Position numbers and translations under genes: made by a program
In this document: positions 1 to 64,000 of the stretch, piece by piece
Position numbering within the stretch: position 1 is the first letter of the stretch
Layout of the letters: each line of letters starts with the position of its first letter
From: Anthoceros angustus
Taxonomy: Eukaryota > Plantae > Anthocerotophyta
NCBI GenBank assembly: GCA_010909165.1
Contig: MU008159.1
Location: 744,001-808,000 of the forward strand
DNA: 64,000 bases
Reading direction: 5' to 3'
Notes under the pieces: generated by a model
Seen by the model: only the letters and a program-made list of their open reading frames with translations
Told to the model about the DNA's origin: nothing
The model's database searches: none

Positions 1-840
1 GCGTTGCGTGTGTGTGTTAGGTGGGTTGTGGCGGGACGAGTTGAGGGCCGGGCTGAGTCTGTGGGAGCGGAGGAAGCGTCGCTAAACTTTATTCCGGTGT
101 CTTGGAGAAACAGGCGGGGTTGTGGGAAGGTCCGGTGGGCTGCTTGTGGTGAGTTGTGGAGGGGCACACACTTAGGGTTGTGGAGCCTTGGGACCCAACA
201 TGATGAAGTCGTTCGGGCGGTGGGTTGTAGGCTCGAGGCGAGAATAAGCACGGAGACCATTCCACTTGGGAGCGGACTCCTTACTACAGCGACAGGATTG
301 CGGGTGGCCGTCGGTAGAAATCGCGCGCCATTTGGCCGTTGCTTGAGGAATGGTATTGTTGTGCTGCTGAGTTAGTAGATATGAGTAGGGGCCAGTGCGG
401 TGCGGTGTGGATGGGTGTAATGGTCGGGCGGTTTGTGGAGTATATAAAGGGAGGATGCGGGGCCGGGGCCAGGGTGCGAATCTAGCGGGAGGCCTAGCAT
501 GCTCAAAGGGAGAAAGAAGATGATGCAGGCGGCGGGAGGGGCACATCAACCTCGGAGGAGGAGGCGACTCATCCTCAGCGGAGGATGAATCTTGGTAAAA
601 AAGAATCCCAATGTTGGGACTTGCTTGACTGAGGAGGTAGTAAGGGAAGGGAGAGTCAAGCGGGAGGAGGCGGAGTATTGCCGGGGTGTTGGCGGGGCCG
701 CCAGGATGAGAAGGAGTATGTGGGTGCCAAAAGATGCTCCAGCACTCTGGCTTGGTTTAGGCTTGTTTTGTTTTCGTTCTTGTTAAGGGGATAGGGAGGT
801 TAGCCAATAAGGCCGGTTTGGCAGTTACTTAGAGTGCAAT

Positions 841-1030
841 CCTAACCACAGTCGGTTGGGCGCGAGCAGTGAATTAGTGGGTGGTCCGTGTGGGTGGTCC
901 GGCGGGTGGTCGTCGGTCCCGTGAGGTGGTCGGTCGAGGAGGTCAGGCCAGTGGTCAGGTCGGTCAGGCGGTTCAGTGGTCCGGTCAGGAATTGGTGGTC
1001 GGTCCGAAGGTAGTCGGTCGGTGCGTCAGG
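841..1030. repeat. Degenerate short tandem repeat (GGTCGGTC/GTGGTC-rich)
   Basis: Many imperfect GGTGGTCGGTC/GGTCCGGTC units in ~190 bp; probably TE-internal. Confidence 0.7.
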
Positions 1031-2351
1031 CAATTAGTGCGGCTTTGGCGGCGTAGTCTGGTTGGCATAGTTTGGAGCGGATCTCTGCTTGGAAAGGGCG
1101 TGGCTGGTGGAAGAGTCGGGTGCAATGATGAGCTCACTCGTCCGGCGGTTACCGGTTAGGGTACATACATAGGCGGGGTTAGATTAGGATATGTGGGGGT
1201 ATATAGGAAGGCTGGCGTCCAAGGCGGAGACTATCCGGGTACCATCTTGGCGTGTGCTCTTGCCTTTAGTGCTCGAGGCGGAGTGAGTTCTGCGTCCGTG
1301 CGGGATTAATTGTGGTAGAGGATGTGTTTAGGGCTCTGGTGTGAGCTCGCCAACATGCTTGATGGAGTGCGGGCCAGGGCGGACTTGAGCTGGGAGGTGC
1401 TTTCGGGTGAATTCTCGGGTCGAGACTAACCTTGGAGGCTGGAGCGAGATTTGTGGGGTTGCTGTGAAGTCACTTCTAGGAGCATGGCGGTGAGGAGGAG
1501 GCGCTTGGGGTGACACGCGGGCGGAAGCCATCCTTGGAGGCTGCTTGGAGCAGGATGTGGAGTTCTGTTGTGCGGCCACTTCTCTCTGAGCGTGGGCGGT
1601 CGGAGGAGGATTAGGGGCGCTTGGTGACTGTGGCGGAAGCCATCCTTGGAGGCTGGAATGGAGGTACATGGGGTTGCAGTGCAAAGCTACTTCTCACATG
1701 AGCGTGAAAGCCCGGTGAAGGAAGGCAAAAGCGGCTGGTGTGAATACATCGGCGTGTTGGTGTTGTGACTACAGGTGGTGATGGACAGAGAGGGTCAGCG
1801 TTGCGGCGTGTGTGTTAGAGGTGGGTGTGGCGGACCAAGTTGAGGCCAGAGCGCAAGAATAAATGAGTGCCAGAAGCCGAGGAGGCCAGCGATGTTAAAC
1901 TTTAGGTTCTTTGAATGCAGGCCCGGCAAAAGCGAGGGTTTGTGGGAGAGAGGTCACGGTGGGCTGCAGCGTCACAGTCGAGCCGTGAGTTGTGGAGGCC
2001 ACACTTCTTAGGGTTGTGGAGCGCCGGACCCAACTTATGATGAAGTCAGTTCGGTGGGGCTGGGGACGTAGAGGCTTCTGGTGAGGCCATAAGCCGCAGA
2101 CCATTGCAGGAGCAGGACTCCTTCTCTAGCGACGCTAGGATTGTCTTGGCCCTTGGGGTGGCCCGTCGGCAAAATCGGCGCCTAGCGCTTTCGTTAGAGG
2201 GCTATGGTCCTATGCACCGCAGTTCACATGTACACCAAAGTCACATGTGATTCACGGAGCTCACTTGTGGATGCACACCATGGCCACATGCGCTGCGGCA
2301 CCTCACTCCATCGGCTGATTTCCTCGACCCACAGTTTATTCCCAGCCAGCG

Positions 2352-3975
2352 CTTCTCAGTGATTCGCATTTTCCGAGACTCGCGCTCACCACTTCCTAGA
2401 ACTCCTGCTTCCACCCCACTGGCTCACTCACCCCTTTCTTCAGGACCTCGTACACCACCGCGCGCACAAGATGTTCCCCAGATCCTCTCTCTCGGCCACA
2501 GCCACCAGACCTCTCTTGGGCCACCACAGACCCCTCCAGGCCACAGACCCCTCTTGGGCCACCACAGACCCCTCCTTGGGCCACCAGACCCCTCCTTGGC
2601 CACCACAGACCCCTCCACAGACCTCTCTTGGGCCACACAGACCCCTCCTTGGGCCACGGACAGACCCCTCCTTGGGATTAGACTGTCTGGTTAGGCAGGC
2701 GGGTTGGGAAAGGAAAAAAAAAACAGTGGTCGGCTCCACAGGCGATTCGCACCGCGATCTCACCCGGTCCCTGCATTTTCCCTCTGGCATGCATTGAGCA
2801 CCCTTCACCACTAGTCACCCAGACGGAGCTTGGTCACTCGGCTCTCGACCATCCGGGGATCTCCCGGCCCTCTTGTGGCGAGGGCGGCCACGAATCGGCC
2901 CATCATCGATCGGATGTCTCCAGCAACCACGCGCACAAATTCGACACACGGAGCTCACACATTGTCTACAGAGAGACACTCAAGGGTCTCTTATACATCT
3001 GCGGCACCGGCTCACTTTCCGGTGTCTAAAGATGGCTAACCTACCTCGCCTACCAATTCGGGTATCTACTCACAAGCTTCCTAGCACCTTATCCTCTAAT
3101 CAAGTGAAAGCCCACGACCTATGATGCGCTCCCCTCTAAAATCAGCGCGCCTCATTCGCCTAACACTGCCCATGGGTGTTCCTCGCTCTCCTACCACGCC
3201 TCGATCGAAGATCCTCCTTAATATCTCCACCTCACTCGCTATCAGGGTCCCTTCACTCCTCCTAGGGCGCCGTCTTCGCCCCTGCGCGTTTCCTCGCTCC
3301 TCATCCTGGGAAGCCAAGCGGTCGTTCCTCCATCCACGCTCTAGCCTCCGCCTTGCTCATTTCCTCGAGCACAACTTGAAGGGTATGCGGCTCCTATGGA
3401 CAATCACAGGCTTCTGCAGGAATCGAGGAGTTGCATCCCCTCCTCTGGCGCTCTGACGGTGGCTTCCCCACCTTGGGTCCTTCTTCATGACGGTGGCGGC
3501 TCCACCACCGTGGTGGCTGCTTCCATGACGGTGGTGGCTCCACCACCGTGGTGTTTCCCCAGTGCTGTTTGACCCTGCGGTGTTGCTCTCCCTTCTTGAT
3601 TTTGCCTCTCTCTTGACCACAGCCTAGCCTCACCTCTCTCCGCTTATACCTCTCTAGCTTCTTGAACTTCTCCGGAGGTGCAGGCGTCTCCACTTGTTCA
3701 CAGGCCCCTGTTCTTTGAATGAAGGATCCCCACCTTATATAGACAATTTTATTCCTAAAATCCCAAGGTCAAGGACCTTCTAACGACGACATTCACAGTT
3801 CGAGGCCCAAGGACTAATTATTTGTAAAAGTAATATTGCCATGGGCCAAGGACCACTTTTAGTATAAAGGCCTTGCCTCGGACATTTCCTAAGCACTCCA
3901 TCACACAAAACATAAGAAAAACAAAAAAACATTCAAACCAACAATCGAGGGTTAGTGTACATGTGGTCTTCCACA
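2352..3975 (-). mobile_element. LTR (probably 5' LTR) of a Ty3/gypsy family related to the 13850-26759 element
   Basis: Ends in GTTAGTGTACATGTGGTCTTCCACA (3975), nearly identical to the LTR end at 17425. Shares blocks such as GAGAGACAC..AAGGGTCTCTTATACATC and a TATA-like TATATA at ~3736-3741. A PBS-like remnant GTTTATTCCCAGCCAGC (~2334-2350) matches 23189-23206. Left boundary is approximate. Confidence 0.7.
2495..2677. repeat. ~21-bp tandem repeat (CCACAGACCCCTCCTTGGG), ~8-9 imperfect copies inside the LTR
   Basis: Units are visible directly; the same motif occurs as about 2 copies in the related LTR near 23613-23647. Confidence 0.85.
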
Positions 3976-5560
3976 AGGGCAAGCCCTCCGCACTTAAACC
4001 ACCGCAAACTCCTCTCTACCGGACCTGCGTTAGCTTACGGCAATTCCTTCACAAGGAGCAAAGGACTCGAGTTTGGGAGGCGCAAGGCGTGATAATTTTA
4101 CTTCACAAGCTCCCTCCTTTTTTATAGGGAGGTCCTCACATCTGACCTCCCACAGCGCGCCCTCAGCCTGCCTCACTTCCTTATTCTAGTGTATCCTGTT
4201 AGCCGGACTTTAAGTTCGACATCCAAGCATCTTAGGTAAAATTCTATTCTAGCAAACTTCACCTATGTGAGCCTTAATGGCTCTGTCAACATTCCTATCT
4301 AGCTAGTCAACACACCCCTCTTGGGTTGACAAGCATTAATCTGTCCTCCTCTAAAGAAAGTCTCCCCAAGCAATGAGCCCACTCCAAGCTACCACCAACC
4401 CCTTCAATTGCCTCTAGATGTGCGTCGCCTTGCTGGTGATCCCTACGGATGTAGGGCCACCCTCTACCCCTCTGGACGTGGGGTCACTTCTTATGGCCCC
4501 TCACCGCCTCCACTCTCCAGAAGGTCTCCCGTGGCGGATCTTGCTCCATGCCTTCCTCTTCCTCCTCCAGTCATCCTCTGCCTTCCATATACATCGGATG
4601 TGTTGGGCATCCGGCAAACCATATGAATGCCACCAAGTGCCTAGCCTCCACATGCGGGAAGCAATTAAATTCAAGCATCACCTCTTCCCGGCTCCTAGCA
4701 ACCAACTTGCCCTTCTTGCGGCGCTTTCACCATCTTGTACCTTCAAAATAAGCGCACAAAACAAGACAAGCTTGGCAGGCCCACATGCTCGTTTCCACCT
4801 AGTTGTCACCTCGGTGTCTACACACAATTGCGAGATTTCTTCACTCGCCACATAAATCCACCAAGAGAAACAACTTCAGCCCTTTTCCACTTACTTCCTC
4901 TTCACTCCACAATCCCACCTAGCTCAAACTTGATGTCCTCACAACTACACTCCTTATGCTTCAAATCCCTCACTTGCAAGGTCCTAGGCACAAAATTCAG
5001 CGCTGCCCTCTTCCATTTGTGCTTCAAATCCCTTCACACACAACTCCTTATGCACACCTCCTTCTCCTTGCACACACATAGGCTCGCGTTCCCACCAAGT
5101 CCTTGCTCTAGCTTTCCTTGCATGCACAAGCTCTTCCTCAATTCCTCGCGGGCTTCCTAGGTGCCACTCCTACACACCCGCTTGCATGGCCACACTACCT
5201 ACCCCACATATTTATGTTTTATTATTACTTCCTAGGTTTGTACCTGCCTTATCTGGAAATCTTGCTTCCCAAGGTATCCATGTAGGGTGTCGCACCCCAC
5301 TTTCGTTGCCCACATAGGGAATCCTCTCCACTCCCTACGGTAGGGAGACCTCTCCACTTCCTACGGTAGTCAGACCTCACCATTCCCTACGGTAGGGAGA
5401 CACTCTCATCCTACCTACCCACCTACCTACCTAACGACCTACCTCGTTACCGCCCGTAGGGAGTCCCTGCTACCCTACATCCTACCCGCATCTTTGTCCC
5501 CTACTTGTTCCCTACATCGGTAGGGATCTTTTTCCCCTACTTGTTCCCTACATCGTCCCC
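3976..5560 (-). mobile_element. Degenerate LTR-retrotransposon internal/3' region with CCTAC(G)GTAGG repeats
   Basis: Possible LTR end GGTCCTCACA at 4140, followed by a tract that is purine-rich on the minus strand. CCTACGGTAGGGAG repeats at 5330-5560 are shared with 10960-11140. Confidence 0.4.
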
Positions 5561-5572
5561 TACCATATATGA

Positions 5573-5665
5573 ATACATACATACATACATACATACATAC
5601 ATACATACATACATACATACATACATACATACATACATACATGAATACATATATGAATACATACA

Positions 5666-5699
<34 letters not shown>

Positions 5700-5855
5700 C
5701 ATACATACATACATACATACATACACATACATACATACATACATACATACATACATACATACATACATACATACATACATACATACATACATACATACAT
5801 ACATACATACATGCATACATACATACATACATACATACCTTTTATACATACATAC
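5573..5855. repeat. (TACA)n microsatellite, ~70 units
   Basis: Read directly from sequence. Confidence 0.97.
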
Positions 5856-8800
5856 GGTCCACAAACCTGTACCATCTCTCCCCGGCCACGGTCGGCCTCT
5901 TGGGGAGCACCATGCTCCTCAAGTTGGACAATCCTCAGCTCGAGACTCCAATGATTTCCTCGTTCCCTCAGGATGCGGCAGCCTGGCGGATCCCTCCTCA
6001 GACAGCTTTGGATTCTCTCCTGCAGAAGCTTGGTGGCGTTAGCTCCCCACATTGGAGACACCCACTCCACTTGGCCGCACTCGCCGCCCTCCTCTTGACA
6101 GACTCCACTCCTGTATGAAGTTGCTCCCCTCCGGCACCCTGCTCCTCTCTCGCCGCTTCCGCTCCACGCCATGAGCATCCACCTCTCCCGGTGGAATCGG
6201 CATTCTCCACGGCCGCGCCCACCTCACTTGCGCTTCCACCATCTGCCGTGCTTCCATCCGTTGGGCTTCGCGGGCACGGTGCCAGTCCTGCTTTGTGGAC
6301 CATTTTCCGGCTTCGGCCTCTCCCTCTCGGCGAGTGGCGCAAGCGGTACGTCGATTTACCTCTCCTCCTTCAAGGCGGCGTTATGGGCACAAACATCCGG
6401 CGCATTGGCGGGGTTTGTTCGAGCTTAAGCGAGCAGCTTGGTAAATCTTCAAAATCAACGTCCCAAACCATGGTGGGAAGGCCAGCAGTCACTGGCGCAC
6501 TGTCGATGCGCGACAAAGTGAGCGAGGCTGCGGTGATGGTGGGCGAGGTGAGGTAACCACAGGTGATGGGGAAGAGGCAGAGGAGGAGGGCGGGCGTAAG
6601 TCCTAGGGCATGCCAGCTGGCTCATGTGCCAGTCATGCCGTTTTCGCCGGGCGCAAACTTGGAGTTTGTGCACACCACCTATTTGTGCACATGTGGCATG
6701 CACATGCCTAAAACCCCGCGCGCAACTTCGGCGATTGTCCACCACACCTTTCTGTGCACATATGGCATCCATGCATGATTGGCATATATAGGCCTCCCGT
6801 TTTGATGACATTTTCGTAAGCCAAGGACAAATTTAGCCCTTTATGGATTACCATATCCTCATCGAAGGAAAATTATTTGCCATTGTTCATGCGCATTTCG
6901 TGGTCCAAGGACATTAAATTCCCATTATGTATGGTCATTTTGTGACCCAAGGACAAATGTTTCTCATTCTTCATGACCATGTCTTGGCCGTAGGTCAATT
7001 TTTGGCCATTCTGGATGACCATTTCGTAAGCCAAGGACAAATGTTTCCCATTATGGAGGATCATCTTGTGATCGAAGGACAATTATTTGCCATTGATCAT
7101 TACCATTTCGTGGTCCAAGGACATAATTTTGCCATATTGGAAGTCCAATTCATGACCCAAGGACACATGTTTCCCACTCGTCGTTGCCATGTCCTGGCCG
7201 AAGGTCTATTTTTTGCCATTCTGAATGACAATTTCATTAGACACTGACAATGTTTCCCATTGTGGATGACCATTTCAGGTAAGAAGGACAATTGTTTGAC
7301 ATGGTTGATGACCATTTCGTGGTCCATTGACATACTTTTGCCATTTTGGATGGCGAAATCGTGACCCAAGGACAAATGTTTGTGGATCAACATGACCATG
7401 TGTTGACCGTTTACGGATGACCATTTAGGACAAATTTTTGCCTTTGTGGATTACCATTTCGTGACACAAGGACAAATGATTCCTGTGTAGACGAGCATTC
7501 CTTCATCCAAGAACAAAATTTTGCCATTAATCATCCCCATTTCGTGACCCAAGGACAAGTGTTCGCAATGCCATTTCGGTCTCGGTAATGCCCACAGATG
7601 TGGCATGCCATTTCAAGGGCAATACCAGCTTAGAACCTGCCATGCTCCAAGGACCATGCATGTGTTAATTTGCTATATTTATGCTTTGCCCCCTTCTCGC
7701 ATACCACACTCGATCCAGCCCGCGATGCGACGATGTCCGCGACCACATTCCAGGTAACCCCGTGGTGACGTTATGGCGGTGGCCATGGGGTGTGGGGAGT
7801 GGTGGAGCCGGGGTGGGGGCGGCGCCGGGAGGTGTGGGGTGGGGGGAAGAGGAGAGAGGAGGGAGACTTCGTGGCGTGCCATGCCACCTGGGACCTTGCC
7901 TTGCCATGTCGCCTTCACCACGCGCTACTTCTTGTATGTGCAGAAACCCTTTCGTGTCCACGTATGCCATTACTCCATGCATGCCATGTATAGTCCCCGA
8001 TTTTGTAGGCCATGACAAGGTCATGGCCATATAACAACCTGCCATGAACCAAAGACAATGGCTCCCTTTCTCTCGCATAAACTTGTCCCCTCCACCATGT
8101 TCCAAGAAAGGTGTGTGCAAGCCATTAGAATATTTGAAAATCCAGGGCATGGACGAAAACATGCCATGTCTGAAGGTCGTGTGAATTGACGGACGCGCCC
8201 GTTCTCTGTTTCGGTATCTACTTCATCTTCTACACCATTGTGCAAGGACGGTGGGTGCACGTGAGAGCCATTCAAGCAAACTAAATGCCCCCATTCATTA
8301 TGCCATGAATGAAGGACCGTCCGTATGTGAATTTGCCATATATATGCCAATTCCGTTATCCCATATAATGATGTGCATCGTTCGAGACTCCCGTTGTGCA
8401 CTCCACCAATCAAATGCGTCACATGGCAGAACGTGTCATGTATTCGCACCGTCTGGGAGGACGCCAAGGTGACGGCTCTAACGTCACTTTGGCGTCGCAC
8501 CCTCGCAAAGGATTTCCAGACCTTGGGAGACATGACATCTAACTTCGTGTTCCGCGCTCCTCTTTGCCCGCGGCGCGCCACCTTCACCCTCATTGGATTT
8601 ACCGCCAACCGTCACTGTTGGACAATGGCTGCCATGAGAGCCTGCCATGTCTGCTTTCTCACATGTAAGGAACGGCTGAATTTCAAGATCCTCTCATCCG
8701 CAACCCGATGTGGCCTGGTGGACAAGAGGCTGCCTAAAGTGGTGGTGTTCCGCTTTAAATGTCACCACCTTGCCCCTCGCTTCACGCTACTACCTTTCTT

Positions 8801-9824
8801 TTGGTCATCTTCGCATCCTGAGCGAGCTTGTCTTCCGGTGAAACACCTCTGCGCTCTACCTTGTGCCATCTGTGGCGGACATGTTCAAGTATGCCGAAAC
8901 GAGCAGGCTTTCGAAACCACCGCATCCATCCGGGTAGCTCGCAGCGCGTGTGTTCATGTCTCCATCTTCAGCTGCCCAACTGGAAATACTGTCGATGGCC
9001 ATCAAGGATCCTTTGCGAATGTTGGGGCCGCGGTGTCACCGCCCTTCACGGCGTGGAGCTGTCTCCTTTGGCTATCCCCTCACGGGGTCTTGCCGTTCGG
9101 TGGCGAGGTGGTTCCTTCTACCTGGTGCGGGCATGGTGTTCTGGTGACCGCACACGGTATGGATTGGGGGTTTGGCTGGGAGGCGCCGCATGTGAACACT
9201 TTTTGTTTGGCCCTTTTCTCCAACCTACAACGTGTGTCTGTTTGTGGATCAATGCAGAAGTGTTTAGGCATCATTGTTGCCTGGTGCTAGAAACCGACGA
9301 TGGCCATCAAGGACTCTCAATCTCCCTTTCGCCTTCAACTTTCGAGGCTTTCGAGCGCCACCGCCATCCTTACCAATTCTCTCCATCACGGTATGGAGTG
9401 CACCGGAATCTAGAGAATGCCTTGTGCATCCAGGAGGAAGGAGACAATAGGCTATAGCACTGTGCAAACCAATCACCATACTTGGGTTATTACGCGTGAC
9501 ACGTAAGGGACGTGCGCAGACGGTGACTTGTCATGTCTGGTATGGACGGGCACCAAACCATACCCATCCATCCCATAGCGAGCGGGGCCAGTCGCCGAGT
9601 TTTGTCGTAATAGAAGTACTGCGTGGTGATCAAGAAGGACTTTCCCATCCCAGCGTTTAATTACGGTAATCATATACCCCACATTGTGAGGTTTAGTCCC
9701 TCGTCACTGTAGCGTGCTCGAGGCGGCAAGAGCCAGGCGGTGGCACTCCATACCGTCCTTGATGGCGGGCACGCAGGGAGAGCAACCTCCATCCATCATC
9801 CTTGATGGCCGCCGTCGTGTGAAC
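5856..9824 (-). mobile_element. Putative MULE-like DNA transposon remnant between two (TACA)n arrays
   Basis: Minus-strand translation at ~8450-9000 (SSVKRGARW..LSTRPHRV..RILKFSRSLHVRKQ) resembles the KRGCxCxF..RP..I.Y....HV....CHG zinc-finger region of plant MULE-derived SWIM proteins. It has frameshifts and stops; no catalytic DDE was recognised. Confidence 0.4.
6800..7575. repeat. 42-bp minisatellite (~18 units) organised as a 210-bp (5x42) higher-order repeat
   Basis: CCAAGGAC core or variant at 6821, 6863, 6905, 6947, 6989, 7031. The unit at 7031 and the next four mirror the variants at 6821-7030. Confidence 0.9.
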
Positions 9825-9864
9825 TACATACATACATACATACATACATACATACATACATACA

Positions 9865-9896
<32 letters not shown>

Positions 9897-9998
9897 CATA
9901 CATACATACATACATACATACATACATACATACATACATACATACATACATACATACATACATACATACAAACATACAAACATACATACATACACATA
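9825..9998. repeat. (TACA)n microsatellite, ~43 units
   Basis: Read directly from sequence; same orientation as the 5573-5855 array. Confidence 0.97.
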
Positions 9999-9999
9999 G

Positions 10000-11941
10000 T
10001 GCACCTCCTACACTTTCAGCTCGCGTGGGTGCACCTCCCTCGATGAGTGCCATGCCCTCACGTCCTTTGCCACCTACACCTCCTCCGCGTAGGGTGCACC
10101 ACTCAAACACTCTCCCAATTAACTCTCATGTGACTTCTGCAAATATAACACCTCACACAAAAGGCACCCCATCTCAGTACTGATTCGCCCCTAGGCTTCA
10201 CTATCCAACACACCAAATTGGCTTCACAACACTCAACCTGAATAAACTGGATTTATTCCCCGGTGAACTCCTCACGCCTCAACTCCATCTTGTATCAACC
10301 CTCCTTGCAGCCCAATTCTCCTCGCGGCCACCACAATGCCTCCCTTCACTTTGACTTGCATTGCTGCAAATTCGCCGTCATGATGCACACCCGTTGTGAT
10401 CCCTTCACCATGTTGCGGCCACGCAACCGCCTTATGGTTTGGCACACCTCCATCTTGCAGCCCGGCTACAAATTCAACTGCTTATGGTGCTCTACCACGG
10501 CCTTTCCTAGTTCAACACGGCCATATCATGCCATCCTCACATCGTGCCATTGACTCCGAGCACTTCCGCGTGCCTCGGTCATGGCCTCCTCTTGCAACCC
10601 TTGCTGCTCACCCTCAACATGAGCTCCTCGCTCCCATCCTTGCACCAATTCTTTGCTCCTCTCGCATCTTTGAGCTCCCAACCGAGAGCCCCACAGCGGA
10701 TCCTGCACAATTCCACCATTACGGGCACTTGGCCCGTCTTCTGCAACAACCCTTGCCACATCTCTACCTAGCAGTCCTCCTTCTTTGCAAAATCTCGCAA
10801 TATGAGCACACCATGTCTCACTTCTTCCACACATGTGGCAAATTACTTTGCCTTCCTCAAACTTGGTGGTGGTCCCCAATAATAAGGCCTTTGCCTCTGC
10901 AAGCCTATCAACTACTTGTGCGGCAACCTCAAGCTACTTGGCTTAATTGCCTTCACCTTTTCCTACCGTGGTAGGAGCTACTCTGTGGGTGGGTCATCAA
11001 AATACTAGCTGGGCAGCTTACCTACAATGGTAGGACATTCTCCTACCCATACCTACGGAGGTAGGAGTTCTCTCCCTTAGCCTACCGTGGTAGGAGTTTC
11101 TCCTGGTGGTGGGATACTTCCTACTACGGTGGGACATCTCCTCTGGTTCATATGTCTCCTACCCTCCTCACTAGAAGGTCATTTCGATCCGTTTCTTTTC
11201 CCTAAGTATCCTCTCTGCCTTCCAAGCGGCATCCTCACTCCGACTTCAATCGAACAAAAACATTTCGCATGTTTCCACCAAACCATTTCTATCAAAGAAT
11301 TCGGACTGTTCAAAACAACTCACTTAAACCCAGTTGCCCAAACTTTTCGTTCCACAACCAAGGGAGAAACAAAGTATTTTACTCTTAGGCCCCGGTTCAA
11401 GGGATAAGGAGAAGTGGATAGAACATGGGTATGTCATCGATCCATTTGATTTCACTTTACATCCAAAACTCCTAGGGTGATCGACACCCCATCTAGGTAT
11501 AGATCCACCCGGGTGCCAACTCAAAGAATTCCCCTTTGCTATCCAACTCACCTAGCTCACGTTTTGATCAAAATGTAACTGCAGGTATTTGTATGCAATT
11601 TAAACATGCATAGATACTTAGAGGTTTCACTAATCACGATCTAAGTTAGCGGGTGTGTTAACCTTGATTAAGGGTTTGACCTAGCCACTAACACTTTGGA
11701 GTGCATGCTGGACACACTCAATGCGGAGCTACCAACAAGTCCATCGAGGCCCGAATTCAAAGTCCCGACCAAGAGAAGTCACGAACACCTCGATTTTGGT
11801 ACAGTGAACATGGAGGAACCTATATTGTCACCCAATCAACAATCTTTGAAGGATCTGTGGTGGCACACACAAGACACGTTGGTCTTTGCGGGACAACTCG
11901 ATTGGGCGGCGAATGAAGGACTTATCTTTAGGAGTCGTTAA
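10000..11941 (-). mobile_element. 5' part of a second Ty3/gypsy-like element: gag remnant plus ~370-bp LTR (11574-~11941)
   Basis: CCHC knuckle ICHMCG....HIARFC in the minus ORF 10526-10879. Candidate LTR TGTAAC(11574)...GTCGTTAA(~11941) sits where the LINE RT breaks off. Confidence 0.55.
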
Positions 11942-13849
11942 GATGGGAGAGACAAGGATCGAATGGAGTTGTTCATAGGCGGAATGACGGCTGGAGGACT
12001 TCATCGAGGAAATGCGGTCAGTGCGGTGTCGGAGATGGAATTGAAGGCCGGATACGAGCGGCTTCGTCAAATCTAAAATCTTGAGGGATGAACATCGGCG
12101 ATGTTGCTCGCGCACAAAGGCGAGGTTGTTGGCGGAGGACCGGTGAGTGGCAGTTCAAGCTCAGTAGGAACCAATATAGATGGCACCAGTGGAGATGATC
12201 CATCGAAGAGATGTTTGACATCTTTGATGGATGAAAAATCTAGAGTGACACACTTCAAGATGGCTGCGAAGATAGCTTCTAGAATCGACCGGTTGAGTCG
12301 ACGCAAGATCATGGTGGACTTCTTCTGAGTACTTGCGAGGCATTACCGTATGTTGTGCATGAAGGTGCAACAAGCGGTGCACAGCGAAGGGCAACACTAC
12401 ACCCTCAAGGAAGTGTACGAGATGGTGACAAGATAGGGCCGACACTTTCTCGTCTTGTTGCAAGTGATTACTCCAACAAGTAGGAGTGGTGGACGACATG
12501 ACCGACGCGGAGGTCGAGTGGAGGAGCTCGGCGAGACAAGCCAGCCCACACGGCCCAAGTGGCGAGCCCTGCGTGAGGTGCCGAGGGGCGGACCATTCCC
12601 CTCATGAGTGCGAGCATGCATTCGGAGGAGTCAAGGGTGAGAGCCATGCCCTAGGTGTGGGAGGTACAGGCACAATGAAGCGGCATGTTGGGAGAAGCAT
12701 CCGAATTGCGGCCTACGGGTTATCGAGCGGCAACCCGGCCAATGCATCGTCAACCTCATCCACAAAAATCGAAACAAAGGTGGTGGAGGAGGCAAAATCC
12801 GTGGACAAAAGCGGAAGCATCAAAAAGGCGATGGGCGGCTTCGTGGCACGCCTGCAAATTTGGAGAAGTTGGTGCGATGGACAACGGATCTCCTTGCGGT
12901 TGAGGAAATAAGCAGGTTGTTTTCGTAGGTATGGAGTGTAAAATAAGGTGGAAAGGGAAAACAGGCAATTTGTACTCGGGGCGCACTCCGGACTCGGGGT
13001 AGGTGAAAGGACCCTAGAGCACCTTGAGACCTCCGGACCACGCAGGGAGTATCGGGATAAGTCGGACACTCCGGTCGAAGCGGGATAAGTCACCAAGTAA
13101 AGTAACAGAAGTTGGGCGTGATTTAGGCAGTGACCCGTGGGAAGTGTAAGTGGTGACGGGCATGCGACAAGCAGCACGTAGGGTTGCGATGGCGTTATAG
13201 GTAGGTATTCGCGCTCCGAATGCGGCGGCGTACTGGCTAAATCTGCGGCGGCGTAAGGCGAATGGCGGCGTAAGGCGAGTAAGCCATGCGAGCCTCGGCG
13301 ATTCTGGGCGTGCCCTCCTGAGTTATTCTCGACAAAGAAGCGGGGGCGGAGGTCATTCTTTCAAACAACCTCATGACGATTTTCACACTCTCTGGCGCTC
13401 GGACACCCGAGCTCTCTGGCGTTGTCTTTTGATTTCGGGCACCTTCCAGCCCAGCAGCTCGACTCGGTAGGCAAGCGCGGCCCTGTGAGCGAGACGAGAT
13501 TGAGGGAGCCCCAAGTCTCGCCCGAAGGCGGGAAGGGCGCAGGATGGGACCAAACAAAGCGGCAGTGTAGGGAGCCATGGCGCTGGTGGGCATAACATAG
13601 TCACTGCTACCGGACTTGATCAGTGGAGGAGGCGGAGGAGCTCATGGAGGAATGGCACTGGACATTTTCCGGTATACGGACCTTGACGTCACCCTATCGA
13701 TGCGCTTGGGAAAATGTTAATGTAGCGGCCAACAAGAGTCCGATCAGAACTTGCGGGAGGACCCAGGGAGATGGTCACGAGGCGATCTACAACGCCGATA
13801 GAGAGAGTGGGAGGTAATGGGCCCCGAAGGTGAAAGGGAAGGTGAGCGG
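11942..13849 (-). mobile_element. LINE ORF2 remnant (end of endonuclease, linker, RT domains 0-3)
   Basis: Minus-strand motifs in the expected order: DEVDDALAGL (domain 0, ~12750), PRKYS..(DH)MILRRL (~12330), CVTLDF (~12250). Heavily frameshifted. Confidence 0.7.
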
Positions 13850-16800
13850 TGTGGAATGGGTTTTGCATCCAAGGCAAGGAGGCCACATTTACCCTCTATG
13901 TCGTTATAGTCCTGGGATTCGATCCCAAGGGATGGTTTTGTGTCAAGATGAGCTAATCTGGTGTCTAACCTACCAATGCCCAGCGTTTACCTACGAACCA
14001 CCCACTCTAGGAGCATGTGGAGGACTCGTGCGTCGCGGGGGTTCACTTCTTTGTAGTGGCGCGTTCGCCACGCGGTGGTTGACTCAACCAGCTTTGAGGC
14101 CGCCTGACGCGCACGTCTTGGCGTGTGACTACCAGTCACTGGCTTCCGGGCCAGGTCTCAGGGTCGAGGTCTTCCACACACACACGCATAGACTACTCTA
14201 ATTCACTCCTAGGGGTCGTGCTCGAATTTCCGGGGAACTTCAGGAATCTGACGACTCGCGATGTCGACCCCTCTTGGTCTCTCCTCGCCCCCCTCTTTCT
14301 ATTACTCGCGTTTCCTCAAACGCAATTCCCTTACCACAGCGCCTCACCCTCTTCTTAGAACCTCTCACACAGTCTCCCTTTTCCCGAGCCACCTGAGACC
14401 TCACCTGCACGGACCCCTCCTCTAGAATTAAACACGTTGATGGGCAGCTTGTTGGAAGGAGGGCAGGAGGCTGCATCGATGCCCAGGCGATTCACTCGTT
14501 CTTAGATCTCACTCGGCGCATGTTGGGCGCCCCTCACCATTCTTGTCAGGGCGCACTTGCTCAGGGGATCTTCCGGTCTTCTTCGAAGGCGGTGCCCGGG
14601 CCCGTTTGATCGCGACCAATCAACCCCTGTCGATTCACAGTTACATCTTTGAGAGACACCCAAAGGGTCTCTTATACATCGTGGGCTCACTTCTCTTGGT
14701 GGGGTAGCTCTACCACGGGCCCCTTGCAATCTAAGCAACGGCTCTCTGGTGGAACTCCCTATCCCTCGCGAAAAACCCGGTCCGCGACTCCCCTAAAATC
14801 AGGCTGCGCCTCCATGATTCTTTGCCTCTCTGACCCATGGGGACCCCTCTCGCTCTTGACCTCGCCTGCGATCCATTTTCCCCACAACCTCCACCTCACT
14901 CTTTTGAGTTTCCCTCGCGCCAGCGGCGTTGCGCGCTTTGTGACCTCTATGTCCATTGTCCGCTCCTCCTCATTTGGACAACCATAATGCTCCTCCCTCC
15001 ATGCTGGCTGCGCCTCGCTCATCTCTTCCGGCACCACTTGCGGAGGATGGCGCCGCTCCTACTCGAAGGAACCAGCTTTGGCGCTGTGGTCAAGATGTCT
15101 GACCGGTGGTTTACGCCCCTCTGTCCCAACAACCACATACGTTTAGGTGAGCACGCTCACCATGCGAGCGGCGAGGACATGAGCATCCTCATCCGGGCCG
15201 TGTCGCCCCTTGTCTGAGGTCCTTACCCTCTCCTCCGTGGACAATCATCTGGGCGGCTGCTGATTCTCCGGATCATCCCTCCATCTGCGACACTCCTTCG
15301 GTGACTTCCCCACCTCGGTTCCCGTTCCACGGCGGTGGCTGGTTTAGCCACCGTGGTTCTTCCAGTGGTTGCTTGGCTCTGCGGTGGTTGCTCGGCCTTT
15401 CTTGGTTTGGCCACCTCTCTCTTGACTAACCGTCTCTTTCCTTGTACTCTCCTTGACTTCTTGAATTTCTCCAAGGCGCCATCGCTTCCACCTGCTCTGG
15501 ACTCGCGAGACCTCATCTTGAAGCTCTTCAATTGTAGCATCGCCCCTTGACTGATTTACTAAAGCTTCTGTGGTGGACCCTTGCTGCCCTTGCATGCCGC
15601 CGCACTCCGTCTGCGCTCCTCGGCGCCTTGCTCTCGCCTTCCGGGCTTTCCAACTTCTCCTTGAGCAACTTCTCCTGTTGGCCTTGCACACTCGGTGAGA
15701 GCCATGGGCTTGATCGAGGAGATCCGCTGCGTCATGCCATGGAAGTCAAACCGCAAATCCCCAAATTGGGCTGTCCCTTTGCCCATCCGCCTCCACAACA
15801 ATTCTCGTTGCGGTGTCTCCTATCCCCACCTCGGACGGTTCGGTGAAATGTCGCCAAAAATGTCCGGAGCTCGTTGCGGTCTCGGCTGTGAGTTAACCCC
15901 TCCTCTCCTAGGGGTTGATGCCTTGCCTCTTCCCCCGCATTCTCCCCTAGCGGCATTCATCCCCCACACAGGAGGAGCAACACCATTTCCCTTTATTTTC
16001 CTCCTTTACCCGTTCTGCTGTAGTCTTGACTGGTGACCACAGGTGTGGCTGTGGGTTCCTCCTCTTCTGTCCTCCCCTTTTCGCCGACCCGTTCGTTGCG
16101 CCCCGCTTCTTACCCTTGGAAACTTCCCCACCCTCTTAGAACCTTCGAGGCGCACTCCCAAGCTACTTTGGAATCCTTGCGAATCCTCCTTCAATTCCTC
16201 CTCTTCTACCTTGAGTTCACTGGCTTCCAACCATGCGGGCGGACCGACTTCAACTCCGTTAAACACCGGAATGCAAATACATGAATCGGAAAAGCGAAAT
16301 CAAGGAGGGAAGGAGAGTAATTCGCCTTCTCCTCACAGGCTCTTTGAAAATCATCCTCCCCAATCAATTTGTGTACCCTTGACCACCTCGTGAAGAAAAA
16401 CCAAGAAGTGATCCGCCATATGATCCGACTTAGGTTGAAACACAAAATCCATTTGGCCAATCCCACATTGCCGACACGAGTTGGCGAGTCACCCATTCCT
16501 CACTTCCCGAGGCTTCATGGCGGCGGCTTTCAAGGTCTTCTTTATTTGAGGTCAATCACCAAGCTCCCATCCTGATGCTTCTCGCCCATACCTTTGCTCG
16601 AAGAGGCCAAATCCAGATTCTGCGGCCTTTTCCTCGCGTCACCCTCTTGCGACTTGGTCCTTAATTGCGGGCGCACTCTTGCACCAATGCAGGTGTCGTA
16701 GCACCATTTCTTCTCCATGAACTTGAGACCCGGCTCACGCATGCTCTCACTTTCCGATGGTCCATGTTGGGCCCTGCGTGAGTGAAATTTCGGCGCGCAT

Positions 16801-17425
16801 CTCCTTCTCTCGTTGTTTCCCAAAAACAAAACCTCGACCTACCAGATTACGGTCGAGAAAAAAAATCGAGCCGCCCTGGCGCTCCTTCCACGCCTCCTCG
16901 CGAACTTGCGGCGCCCGATTTCTCTCCTCCGCCGCTCTGTCGATCGTCGCGCCTTCCTCCTGCGAGCGGGCGATTTGGCTGGCGTGGTGTACGCCCCTCT
17001 TCTTGCGCTCGCTCAGCCCCTCACGGAAAGTCGCGACCTCGCGATCTTTGGGTGTGCCCTTCTCTCGATTCGCTCCGTGGTAGTAGTCCACTAGGGTTGT
17101 AAATTCCCACAGTGCATGCGTCCGTTTCTCGGCCACGTGGTGGAACTAGCCACCACCCACTTGACTACTCATGGCATATTGTGAGCATCCCTAGCATATA
17201 TAGACACCTTTTATTCTAAAATTCCCAATACCCAAGGACTCTATTTCTACCCACCCCTCGGGGTCAAACCTAAGTCGAAAAATTATTATTATCTCCAAGG
17301 GCCAAGGACCATTCCGTATAAAAGACTCGGCGATTCTCAAAGCACTTTGCTATTCTAACACATCAAAACAAAAAAATCGTTCACGACACTTGGAGGCGGG
17401 GTTAGTGCACATGTGGTCTTCCACA
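13850..17425 (-). repeat. 3' LTR (~3.58 kb)
   Basis: TGTGGAATGGG...GGTCTTCCACA; colinear with 23211-26759 but differs by many 1-3 nt indels. Confidence 0.9.
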
Positions 17426-17440
17426 TACTCCCTTCTCATT
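17426..17440 (-). other. Polypurine tract (AATGAGAAGGGAGTA)
   Basis: Directly abuts the 3' LTR on the minus strand. Confidence 0.85.
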
Positions 17441-17449
17441 TGTTGGCGT

Positions 17450-20400
17450 CTCGCCAACTTATTAATATTTCTTGACCCGCCAACCGTTGGCGTTGGCGGT
17501 GAGCCACTAAAATCTTGAGTTGAATTGATCCGTTGTGAAAACTTACGAAACTCGAAGGGCCCCATCCATCGAGATGTAATTTACGGAAATGCATGTATCG
17601 GTTATCATATAGTAAAGCGGATCCCGGGAACAACGTATTCTTGGCGCTTCAATCTCTTGTGCCACTCCTTCCTCCTTTCTTTGGACATCCGCATAACTTG
17701 GAGGCTTGTTCTCATCCTCCGTGTGTCTGAAACCCACCAACCTTTCAATGACTTTCCTCCACGGCATTCGACTTGGTTCCTGTATTCTCGGTGGAACTTG
17801 AATTCTATTGGCATGTGATGAATGCCGTAAGTAAGATAATACGGGGCTTTGCGTTGTCACTTTTCCATGATCCGATCGCCTGATCTTGAATGCGATTTCA
17901 TATCGATCATACGCATAGCGAGTGAGTTTGGTTAGGATCTTGCACAACAAGCCATTTGCCTTTTTAAATTGACCCATTGGCTTTTGGGTTATAAGGCGTG
18001 GACTTCACAGTGCGGCGTTGAAGTGGTGGTCATGTTGGAATTACGATTGAAATGTGTTCCTCATCAGCCGGCTCGGTGAGCCATATCGGTGATGATTTGC
18101 TCGAGCAGAATCGCCCGGCGTCGCCGAATCTACGGCGTGCACGTGCTACCATCCGCGTCTGATGTCTGGCCACGGGATGTATTGGTTTTGGCGAGCCTTG
18201 GTTTTGGGGTGGATAGGCCGACAAAATCGATTCCCCATTTCTCGAATGGTGCGGTGCAAGTATGGGGACAAGGGGCCATTGGGTTGTTCTTTGTTGGCTT
18301 GCCGACCCTTTGCAAGCGTCCACGGTACGAACTCCTTGGCATCCTTGTACATTGTAGGCCACCAATAGTGTGACCTCAAAATTTTCCTGCATGTGACATG
18401 CGGCGGCATAATGACCTCCGCCTCTTCTTCGTGTAAAGAGCTCGGGACTCGCTCACGCTTGATGCGTACCCTGCCGCTCCACCGTCGGATGACTCGGTAT
18501 AAATTCATGTGCCGTGTAGATGGTGCGGAGTAGTGGAATGACGCTTTGAATCATGTCTTCTTGGAAGATGTGGAGGAATTTGGCCGTGCCAAGATAATCG
18601 TATATCTCACGATATGTTGGTCTTGAAGCCACTCCTCCCTTCTCAATCGATCTGGCTCTCCTCCCGGCTTCACTCGTTGGTTTGCAACTCCTGCGAGAGT
18701 GTCTCATCGGGAAAGTCGTCTTCTGGTCCTTTCCACCTTCCTGTTTTCAATCGAGATATGAAGTCGGCATTGATATGCTTACCCTCTCTCGTTTCCTTTG
18801 TGAAGGTAAACTCACGGCAAGATCCGGCGTGCTCGTCCGAAAGGTCGGGTTTATTCACAAGGTGTTTCAAGGCAAAGTGGTCAACATGGAACACAAATTC
18901 ATACGAGAGGTAGTGTCAATTTCGACCGAGTAAACCATTCCCGATGCTTGGCGCTCCGTGGTGGTATACTTTCGTTCGCGTCCGTTAGTTGTCTCGGCAT
19001 AGTAGATCGGAAAATCCTTCTTCTTCTCATCCGTGGCTGGGCGGTATCTTTGAAACATCAGCAGCGTGGAACTTCTTACTCGATCCGGTCCTTTTAGCGT
19101 GGGGGCGCGATGTGGTGCGTAAGTCACGAATGCTTCCTCCGTTCGTCGTCCATTCCCTCCGATCCTTCCTTAACAAGCTCGTTAGTGGGGGGCCCGCTTG
19201 GCGAAATTTGGAGCAAGCGTCTATAATACCGACCATCCCGGGAACCCGGAGTTCCTTTAGCGTTATTGGTGCTCTAAGGGTGGCGATGACCTTTACCTTG
19301 TCGGATCTACTTCTATACCTCGGCTTGAAAATTCGATGCGAATTCCTCGACATGCGTAGCACTTTTTGGATGCGAGCATAATTGCGTGGCTCGGCGCTCG
19401 AGCACTTCGGAGGTGCGACGGATGGTCCTTGGACCCCAAATCGTCGTCGGAAAACTTCCATAAAGTCGCGGAGGAAGTCCTTGAAAATTTTGTGATGGCT
19501 CGCATGAAGGACCCGGTGCTCCGTCAACCCGTCGCTGCGCTTGTAAGCATATGTCCCCGATCGGTTGTAAAAGCGGTGAGGCCAATCGCTCTCCCTAAGG
19601 TGCGGTGATTATACCCGGTACCGTCTAGGAATGAATCGCCATTACACTGCGACGGATCCGAGGATATTATCGATGAAGGGTAGCGGAAAGTGATCCTTCT
19701 TGGTGACTTTATTCAACCTTCTCGATCGACAAACTCGGATTTTGCTGGCGCCTCTTAGGTACTACCACTATTGGAGCCACCCATTCGGTATTGACTATAG
19801 GATAGATCATCGCCTTGAGGTACATCTCCAAGCGATCCTTTACCTTGAGGAGTACTTGGTTAACTTGTCTTGTGGAATCCTTCGGATTGCTCACGGTTCC
19901 AGTCAATCCTATACTCGCCCATTCTTTGGGATCCCCTTCATGTTACCTCGGCGAAAACATCGATGAATTACGCAGCGGCTTCATTCCTTCCTCAACGCCG
20001 CATCCATTGTTACGGAGAATTTGAGCACCTTCACGGAAGAACCTCAACGTCCTTGACTTCATCGGCTGTACCCACTCGCTCTCAGTGCGGTGCTAACCCG
20101 AATCCTTCTTACGGCTCCGCGGTTCCTCTTCTCTCATGCCCCATTCCCTAAACAAATCCTCCGGCGTGAGCTGCGTGGCGCCTCCTCCGGCTTTCTCCAC
20201 TGCTGTTGAATCCCCGGACCCTTCAGCATTTGATTACCCGTAACGACCTCGGGGTTAATTGTATATGGGATATCTCTGCGGTGGTAGTCCTCATCGGACC
20301 ATGAGATGTGTGCGACGGAACCTATCTTCCTCTTGCATCTCCCGGACGTGTCCTCTGCGAGTGTACCCTTCATTTTGATTGGAGTTTCACTGCATACATG

Positions 20401-23000
20401 TCCTTACTCCACGATAGGCACATCCTTCCCTCCTTGGTCTTGGGATCCCATTCCAGCGGTTTAAAACCGACTTCCTTGCCCCACTTGGCGTGCATTGCGA
20501 TCGTACATCCATGTTCGGCCAATTAGGGGCGTCGTGCCACAGCGATTTTCTTTGGATGACTACATAATCCATCAAGTAGGGATGGTTCCAATGGTCGTTA
20601 GCACCCCTCGGTTCCCCACCGGCACCATTACGGACATGTCGCTGAAAACCTTGGTATGTTCAATATCAAGCCCAATTTCCTAGCCGTGTCTTACGTCATA
20701 ATATTTTACCGTGTCGAGAGGCACTCCTTTGATGACACATCCGAAATTTCCACAGGTTGGTGGGCCTTGATCCACCATGGATACCAAGTTCACATGCGGC
20801 GAGGCTGGTATAGGAACATTGCGCCTCTTTTGGGTTGCGCCTCTTTTAACGCCCTCGATCATTGCCTATACGGATTGTCTCGGAGTTGTCGAATGTGATC
20901 ATGAAATGTTGGTCCATGATGGCCTCGGCGAGATTGAAAGCGGTGGCCCGACCTCGCCATCCGAGTTTGGTTGGTGGGTTCCCGGTTCGTCATGACTTGG
21001 GGTGCGGTGGCCCTTCCGGTGGGGTGGTGGACTCCCACAGGGTGGTGGAAATCGACACCCCGCCTTTTCCCCGTAGCCTCCTTGCCAATTCTTCTTGTAT
21101 CATATCCATGACTTCTCCCGTCGTCCGGTGGAAACCCTAACTCTCGGTTCGGTAACTTTCTCTGAAATCGGTGGGTTCCACCCCCTTCGGACTTTCGTGA
21201 CCCTTCATTCACCTTTCATTGGAACACTCAATGTCTCGGCATCACTCTTTTGCACATATGGTCCATCAAAGTCACTGCGGGACTTGTTTTTTTTAAATCT
21301 TTAGCGTTCCGGTGTTGGTATTTCCCCATGGTGGCGACACTCTCTCCCTCATCCGATCCGTGGTCGTATCCGCCTCCTTTCTTCTTTTTTTCCCCCGTCG
21401 CCTCTCTTTTGCTTTTGTGCTCCTTGTTCTATCGACCATGGCGAGGCTTCCCCATAATAATCGCTTCCCCTAATCTAATCCTCAAGCTCCTCGGGGTTCC
21501 AATCTCGGCATCCTCCCATACCGCCATAAGTGCATCCTCAACATGCATGGCGGACCAGGACTGGGTTTGGTCGTGAACTCCGTTCGGGTGGCTGTGATCC
21601 TCACCGTCTTTACGGGGCTTTGGCGAGCACACTTCACCAAATGCCCTGCTGCTACAATCTTGACATAGTTTATCAAAATCTCCATTGCCTTGAGTTGGAT
21701 AGGGGCATATGCGCATAGTGTCAAGGTTGCGACTTGTAGCACAAGGCGGTGCCCATTGGTATTACCCTTGTGATTCTGACGCCTACCCGTGGAATTCGTG
21801 GTTGGCGGGTACATGGTCTTTGGGTACACTTGGGTTGTGAACCTCCGGATCGGTATCTTCCACGGACCCTCTTCCTCCTCTTCCTCATATCCCGGTGTAC
21901 CCTTGTCGTCGGACAATTAGCTTTGGAGTGTCCCTGCCCACACGTTGAGCAGAGAGGTTGGCTCGTGGGTTCGTGACGACTCTCCGCCTCTCATGTTCCT
22001 TGACCGCATTAAGATGGAATTTCTCGAATTTTGCCATCATCTCCTCCATCTTGTTCCCTGTTGTTCTACTTTCTTGTGCTACCTCTCCTTCTCCTTGTTC
22101 ATCCTTTTTTTGCATTCGCCTCTGTTTTGCCCTTGCGACTCCTTGCTCCTTGTTGTCCCGTCGACCCTTGTTTTCTTTTTTTCCATTTGGCGCTCCTCAT
22201 CATGGATTCCTCCTCATCACTCGTTTCCTCCTCAATCCTCCGTAGAATCTTGGAACTCTTCATAGAACTTCTTAGGAACTTCTTTTCCGGATGGATCCTT
22301 CTTCTTTCCTTCTTAGCTTCTTCTTCTCCTTCTTAGCCTCCTCTGCGGGTTGGATTCCTCATAGTTTAAGCGCCTTGATAGCCTTGCCCAAATTCTTCTC
22401 CGCTTGTAACCTTACGTGTCTCCCCATCTTAGAACCCGGGCCTTTAGCGAACCACCGTGTGCACGCAACTCAGTGAGGCCACTTGATCGCGTGTGAAACC
22501 TCTCCACATACGCAAGGTTTCCTTCTTTCCTCTTTTGCTTTTCAAGCTTGGACAACACGTATCCCTCGTCAAGCCCCAAACCTTTCACAGGCGGTTTTAA
22601 TTCTTCATAGGTTCTTTGGAGGTGTGGCTGACTTGAGGTATTCGCCTATACCACTTTGCTGGACCCCCAGAACTCCAGAACAATTGAATCTGTTGTGCAT
22701 CTCCTTCTGGTTTGCAAATGTTGCTCAAAGCGCTCAACAAATTCATCGGTCTTCATACCCCTTCCCTTCCATACAGGTAAGGTTGCTTGGTGGTGACCAC
22801 CACCGGCGTGGTGGTGGACTATCGTTCTATGATTGGCGTGGTTGGTCAACAAGTTCCCACGGTTTGATCGATTGATCGCACACTTTTGGAAGAGGTCGGT
22901 TGGAATTGGTCAGGTTCCTTGGCGGTGGTACCTCGTCAGTCCGAGGTTGGGGATCTTGCTCGGACCCCAAGATCGGCTCTTGCCCCTTCTTTCCTCCCAG
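17450..23000 (-). pseudogene. gag-pol polyprotein (frameshifted as given)
   Basis: RT: EWVAPIVVVPK, KKDHFPLPFIDNIL, IFKDFLRDFMEVF. RNase H: PIYYA, YTTTER, HVDHFALKHLVNKPDLS, NADFISRL. Integrase: YWWPTMYKDA, PFEKWGIDFVG, LCKILTK. Charged gag region at ~21900-22900. Confidence 0.88.
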
Positions 23001-23188
23001 CAGTGCGTCTTCCTGGATCCTCCTCAACTCGCGGTTTGCAACCCTTTTCAACCTTTCCGGTGCTTGGCGTTGTGGCTTTCCCTCCGACTTGACTCGAACC
23101 CTCGGCTCAACCGTGGCATCCATCTACCTAACTAGATACACTCCAAAACTAGACACCTAAGCTATGGTTAGTCCCCTATAACCTTGCG

Positions 23189-23207
23189 GTTTCATTCCCA
23201 GCAGCCA
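23189..23207 (-). other. Primer-binding site (degenerate TGGC..TG..GGGAA)
   Basis: Minus strand reads LTR-CA then TTTTGGCTGCTGGGAATG, resembling the Athila-type TGGCGCCGTTGCCGGGGA (tRNA-Asp) PBS with deletions. Confidence 0.6.
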
Positions 23208-23210
23208 AAA

Positions 23211-26200
23211 TGTGGAATGGGTTTTGCATCCAAAAGGCAAGAGGCCACATTTACCCTCTATGTCGTTATAGTCCTAGGATTCGATCCCAAGGGAATGGTG
23301 TTGTGTCAAGTGTGCTAATCTATGGATTCTTCTACACCCTCACGCCACCCACTCTCCCACCGTGGAGACTCGCCCCACCCGAGTGGCCGACCAACCAGCG
23401 GGCCCGCCCCACGCCCGCCTCTGACTACCTTCACCGGCTTCGGACCGGGGGCTATCCTTACACACACCGCACCCCTCTCTCTAACCTCCTTGCGATTCCT
23501 ACCTCACACCTTCCCTCCCCCTCGCTTCCGATTTTCCCCCCCTCTCACAACTCCCCTCAGCGCTCTTCCTTCCCCACTCCCCTCTTCAGAACCTCTCCCC
23601 GTCTCTCTCCCTGGGCCACAGACCTCCTTGGCCACAGGACCCCTCCTCATGGAATGAACACACACGTGGCGGCGTTGGAAGAGGATCGGACCCAGTCGAT
23701 GCCGGCGATTCACTTCCGATTCCGCCTCGGCCCCTTCCCCGGCGCATGTTACCTCTTCCATTCCCCGGCGTGGAGCTTGGCCACTCGCTCTCGACCATCC
23801 GAGATCTTCCGGCCTTCTTGTGACGAAGGCGGTGCGAACCCGTTTGATCTTGACGACGTCTCAATCAACCCCACACGGTTCGATACACGGAAGTTCACAC
23901 ACAAATCGTCTTTGAGAGACACCCAAAGGGTCTCTTATACATCGTGTGGTCCAACACTCACTTCTCTTTAGTGTCTAAAAATTGTAGCTCCTACCACGGC
24001 GCCTTACCAATCTAAGCAACAACGACTCTACGGTGATGGAACTCCCTATCCCTCGCAGAAAAACCCGGTCCTAGGCTATCGCGACTCCCCTAAAATCAGC
24101 TGCCGCCTCGCGATTCTTTGCCTCGCCCTCGGCCCATGGGGACCCCTCTCGCTCTTGGCCTCGCCTGATCCAGCGATTTTCCCCACAACCTCCACCTCAC
24201 TCTCCTTTGAGTTTCCCTCGCGCCTTCCGCGGACGTTGCCTTTGTGACCTCTATGTCCATTGTCCGCTCCTCCTCATTTGGACAACCATACGTGCTCCTC
24301 CCTCCATGCTCGGCTGCGCCTCGCTCATCTCTTCCGGCACCACTTGCGGAGGATAGGCGCCCGCTCTACTCGAAGGAACCAGCAGCACTTTGTGGCGGTC
24401 AAGATGGTTTACGCCCCCCTCATCCCAACAACCACATACACGTTTAGTGAGCACCGCTCACCATGCGACAGCCGGGGACATGAGCATCCTCATCCGGGCC
24501 GTACTGTCGCCCCTTATACGAGAGGTCCTTACCCTCTCCTCCGTGGACAATCACAGGCGGCTGCTGTTGATTCTCGGAGATCATCCCTCCATCTGCGACA
24601 CTCCAGGTGACTTCCCCACCTCGGTTCCCGTTCCGCGGTGGCTGGTTTAGCCACCGTGGTGGTTACTTCCCCGGTGGTTGCTTGGCTCTGCGGTGGGTGT
24701 GCTCGGCCTTTCTTGGTTTGGCCACCTCTCTCTTGACTGGCCCTAACCGTCTCTTTCCGCTTGCTCTCCATGACTTCTTGAATTTCTCCAAGGCGCCGCC
24801 AGCTTCCACTGCTCTGGACTCGCGAGACCTCATCTTGAAGCTCTTCAATTGTAGCATCGCCCCTTGACTGATTTACTAAAGCCTCTGTTGAGTGGACATG
24901 TGCCTTAAGCGCTCCTGTGCCTTGCATAAGGCGCCGCACTCCGTCTGCGCTCCTCGGCCGCCTTGCTCTCGCCTTCAGGCTTCCAACTTCTCCTTGAGCA
25001 ACTTCTCCTGTTGGCCTTGCACTCGGGTGAGCCATGGGCTTGATCGAGGAGATCCGCTGCGTCATGCCATGGCGAAGTCAAACCACGCAAATCCCCAAAT
25101 TGGGCTGTCCCTTTGCCCATCCGCCTCCACAACAATTCTCGACGGTGTCTCCTATCCCCACCTCGGAGACGGTTCGGTGAAATGTCGCCAAAAATGTCCG
25201 GAGCTCGTTGCGGTCTCGGCTGAAGTTAACCCCTCCTCTCCTAGGGGTTGATGCCTTTGCCTCTTCCCCCATTCTCCCCTAGCGATTCATCCCCACAGGA
25301 GGAGCAACTTGCCATTTCCCTTTATTTTTCCTCCTTTACCGCGTTCTGCTGCCGTCTTGACACAGTGACCACAGGTGTGGCTGTGGGTTCCTCCTCTTCT
25401 GTGTCCTCCCCTTTTATGACCCGTTCGACGTAGCCCTTCTTACCCTTGGAAACTTCCCCACCCTCTTAGAACCTTCGAGGCGCATCCCAAGCTTCTTTGG
25501 AATCCTCCTTCAATTCCTCCTCTTCTACCTTGGGTTCCTGGCCGGCGGACCGACTTCAACTCAGTTAAACACCGGAATGCGCAAATACATGAATCGGAAA
25601 AGGCGAAATCAAGGAGGGCCGAGGAAGGAGAAATTCGCCTTCTCCTCACAGGCTCTTTCGAAAATCATCCTCCCCAATCAATTTGTGTACCCTTGACCAC
25701 CTCGTGAAGAAAAACCAAGAAGTGATCCGCCATATGATCCGACTTGGTTACATGGAAGCACAAAATCCATTTGGCCAATCCACAGTGCGAACACGAGTTG
25801 GCGAGTCACCCACCATTGTTCCTCTCACTTCCCGGGCTTCATGGCGCGGCGGCTGCGGCTTTCAAGGTCTTCTTTCGCTGAGGGGTCAATCACCAAGCTC
25901 CCATCTTGATGCTTCGCCCTTCTGCTTTCGAAGAGGCCAAATCCAGTTCTGCGGCCTTTTCCTCGCGTCACCCTCTTGCGACTTGGTCCTTAATTGCGGG
26001 CACTCTTGCACCAATCGTAGCACCATTTCTTCTCCATGAACTTGACCCGGCTCACGCACGGTGCCGGCTCTCACTTTCCGATGGTCCATGTTGGGCCGCT
26101 GCGTGAGTGAGATTTTCGCGGCTCGGGCGCCATCTCCTTCTCTCGTTGTTTCCCAAAACAAAACCTCGACTACCCTGCGGTTAAGAGAAAAAAAATCGAG

Positions 26201-26759
26201 CCGCCCTCGCGCTCCTTCCACGCCTCCTCGCGAACTTGCGGCGCGATTTCTCTCCTCCGCGCCGCCGCTCACGATTCGCGCCCTTCCTCCTGCAGTGAGG
26301 CGGTTGGCTGGCGTGGTTGTATGTGGCGCCCCTCTTCTGCTGCGCTCCTCGGCCCCTCACGGAAAGTCGCGACCTCGTCTTTGGGTGTGCCCTTCTCCCG
26401 ATTCTCCGGGCGGTAGTCCCGCCACTAGGGTTGTAAATTCCCCAGTGCATGCGTCCGTTTCTCGGCCCGTGGTGGAACTAGCCACCACCCTTGACTACTC
26501 AAGCTGTGGCATGTTGTGAGCATAGCATATATAGACACCTTTTATTCTAAAAATTCCCAATACCCAAGGACTCTATTTCTACCCACCCTCACGGGGTCAA
26601 ACCTAAGGTCGAAAAATTATTATTATCTCCAAGGGCCAAGGACCATTCCGTATAAAAGACTCGACGATTCTCAAAGCACTTTGCTATTCTAACACATCAA
26701 AACAAAAAAATCGTTCATCCGACACTTGGGAGGCGGGGTTAGTGCATGTGGTCTTCACA
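23211..26759 (-). repeat. 5' LTR (~3.55 kb)
   Basis: TGTGGAATGGG...GGTCTTCACA; adjacent to the PBS. Confidence 0.9.
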
Positions 26760-27310
26760 GCGGCCGGGCCCTCTTGCGACCGGGCGGCGATCCTCAAATG
26801 GGTGGGCGATGTCGGACCTCCTAGGCAGGAGGGTGCGATCGATGTGGTATAGTCCTGGAATGAACATGCCAAGGTGGACCACCTTGGAGACAATTCTTGG
26901 TGTTCCTCCCGACCTCCGGAGAGAGAAGCGCCGGCGCGGGCGAATAATTTCGCCGGATCAGCGAGGCTCGCATGGTGAGAAGCCACCTCCGTCGGCGTGC
27001 TCGCCGTTCTTGATCCATGTGTGGAGACGCGCGAACCTCTGAAGGAGGTGAGGAGGCGAGCACTCGGGAAAGGGCTGGCGCCCTAGGCGGAAGGAAGAGT
27101 CTGCGAGGCTGGCGGTCCGGAGCAAGAGGGTCCGGGAGGAGGGCAGTGGGAGGATTCGGACTCCATACGTGAGGCGGACCCCGCCACCTAGGGAAGTGTG
27201 GAGGACATCCCGCTTCTCCTCCTGGTGCCCCGGGCCGGCCTTGAAGGCGGCCACAGGACGGGAGTTGGCGGTTCCAGCTCCGGCAGGCCAGCAGTCTGCT
27301 ACTCAACACC
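26760..27310 (-). mobile_element. LINE ORF2 N-terminus (APE endonuclease), the other half of the interrupted LINE
   Basis: Minus-strand SWN (~27280) then DVL (~27205) fit the SWN..G / D.L.L.ET start of APE domains. Same strand as 11942-13849 and joined across the TSD. Confidence 0.55.
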
Positions 27311-27578
27311 AACACTAGTCAAGAGTGGGAGGAACCCAGAGTGGAAGAATGGGAACGCGCCATGGGCTTTCACACCCATACCACTGCGGCTCCCAAGATG
27401 ACAGACCGACAGTGTTGTGCTGCATTAGGGAAGGCCATGGACCTACAGGAGGTAACCTGGCTTGTCAGCGTTTGTTTAGCATTTCAGCTCATGTCCTTCT
27501 CTGGCACATTCTCTCCAGCGGAACCCTCTACTTATGTTTGCTATCTTGATGCGGTGCACACTGCCGTATCTAAGAGAC

Positions 27579-29499
27579 GTAACCCTAATGAACAGGTGTC
27601 TAAGAAAATAAACCTAAGTGCCTATTCATACTATATGTGTGGGATATTAATAAACCCTTAACCCTTATCATAACTTCAACACCCTATTTCATCACCCCAC
27701 TTGTTGGTTGGTGAGGAAGGACTGCCCGAAATGCGAGCCGCTTGTGTGTGCGCTGAAACGAGCCGAGGCTATCCCACAATCGCTCGACTGCAGCGATGAC
27801 CATAGTGGCCAAACGGGAACATGCATTGTGCGTGACACCACCGGGCTATGAGTGCATCCTCTTATAATCCCGCCACGCTCTCACTTATTGCCATTGAGCG
27901 ATCGAGAAAGATTGCGCTTTCTCGCAATGTCTTCTTCCCGATCAGGTCCACCCACGCTACGCCAATTGCTGTGAGAGACCGTGAGGTTCACCTCTACTAG
28001 GACAGCCCTACTCGCTAGTGGCAAGTGAGATTGCCTCGTGCCTAGAAGACGAAGACCGCCTAGCCGTGTCTCACGCCCGGAGGACGCCTACAGTCTCACC
28101 AAGGCATGTTGGCTTAGTGAAGGGCTGGCTACTATTAGCCTTGTCAGTGAGAGACCATACATGGGTGAACCCTCCAAACTTGCAGAAATAGCTTTTTCCA
28201 AAGTCTTGCTGCCAAGCAGATTTGAGGATGGTGGTTATGCTTATTCAGACTGACTTGGTCAGCGTTTTGGAAGTTCCCCAGGAACTGACAAGGAAACAAG
28301 AATAGCCTCGACAATCGAGCCCTTGCTCCCTCAATTTGGTACAAGTGTGCATGTACATAAGGATGGTGGTCCGTGTTAGAGTCCATACTTGTCACGCTCA
28401 CCATGTGGTCAATGTTTATAGTAAGTTCCACTTTATTCACATCCGCTTTTCTTTTCTTCAAGATGTCTGTATAGGATAACTTGCTCACTCCCACTCACTC
28501 CAACAGGATCTCAAGACCGNCGAACCCCTAATGAACAGTGTCTAAGAAAATAAACCTAAGTGCCTATTCATACTATATGTGTGGGATATTAATAAACCCT
28601 TAACCCTTATCATAACTTCAACACCCTATTTCATCACCCCACTTGTTGGTTGGTGAGGAAGGACTGCCCGAAATGCGAGCCGCTTGTGTGTGCGCTGAAA
28701 CGAGCCGAGGCTATCCCACAATCGCTCGACTGCAGCGATGACCATAGTGGCCAAACGGGAACATGCATTGTGCGTGACACCACCGGGCTATGAGTGCATC
28801 CTCTTATAATCCCGCCACGCTCTCACTTATTGCCATTGAGCGATCGAGAAAGATTGCGCTTTCTCGCAATGTCTTCTTCCCGATCAGGTCCACCCACGCT
28901 ACGCCAATTGCTGTGAGAGACCGTGAGGTTCACCTCTACTAGGACAGCTACCTCTGCTAGTGGCAAGGAGATTGCCTCCTCAGGTGCCTAGAAGACGAAG
29001 ACCGGCCTAGCCGTGTCTCACGCCCCAGAGGACGCCTACCAGGTCTCACCAAGGCTGTGTTGGCTTAGTGAAGGGCTGCTGCTACTATTAGCCGGTTGTC
29101 TAGTGAGAGACCATACATGGGTGAACCCTCCAAACTTGCAGAAATAGCTTTTTCCAAAGTCTTGCTGCCAAGCAGATTTGAGGATGGTGGTTATGCTTAT
29201 TCAGACTGACTTGGTCAGCGTTTTGGAAGTTCCCCAGGAACTGACAAGGAAACAAGAATTGCGAGCCTCGACAATCGAGCCCTTGCTCCCTCAATTTGGT
29301 ACAAGTGTGCATGTACACGCGCATAAGGATGGTCCGTGTTAGAGTCCATACTTGTCAACAGTTTCCTGACCATGTGGTCAATGTTTATAGTAAGTTCCAC
29401 TTTATTCGTCACTGCTGCCTTTTCTTCTTCAGTATTGTGTCTGTGTTGTGATAACTTGCTCACTCCCACTCACTGCTTCCAACAGGATCTGAAGACCGG
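27579..29499. repeat. ~940-bp direct duplication around a single N (28520); probable contig-overlap artefact
   Basis: 27582-28519 is repeated at ~28523-29499, the first ~400 bp almost identically, with the junction exactly at the N. Confidence 0.85.
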
Positions 29500-29730
29500 A
29501 TTGGGAGAGAGAAAAGCCTGGAGACTGAGGAGAGGCTATGCTACCAAGAACGCAAGACACGCAACTCCCCGAGGTCCAATGAGAGCTTCTCCTCACCCTA
29601 TGAACCATACTCTAAGAACCCTGCTGAAGACAATAGTTCTGATTCAATCTCTCCATGTTCAGGAGATGAGAGATCAATCAGCTATGAGTCCTCATCAGAC
29701 TTCAGTTACTGAGTTCCTCTTAGCAGTAGA

Positions 29731-30900
29731 CTATGGTGGGTTAGCTAGGAAAGTGGATGACTCACCTAAACCCAGACCTTGAACATGTTTTTCATGTAGC
29801 TCCTTTCCGAGAGCTTTCGAAAAGATATCTGCAGGATTGTCTTGTATTGGTATGTACTCTAACCCTATCTGCCCTGATGTCACTAATTCTCTGATGTAGT
29901 GATACTCCATACCAACATGTTTGGTTCGAGAGTGAAACACAAGGTTTCTTGCAAGTGCTATTGCTCCTTGATTATCGCTCGGCTAATCGACAGTTGGTAT
30001 TCCAAGCCAAGCTCTTAGAGAGAGAAGCCATACCAAACCACCTCCTTAGCTGCGGCTATTTATACTCGATACTCAGCTTTTGTATTAGAGAGAGCCATTG
30101 TTGGGTGCTTCTTGCTGGACCAACATATAGGGGCACCTGCCATACAAACTACATACCCATTAAACATCTGTAGTTCATACTTCTTATAAGTTGACACTGC
30201 GCATAATGTTCTCAGGGTGGCAAGCTTAACAACAGGAGCAAAGGTTTCCAAGTAGTCCAAGCCTGGTACTTGTAAATAACCTCTTGCAACCAGTCTTGCC
30301 TTGTACCTGTCAAATGTGCCATCAGCTTTGACTTTCAGTTTAAAGACCCATTTACAAGATACCGTCTGTCTTCCTAGAGGTAACTTAGCAAGTTTCCAAG
30401 TTCCATTCTCTATCAGCAAATCATATTCAGACTGAATAGCTTTCCTCCACTCTTTATGATCAGGTCGTTACATGGCCTCCTCATAAAACTGAGGTTCAAG
30501 AGGATGCAACAAAGTGGGTACATTGGCCTGAACATTTGAAGATGAAACACGAAAGTCAGGAGCAGAGTAGTAATCAGGAGGCCGGCATTCTCAAGTAGGA
30601 TATCGATGAACACGCTTAGGCAGAGGCTCAGGGGCAAGTGTGTCAACAATGGGATCATCATGAGCCAAAAGGTCAGCATCTGCACCATCAGCTGCATCCG
30701 CATCCACCAGATCAGGTGCTGGAGGATTTTGTTCCTGAACTACCTGGTCCTGTCTCATAGGTTCAAACTGATCATCAGCAGCTATCTCTACCACATCAGA
30801 CATTTAACGATTGTGTTGAATGCTTCCTTCAAGTCTACAACTTGCATAGGTTGGTTCTGATTTCTTACACTCCATGCATAGACTCTACTATGTAGATTAT
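29731..30900 (-). mobile_element. Ty1/copia RT-RNase H fragment with internal deletion
   Basis: ENGTWKL, CKWVFKLK, RYKARLVARG, ETFAPVVK, then directly GYV..AGAPICWSSKKHPTMALS, ADNQGAIALA, FHSRTKHV, NPADIFSKAL. Confidence 0.92.
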
Positions 30901-31649
30901 CTGGTAGTGTAAATCTATCAAGAACTCTTTGCCTATCGCGTCTATTAGGATTCAGCTCAGCAGGGTGAGGCTGCCACTACTGGCCATCCTGATTGGCCAT
31001 TTCATTTCGCTTGATTTTGTGCTCTTAGAATGCAAATGTTTTGCATTCTTATTTCCTTTACAAAATATGATATTTGCCGATTAGGCATTTGTCCTAGTGT
31101 ATTCCCATTGAAATTGCTTAGGAATAGCAATCCAAGGGGAGTGCACTAGGATCTCTGCCTGATTCTGCAGAAATGATATAGATGTTTTAAGAAAATAGCA
31201 CAAATCATAAGCGGTAGTCCGACGGGCTGAGCGAGATGCCGCTTAAGGAGCCGGAGGGCACTAGCAGCAACCGCATCCGGAACCAGTGCTTTCTCCCACT
31301 AGGAGACGGAAGTGAGCCAACTCCCAGACTTCGTCCCCGCCACCGGATCCCAAACGTCGGAGGGCAGAGAAAGAGTTGGCCACGAAATGGGCCAAGGAGG
31401 TTGAGGGTCCGGCATCGAATGGGCAGGACCTGGGACTCCTAATTGAGGCCGGAGTGCCGGATCAGGACCGGCTCCGGCGAACGGTCTAGCGGTCCATAGT
31501 CGGATAGGGGATGCTTGCACCCTCGACGGGATTGAGGGGGCTTTGCCGGCTGCCGCGGTAGAGGAGACCCGGCAAGTCCTGGCGGACGGCATGATTTGGG
31601 GGCTTTGTCGTGCCTCGTGCCGAACGCGGAGGTCAAGCCCAGCGCGATG

Positions 31650-32982
31650 GTGGAGCTCTAGGGTCGGCGTAGGCCGCCCAAGCGCCCGCGGCAGTGGAGA
31701 GTTTGGCTAGGATTAAAGAGGAGAAGCGCCGGACGATGGAGAAGGAGGCGAGGTCCGCCCAGCAGGACCGTGCTAGAGTTCTTCAGTTGTGCGAACAGCT
31801 GAAGCACGCGCAGGAAGCCCAAGCACGCGGAGAGGCTTCGAGCCTGGAGATGGAGAAGGCATAACGGGCAACGGAGAAGCTTCACGAAAAGGCAGAGGTC
31901 GTCGGGTGTATAGCTACGAGTTCGCCTCAACAAGGAGAGCACCAAGCCCTGGAGGCTCAGCTGAAGGGGGGATGAGATGCGGAAGCCAACGCTAGGATGG
32001 ACCGGGACCACTATCGTAGGGACCGAAACCGCTGGAGGAAGGCAGCCGGAGCAGCCACTGCCCACCTGAAGGAGGATCAGGTGACATGGGAGCAAGCTCG
32101 AGCTGTCCGATGAGCGGAAATGCAAGAACGGCTGGGCGAGTTGATGTACCTCCTGGCGCATCTCCAAGGCACCGAGGAGGCGCGGCAACAAGTGGAGGCG
32201 GAGAAGGAGAGCCTGGAGCTACGGCTCCAGGTGGTGGAGGAAAGGATTGGGCTCCTCCAGGGACGGATTGAGGACTTCGAGCGAAAGGTGGACCGACTCC
32301 AGCTCTGCCTTCGGGCAGAGGAAACTCATTATAGAAGGAAGCAACTGGACGTCGACGAGCTTAGGAGAGAACTCACAAAGGCCACTCACCTGGTGCACCT
32401 ACCAGAACGACTTGAGAGGGAGATGCAGCTCTTGAGCCAGCAGATGACGGGCCAACACCAATGGAAGCAGGAAGAAAAGAAACTGCTGGTTTGTCTGCGC
32501 CAGGCGGAAGGGGGGGCCCGGTCCTTGACAGGCCAACTGGGAGCTCTGAGGAGAGAACAGGAGAAGGAGCGCGCCAATGAGAAGCAGCGGCTCCAGGAAC
32601 TCACCGAGGCTTCCCTAACGGCCTCCTGAGATGTCACCAAAGCCTAGTTGGAAGGCTTAGGAGAGGAAACGGCCCAGGGTGCAGAGGAACATACTGGACA
32701 CGCAAACACCGGATAGAATACCGGGTTCCCGCGGCCTGTGTGGAAGAAGCCATCCAGCAGGTGGACTCGGACTTCGCTTACTACCATGTGGAGCTCTTGA
32801 AGGCCATGAGCATGGTGCACCAGTGGGTCGAAGCAATAGGGCCACCGGAGGGTTTGGAGGGAGCCGGGAGAGAGGAAAGACTGGGGGAGAATGCGGCAGC
32901 AGGGAACCTAGGTACCCTGTTTGGAGATGAGAGTAGCAATCACATGAACTCCTCCGAGGACGGACCCAGAGGTCCGGCCTGA
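31650..32982 (+). pseudogene. Disrupted coiled-coil ORF, probably a retrotransposon accessory ORF
   Basis: Heptad-rich ORF 32120-32629 with E/R-rich fragments either side separated by stops and frameshifts, in a TE context; no family recognised. Confidence 0.35.
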
Positions 32983-34638
32983 GCGGGAACCCATTGGGCG
33001 CCGGGGCCCTGGTGGCGAACGGACGGGTCCCTTCCCATAATCGGACAGGGGTGGGGACCCACCAGGTATAGGGTGGCAACGTTGAAACTCCGGTGCAGTT
33101 ATCAGCAGAGCTAGAGGAGGACCTGGTGGTGACAGTGGTTGTCAGCGCACCTCCGATAAGAAGGCCCAATCGGGTTCGGGGGAGGGGGGCCCGGGCCCTT
33201 GCAGGAATGCAGGGGTAAAGGATAATAGGGCTGAGCGCCCCTCAGGCACCAGGGTTGGGGATTGGGCTGCCGGGGAGTCACCAAGTCAACAACATTCATC
33301 GCCGTGGATGTGGGTAGCCACACGAAGGCTCGCGTCACCACGCTGCATGTGGTGCCAAGAGGCGGTCTTGGGGTTGTAATAAAGGCACTGCCTTAGAAGC
33401 AATATAAGAGGGGGGTTGCCTCCCCCATTATGTGATTTACCTTTTGGGGTTGATACCATGTTGTGCACACTGACCCTTGCAAGACGAGTGCTAATGCGAG
33501 TCCCGAGTCACCGAGCGGCTGACTACTCTAGAGAGGTCTATCAAGGTTCTGGTAATGAACCCCCATGATTATGGAACATGAGTAGAGAGGCAAGGTAGGT
33601 ACAAGGTAGAAAGTTCGGCGGTAGTTTAGTTGAACCCTTGTAACCTCTGGTAGTTGACATAGCGGAGGTAGGGCCGTACCATCTAGTACCAGCCCGAACA
33701 AGTCAGGCGGTATCTTGAGCAATGTCTCTGGCGCCATACCGCGGGCTAAAATCCCGCTTAGAGGTCCGACCGGCTCACGCAGTCCGCTCCCACCCCTAGC
33801 GATCAAGAAGGGACGGGTGAATGGTCAGCGATAATAGCCTAGCCTTGATCAGGTAGAGCCAAGTAGGTAAATAGTAAACAGCCAAATGGCAACCATTCTG
33901 TGATCGAATCCCATACTACGCGATACAGGACTAGGGTCCGCCAGCAAAAGTTCGTCCACAGACATCTAGGCGGATGTAGTAGTGGTGAGCTTCATAAGGT
34001 CTAGGGAATTGCGACAAGGGCTTTCACCTCGGAAGTAGGCCAAGCTACGAAAGAAGGTGGCTCAGTATTATTGGAAGGAGGACACAATGTATGTACAAGG
34101 TTCATAACCTCTGGACAAGGTTCTCGAAGGAGAATGGTTTGTGCAGAATGCACTACATGAGATGCGTACATGTGTAGTCCTACTAATGATAATGTTTTGA
34201 CTTGGAGTTTCACATTATCAGGGGGATTGGTTTGCACCTGTATTTGCATATTAGATTTGTTTGCTTGGCTGTCTATTGAGGATATGCTCATATGAATGCA
34301 AGTGCTTACCGTGTACGACATGGCTCACATCTCACCAAAGCAAACCATAACCGATGGAGATTATTTAAAAAAAAACCAAAATTGAAATAGTCAATCTCAA
34401 TTAAGAGGTCAACTGGGTTGAATGTTTTCATCTAATTGACCGACTTAATTTACTCTAATTACTCTTCAAAATTCTCATTCATCCCTTTATACTTTGAAGG
34501 AGCGAGATAAGAGGTCCGAACGTATATTTACACAAAAACATCGCAATACGAGGAATCCCATTTATGGAATTTCCAATTAGGGAGGGCCAACAGAAGAAGA
34601 AGAAGAATTTTATTTAAGTCTACTGAGGATGGATTTTC

Positions 34639-34742
34639 GTCATCGGACTTGGTACTTAACAACTTGTACCATGGTGTGCCTAAGCTATGTACTTGCCATG
34701 ACTTGGTACTTAACAACTTGTACCATGGTGTGCCTAAGCTAC
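34639..34742 (+). repeat. Two 53-bp-spaced copies of GACTTGGTACTTAACAACTTGTACCATGGTGTGCCTAAGCTA
   Basis: Copies at 34647 and 34700; the core is the reverse complement of the array at 41740-41825. Confidence 0.85.
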
Positions 34743-35245
34743 TTGCACCAAGGGCATCCACTCCCTTTAGGGACCCCATCCAAGTACCGATCTAAGCTCA
34801 GGATGCTTAATCACGCGTTCTTATAAATGTGTGTCCATTTGGCCTAAGCCATTTGGACACACAACAGGATGTACCATACGGTACAAACTAATCAGGACCA
34901 TACACATGAGAATGACCTAATTCGTAGCGAATATGAGGAGCCCTAGACCTGCCTGTGTTGCCAACCAAGCGGTCCCGGCTTGGGTTGAGGAGGCGGGGCG
35001 GTGGTGACGTGCCCCCAACTGCGCAGTCTTTCACTTCTGAAAAGCTAGGATGCCCCAACCCTTGTCCGTCTGCGCACCATCGCCTGAGCCTTCGCTTACC
35101 GACGCCGGCGAGGTCCTTCGCTTCTCTAACTTGTGTTTACATAGCTCCACCTTGTCTGTGTGCACCCTTTCCCGAGAGTATTTCTGGTAGGTAGGTTGCG
35201 CTGCGCTACCTCGGCCTCGGAGTACTTGAGAGCGAGATACGAACT

Positions 35246-36608
35246 ATGGCGGAGCATCTTGCGTCCATTTTCGGCACAGAGAAGGACCGTGTGAACTGTC
35301 CCTTCTACTTTAAGATCGGTGCCTGCCGACATGGTGATCGATGCTCGAGGCTTCATAATCGACCTACCATAAGTCCGACTTTATTATTGTCCAACATGTA
35401 TCAGCGCCCAGACATGGTGACACCCGGAATGGACCTAAATGGTCAAAATATGGACCCGAGAAAGGTCCAGCAGCATTTCGAGGTATGCTTGTGCCTGTAT
35501 CGGATGGAAACTCGTGCAATGCTTCGTCGACCTAAAATTGGGGGGTACCTTGCTGATTCTGAATTGCGTGGGTAACGTACAGGACTTCTTTGAGGACATC
35601 TATGAGGAGCTGAGCAAATATGGAGAGCTCGAGAGCCTCAACGTCTGCGATAATCTTGCTGACCATATGGTAAGTCCTTCGTGCACTGTTTGCGAGTGTG
35701 TTTTTTTGGACCTGTGTGGAGACGGTGAACTGAGACGGGTTGTACTCCCGTGGTGTTATACTTCTTGTTGGTCTCCCAGGTTGGGAACGTTTATGTGCAG
35801 TTCCGAGAGGAAGAACAAGCTGCAGCAGCTCTGCAGGCTCTGTCAGGGCGGTTCTATGCAGGCATGTCCTGGGTCCAAGCAGGTTTAGGTTTTACTGCGG
35901 CGGCCATCTCATTGTGGAGAGTCTGATTTGTGGTTACTCCGTTGTGTCCATTTGCAGGTCGACCAATCCTAGTTGATTTTTCGCCTGTCACTGATTTCCG
36001 AGAAGCTACCTGCAGGCAGTATGAGGAAAATACCTGTAATCGCGGCGGCTATTGCAATTTCATGCATTTGAAGAAAATTGGCAGGTAGATGACTGTTCAC
36101 TCCCTTGCGTTGCTCTATCATTTAGTAGCAGTGCAGCTGAATTCTGTAAGTTCTGGTTTACAGGGAACTCAGGAGGAAATTATTTGGATATCAGAAAAGG
36201 TATAGTCGGAGCCGGAGCAGAAGTAGGACTAGGAGTGTGAGTCCTCGCAGGGACCATGACAGGTATGATCGTTATCATGATCGTGCCTATGATGAAAGGC
36301 CTCCTCGGGGAGCCAGGGGCTATGACAGGAGGTATGCTGAGCGGGAAGATCGTCGACCAGATCGTGATGATAGGCGTCCCTGGAGGCCTGAGTATGGGGC
36401 AAGGCCTGAGTACGGTGAGGGTCCTGTAGGCAGGCGCAGAAGTCGTAGCCCCATATGTCGTCGTACTAGGGGCAGTCCAGCAAGAGAAGGAAGTGCTGAG
36501 AGGCGAGCAAGGATTGAGCAGTGGAACAGGGAACGGGAGAACAGGGACAGGGGAGAGGAACATGCTGGAAATGGAAGTGCCACAGTGGCCAATGGAGACG
36601 TATTTTGA
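35246..36608 (+). CDS. U2AF35: Splicing factor U2AF small subunit (U2AF35), 5 coding exons
   Basis: [37 protein letters not shown] (ZnF1), [33 protein letters not shown] (ZnF2), RS tail ending [17 protein letters not shown]. Exons 35246-35482, 35583-35669, 35780-35861, 35958-36084, 36164-36608. Confidence 0.97.
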
Positions 36609-37625
36609 AGAGCCTGAGCAATGGAATTTGGTTTGTCCCATTCCTGGCTTACTGCACTTGGGTAGCGTGTCCAGGTCCACCCAAGCTATCTTTCCTCTTG
36701 GTAGTCTCTGAGGTGGTAGCAGCTCACAGACCATTTTACTCTGTGCAGGTGGTGTGCAGGATCACGATGCTGTGCCCTGCAATCTCAAGTCTTTCGGTTC
36801 TTGGGCTGGGACTTTGCTAATGTTAGTTGTGCATTTCCTGGTTTGTGCGCATGCAGGGTTCAAAGAATGCATTTCCAGGTTCATTGTGTGCGTCTGCCTG
36901 TTTGCGTCTGGTGCATGTTCTGAATGAGCAGGTCACCTGCCCTTGTGTGCAGCTGCCAGCAACACTTGCGGTCACTCTGGTTCAATCTTTGACCAGTGCA
37001 TGGGATATGACTTTGTTTATAGGGAATGTGCACTTTCAACCACGTAATGTTCCCTTTTTGAGTTTGCTGCAGGTCTCAGGTAGGTGAGAATCTCCAGTGA
37101 CATGGCATGCTGCATGCTAACATGATATCTGTTTACAGGTGGACGCGCGACAACCGGTGGAGAACTTGACCGCTTCTCGGTGATAACGGGGATGTGCTTT
37201 GCAGGAGGGGGGGAGGACTACTCTGATGCCAGTTTCTAAGAACAAGAACTCTCTGATCAAGTCTCCATGTTTTGCAGGCGCAGGAGACAGATGTAGATAG
37301 GATCATCCCTCTTTGCAGGTTCAAAACTGTACCATTCTTTTCTCCCGGCTGATTACAGGTTGCAGGTACAGGCAGCTGGCGGCTTATAGCGATAGGTTTC
37401 TCAGTACGATATTTGATTTTATCACAGGATTATATATGGATTTTGTCGTCGGCTCGCTGTCCTATATGTTGGGCATCATATGAGTATCTGCCGGTACTCA
37501 TGTCCCTACAGTACGTGCGATTGTGTAGACTAGTCATCGTGTCGGTCGCGTAGAGAACGCAGAGTTGTATGCAAGACAAACACATTCCCCGAGACATTTC
37601 ATCCTACACTACGTCAGGAAAGGTC

Positions 37626-40355
37626 TCACATCCTACCGCCTATCCAACCTCCCTTCACTTCTGACAGAGTCCGAACCTCCGCGAGCTGCCCCTCGGTATC
37701 ATAATCCCTTTCGATGGCTATCCTGGTGCCGTCTGCAAGCAACCAGCTAGCACCAATTGTCAAAATGCCCTCCTCCTGAATATCCACAGTAGCTGAGATG
37801 CCTCCAGGCAACCACAGTATGCTGACGTCCGTGATGTCCCCGATGTGGGCAGCTTCCTCTTCACCTCCAGGAAGAGAGACCGAAGGTGGGAGCTCTCGTA
37901 TGACGGAGGCCTCTTTAGTCGAGTACACCACTGTTGGCTGTCCCCGCGGTGGGAAGCCCACAGAAGCAGTCTTCGCAAACGACTTCCAAGATCCTGTCAA
38001 CTGATCGGGAACCAGCCTGGGCCGCCGAGAAAAGGGCACCAGCTTATGTCCACCGCTTCCACTGCCACGACTCACAGCGCGTCACATGTTAAAGGTTAAA
38101 AGAACAACGCGGAAGCAGCTTCTAGTACTACACAGCACACTTGCACCACACACCTGATCGAGGGCATAGACGCAGGACCCAACCATTCCTCTTCATAGGC
38201 AACGACACGCAGCACCTGAAGTTCTTCGCCGCCGTCCTCGATGGAGATGGTATGAACTAGTCGTAACCTTCTGTGGCCTCCCGAGACTAGGCACTGATAC
38301 AGGGTGGATTAGATCAGATTGTTCACCGATTGACGCATCCAACTTGCATACTAAAAGCGACTTGATGGAACTAAACTGTGTAACAATACGTACATGCTCT
38401 ACTTTGAATGTTGGTGGCAAGGCATATTGGTCATCGCCGCTGCTTGTAGCTTGTGCCAGGAGTCTGAGCGGGCCCCTTGAGTAGGACCCATCCTGCAAAA
38501 AGCGTTACATTGGCTTTAGATTGGATCAGCCCAAACCAAACACGCGACTATAGAGGCACACTACAGATTCACAAGATGCTCGTTCTACAGATCGCAAGTT
38601 CACAGCCAACCTCAAAGAAAATTAAGCCCGCTTCTTGCCCCATCAAATCTTCTTCCATCACGTCATCCCAATCATCTTGGACTATTTCTGAGCCATGATC
38701 CTCAACAACTTCAGTGCCAGGAAGAGCAGGAGCAGGAGAAGCATGTTCCTGTAGACTTTCTTTCCATCCTGCTTCGGACTTAACATGGGAAGAACTGCCC
38801 GAAAGAACTCCCTCAGGGGCAAAAGCTTCTACGGGATCTTCAAGCACTTCAACCTCTGTAACATCCCACACAGCATCCCAAGGCCTCTCCATCTTTTCAT
38901 CGTGTTCCATGATGGATCTCCAGTCAGCAGTGATTTGGTCCGCGACGAGCTCCTTTGGAAGCCCGAAATTCGTCAAGGCTCCTTCCCCTTTCTCCCAGTC
39001 CACCACAATCTCTCCTGCCACGTTTATTTCCGATTCCCACTCCGTGTCCTGAACAACTATACTATCCCCACCTTCTAGGTCACTTAAAATTAGAAATTGG
39101 TCCACATCCTCCCAAGGAATTGGTAGCATGTCCTGTTCTACAGACTGGATTTCTTCTGTGCCTATCAGTCCTACTGGAGTAAGTTCATCCAAAAGGAAGG
39201 CCTCCCCAGCCTCTCCCCTCAATTCACCAGATTCTATCAAATCCAGCTCGTCCAAGTCCACGTCCTGCACAACCACCTCGCCTAGGCCTTGCTCCCCGTG
39301 AGGGTTGTCAACTTTCCAGAAAACCTTTCTCGCGAGCCTTGGACTGATCCCATCTTCTTCTTTGACTTCAGTGGACTCAACGATACAGAGGACATGTGCA
39401 TCGTAAAGATACTCATTATTTTCTCCAAGAGACATTGCCTCCATGTCAGCTGTGATGGGAGAGAAAGCTGCTCCGACACCCCTCCACACTCCAGAGACAC
39501 TGCTTGAAAATGTTTTCCACAGTGGAGATGCAGCCAGCTCCTACATGAAAAATGCAGTATCAGGGGATCACACGAAAAGCAGGTCACTCCAAGGTCAGAA
39601 GGCTGGAAGTGTCTGGAGCATATGGTTATGAAGTGTACCTCAGGCTGCAGCACAGCATCAATCTTGGTTGGCAGGGAGGCTGAAACCCGTACCCTTGCAA
39701 AAGAAGATCCTTGGGAACTATTCTCTGCGTAACGACCACTACCTTCCATCACATCCTCCAACTTCTGCAAACGACTGCCCACATCCTGCTCTGCGTCTCT
39801 TTGCGCAGGGTACTTCACAGACGGAATTTCAGCCGAAAGGGCTACACCGTTCTCGCCACTCAAACTCCCTGCCCTGCTTCCAGTTGAGGGACCCCCAGTC
39901 CTGGACGGAGTGATTTTACTACCCGTCTTGCCTCCCTTGACTGCCTTTGCTCCACTTGAGCCCCGAGCATTGTTATCTCCACTCCAGACATTATCTTTCC
40001 TGCTCCCTGCATAGCCTGCAGCTGACCTTGCAGCATCATTATCTGTACTCCAAACATTGTCTTTCCTCTTGCCCTGCTTTTCCCCAGGTTTCCTGTCCTT
40101 GGGTCCCCTCTGCTTCCCTCTCTCGGTAGACGCCCTCAGTGTTGGTGCGTGCCGAGCTCCCTTGCATGGAAAAGACTTGGGAAAGTGCAGGTCTGTGCCG
40201 GTGGACCAGTAACTCCCCAAAAATATATGCTTCGTTCCCCTTGAGTGGAAGCATGCTGGGCTGGTGCAGCCACTGCTTGATGACATTCTCACCGAAAATG
40301 CACCACACTGAAAGTCGGGTTGAGAGCAGCTGGGCCTCATACCATGGCAGACCAT
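37626..40355 (-). CDS. Conserved, probably plastid-targeted protein, DUF3598-like; 5 exons
   Basis: Ser-rich transit-like N-terminus. Exons 40355-39639, 39540-38611, 38492-38394, 38293-~38154 and ~38061-37626 join in frame at GT-AG sites (VSGVWRGVGAAFSP, FFEDGSYSRGP, WLPGGIS, ERDYD). The family name is from recollection only. Confidence 0.75.
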
Positions 40356-41239
40356 GAGATTTGTAACCTGTAACTGCCTTTGGCTGTGCTGCAGCCTTCT
40401 TCTTTGCGTGAGGTTCAGTTATCCATTTCCCTGCAAAAACACAGCGTAAAGCCTACCGCAGCCGAGACATTCCTGTACCCAGACACGCCCAAGGTGTGTG
40501 ACCATGTCCAAGACTGCCGTATGACTCCCTTTCCGACTCCTACCGGCTCCGTTATAAAAAACGGAGCCCATGCACGGGACCGTCGCAAGGCTGCCTAACT
40601 GTCATGCTTTTATCCTCTCCCGAGCCCTAAGGACATTGGTGAGTACGGCCGGGGGTACAGTGCAGCTGGGGGCAATATGCGAATGTTCCTTCCCGGTGGA
40701 GTATCTCTACAGGCACAGCTGTGTAATGTGTGTGATAAACACAGACGATGGTGTTATTGTGGATTCCGGATGGGTGGACCGCCGAGGTTTCTGCTTTCGA
40801 GCGAGTGTTTTAGTACAAGGGCGTTTCAGTGAGGTTCACAAATGAAACACGCCCTTGCTTTGTCACAGCAGTGTTGCTCTGGATCCATTCTACGAATTTT
40901 GAGTTCGTCTGGAAGCAAGGCTTCCACAACCACTCCCAGTTTTTACTTAGTGCGGTTCGTCCTGATGCGCGCAGGCATAACCACCATCCCTAGGCATTGC
41001 TCCCCACACGGAATATAAACTTTCCAAAAGCCTTGTCTTTGAGACATATAGGTTGGTCACCACTCACATCCATGAAGTCTTCGCATTCACCAAGGACCTG
41101 CAACCGTAGGTCGAACAACACGAATTGATCTACGAACATGAGCTACAGCCACGTAGGAAAAGTCATTCTACATCCACGTAGGAAAGCGAAAGCCATTTAG
41201 TTCCTGTACCCGTGTACCCGTCTACCACCTACGCACAAC

Positions 41240-43300
41240 TAAAATTGAAGTAAATCTCTTTGGATATATCCAATGAACTGAATAATACTATTTATTTTAT
41301 TTTAGCTATATAATTTAATATTTACTATTTCATCTTTAATTTTTTAACTTTATACATTTTATACCAAAAATAAATAAGATAAAAATATAGGGTATTCGAT
41401 AAAAGAAAAACATAAAATAGTAAGAAGTAAAAACTATTTACTATCTTATAGACATACACGAAATTCAATGATGATTTTTATTTTTTTAATATTATAATTT
41501 AATTTTTTCATTTCATCTTCAGCCTTTTTAACCTCATACATTTGAGATACAAAGTAAAAGATATTTGGTGGAAAAAAGTAAAGTAATAAGAAGTAAAATT
41601 GTACCTCATTTTAGTCGAAAAATGGAGGATTTGCAGATAGTTTAGTTCACTAATCAATTAGATCTAAACTAAACTACACCCCACCACATCACCCAACTAC
41701 ATGCCACATTAGATGTGTCTGTGTTCTAGCACACTTATATAAGTTGTTAAGTATCGAGTCCCATGTACAATGTTGTTAAGTACCAAGTCCCTTGTACAAT
41801 GTTCTTAAGTACTAAGTCCCATGACAGGAATAATTCCGTACAAGTGGACCATAATAGACTTTCTTTTCTTCTTTTAATAAGATAAAGTATTTTTCCTCAA
41901 ACATTACTACCCATACCCCGAGGGGTGGTTCAACAGGGTAATGCCGAAATAATGTTTTTTGAAACAATAAGTTTCAACATAAATATTTATATTTTTAAAA
42001 TTTATAAAAAATACCTGATCTAACAAGATCTCTTCATACGGATTAATACCATACTAAATACGGTACTTGAGTATGGTAATTTAGTATGGTTTCATTTTTT
42101 GTAGAAAATAATAATAATAAATACTATAAAACCATGTGATAGTTCTCACTTTAGCTATTGAGCTAAATCCGGGGTTTTCAGCATTTTGGGGTTGAAGAAA
42201 ATACAAGATGCATTCTGATTGTATTCGTTTTTTATCTACCAAAAATGAATGTTATAATTTTTTATAACATCATATATATTAGGTGATAATATTTAGTTTT
42301 CCATTAAAGTCATCCATGTATGAAAACGATCATGGAAATTGTGTATGCTTTGATAGGTATAATTTTTTATAAAATGCTATATATTATGTGACAATCTTTA
42401 GTTTTCCATCAAAGCCATCCGTTTATGAAAACTATTATGACAATTGTGTATGCTTTGATAAGGTTAGTCCATCACTTATATTCCTAGATTGGGAGGGCGT
42501 TTTATTAAATAAGTAGAAATGGATAAACAGCACATTAGGATAATTCAACATCGAAATTTAAAATTTGACACTTTGATCATATAAATTAAAAGAAATCAAA
42601 TTATTAGTACTTTGTGAGGATAAAAATTATAACATCCAGGTGTTATACAATAAAACACTTGATCTAACAAGACCTCTTCATCATCAAAAGCGATCAAGCA
42701 CTTAGTATTACGGTGACTTGGACAAGTTTGTGGATCTTGGTTTTCTTCAACCATGATAAATCCACCTACATGTATAGGAGCTGCACAGTTTCCCACTAAT
42801 TGTAATCTTGCAGATTCTAGACAAACTTCGAGCTCTTGTTCAAACAAGAACGGAAGCACAATATCATTTGTATCCTGTGTGGATCCTCTACCACCTGCAT
42901 AAGTTCGGTATGTCAAACCATCTAGTCCTGTGCTTTGTACCTCAATCCATCTACCATGTCCCACACTAAGCATGGCAGGAGCCCATTCCTTTGCTTGCAC
43001 CACTTCTTGTAGTGATCTATGCATTCGCGCATTTGATTTTGTATCTTGTAAATTTATTCCTCGTTCATCCTCTAGACAAAAGAAAAACGCACTTGGTTGG
43101 TACACAACAGCTTCGTGAAATCTAAAATAAAAAAATAATAACACTACCACTTTTGAGCCTTCCATACTTGATTAGGGGTGTTCCTTAGAATTGCTCCTAT
43201 ATATGTATGAAAAATAAAAATTATTTGAATAAACAGGAACTGTATGTCAAAGATTTTCATATAGAAAATCATTTTACATCTCTAGATTCTGTGTTGTTCA
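41240..43300. mobile_element. AT-rich insertion(s) with internal direct repeats; possibly Helitron/non-autonomous DNA-TE derived
   Basis: Abrupt AT shift. Imperfect duplications at ~41305-41440/41490-41600 and ~42250-42357/42357-42463, plus three 29-bp units at 41740-41825. Weak hairpin (CACAT..ATGTG) plus CTAG at 41703-41729. Confidence 0.45.
42596..43165 (-). CDS. Orphan 189-aa ORF in AT-rich DNA
   Basis: ATG-started, uninterrupted, with Cys/His-rich C-terminus (CPSH...C...YCITPGC); no family recognised. Confidence 0.3.
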   Translation of the reverse strand: MEGSKVVVLLFFYFRFHEAVVYQPSAFFFCLEDERGINLQDTKSNARMHRSLQEVVQAKEWAPAMLSVGHGRWIEVQSTGLDGLTYRTYAGGRGSTQDTNDIVLPFLFEQELEVCLESARLQLVGNCAAPIHVGGFIMVEENQDPQTCPSHRNTKCLIAFDDEEVLLDQVFYCITPGCYNFYPHKVLII

Positions 43301-44273
43301 ACAACAATGCCAATGCACTTGATATCGGCATTTATTTGCTGGATATAAAAAGGGCAAAGGACGCTCGATGCGCTCCACGCCACAGGCACTGGTGTGACGG
43401 CAGCCATTACCAGACGCTGCATCTGGTTACCGGCGGGAATGTCGGAGCATGCGTTAGCGAGGGTAGATCCAGGAGCTGCAATGTGGAGACCTGACAGTAG
43501 GAAATTGGAAGCCGCGAACATCCCTGTTACATGTCGGGATACACTGATTCTGTGCTCTTATAGGCGCTTGCGGGCATAAGGGTTTCGAAGTGGGTGCATG
43601 TGTATATTTTTTAATTGTGACGAATTGGCTAATTGCGACCACTGTGCCTCCCTTGACAAGCTGCACCTTCTGCAAAGAGAGTGAAGTACAGATCGTTGGC
43701 AATCTCCAGTTGCAAACAGGCATACCACAATGTCAACCTTTCTACGCAATCTTGTATGAAGGTAAAGTTGTGAGGGAGTAGAAGCTTCTTTTCTTCTTCG
43801 TGACCAGATATTAATCCATTTAAACCAACGACGGACTTGCAAACAAGACGAGACAAGTGGCCGGCATGCCAAGTTCAGGAGTGTGGATGGATCACCGTGT
43901 GGGATCACACCCAGTGAGGAGCTGAAAGCAGCTGTTGATGGACATGACTCGTCACAGACGAGCATAAAGGCCCCTAATATGCTGCTCCGGATCAGGATAT
44001 TCGTCCACCTTCATGCATTTGACAGCAGTGGCCCGCTCTCACAAGTCTTCTACACCAATCCCTCCGACAAAAAGCTCGGCAAATATTCCAGCGAGCAAAT
44101 GTTCAAAATTTTGCTGCTCAACAGCAGCTTTATCACCACCGATATGCTCAAAACAGCCATCCAGGTCACGAGCACTACCTATCTCACTCAGCTGCATGAG
44201 GGTCTTTCTCACATACGCCAATCTCTTGAAACTGGACTGGTAAAAAATTGTCCTAGACGACAATATCATGTTA

Positions 44274-46656
44274 TCACTGAGCTGGTCCGATCTGCGCTGC
44301 TGAACCTGATGCTGGCTTTTGCCTTCCATCAGGGATGGAAATCAATGTGATAGGCCTTGAGGGCCTGATGAATGGCACATCACAAACGAAGTAGCCCTTC
44401 CTTTCTAGCTGTAGTATTTCTCCTTTCTTCAAATTCCTCATATTCGAATCACCGATTGCTAGAACTTCCCACCAAGTGCGAGGATTCAGGAAATTCTCCA
44501 GTTGATCTGTCTCTTCCAGCTGGAACAGGCAGACCACAATGAAAATCATTGAACACAATCTGAGATGAAGTGAAGTTGAGAGAGAACAGAACTTACTTTT
44601 TTCTTCGTGATCAGATAATCCAATTCCACCAGTGACAGAGAAACAAGTTCGGGAATATCGGGTAGCCATGTAAGCTTTAGCTTTGTAGTCTTCACCGAAC
44701 CTTCAGGATGTAGTACTCCCGTGAGACCAGTGACTTTTCCCATTCCATCCTTCTGCACAGTTCCAATTATAACGTTTCCCCAATCCATGAGGGTAACTTC
44801 CTCTCCTTGCTGCACTTGACTTGCATCCTCCAGGTCCAGCCATATCGTCTTACTGAAAGTAGTAGCCTTCATTCCAGCACCTGCAAACTTCTTGTGCCGA
44901 GGTATGACCCGCACAAAAGGTGCATCAGGGCCATTGCTCAGGCTGAGAAGAACCTTTCCCTCACTATAAACTGCTGTATGTCTTGGACAAATAGGATCAA
45001 TTATCTTCTTGTTGATAGTCCAAAGCTTGTCCCATTCCATCAGGTTGAGATTTTTTGAGGCGCCCTAGGAATAAACAGCAGCTATATTAGACAGCCACAG
45101 AACGTCAATGCAGGCAAGGATGCGGTAGAGCTTAGCATATTAAATACCTGAGACAGAATGAACTGTGTCAGAGCTTCAACGGTCAGACCCCTTCTGCGGA
45201 TACCCTGTACAGTTGGGAAACGAGGATCATCCCAGCCCTGCACTCGTCCGCTATCCACGAACATCTGGAGCTTCCGTTTGCTCAGCAACGTGTAAACAAA
45301 GTTCAAACGACTGAAATCCCAAACATGAACTTTCCTCATCCCCATATCGGCCAAAATCCGGTAGTACTGGTCATTCCTATCGTGGTACTCACTACTTCGA
45401 AGAGCATGTGTTACGCCTTCGTAGCTGTCCACAAACGGACAAGCAAAATCATACGTTGGGTACACCTTATACTTGCCGCCAACTCTGTGGTGAGGAGTTG
45501 GATTGCACCGGTAGTACACAGGGTCCCGAAGGGTCTTGTTGGCCGCCTGCATGTCAAGCTTCCCCCGCAGACAACACTCCCTGCCCTTGTCAGTGCCACC
45601 CAGCATCTCTTTCCACAGCTTCAGATTCTCCTCCACACTGTTGTTGCGGCATTTTGATTCAGTCCCCACCATTCTCTGCTCTTTCATCTCATCTCTAGGA
45701 GTGTCATCCACATACGCCTTCCCTTCCCGGATCAGCCTTTCGGCCATCTCCAGTAACAGCGGGAAATAGTCAGACGTGTAGGTGAGCTTATCCCCCACAA
45801 TTCCCAGGGTTTTGAGGTCTGCCAGAATGCTGAGAACGAACTCGTCCTTTTCCTTGGACGGATTGGTATCGTCAAACCTGACAATCAAAGTGCCCCCATA
45901 TTTCTTTGCAAAATACTGATTCAACAGAGCGGCTTTGGCGTGCCCTATATGCAGGTACCCGCTAGGTTCAGGCGGAAATCTGGTGCAAACCTTCCCCACC
46001 TCGGCCTCAGGCAGATCCACATCAAATGATCCATCTACCTGCTCCTTCTTCTGGCTGCTGGCCGCCGTGACATTGGACTTCTTACTAGCAGATACCCCAT
46101 CAGCGAGAGGCCTGCCTAAAGCCCTCTTGCTGCGATACTTTGCCATCACGTCCTTAAACCCCTGATGCTGAGCAGTGAGTCCACTATACCATCGGGCCAG
46201 ATTGGGATATCTACCAGCCTTAACAAGGGCCTCCCAACGCAGCAGCGAGGCAGCCAGGCCGGCCCAGACAGCAACATCGGCAATGGACAAGTCATATCCA
46301 ATCAAGAAAGTCCTGAACGTGAGGTAGAAATCGGCAAACTCGCACGCCTGCTCGAACTCAGCTTCATTTCGGAACCGCGGAGCGTACTCAACCCACTCAT
46401 CCACCTGAGACGCAGACAGTGCGTCTGACCCATAGAAATTTTGCAGCTTACTCACTCTCGCAATGTACCTCAGCACAGTGCTGGCTCCCTGAAGCTGCTC
46501 CCCGGAAGGAAAAGACAGCACCGGCACTGACCCTGGCACCAGATTAGAGAAGATTTCTAGTTCGAAGTCAGAGACGGCTGCAGCACCCAAGATGTCCAGA
46601 GGCACTGCATCCGAAGAGAAACAAATCTTCCTCAAACAAGTCTTCTTCTCCGCCAT
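44274..46656 (-). CDS. GluRS: Cytosolic glutamate--tRNA ligase (GluRS), 3 exons
   Basis: GST-like N-terminal domain, RFPPEPSGYLHIGH (HIGH), LSKRKL, GWDDPRFPT, LQLERKGYF. Exons 46656-45148, 45064-44597, 44519-44274. Confidence 0.97.
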
Positions 46657-47212
46657 TGCAGAAGCCTTCTGCAAGCACTTGGCAACCCGCTTCACAGACC
46701 TTTGGCCAGTGAACGGAGAGTTTATAAGAGACTGCCTACCTAGTTGGTTTCTTCAATGTTAGTGAAAGCTCTAGACTCGTTTTAGCATCGAGTCCGCCCG
46801 CTTCGGCATTGCGAAGACTGTCTGACAGACAGCCCTGGATTGTCCGATGCGCGCTACCGGAAGAAGAGGGAGCTGGCTTCTCTCACGTAGCGCCTCGCTG
46901 CAATCCGGCCATGGATGCGTTCACGTGCTGGCATCTTCCTTCCGCTCCAGATGGAGTGGAGATGTGGGTGGGCCAGACGGTGAGGGTGGCAGCTCAGGCA
47001 GACCTCAGGGCGAGAGACAGAAGCAAGGTTTCTCATCGGGCATGCTCGGAGGTTCAGCGCTATCTCCAGTCCTGGTTCATTCTTATTCCCTTCCAGCCTT
47101 GCCCTGTGCGTGCAGCTGCTGAGAAGCATTTTGGAATGCTTTCAGACGAGCTGATTGCCGTCCGCTGGTGGTGCTGGCAGGCCCGGAACGGGATGTGAAG
47201 AGCTGTGGAAGT

Positions 47213-49422
47213 ATGTCCTCCGTTGAGTTGCTGAGGAAGGATGTGGGTTCCAGTTTTTCTGGGCTCCCCCGGGTGGAAACCGCTGCAACCAGAGGCATTG
47301 GTCATATGACTGACAGGTATCGGGTTGCTAGTGTTCATGTCTGTGTGTTTGTATGTATGTAGAACATTGTCTGTTTCACATGGCATGGCGGAATTTGGTA
47401 GCCTTCTCTCATTCGTTGTCATCTTCTCTTGGGACTGTTAGGGATGTGACTCGGCTGTGCGAGGAGGGGCAGGTGGAGGAGGCATTGGAAAGGTTACGCG
47501 CTATGATGGACCGGGGTATTGGGGTTCATGTTCGTACCTACGAGTCTCTCATTCAGACATGCATAGAAAGGAAGGCATTACGACAGGGCGTGGAGGTGCA
47601 TGCTCACATTATGAGGAGTGGGTTGGAGTCCGAATGCTACCTCGCGGGTAACATTGTCAGGATGTATGCTGTCTTAGGGAGGCTCGTGGAGGCCCAGGCT
47701 GTGTTTGACCGAATGCAGAGCCGTAACAGTTATGCATGGACTGCGCTTATTCGAGGTTACGTTGAGGCTGGGAAGAATGAAGAAGCTCTGAAACTGTTTC
47801 CGCAAATGCTGGCTGAAAAGGTGAAACCATCTCCATTTGTGCTTACTTTTCTACTGAGGGCTTGTGTCAGTGTGGAAGACTTAGAGCAGGGTAGGAAGGT
47901 CCATGCATGTGTCAGAAGGCATGGGCTAGAGTCAGACACCTTTATGGGGACTGCTGTTCTGGACATGTATGCAAAGTTGGGGAGCCATGAGGATGCAAGA
48001 AGAGTATTTGAGAAAATGCCCACCAGGAATGTGGTGTCCTGGACAGCAATGCTGGTCGCTTACACTACAGCTGATCTCCCAACGGAAGCCATCAGATTCT
48101 ACAAGAAGTTGCGGGAAGCACATGTCAAGCCAGATGGCTGGATCTTCTCCTCGGTTCTTAAAGCATGTGGCCATCTTCGTGCCCTGGAGGAAGGTAGACG
48201 AGTTCATGCTGACATTATTGATGCTGGATTGGAGCTGGATGTCATTGTTGGAACTGCGCTTGTTGATATGTATGCAAAAAGTGGGGATATTCATCAAGCA
48301 AGGCATGTTTTTGATGGACTGCGGCGGAGAAATGCGGTCTCATGGACAGCCCTAATTACAGGATATACTCAAGTGGGTCAGGCGAGGGAAGTAATCAAGC
48401 TCTATAAACTGATGCAGCAATCAGGTGTGAAGCCAAACACTTCAACTTTCACTTCGGTATTGAAGGCATGTGCTAGTATACCTGCACTTGAAGAAGGACG
48501 AAGTGTGCATGCGGATGTGATCTCAAGTGGTTTTGAGCTGGAGGTCACGATGGGCAACTCTCTGATTGACCTGTATGCTAATTGTGGGAGTATGCCCGAT
48601 GCTCTCGAGGTGTTTGAGAAAATGCCCACCAGAAATGTGGTCTCTTGGACTGCTATGCTGGTGGGGTACACACAGGCAGGTCTGGCTGAGGATGCCATCA
48701 GATTTTACAAGCGAATGCATGATTCAGAGGAGGAGCCCGACGATGTGGCTTACGCTTGCATCTTGAAAGCATGTGCGAGTGTCCGAGCTGTCGAAGAAGG
48801 GAGAGAAGTCCATAAGCACATAGTGGCAAGTGGGTTTTCAAATTTAGTCGTTGGGAATGCCCTTGTATACATGTATGCCAGGTGCGGAAGCTTGGACGAG
48901 GCTCTGGAGGTATGCGAGAAAATGCCCGACCGTAATGCAGTAACCTGGTACGGCGTGATTGCCGGTTTCTCACACTATGGCCGTGCCGGAGAGGCTATAA
49001 AGATCTACTGGAGGATGAAGGAAGAAGGAGTAGAGCCGAGTACAAGAGTGTTTACCCGGGTCCTCCATGCCTGTGCCCAGGCATCGGCTCTGGAGGAGGG
49101 CAGGAAAGTGCATACTGAAATATTGAGAAAGGGACTAACGTCGGATGTCTTTGTGGGGAGTGCCCTGGTGCACATGTATTCTAAGTGTGGGAGCATTGAA
49201 GACGCCAGACAATCCTTCGATGCTTTGCCCATAAAAAATGTTGTAGTATGGACCGCCATGATTGCAGCCTGCTTCAAGCACGGTCTTGCGGAAGAAGGTT
49301 CAAAGCTGTTTGAACGTATGCAGCGGGAGGGAGTGAAACCTGATATGAAATCCATAGACTGTATGCAGCACGCACTGGTTGAGGATCTTGAACCGACGGA
49401 GCTGGATTCAGCCCCTGATTAA
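47213..49422 (+). CDS. PLS-class pentatricopeptide repeat protein lacking E/DYW domains
   Basis: About six P-L-S triplets (NVVSWTAM..GY / F..VLKAC...ALEEGR.VH / ALVDMYAKSG...A..VF). A likely upstream exon ends at 47316 (AG|GTATCG) and splices in phase to 47442 (TTAG|G). Start codon uncertain. Confidence 0.92.
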
Positions 49423-49521
49423 TGCTCTCGCACAGATTTTCATATGAGCTTAAACCTCACCCATTCAGTCCATTGATTGTTACTGGTCCGCGATGATGTC
49501 CTCTGCCCACTTGGATGGGAT

Positions 49522-50145
49522 TCACCGCTCCATGGCAGCAATCCTCTCCTCCATCGTGGAGTCAATCATCTTCAGGAGCCCAGGGTCCAAACCGAACTCA
49601 CCTCGCAACTGCTGCTGCCGAAGCCTCTCCTTGTCGTACTCCAAAGCTTTCTTCCGGCATGCTCTTACACTGCCTGTCATCCAGGCACTACTACCCGTCA
49701 GAGCCATCCCCTCTCAACCGATGCTGGCAGCTGAGACGCATGATCGTACCCGCTTACCACTCAAGTCTAGCAGATTGAACAACACAGGCAGCTTCCGGAT
49801 GGCTGTGATGAAAGTGATGGCAGCCCAAACCTTCCGGTACTCACCTCGTCCACACCTTACAACACATAGATTCGTGAACGGATTCAAGTACTTGACTGCA
49901 CGAGATCAGCATAACATCGTTGATCAATATCATGCCACAGGAAAGAGCACATCAGACAAGCACCAAGTGCAACAACCACCTTGCAAGGACGTGATGGAGG
50001 CGCCGAGGCCCAGCTCCCCGAAATTCAACAGCAGACTTTCCTGAATGGCGCTACTCACTGACCCCACAGACCAGGACTCCGGCGCTGGCTGCTGCCCCTG
50101 CCACACCAGCTCCAGAACCATGTACCTGTTCTTAAACCCCACCAT
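49522..50145 (-). CDS. POP5: RNase P/MRP protein subunit POP5, 3 exons
   Basis: MVGFKNRYM..AIQESLLLNFGELG..SLQ | VKYLNPFTNLCVVRCGRGEYRKVWAAITFI..LLDLSG | SVRACRKKALEYD; both introns GT-AG and in phase. Confidence 0.93.
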
Positions 50146-50272
50146 CGTCACTTCACTCAAGGATCTATCTCCACAACAGAGAGCCGGTATCTACATATGT
50201 AGATTTATACCGCTAGAAATTCACAAATAGGATGCTTCCTGAATCATGCTATTGAAGACCTCATATAGTGCA

Positions 50273-50335
50273 AAACCCTAACGTTGCCCGGAAGCAAATG
50301 CGCTCAAGCGGTTGCTCAGAACATTGGTGTGGGCT
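50273..50335. promoter_or_regulatory. Telo-box (AAACCCTAA, 50273) and site II motif (TGGGCT, 50330) in the POP5/NDUFA3 divergent interval
   Basis: Exact motif matches within the 236 bp between two divergent ATGs; the motifs are short, so chance occurrence is possible. Confidence 0.5.
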
Positions 50336-50381
50336 TCAGTCGAGTCTTGCTCTGTAGCGTGGCTGAAGGCAAGGGTCGAAG

Positions 50382-50863
50382 ATGGGGCTCATGAACAAGG
50401 TCAAGACGCAGATCGCCAGAGACCCTGTTCTCTCGGCATCTATCATTCTTGCTAGCATCGGTACGCTCTCTGGCTAGAATCGTGGATGAGAGCCAGAATT
50501 GCTTAACGATGCTTGAGTTCCCTGGGCCCGGAGACGCCAACCACGGGTGCACTGCTCTAGGGTTGACTGGGAGCAACCTTGCGCAGTAGGCGCATTCGGG
50601 GTTATCATGTGGCAAGGCTCATGGGATTGCGATCTAATTTCGGTGTGGCTTCTGTGAGCAGGAGTGCTAGCACCTCTTGTGGTACCACCCATCAGAAATG
50701 CTATATCCAGGTCGAAGCCTGTTCCTCCACCACCTCTGTCTGAGGTAATGGTTTCAATGCTGTACTTAGTCTTGGCAAGCAGTGGTTTCCCGTAGGTTTT
50801 GCCTCACGGGATTTCCTGGTTTTGCAGGTGGTTGCTGGCATGAGAGCCGAAAAGAGGGGGTAG
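50382..50863 (+). CDS. NDUFA3: Mitochondrial complex I subunit B9/NDUFA3 (Fb11-like), 65 aa, 3 exons
   Basis: Exons 50382-50460, 50662-50744 and 50828-50863 give MGLMNKVKTQIARDPVLSASIILASIGVLAPLVVPPIRNAISRSKPVPPPPLSEVVAGMRAEKRG. One TM helix; the PVL...G..P.VV.PI and LS(D/E)VVAGM motifs fit the plant B9 family. Not in the ORF track. Confidence 0.82.
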
Positions 50864-51505
50864 TTCTTTAGGTTTCAAGGATTTAATTGCATCTGAAACA
50901 AGCTTCCATTGGCCTGCTCCCGACGATCACCTTATGAGCACCAATGAAATCTGATTGTGGCAAAATCTGTGCAGTTGGTAGAGGCGAGCTTTAGTTGCTG
51001 GCTTGTTATGGTACCGGTCCTTGAGGTTAAGCAGGTAGAGACCTTGTAGTTCTTTCAAGTTCCTACAAGAGGCTTAAGAAACGGTCAGAATTTGGACAAT
51101 GACTCGAGTACTTCGTCGATCTGTTAGGCTGAATCTACAGAGAATGTCCAGGGTACGTTGATAGAAGTTGTCATAGTGGAGACCATGACGAGCCTTAACT
51201 CCGGCGGGTGCCTGCTCTTGACCACTGTTGGCCATCGGTGCACCCCGCAATTAAGTCTGCAAATCCGTTTGATTCAACTGCTCAGTGGACCGGCTGCTGC
51301 TACAAAAGGTCACTGTTGCAGTGCAAGTTTAAGTGCGGGGATTTATGGTACGTTGCATTTGCAATTTTGAGCAGACAAGGGAGGACTGGTGCTGCTAGGT
51401 AGCAAGCAGGGAAAAATCTGCCTCGATGGAAAAACTGGACCTTATGCAAAGCGGTTTGTTAGGGCCGGGCGCCATGCGGGCTGTCCAGGTATCAAGCATG
51501 GCTGA

Positions 51506-53443
51506 CTATCTCGAAAATATCCACCATAAAAGATTAGACAAAGAGTTGCCATCGTCGTGACTGTGGAGAGCCCTAACTCTGTCCAGTGCCTGCTGTTTGT
51601 CATATATGGCCATGAGTGCATACACAAAGCCCCTCCACCCATCTGCGACGTCTGTTCGGGTCAGACGAGGCAGCGTCCACTCAACGAGCTCCTTCACAAA
51701 GTCTGCATCCGGGAACAGGTTCTGTGTGTAGGGACACAAGGGAAGAAGCTGGATTCCCACCCGGCATTCCCTACTCTCGGGTGAAGTAAACCATAATCCA
51801 GTGTCCCTCTTGTTTGCCCACAGAACTCCCACCATCTTGTTGGCCCCGACGAACTCTGGCTCATAGATTGAGCAGGAGCTAGGGATGTGCCACAGGCTCC
51901 GCGCCCCTCTGGCTTCCAATGCAGCCAGGGTGAGCGCAGGGTTGATCAGACTATCATCCGAAAAGGACATGCCCAAGAGAGCAGCAGCATAATAAGCATG
52001 CACAGCTTCGCTGGTGCTTTCCTGGTTCCTGCCATCTGCAAACTCAACTAGCCCTCCTGCCCAGGAATGCAGCACCCACAGATCGAAGTTCCTGAGACGT
52101 GGAAACAGATGGTCTTCAGAGTCCAAATTCATGTAGTCCTTCACGAAAGTGTACAGATGACCCTTGAACAGTTGGCCCCATGCCGGATCTAGTTTGGCCA
52201 GCACAGCTCCGGCATACACGAAATATCCCCAGTGGTAGTGATGATCGTTGTACAGACCCAGCCCGAAGTCAGCTCCAGCATCCTTTGCTCCCTCTCGACT
52301 GATGAGCCCACCCCACTTGGGATCGTACAGAACCGCATTCCCCTGAAAGTCTCCCAACAGCCATGGGGTGATAGCTTCCTTCAGAAATCTCTGGACCTGG
52401 GTCAGCACATGCTGGCACGAGACCTCGGAAGCAATGAGAGCCAGCCTCGCAGCTCTGGCAAGGGCTTTCCCGTAGAAGTAAGTGGAGGGGACTTGGATTG
52501 CAGACAGCGCATTTGCATCGCTTTCGAGAGCAGCAGCTATCTCCGCCCGCTCTTCTCTGCTCACCCACTTGGAGGCATACCAGCTAGCCTGTACTTCCTT
52601 CTCTTTCAGCAACCACATGTCACCCACCACACCCTGTAGGGGACCATCGATGCTGTTGAAAAGCTCGACTCCAATTCTGCCTCTCCCGGCGGGCTTCGCG
52701 AGGATCTGGCGGTGCACAGGCAAGCTGAGCATGAGAAGCTCTCCCCACCCCACAGTCTCCCAATGGTAGTGCAACGTGAAGCAGGCAGGGAAATCCGCTC
52801 TCCCCCTCACGGGATAGCAGCTGTGATACCGATCCAAAATCTCCTCAGCATCCGGGCTTGTCAGCACCGAGATCCTGACCACCCCGGTGAAGGGTTCGGT
52901 GCAAGTCAAATCCCTGGACAGGGAGAGACCCTTGGAGGAGTAAATCACCCAAACCTGCCCGTTATTAAACGTCACCTTGTGCTTGGCGCCGTCCTGGCCT
53001 GTCCAAACATCCAAAACCGCATGAATCGTGGAGAAGCAGGGCGTGCTGTGGCGGAATACGCAGGTGATGTAAGGGCTTCCCCTGACCAGGGGCACCGTGA
53101 CTCCATCCCCCAGCTCCAGCGTCACACTCAGGTCGTCGTAGTGCGACACGGCATGGGCTACGCTCCCACATTCCCTGCTGGACACCGTGAAGTCCTTCTG
53201 GAAGGCCTGAATGATGTAGGCAGTCTGCACTACTCTGGAAGGGTAGCAGATGGAGATGCACCCCGAGCTTGATTGCACCAGGAAGGGGTGGATGTACTCA
53301 GGCTGGTCTCCAGAATTCACCACATAGTTCAGCCAGGCGGCATTGGTGGGGTACGGAGGCTCGCGCACGCAGCTCGCCCATAAGCTGCTGGGATCTGGTG
53401 CAACGGTCTGGCTCGCCACGGGGAATGGTTGCCCATGTGCCAT
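51506..53443 (-). CDS. Glycoside hydrolase family 81 endo-1,3-beta-glucanase (beta-glucan-binding protein type), intronless
   Basis: PTNAAW, PLVRGSPYIT, YNDHHYHWGYF, LHSWAGGL, DGRNQESTSEAV, DDGNSLSNLLWW. First ATG at 53443. Confidence 0.95.
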   Translation of the reverse strand: MAHGQPFPVASQTVAPDPSSLWASCVREPPYPTNAAWLNYVVNSGDQPEYIHPFLVQSSSGCISICYPSRVVQTAYIIQAFQKDFTVSSRECGSVAHAVSHYDDLSVTLELGDGVTVPLVRGSPYITCVFRHSTPCFSTIHAVLDVWTGQDGAKHKVTFNNGQVWVIYSSKGLSLSRDLTCTEPFTGVVRISVLTSPDAEEILDRYHSCYPVRGRADFPACFTLHYHWETVGWGELLMLSLPVHRQILAKPAGRGRIGVELFNSIDGPLQGVVGDMWLLKEKEVQASWYASKWVSREERAEIAAALESDANALSAIQVPSTYFYGKALARAARLALIASEVSCQHVLTQVQRFLKEAITPWLLGDFQGNAVLYDPKWGGLISREGAKDAGADFGLGLYNDHHYHWGYFVYAGAVLAKLDPAWGQLFKGHLYTFVKDYMNLDSEDHLFPRLRNFDLWVLHSWAGGLVEFADGRNQESTSEAVHAYYAAALLGMSFSDDSLINPALTLAALEARGARSLWHIPSSCSIYEPEFVGANKMVGVLWANKRDTGLWFTSPESRECRVGIQLLPLCPYTQNLFPDADFVKELVEWTLPRLTRTDVADGWRGFVYALMAIYDKQQALDRVRALHSHDDGNSLSNLLWWIFSR

Positions 53444-54098
53444 CGCCTCAACTCGCGCTCCCCGCAAATCGATTTGTCACACTCTGCAAAACTGGTTGGC
53501 ATTACTTACATACACTCGGCGATCAGGAATCGGAATAGGGCTGACGCTTCCCTACTCTCTTTTTCATTCTCATCAGATGCGACTTGAACTCAGCTGAAGT
53601 TTAGGGCTCGTGGCCCTAAACTCACATCGTCGATGCTTTTCTTCAGTCCCACACATGCGAGTCCCACCAGTCAGTTTTCCGTCCGTTCCTTTGCCATGGA
53701 TGATGACATGGCCGTCCTACCGAGCGAGCCAGCATTCATTTTCATTTGCTCAGGGTGCTGATTTGCATGCCATTGAAGTGAGTTGTACATGCATCTGGAG
53801 TGAATTTTGGCATGTGTTTCAGTGCTCTAAAAGACTAGAAGCATAGTAACTAAAAGTCTGCGGTGCTCAGCACTTCCAAGCAGCGGTCTCTGGTGTTTGG
53901 GAGCATCTTGCTGGGACAGAACTGGAGATTGGGGACAAGTGTTGCATGCTTTGCCACCTTCGTTCACATGATGCCAATTGCGACCGTCATGCTGGGCGAA
54001 GTCGATTTGTATACAAGAGCCACTTCTCGGCTCAGCTCGTCAGACAAATCCTGTCAGATTGTGCATTGTGCTACTTGGACGTGATCGGTGCATCGACA

Positions 54099-55608
54099 AT
54101 GGCGTTCTCGGGCAGGACTATGGCAGGCTTGGCCTTGTTGGTCGCTGTGAGTGTTTTACGAAGTTAGTCTGTTTGATGGTTGATACATGCAATGCAGCTT
54201 TGTAGTTATGGGGAGCATCCGTCGATCGATGACTGTTTGCATTGACTTTTTGCATTGTCGACGTCGTCATGTGTTCGTTGCAGCTGCTGGCGATTAGTGC
54301 AGGGAGCTCTGGAGGGGTGCCGGTAAGTTGCAAGTAGTTTGGATCGGCATTGTCGTGTGATTATCGATCGTAGCATGCTCAAGTTGAGGACGCAGCGAAG
54401 TGGATGCCTGCTGAGAGCGGTACCGGTGGACGGTATTTGTGTGCAGGTTTTGTCAAACGGTCCAAGGAAGTTGCTCTCCAGCAATGAACGCGGCCAGGTG
54501 GAACGCTACGACGATGGGAAGTCGAGACTGTGGGACGCCGCCGCGGATGTGTGGGATACGTTGGTGGGGGAAGACGATGAGAGAGAGCTCGACGGCTACG
54601 GCATGTATACGCGCTCCCAGTCCATGAAGCTGGAGAACGAAGACCAGAAGAAGGGTGGTGAACACAAGAACGAGGAGGAGAAGAAAGAGGAGCAGGGGAA
54701 CGAGAAGAAGAAAAAGGAAGAAGAGACGCAGAAGGAGGAAAAGCAAGAGGAGCAGGAGAAGAGGGAAAAGGAGAAGGGAGAGGAGAAGGGAAAGGAGAAG
54801 CAGCACGAGGAGGAGGAGAAGAGGAAAAAGGAGGAAGAGGAGAAGGGAAAGGAGAAGCAGCACGAGGAGGAGGAGAAGAGGAAAAAGGAGGAAGAGGAGA
54901 AGGGAAAGGAGAAGCAGCACGAGGAGGAGCAGAAGAAAAAGGAGGAGGAGGAGAAGAAGAAAAAGGAGAAGCAGCACGAGGAGGAGAAGAAAAAGGAGGA
55001 GGAGGAGAAGAAGAAAAAGGAGAAGCAGCACGAGGAGGAGAAGCAAAAGGAGGAGGAGGAGAAGAAGAAAAAGGAGAAGCAGCACGAGGAGGAGAAGCAA
55101 AAGGAGGAGGAGGAGAGGAAGAAAAAGGAGAAGCAGCACGAGGAGGAGAAGAAAAAGGAGGAGGAGGAGAAGAAGAAAAAGGAGAAGCAGCACGAGGAGG
55201 AGAAGAAAAGGAGGAGGAGGAGAAGAAGAAAAGGAGAAGCAGCACGAGGAGGAGAAGAAAAGGAGGAGGAGGAGAAGAAGAAAAGGAGGAGGAGGAGAAG
55301 AAGAAAAGGAGGAGGAGGAGAAGAAGAAAAAGGAGGAGGAGGAGAAGAAGAAAAAGGAGGAGGAGGAGAAGAAGAAAAAGGAGGAGGAGGAGAAGAAGAA
55401 AAAGGAGGAGGAGGAGGAGAAGAAAAAGGAGGAGGAGGAGGAGAAGAAGCACGAGAAGGGTGGTGAATACAAGAAGCATGAAGAGGAGAAGAAGCACGAG
55501 AAGGGTGGTGAATACAAGAAGCACGAAGAGGAGAAGAAGCACGAGAAGGGTGGTGAATACAAGAAGAAGGAAGAGGAGCAGGAGAAGAAGAAGGGTGGGA
55601 AGAATTAA
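54099..55608 (+). CDS. Secreted Glu/Lys-rich repeat protein (signal peptide, RKLL site), 3 exons
   Basis: Exons 54099-54146, 54284-54322 and 54447-55608 give MAFSGRTMAGLALLVALLAISAGSSGGVPVLSNGPRKLLSS... Then EKQHEEEKKKEEEEKKKK and HEKGGEYKK repeats. Frame slips at ~55210-55310 lie within the repeats and are probably sequencing errors. Confidence 0.75.
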
Positions 55609-57615
55609 GGGGACTCAAACCAGGAACACAAGCATGAGGTAGTGATCTTGACGTTCGCCGATGTTGATATTGTTCTATGAAAAAGACATACTCTTTTGAC
55701 ATACTTGTAAACTTGTCCGATGTCTCACACAAATTCACAAAAGCTCTGTCGCTCCTGCAAACTTTCGTGATGTTTCCGTAAGGCCTGCCTCAAAACTGTG
55801 CAAGCCGTTTGTGTAGTTGCCGCCTAAAGTTCTATACAGTAAGACGGACCTGAAACATCTCATTCCAACTCTAATCCTCGCCACAAAGCTTTGCTCCCTG
55901 CAAACGCGGATGTGTTGCTGCTTCCTGTATAGTGCGGCAAGGTGTATCACCTTGCAGCATCATATGGTGGGAAGAACTCGAGCGACCCGGTGACTTTGTA
56001 TCGCGACAGCCTTGCACCGGGGCTACGACCCAAGTTCCCATGTACAGCTAAGCTTTTACAGTTGTTAAAAAGTGGCGCAAGAAGCTTACATAGAATTGTG
56101 CCATGTAGATCCTTCTCTACTTTGTCCTGCTCCTGCTACTTCTTCTTCTTCTCCTTCCCTCCAGGTGAATACAACAACTGGTGGGTCTGGAAGTGTCTCT
56201 AGTCTCTCGCGTGTTGCTTACAGCCACTATCCCATTGTTGTAAGGAGGGTTCTTTCGCGACAGGCGGTTCCTCACCTTTTCACTCTAGGCTCGATGTCCG
56301 CAGTTCGGCGGAGGAAAGATCCAGTGAGAATTACGATGGAGCAGTAGATCATATGTGAAAATTGTTAGGTGCTCAGATCGCTTCACCATCCCTTTCTTTG
56401 GCACCAGTACGTACACATACACCTGAAGTAACATGGATGTTGAATGCTGCTGATCCAGCAATTACTCCCGCACCTAAACCTGAAGAGCGAGGTACATCCA
56501 TGGCAATATCTTCCCAAGAGTTATGCAGGCTAGGACTTCAAATGGAGTAAAGCAAGCTCTTTTACAATTTTGGAGAGAGAACAGAAAACACCAGCACTCA
56601 AGGGTCTGACTGTTCTCTCCACTGACCACCCTCGATACCAAATGGATGACTCAACAGAGTCTTCAGTATCACCCAGAGTCTCTACAACTGAGATGGCAAT
56701 AGGAGGGACACTTGTGCCAACTGCCAGTCAGTGTAATGTCAGCCACTGCTGGATTCCATATTCCCTTAATTTACACCACCTCCATCCCTGTTATTGGATC
56801 TATCTCTTCCGTGATCGTGTCTGATTCACCATCAGTTCCATGGCCACCATGAATGTAGCTGTACTCCTTGCTATGCCAATGAGGAAATATATAAGTGTCA
56901 TAGCGTAGAACACCCCTCGAATGGGGTATCTCCAGGTAGCTTCTACCTCAAGGAGGCCATGGCCAATGCAGCGTTCTGATGTCAAACTCGGCCCTTTAGA
57001 AAGGAAATCGGCTGAAGGTGGTGGTTCCCCGTGCCAGTCCAACATATTTCCAAGCCCACTAGAGAATCCTATGACACCCGTTACATGAACATCCTGAGGT
57101 ATCAATAATCAACATCCCCAGAGTTTCACAGATATTTCGACTTCCAAGTGGAACCTACGATCTGTCGATCAGAAGATCCCAGTGAACAATGAAGCGCCAA
57201 CTGGATACTTCACCTCAGCAAGAAGAAAGAGTCCTTGGGGCCTGCCATGAATCGTAGCTGCCCAAGAGCACAGGTTGTGGTCCACAGTAACTTAGAAGGT
57301 TGTGACAAGCCTTGCCGAACACTACCTGCCGCCTCCAACAAAACTTTCTTTCCCGTGCATCATGGGCAGCTTAAGAACCATAGTTGTGGTGAACAGGAAT
57401 GATGACGACAAGACATGCTGCAAAGTTTGCATGCGTTTGATACCATATCTGTTGTCTACTGAAAATGTTCGGTGATAATCGGTGACATCGCTGGATTGAT
57501 CAGAGAGTGAAGCGAATGTGCAAGCCAAGCGTTTTTAAGAGCGAAGGTGAAACGGTGCTTGACCGTAACCGTCCTATATGCGCCTGTTTGGTGCTTGAAT
57601 TGAAACGTGCCCTAA

Positions 57616-57698
57616 GTTGCTCTACCAACGCCACACAACATAGTCTTATTGGAGAGGTTGCTCTACCAACGCCACACAACATAGTCTTATTGGAGAGG
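57616..57698. repeat. ~41-bp tandem duplication at the left edge of the copia
   Basis: GTTGCTCTACCAACGCCACACAACATAGTCTTATTGGAGAG occurs twice. Confidence 0.9.
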
Positions 57699-57699
57699 T

Positions 57700-60600
57700 C
57701 CCACCTCTTTCACACCTGCAAGAGGTAATAAGGAGGGTGGCATTGTTTGTTCTTGGTGCAGAATACTAAACCGCACGGAAAAGGACTGTAGAAAAAAGAA
57801 GAATGACGAGCCTACAAAAGAGGCCCCACCTGGAGCGCATGTTGTTGTCAAAAGACAAGTCTTCAGCAACACCATCAGCTCTCACTGTATGCATGGCATC
57901 CTCAAAGCCTTCAGACCCCTGCTGGTACTTAGACAGTGGAGCCACTTGCCACATCTGTTATAATAAAAACTCTTTTGAGTCTTATTCCCCAACCACATGA
58001 CACAAGTCTGTCCTCTTGGGTGATGACCACAATCTTCCCATAGCCGAAGTAGGTCATGTTGTTCTCACATGTGATTCAAGTCAACTTCTCCTATTAAACA
58101 ATGTCCTTCACGTACCATCTATGTGTAAAAATCTTATATCTGCTGCTAGTCTCTGTTTAGAACACACTATCCAAGTCACTCTTCACGTAGAAAGCTGCTT
58201 TATTTCCTATGTCAAAAATAAATCATATGCTATCTGCACATGCACATTAGAAGATGGACTTTACAAATTGTCAGTCCAAGTGGGTCCCACACTTTTCATT
58301 AATATAGCGTCCCAAAATTCTGCTACCCCAACTCACATCATGCTTTGGCATTGTCGTCTAGGTCATGCCCACAGTAAGAAATTACTTCAAATGTCTGCGG
58401 AAATTTTTCATAGAACTCCCTGTCTCTCCAGAATACAGCACCTACCTTGGTGCGAGGCTTGTGTCATCACCAAACAACACCAAGCCCCTTTTAAGAACAC
58501 CTTACCACCGAGGGCGCCATCACCTCTTGAGCTTGTTCATACAGACATTTGTGGACCTATCTCTACACCCTCCTTTAGTGAAAGTAAATATTTTCTAACA
58601 TTCACAGACGACTTCTCCCGTTTTGTCCTTACCTACATTATCAAGCACAAAAGTGATGCATATCACTTCTTCAAGGACTACATGGCATGGGCTGAGAGAT
58701 TGACAGAGAGGAAACTCAAAACCTTACGTTCCGACAATGGTGGCGAGTTTACCTCACAAGCATTTGCTAATTTTTGTCGAGCTGAAGGCATAGCTCAACA
58801 ATTTTCAATAGTTCATACTCCTCAGCAAAATGGTGTAGCAGAAAATAAGAATCTGCGCCTACAAGAGATCATTGGCTGCTTATTATCCCAAGCAAAATTA
58901 CCAAAAATTTATTGGGCTGAAGTTATCCTTATAGGAACCTATCTCATGAACAGATTGCCCACATCTGCAGTTCAAGGTATGACTCCATATGAAGCTTTTA
59001 TTGGTCGCAAGCCTTCTATTGAACACCTTCAAATATTTGGATCTCCTACTTACGTCTTTATCCCTAAAGTACAATGCAAGAAATTAGATCCTAACGCAGC
59101 TAAGTATACTTTTATTGGCTATACCGAAGGCATTAAAGACTATAAATTATTCGACCCCTCTACCCACAAGCTCCTTTATGCACGGAGCGTTATATTTCAC
59201 GAGTCTCACCTATTTTCTTCTATTTTCACCTATGATCCGGATCCTGATCCTGGCTATGCTGTTAAGGATGATCCGGTACTTATGGATGATCCTGAACTGA
59301 TGTAGAAGATGTTCAACCTGTATCCATGTACAATCTTCGTTCTCCCCTAACTGTTCCTGGACCTGCTGGCTGGAAAGAGCCCTCTTTAGGATACCTTGCT
59401 GTAGTTAACAATATTTTCCTAGTAGAGTCTCCCTATTTAGAGGCAGTTTACAAAGCCACTTCTGATCCTGAAGAACCTGCTACCTTAAAACAAGCCTTTA
59501 CATCCCCTGAAAAGGACTTATGGAAGCTAGCTGTAGATTTTGAACACAACTTCTTAGTTAAGAATTCTACATGGGAATTAGTTAGGCCACCTAAAGGGAG
59601 AAAAATTGTCACCAGCAAATGGGTTTTCAAAATTAAACGCAAGGGAGATAGCTCTATTGAACGCTATAAAGCGCGCCTAGTGGCAAGAGGTTTTACTCGA
59701 ATTCCAGATCTAGATTATTTACCTTATGCCACATATGCTCCAGTAGCCAAGTTTGCTTCCCTTCGAATGATTTTCGCCTTAACTACACAACATGATTTTC
59801 ACCTCCATATGATGGACATAAAGACAGCTTATCTATATGGCCGGCTACAAGAAGAAATCTAAAAGAGACAACCCGAGGGTTATGAAGTTCAAGGCAAGGA
59901 AGATTGGGTATGCAAACTTATTAAATATATTTATGGTTTAAAAAAATATGGAAAAGAGTGGAATGTAACCATACATGTTAAGCTAGTAAAACGTGGTTTT
60001 AGAAGAAGCAAAGTTGACGCTAGCATGTACATTGTGATATCAAGAGGCGATATACTTCACCTGCTATGTTACGTTGATGATTTATTCATGGCTTCATCAT
60101 TAGCTTCACTTCTTGGAGAGATTAAAGCTTAGTTAAAAGGTCACTTCAAGATGACTGATCTTGAAGAAATGACCTATGCTCTTGGAGTAAATATTATTCG
60201 AAATAGAATTGATAAAACTTGAAGTATTGTTCAAACCAAGTATATAAATGAAAGCTTAGTTAAGTTCGGACTTGAGGATGCAAAACCTGCCCCTACTCCT
60301 TTAGCTAGCAGCATACAACTCACCTTAGCTATGAGTCCGAAGACAATTGCGGAAAAACAAGAGATGTAGATAGTTCCATATAGGCATGTCGTCGGCACCT
60401 TAATACATTTAAGTAATTTCACAAGATCAGACATATCATTTGAAGTAACGCCTGCTCACAATTCTTGGAGAATCCTAGATGTGAGCACTGGATGTCAATA
60501 AAGCGCATCTTTAGATACCTCAAGGGTACCATGAATACTGGACTTATTTATAGACATACACCAGGTATTCAAAAACTTCTCTTAACAGCCTATGTTGATG

Positions 60601-61100
60601 CCGATTATGCTGGCGATCCCCATACAAGGAAATCAGTATCAGGTTACATACTCATCTTAGGCAAAGCTCCTATCTCCTGGGCAAGTCAGAAACAACCTAC
60701 TATTGCCCTATCCAGTACCGAGTCAGAATATAGAGTCCTGACTTTAGCAGCTAAGGACATCATATGGAGTAGGTTAGCTTTACGTGAATTAAACCATCCG
60801 CAAAATAATCCCACAATTTTGTTGAGTGATAGTCAGGGAGCAATAGCCTTAGCTCGTAACCCTTGTTTTTCACTCTAGAACTAAGCATATAGCAGTTGAG
60901 TACCATTACATTAGAGAGGTATTAGAATATAAAACAATAGATATTCATTATATCCAAACTCATGAAAACCTAGCTGATTTATTAACAAAATCCCTTGGTC
61001 GGGACTTACACAATAACACATGAAATGTCTAGGTGTCTTAAACATCAAGTCCAAACCACCTTAAGTTAAGATATTAACATAGGTATTTAGGGGGCAGACT
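57700..61100 (+). mobile_element. Degenerate Ty1/copia (gag knuckle-PR-INT-RT-RNase H), 5'-truncated, LTRs not identified
   Basis: CSWC....R..KDC knuckle, WYLDSGA, LWHCRLGH, LVHTDICGP, LRSDNGGEF, PQQNGVAE, YKARLVARGF, YVDD, YVDADYAG, SDSQGAIALA; several in-frame stops. Confidence 0.95.
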
Positions 61101-64000
61101 CAATATAACCTTTTATCCTAGCCCCAAGTTTGGCTTATGAATTCAGTTTCCTCCTCAATTTCTAACTGCTGCTCATAACAAGCTTTTGCTTCCTCTTCAA
61201 GAGCCCAAATGGAACCTATGCTCATAACAGGAAGTTGAAGTATTAATTAATATATATAATAATATATAGCTAGAAACTTAGGTTACAATAATTAACCTAA
61301 TACTTAGGGCACTTACTATAAGCGTGCCTGGTGTGACCCTCATATTCTTTGCAAGGTTCACATCCAATCCAAACCATGTGCAGCCCAGTTTTTGAGCATA
61401 TATAGGTTTGAGGAACACATGCGTCATCCTCCTCACCGGGACAAACCAAGTTATTCAAGTTTGACAAATTACCAACGGGTAAGGACCTCTTTGGGATGTT
61501 GTAACCTACATATGTAATAGATTTCATAGGAACTGCAACGTTCACAGAAGTAGTCCCTATGCATTTGTCCGCAAGTTTAGGTTGAGCTACCATGCATGAA
61601 AACTGTTCATCTTCAAATCATGGAAAAAGGAAATATCAATCGTAGGGAAAATAGTGATTCACCTATCTCCGGATAAAGTTTCCCCTTTCCTTTCCTATCC
61701 ACCACTGAGGCATCATCCAGTCTGATTGGCTCATCTACAGCCACCACACATACCACAAGCAATTTGTCAGCTCACTATCACCCTATCACATCGATGTCAA
61801 GTCTTTAGACTGCATACTTGTACCTCTAGTAGCACTCTTTCCAGGGGTATGATTTGCAGTCATAGGACCAGCCCTCAAGACACAACTTCGTCAACTTGGG
61901 CTGCCCTCGCAGACAACAGTGGCTTCTTGGATGTTTTTAGGAGCAGTTTTCGGCACTTTCGCAGCAGAATGTTTCTCTTTTTGAAGAACACATGTACATC
62001 ATAGCAACATTATGGTTCCTAACAAGCTATGTGCACGAAGCTATTTTGCTGATTGCTTAAGACATCAAGAGCTACCTTACGTAGACTTCGAGAAATTCTC
62101 GTCAAATGCATCCCAGTTGCTGGTTTCAGTCAAAGATGACAAATTTATAATGTGAACAGGCACACTAGGAGGGAGTTCATCCACTGGAGACCCGTTTTTT
62201 AGGCTATCTGCAATATGTGACAATTTTTTGCCATCAAATTTCCTTCTGCCGGTTGATCTTGCAAATATGAGAGGCTGATCTGGTGTTGGCGTTGGACGTG
62301 CGCGGCTTCTCTCCTTCACAGAGCAGGCGCGCGCTCTCCTTCCATGTCCATGGCAAGAGGACACCCTTTTTCTTTGGCAGAGGACCGGCGCACGGTGGCA
62401 ATCTTCCTTGCCTGTTTGTGGGCGTCTGCAGCATTGGGCCGGCCTCGGACACATGCCACAGCACGCCACCGCATTCCAACGCCGCGCAGATTCATGACCG
62501 CCGCGCAGCGCGACTTTGAGCTTTCCCTTGTGACTTATTTGCTGAGCTATGGCTGCAAGGCGCGCCCATCCTTCTCCTTTTCCGGTATGCGTATGCACAA
62601 GGGCGCCCGACGACGGACTCTAAATGCTGCAGCGAGGGCACCAGGCACTTGTGTGGTGCGAGCGTGGCGCTACCAAGGGCGTGACCTCCGCATCGCCTCC
62701 CTTGAACCTGCGGTGCAGCGCGCGTGGGCAAACCGCCCACGCGCGTCGCGCATTTGTGTCCAGGAAGAGTGAGGGGATGCGGTGGCGACGGCCAGTTTCC
62801 AGCAGATTGCACTGATTCTAACAAAGATGCTCCTATCGCCATCGCCAGATACCTGCAAGCAAGCACCCACCACAAGTTTGATGATGACAGCAAGACGACA
62901 ACTAACCATCAAAACCCATTTTTGGTTTTGAGAATAAAGTCCTATTTTCTAGTTTCATTTTTATTTTCATATTTTATGGCTATTTTCTAATTACAATAAA
63001 TGCCCATTTATCAACAACATAAGTTTGGATTTTCCTTTAGCTCTTTAGCTTGCTAGTTTAGGAAATCCTTAAACCTACTTAGCTTATTTTCCTAGCTTAA
63101 TCTCACCCTCATCTCATAGTGAATGGGAGTGATAAAATATATACCTCTCTAGGGCACTATTCGCCAAGGCACCTTTAAATCCCTAGAATTAATGATTTAT
63201 TAATTCTTAGGGCTGGAAGTAGTTTCTTAGGAAGTTACTTAAGTAGTTAGTTGTTATATCGGTTATATCGGTTGCAACAACCTTTAACCATTTGTACTAT
63301 ATAAATACTTATTCTAGGCAACATAATCAATGCTAAGAATCCTTTGGGCAAGCATGATTCTCATCAGAAACCCGTTGGCAAGGCAGCCCTCAAGGACTTC
63401 GGAGAGATGAATGAGACATTCGTCAAGGTGTCTGCCGGAAGCAATGCCTCTCTTCTTCACAGACTGTCCCTGCCAAACTTTTGTCTGCTTCCAACTTGGA
63501 ACACAAAAGCAATCCCATCAGTTCACGCAATCCTATTTGTCTCATCGGATTCTTCAAGGCATCATGCTATATTAGAAGGTGCATAACTGGTCTAAGCGCT
63601 CTATTCAAGACCCCACCGAAAATAACTTTCCTTTGGAGATCAGTAGGCCCTTCCATGAAAGCAAGCATGGATGTTTTTGTGACAGCAGGTGAGACTTTGC
63701 TCTATACAAAATATCTTCAAAGACACTACAGATCAGAGTGCTCTTGCAAATGTCAACAGTGACTATCGCAAAGCTTAAGTTAAAGCTTAATTTGATCTCA
63801 CATTCTCTAGCAATGATTGAGCAATAATTTACACAATGAAAAGATTTGTAAAAACCATATTGGTTAGATATCACAAGGAGCAAGTACTTACCTTGGAGCT
63901 TAACCAAAATCAAGATGATTTGATTATTAAATTGCTGGACAATGCATAGATTCCTGAGTATTGGAGAGGACAAAGCAACCTCACCTTTTCATCTTGGTTT

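Follow-up and report, generated by a model that had tools for sequence, protein, structure and literature searches.

An ancient array of acceptor-like motifs downstream of U2AF35 as a candidate 3'UTR alternative-splicing switch in land plants

The U2AF35 locus and the layout of its downstream array

U2AF35 helps to choose which AG ends an intron, and in plants no control of the level of U2AF35 itself is established. In the 64-kb stretch of Anthoceros angustus DNA analysed here (the window), the coding region of U2AF35 occupies positions 35246..36608 of the forward strand in five exons read from the sequence (35246-35482, 35583-35669, 35780-35861, 35958-36084 and 36164-36608), with its TGA stop codon at 36606-36608. 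The initial annotation had named this gene, directly upstream of a dense array of CAGG motifs, as U2AF35, and the name is upheld by a Pfam zf-CCCH match in exon 1 and by exon-by-exon identities of 92, 86, 81, 95 and 52% (exons 1 to 5) to the Riccia 'Splicing factor U2af 38 kDa subunit'. The exon lengths total 978 nt, equal to 325 codons plus the stop, and the Riccia protein is 325 aa long. Word-index protein searches that started from the last exon by itself, from a conifer-like protein, or from a Riccia protein aligned with the window exons as separate rows did not find a full-length hornwort U2AF35 protein. The convergent neighbour of U2AF35, which lies outside the element and is given as context, is BFA1 (biogenesis factor for chloroplast ATP synthase), whose last exon is on the reverse strand at 37626..38075 (Pfam BFA1_C, E = 8e-07). 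A second hornwort locus (L001) still aligns with the window across this exon, on the far side of the array, at 54-72% identity, and the same gene thus appears to be present beyond the array there as well.

All features of the array are on the forward strand. It opens with block 0 (TGGTTTGTCCC, 36629..36639), a predicted weak 5' splice site G|GTTTGT whose GT (36631-36632) lies 22 nt past the stop codon. This 11-mer is identical in L001 and Amborella, has one mismatch in both Theobroma paralogues and reads GTTGGT in Riccia, and the donor sits 22-45 nt past the U2AF35 stop in every locus. A branch-point region follows (AGCTCACAGA, 36721..36730, with CTCAC at 36723-36727, whose branch A precedes the first AG by 22 nt); the form AGCT(C/T)ACAGA is common to the two hornworts and Riccia, and angiosperms have GCTTAC at the same position. 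Next comes a 20-mer, CTGTGCAGGTGGTGTGCAGG (36741..36760), which holds tandem acceptors 11 nt apart (AG at 36747-48 and 36758-59), the second and third CAGG listed in the initial annotation. The conserved donor, branch point and acceptors at its bounds point to a predicted 3'UTR intron, U1, of 118 nt (36631..36748), or of 129 nt if the alternative acceptor ending at 36759 is used. Elsewhere the equivalent interval spans 115 nt (L001), 113 nt (Riccia), 159 nt (Amborella) and 124 nt (Theobroma), so that five taxa have a predicted first 3'UTR intron of 113-159 nt, delimited by a conserved donor (GTNNGT) together with a branch point (CTYAC). The 20-mer has the length of a miRNA target, yet it is an 11-nt tandem duplication of the acceptor core placed after a conserved branch point, and we know of no conserved plant miRNA that matches it.

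Two ancient cores are separated by a hornwort-conserved stretch (36761..37059; CAGG at 36854, 36876 and 36929) that is 54-72% identical to L001 in 50-nt bins, and of which 36761-36815 is also common to Riccia. Its acceptor-like sites at 36856 and 36931 are conserved in position, and 36932 marks a conserved CAG|GT. The second core, module B (37060..37139), combines an acceptor, a micro-exon, donors, a mini-intron and a second acceptor. The first acceptor, TGCTGCAG| (AG at 37071-72), is followed by a predicted 7-nt micro-exon GTCTCAG (37073-37079), by the donors GTAGGT (37080) and GTGAGA (37084), and by a predicted 59-nt intron with the branch point CTAAC at 37117-37121 and the acceptor TTTACAG| (AG at 37137-38). 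Its counterparts are mini-introns of 57 nt (L001), 63 nt (Amborella) and 65 nt (Theobroma), and the micro-exon is 6-7 nt long across the shared core.

Further downstream, block C (37188..37206; CAGG at 37202) is an acceptor-like GGGGATGTGCTTTGCAG|G, of which 27 nt are 93% identical in L001 and a related core follows in Riccia. In the liverwort Calypogeia block C has been amplified into five dispersed copies of a 30-45-nt core, spaced 105-114 nt apart with diverged spacers. Block D runs from CATGTTTTGCAGG.GCAGG to TCTTTGCAG|GTTC (37265..37325; CAGG at 37275, 37281 and 37316) and matches, in collinear order, about 7263-7325 of the Riccia locus L004 and part of L001. Block E (37350..37372; CAGG at 37356, 37363 and 37369) is the stacked TTACAG|GTTGCAG|GTACAG|G; its GCAGGTA is kept in L001 and Riccia, and acceptors 37358 and 37365 and donor 37366 are conserved in position. 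Conservation of the array with L001 stops near 37380, and identity over 37400-37650 is only 24-44%. The last CAGG on the original list (37425..37428) stands in AT-rich sequence and lacks conservation; the two convergent genes probably have their poly(A) regions around it.

The position of these signals relative to the stop codon bears on their possible output. The first predicted junction (36630/31) is 22 nt past the stop, within 50 nt of it, so that only later junctions could act as classical triggers of nonsense-mediated decay (NMD). Those predicted at 36931/32, 37072/73, 37079/80 and 37138/39 are well over 50 nt past the stop even without intron U1. It should be noted that, since most CAG|GT sites have no good downstream donor, the exon-intron chain is not uniquely derivable.

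Motif enrichment and conservation across land plants

The initial annotation had reported 17 sense-strand CAGG tetramers between 36665 and 37430 (766 bp), and every listed position proved exact. The antisense form CCTG occurs only 4 times in this interval. When the region was shuffled with its dinucleotides preserved, the expectation was 5.35 +/- 2.0 CAGG, and none of 2000 shuffles reached 17; the window background is 3.3. Longer forms are likewise enriched against dinucleotide shuffles, with 8 TGCAGG observed for 0.63 expected and 10 CAGGT for 1.5 expected, and the antisense forms of all three motifs are at shuffle expectation. Outside the U2AF35 locus, the maxima for any 766-bp segment on both strands of the 64 kb are 13 CAGG, 3 TGCAGG and 4 CAGGT. 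The density of the array is thus atypical of other flanks within the window; a typical density was one of the outcomes that the initial annotation had listed as refuting its proposal. The U2AF35 gene body alone equals the array, with 17 CAGG per 766 bp from 35777. The GCTAAC branch point described earlier is present at 37116-37121, and both stacked groups of sites are found as reported (37067-37088 and 37356-37372).

Sense-only CAGG enrichment downstream of U2AF35 recurs in all six loci compared (6/6; hornworts, liverworts and angiosperms), with far fewer CAGG in the angiosperm loci (8-11 over 1.1-1.6 kb), which keep the splice modules. The consensus over 73 CAGG sites from four bryophyte loci, T(0.71) G(0.63) CAG|G T(0.56), is the plant acceptor core, with upstream pyrimidine tracts that are weak. 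After the junction, these sites have a purine at +3 in 55%, A at +4 in 14% and G at +5 in 14%.

Over 714 aligned columns of non-coding sequence, identity between the window and L001 is 66.4%, compared with 24% at the four-fold degenerate sites of U2AF35, which are saturated, and 36-50% in its introns. The excess over four-fold sites indicates that the array is under strong purifying selection. Over longer distances, the whole array is collinear between the hornwort and the liverwort Riccia, and two cores are common to Amborella and Theobroma: the unit of donor, branch point and 20-mer, and module B. The 20-mer is invariant (columns C139-G158) in 8/8 sequences of alignment A3, which comprises two hornworts, Riccia, Amborella, two Theobroma paralogues and two angiosperm metagenome contigs. 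Alignment A4 (seven hornwort, liverwort and angiosperm sequences) has invariant GCAGGT and ATG..A..T.T.TACAGGT in module B. In 7/7 loci examined, the array comes straight after the U2AF35 stop and has the orientation of that gene, and its conserved donor falls within the terminal coding exon. Conservation at orthologous loci had been named as a check on the original proposal, and both the enrichment and much of the sequence are kept in another hornwort, two liverworts and two angiosperms. Judging from these alignments, the core layout dates to the common ancestor of land plants. An exact scan of JGI metagenomes with the 20-mer shifted by one base (TGTGCAGGTGGTGTGCAGGT) gave 19 matches, 2 of which are angiosperm U2AF35 downstream regions (L018, L019) and 17 unrelated GGTGTGCAGGT-type repeats.

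The array does not have the properties of coding sequence. Stops occur in all three frames in both hornworts (7-15 per frame), 13 of 16 indels are not multiples of 3, and mismatches are spread 79/79/82 by codon position, with no 3-periodicity. A separate micro-exon gene, which the initial annotation had raised as a way in which its proposal could fail, is not borne out by these data, and protein-coding exons were rejected for want of a conserved open frame, indels in threes and third-position bias. Rfam gave no match at E up to 1 (30000-45000), the folding z-score is -0.18, and RNAalifold found no consensus pairs in module B. A tandem repeat or satellite was also rejected; TRF has no match in the array, and only 12-20-nt matches centred on the acceptor core are present. 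An intron-less Calypogeia gene was considered as a retrocopy recording the splicing of intron U1, and this idea was dropped because its stop region still aligns with the branch-point part.

Candidate function and competing explanations

Since the core is almost unchanged from hornworts to flowering plants, the array is most likely a spliced control region of the mRNA rather than a product of chance. Any reading has to accommodate what is established for it: the enrichment and its strand specificity, the non-coding nature, the purifying selection, the deep conservation and the anatomy of the splice signals. The conserved donor, the branch points, the short-intron spacing and the TGCAG|GT consensus are compatible with real 3'UTR splicing. 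From these features we infer that the array is spliced in the hornwort, that the spliced isoforms are targeted by NMD and that U2AF35 sets the choice. The array would then be an ancient multi-intron 3'UTR alternative-splicing switch with NMD-coupled negative feedback on U2AF35, a reading to which we give an even chance of being correct.

According to this proposal, the 3'UTR of the U2AF35 pre-mRNA would open with a weak donor 22 nt past the stop, followed by a branch point and two acceptors separated by 11 nt. Further weak TGCAG|GU acceptors would succeed these in collinear order, among them the one of module B, set back to back with the 7-nt micro-exon and a donor ahead of the 59-nt intron. 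The number and identity of the weak, AG-dependent sites used would depend on the 3'-splice-site recognition capacity of the cell, in which U2AF35 is the component that reads the AG. Where a junction lies more than 50 nt past the stop, its splicing would flag the mRNA for nonsense-mediated decay, and decay of the spliced mRNA would exert negative feedback on U2AF35 output. Several published observations are relevant here. YAG|GU is a direct ligand of the U2AF small subunit according to crystal structures and ITC; a point against the proposal is that the yeast protein binds C at -3 3.6-fold more weakly than U (PMC7505975). Plant NMD is described as being triggered by 3'UTR introns that lie more than 50 nt past the stop (PMC1693880, PMC3711448), and alternative-acceptor and intron-retention events in the 3'UTR of legume U2AF35 were validated by RT-PCR (PMC5568362). 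Altered U2AF35 expression in Arabidopsis is described as changing FCA splicing and flowering time (Wang and Brendel 2006, cited in PMC2277414). Our literature search found no paper tying plant U2AF35 to NMD or to conserved non-coding elements, and no report for plant U2AF35 of isoform stabilisation when NMD is blocked or of splice choice following its own level. The sensor function suggested in the initial annotation is partly supported: it has come through the checks of density, conservation and non-coding nature, and has gained a predicted splice anatomy and a legume precedent; its variant in which the array titrates the protein is unsupported.

A stronger version, which we offer as a conjecture, is that the array has served land plants at large as a dosage meter for U2AF35 for some 450-500 million years. 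In this picture, the protein's own YAG|GU ligands follow one another in a cascade, their pyrimidine tracts kept weak on purpose, with the invariant double acceptor and the unit of acceptor, micro-exon and donor as anchors. Successive, possibly stepwise, splicing events would translate U2AF35 occupancy into the fraction of its mRNA that is decayed. The complete set of 15-26 sites would persist in bryophytes, and a smaller one in angiosperms.

A tentative alternative is that the array is a conserved spliced 3'UTR module rather than an autoregulatory NMD sensor of U2AF35. Other factors or signals (SR and hnRNP proteins, temperature, light, the clock) would then set the choice, or the output would be the poly(A) site or 3'UTR length, export, or translation via exon-junction complexes. 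All of the conservation and anatomy evidence fits this alternative equally well. The first junction, 22-45 nt past the stop at a conserved position, is too near for classical NMD; U2AF35 binding alone leaves the invariant GTGGTGTG between the two acceptors unexplained; and the legume isoforms are reported as differing in 3'UTR length and not in demonstrated stability (PMC5568362). What favours the autoregulatory reading is that the repeated element is exactly the YAG|GU read by U2AF35, in that protein's own gene, and that splicing-factor genes with ultraconserved non-coding elements as a rule regulate themselves negatively through unproductive splicing (PMC4379411).

It is improbable that the array acts as a decoy or sponge that titrates U2AF35, or the U2AF heterodimer, on RNA without splicing. 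Many copies of the binding motif do stand on one transcript, but one mRNA species with about 17 sites is small against the many thousands of transcribed introns. The conserved donor, branch points and intron-sized spacings (113-159 and 57-65 nt) would be needless for a pure sponge, and the angiosperm loci retain the splice modules despite their low CAGG counts.

We see a similarly slim chance that the CAG|GT motifs are pseudo-5' splice sites, at which U1 snRNP bound in the terminal exon would suppress nearby cleavage and polyadenylation, making this a 5' rather than a 3' splice-site array. Ten of the 17 sites are CAGGT and there are two good donors (CAG|GTAGGT at 37080 and TAG|GTGAGA at 37084), but positions +3 to +6 are unlike a donor across the 73 sites, the sequence before the junction matches the acceptor consensus TGCAG, and the key sites have conserved branch points ahead of them.

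Very unlikely, in our view, is a separate gene, whether micro-exons of a coding gene, an independent structured ncRNA or the antisense 3'UTR of BFA1. The array is conserved as strongly as coding exons and convergent BFA1 ends 200 bp away. The stops in all frames, non-triplet indels and flat mismatch distribution speak against coding micro-exons, and the Rfam, folding and consensus-pairing results and the sense-only enrichment against the other forms; moreover, the liverwort and angiosperm loci have no other called gene within 2.7 kb downstream, yet the array directly follows their U2AF35 stop. Chance or a compositional artefact is scarcely credible: the base composition leans somewhat towards G+T (G 0.27, T 0.31) and CAGG is just as dense in the body of the U2AF35 gene, but no shuffle reached the observed counts and the pattern recurs at six orthologous loci.

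Relation to known systems and significance

The proposed switch has its nearest counterparts in unproductive splicing, examples of which are the poison exons and 3'UTR splicing of SR-protein genes (PMC4379411) and the SMNDC1/SPF30 poison exon, which is conserved across kingdoms (PMC11357089). As in those systems, the host is a core splicing-factor gene, and the element is non-coding, at least as conserved as coding sequence and centred on splice signals; the predicted junctions of the array lie well past the stop, and a homeostatic-feedback logic is proposed. Unlike poison exons, the array leaves the U2AF35 coding sequence uninterrupted and stands entirely after the normal stop. It also differs from the unproductive-splicing cases in being a chain of weak acceptors that bear the factor's own five-base ligand, and the feedback here is a prediction.

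The legume U2AF35 genes belong to the same family, and the same kinds of event are predicted here at the same 3'UTR location; the legume authors also proposed self-regulation (PMC5568362). That study covered two legumes with gene models and RT-PCR, and describes no sequence elements, motif array or conservation beyond legumes (PMC5568362). The feedback loops of plant NMD factors and eRF1 (PMC3711448, PMC5397192) likewise use a 3'UTR intron more than 50 nt past the stop as a built-in NMD trigger. In contrast to the array, their sensor, as described in those reports, is NMD or termination efficiency and not splice-site choice, and no motif array takes part.

Recursive splice sites (ratchet points) of long animal introns juxtapose an acceptor and a donor in the form YnNCAG|GTAAGT. 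Many sites of the array are likewise CAG|GT, and in module B an acceptor followed 6-7 nt on by a good donor has the layout of a recursive-splicing exon. Unlike ratchet points, however, most array sites have nothing donor-like at +3 to +6, and the hornwort region is about 0.8 kb rather than a long intron. The array was accordingly not classed as recursive splice sites, in which an acceptor directly abuts a donor of consensus sequence; its strong donors occur only in 37077-37088.

If the array is a feedback sensor, it provides a compact cis-element with exact limits and extreme conservation, open to mutation in Marchantia, Anthoceros or Arabidopsis, and with it a route to how plants keep their capacity for 3'-splice-site recognition constant. 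It would also be one of the non-coding elements with the deepest conservation in plants, on a par with the ultraconserved poison exons found in the SR genes of animals. For genome annotation, gene models that end U2AF35 near its stop miss several predicted 3'UTR introns. RNA-like contigs from other plants were also inspected: L002, L003 and L027-L037 have unrelated short 3'UTRs, and L038-L042 represent a single angiosperm mRNA whose 380-nt 3'UTR does not contain the invariant 20-mer; the block could have been spliced out of this mRNA, or the mRNA could derive from a paralogue without it.

Acceptor-like motifs downstream of the U2AF35 stop codon

The five U2AF35 coding exons lie at 35246-35482, 35583-35669, 35780-35861, 35958-36084 and 36164-36608, with the TGA stop at 36606-36608; homology searches used single exons as well as an alignment that gave every exon a row of its own. 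A CCCH zinc finger is encoded in exon 1, exons 1-5 are 92, 86, 81, 95 and 52% identical to a Riccia sorocarpa protein annotated as a U2AF small subunit, and all four coding introns terminate in CAG|G. The next gene, BFA1, is convergent on the minus strand, with its last exon ending at 37626. A full-length hornwort U2AF35 protein was not found in the protein collection searched.

The 766 bp at 36665-37430 contain 17 sense-strand CAGG tetramers, every one at exactly the position listed in the initial annotation, and only 4 CCTG, the antisense form. The branch-point-like GCTAAC (37116-37121) and two stacked CAGG groups are likewise present as that annotation described. The window-wide rate is 3.3 CAGG per 766 bp, and dinucleotide-preserving shuffles of the array yield 5.35 +/- 2.0, with 17 attained in 0 of 2000. 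In the same kind of shuffle, TGCAGG (8 observed) is expected 0.63 times and CAGGT (10 observed) 1.5 times, while the antisense forms occur at shuffle expectation. Elsewhere in the 64 kb, with the U2AF35 locus excluded, the maxima for a 766-bp stretch on either strand are 13 CAGG, 3 TGCAGG and 4 CAGGT. The sole stretch matching the array's CAGG count is the U2AF35 gene body (35777-36543), which is as dense as the 3' flank (17 CAGG per 766 bp) and owes its copies in part to the four genuine CAG|G acceptors, in part to CA-preceded AGG arginine codons in the C-terminal domain.

Across the 73 CAGG sites of four bryophyte loci, the consensus is T(0.71) G(0.63) C A G | G T(0.56), preceded by modest T-richness and frequent G, which corresponds to the plant acceptor core TGCAG|GT behind weak pyrimidine tracts. 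In crystal structures, the two zinc fingers of the yeast U2AF small subunit hold -3Y, A, G and +1G and contact +2U, and calorimetry gives Kd values of 0.47 uM for UUAGGU and 1.7 uM for UCAGGU (PMC7505975). The repeated motif is thus a direct ligand of the protein, in the somewhat weaker C(-3) form.

Conservation among hornworts and across land plants

A search with the last U2AF35 exon returned one close relative, P0001, on the 4.5-kb Logan contig L001, which is the orthologous locus from another hornwort and has an equal gene structure. The same convergent gene appears to lie downstream, since the alignment continues across the BFA1 exon of the window (54-72% identity). The two hornworts are deeply diverged and four-fold degenerate sites are saturated, with the third base common to 21 of 86 (24%) such sites encoding identical amino acids. 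Protein identity in the C-terminal domain is 52%, and introns and the 5' flank are 28-50% identical, the level of a forced alignment. Identity rises to 66.4% in the 3' flank (36620-37380; 714 aligned columns); the flank's 50-nt bins up to 37350 range from 54 to 76%, except 37200-37249 at 44%, and lie near the range of conserved coding exons. Conservation ends near 37380, and 37400-37650 is only 24-44% identical. The equivalent stretch of L001 contains 15 sense and 2 antisense CAGG. By eye, about nine of the 17 CAGG in the array have a CAGG counterpart in the same alignment column of L001, and at two others the adjoining donor is retained there instead. The two hornworts share the positions of donors at 36631, 36749, 36932, ~37080, 37139, 37293 and 37366, and of acceptors at 36748, 36759, 36856, 36931, 37072, 37138, 37204, 37318, 37358 and 37365; together they are compatible with several intron chains, none of which is preferred.

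Further loci were fetched via U2AF35 proteins from a profile search, namely those of Riccia sorocarpa, Calypogeia fissa, Amborella and Theobroma cacao, the last with two tandem paralogues. At every fetched locus, CAGG, TGCAGG and CAGGT are in excess past the U2AF35 stop, and on the sense strand only, with 15-26 CAGG per locus in bryophytes and 8-11 in angiosperms, counts attained by at most 7 of 500 shuffles at any locus. Conservation at orthologous loci, which the initial annotation had proposed as a check, thus extends in both enrichment and sequence to hornworts, liverworts and angiosperms. The split between bryophytes and vascular plants is usually placed ~450-500 million years ago.

The conserved sequence is organized in blocks. 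The first, block 0 (TGGTTTGTCCC, 36629-36639), lies 22-45 nt past the stop, is identical in L001 and Amborella and differs by one base in Theobroma, with GTTGGT as the Riccia form; its sequence fits a weak donor, G|GTNNGT. Some 90-135 nt beyond it, a CTYAC branch point and a short pyrimidine-rich run lead into the 20-mer CTGTGCAGGTGGTGTGCAGG (36741-36760), which holds two acceptors 11 nt apart and is invariant in 8 of 8 aligned sequences, including two angiosperm metagenome contigs. The interval from donor to first acceptor is 118 nt in the window, 115 in L001, 113 in Riccia, 159 in Amborella and 124 in Theobroma, which is within the usual length of introns in these genes. Both Theobroma paralogues (L007 5001-6777 and 9515-11187) have block 0 and the 20-mer after the stop (6821/6940 and 11233/11352), indicating that the element survives gene duplication. 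The 20-mer as searched, TGTGCAGGTGGTGTGCAGGT (the invariant block shifted by one base), also occurs within unrelated GGTGTGCAGGT-type short tandem repeats on GC-rich metagenome contigs (L009-L017, L020-L026), so that the exact-match scan is not plant-specific.

Module B (37060-37139, seven aligned sequences) opens with an acceptor and a 6-7-nt micro-exon (GTCTCAG in the window, GTTCAG in angiosperms); a good donor follows, then a 57-65-nt mini-intron whose branch point is of the CTAAC type, and last the acceptor TTTACAG|GT. Further blocks at 37188-37206, 37265-37325 and 37350-37372 follow in identical order in hornworts and Riccia. One further block is amplified in Calypogeia to five copies at 105-114-nt spacing, a lineage-specific expansion of one array block. 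These copies (L005 5895-6380) share a 30-45-nt acceptor core, GGGRRTGTGACC.TGTCGTGCAG|GTG, and their spacers have diverged past TRF detection. The annotated Calypogeia U2AF35 CDS is intron-less; because its stop region continues to align with the branch-point part of the conserved sequence, this gene is not taken as a record of splicing of the predicted first 3'UTR intron. The comparisons above show that the motifs are in excess and biased to one strand, that the sequence is under selection and deeply conserved, and that it has the anatomy of splice signals.

A proposed splicing switch and its alternatives

The region is most likely a multi-intron 3'UTR of U2AF35 that serves as an alternative-splicing switch. 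The initial annotation had proposed a sensor of U2AF35 level, operating through 3'UTR splicing and NMD, or a titrating decoy. The data support this interpretation in part: its comparative predictions hold strongly, and its functional core is inferred, namely that the hornwort uses the sites, that they are coupled to NMD and that U2AF35 controls them. The predicted first junction, 22 nt past the stop in the window and 22-45 nt across taxa, is too close to be a classical NMD trigger; all later predicted junctions lie far more than 50 nt past the stop. Plant 3'UTR introns more than ~50 nt past the stop trigger NMD (PMC1693880, PMC3711448). Weak, AG-dependent acceptors are the class requiring U2AF35, so negative feedback is expected: a rise in U2AF35 would increase splicing of the 3'UTR and with it decay of the mRNA, which would lower U2AF35 in turn. 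Homeostasis of splicing factors typically follows this scheme, with ultraconserved elements being spliced unproductively (PMC4379411). A legume study confirmed alternative-acceptor and intron-retention events in the U2AF35 3'UTR by RT-PCR and proposed self-regulation (PMC5568362).

We class the feature with the conserved, regulated-splicing elements of splicing-factor genes, a known kind; it is unusual in its array of motifs that the factor itself binds and in a 20-nt double acceptor that does not vary between hornworts and flowering plants. We found neither the array elements described nor plant U2AF35 linked to NMD or to conserved non-coding sequences in a literature library that is incomplete and hence no proof of novelty. 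RNA-like contigs of other plants had unrelated 3'UTRs or were not interpretable without a matching genome.

There is room for the same module to be under other regulators, or to act via poly(A) site choice, export or translation, as the conserved stop-proximal first junction allows another regulator or output and U2AF35 binding alone does not account for the invariant GTGGTGTG. A pure sponge, in which the motifs would simply titrate the protein, is an unlikely reading: conservation extends to donors, branch points and intron-sized spacings, and angiosperms retain the modules with far fewer CAGG. An array of U1-binding pseudo-donors is contradicted by the bases downstream of the 73 sites (+3 purine 55%, +4 A 14%, +5 G 14%), which are unlike a donor and mark the array as acceptor-like, the donor pair at 37080 and 37084 being the clear exception. 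The data likewise contradict an independent gene, a structured RNA, an antisense role or a chance origin: the array has no Rfam match at E up to 1, folds no better than shuffles (z = -0.18) and has no consensus base pairs in its most conserved module, and the sense-only excess exceeds shuffles and recurs across loci. The array is not coding, contrary to the separate micro-exon gene that the initial annotation had named as a refutation: it has 7-15 stops per frame in both hornworts, 13 of the 16 indels relative to the orthologue are not multiples of three, and mismatches are spread evenly over codon positions (79/79/82). Nor is it a tandem repeat, as TRF reported none and a repeat finder gave no more than matches of 12-20 nt with the acceptor core at their centre.

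Other features of the locus

The third U2AF35 coding intron apparently starts with GC (CAG|GCATGT at 35862; 35858-35890), a donor needed for retaining the conserved FYAGRPI motif. An in-frame GT donor 21 nt downstream, at 35883, would add 7 residues inside that motif, and the L001 equivalent of the 35862 donor is a normal CAG|GTAGGC. A direct duplication of ~45 bp (GACTTGGTACTTAACAACTTGTACCATGGTGTGCCTAAGCTA unit; 34645-34745) lies in AT-richer surroundings (GC 0.42), some 500 bp ahead of the U2AF35 start. At 41001-43000, GC falls sharply to 0.32, between flanks of ~0.50-0.53.
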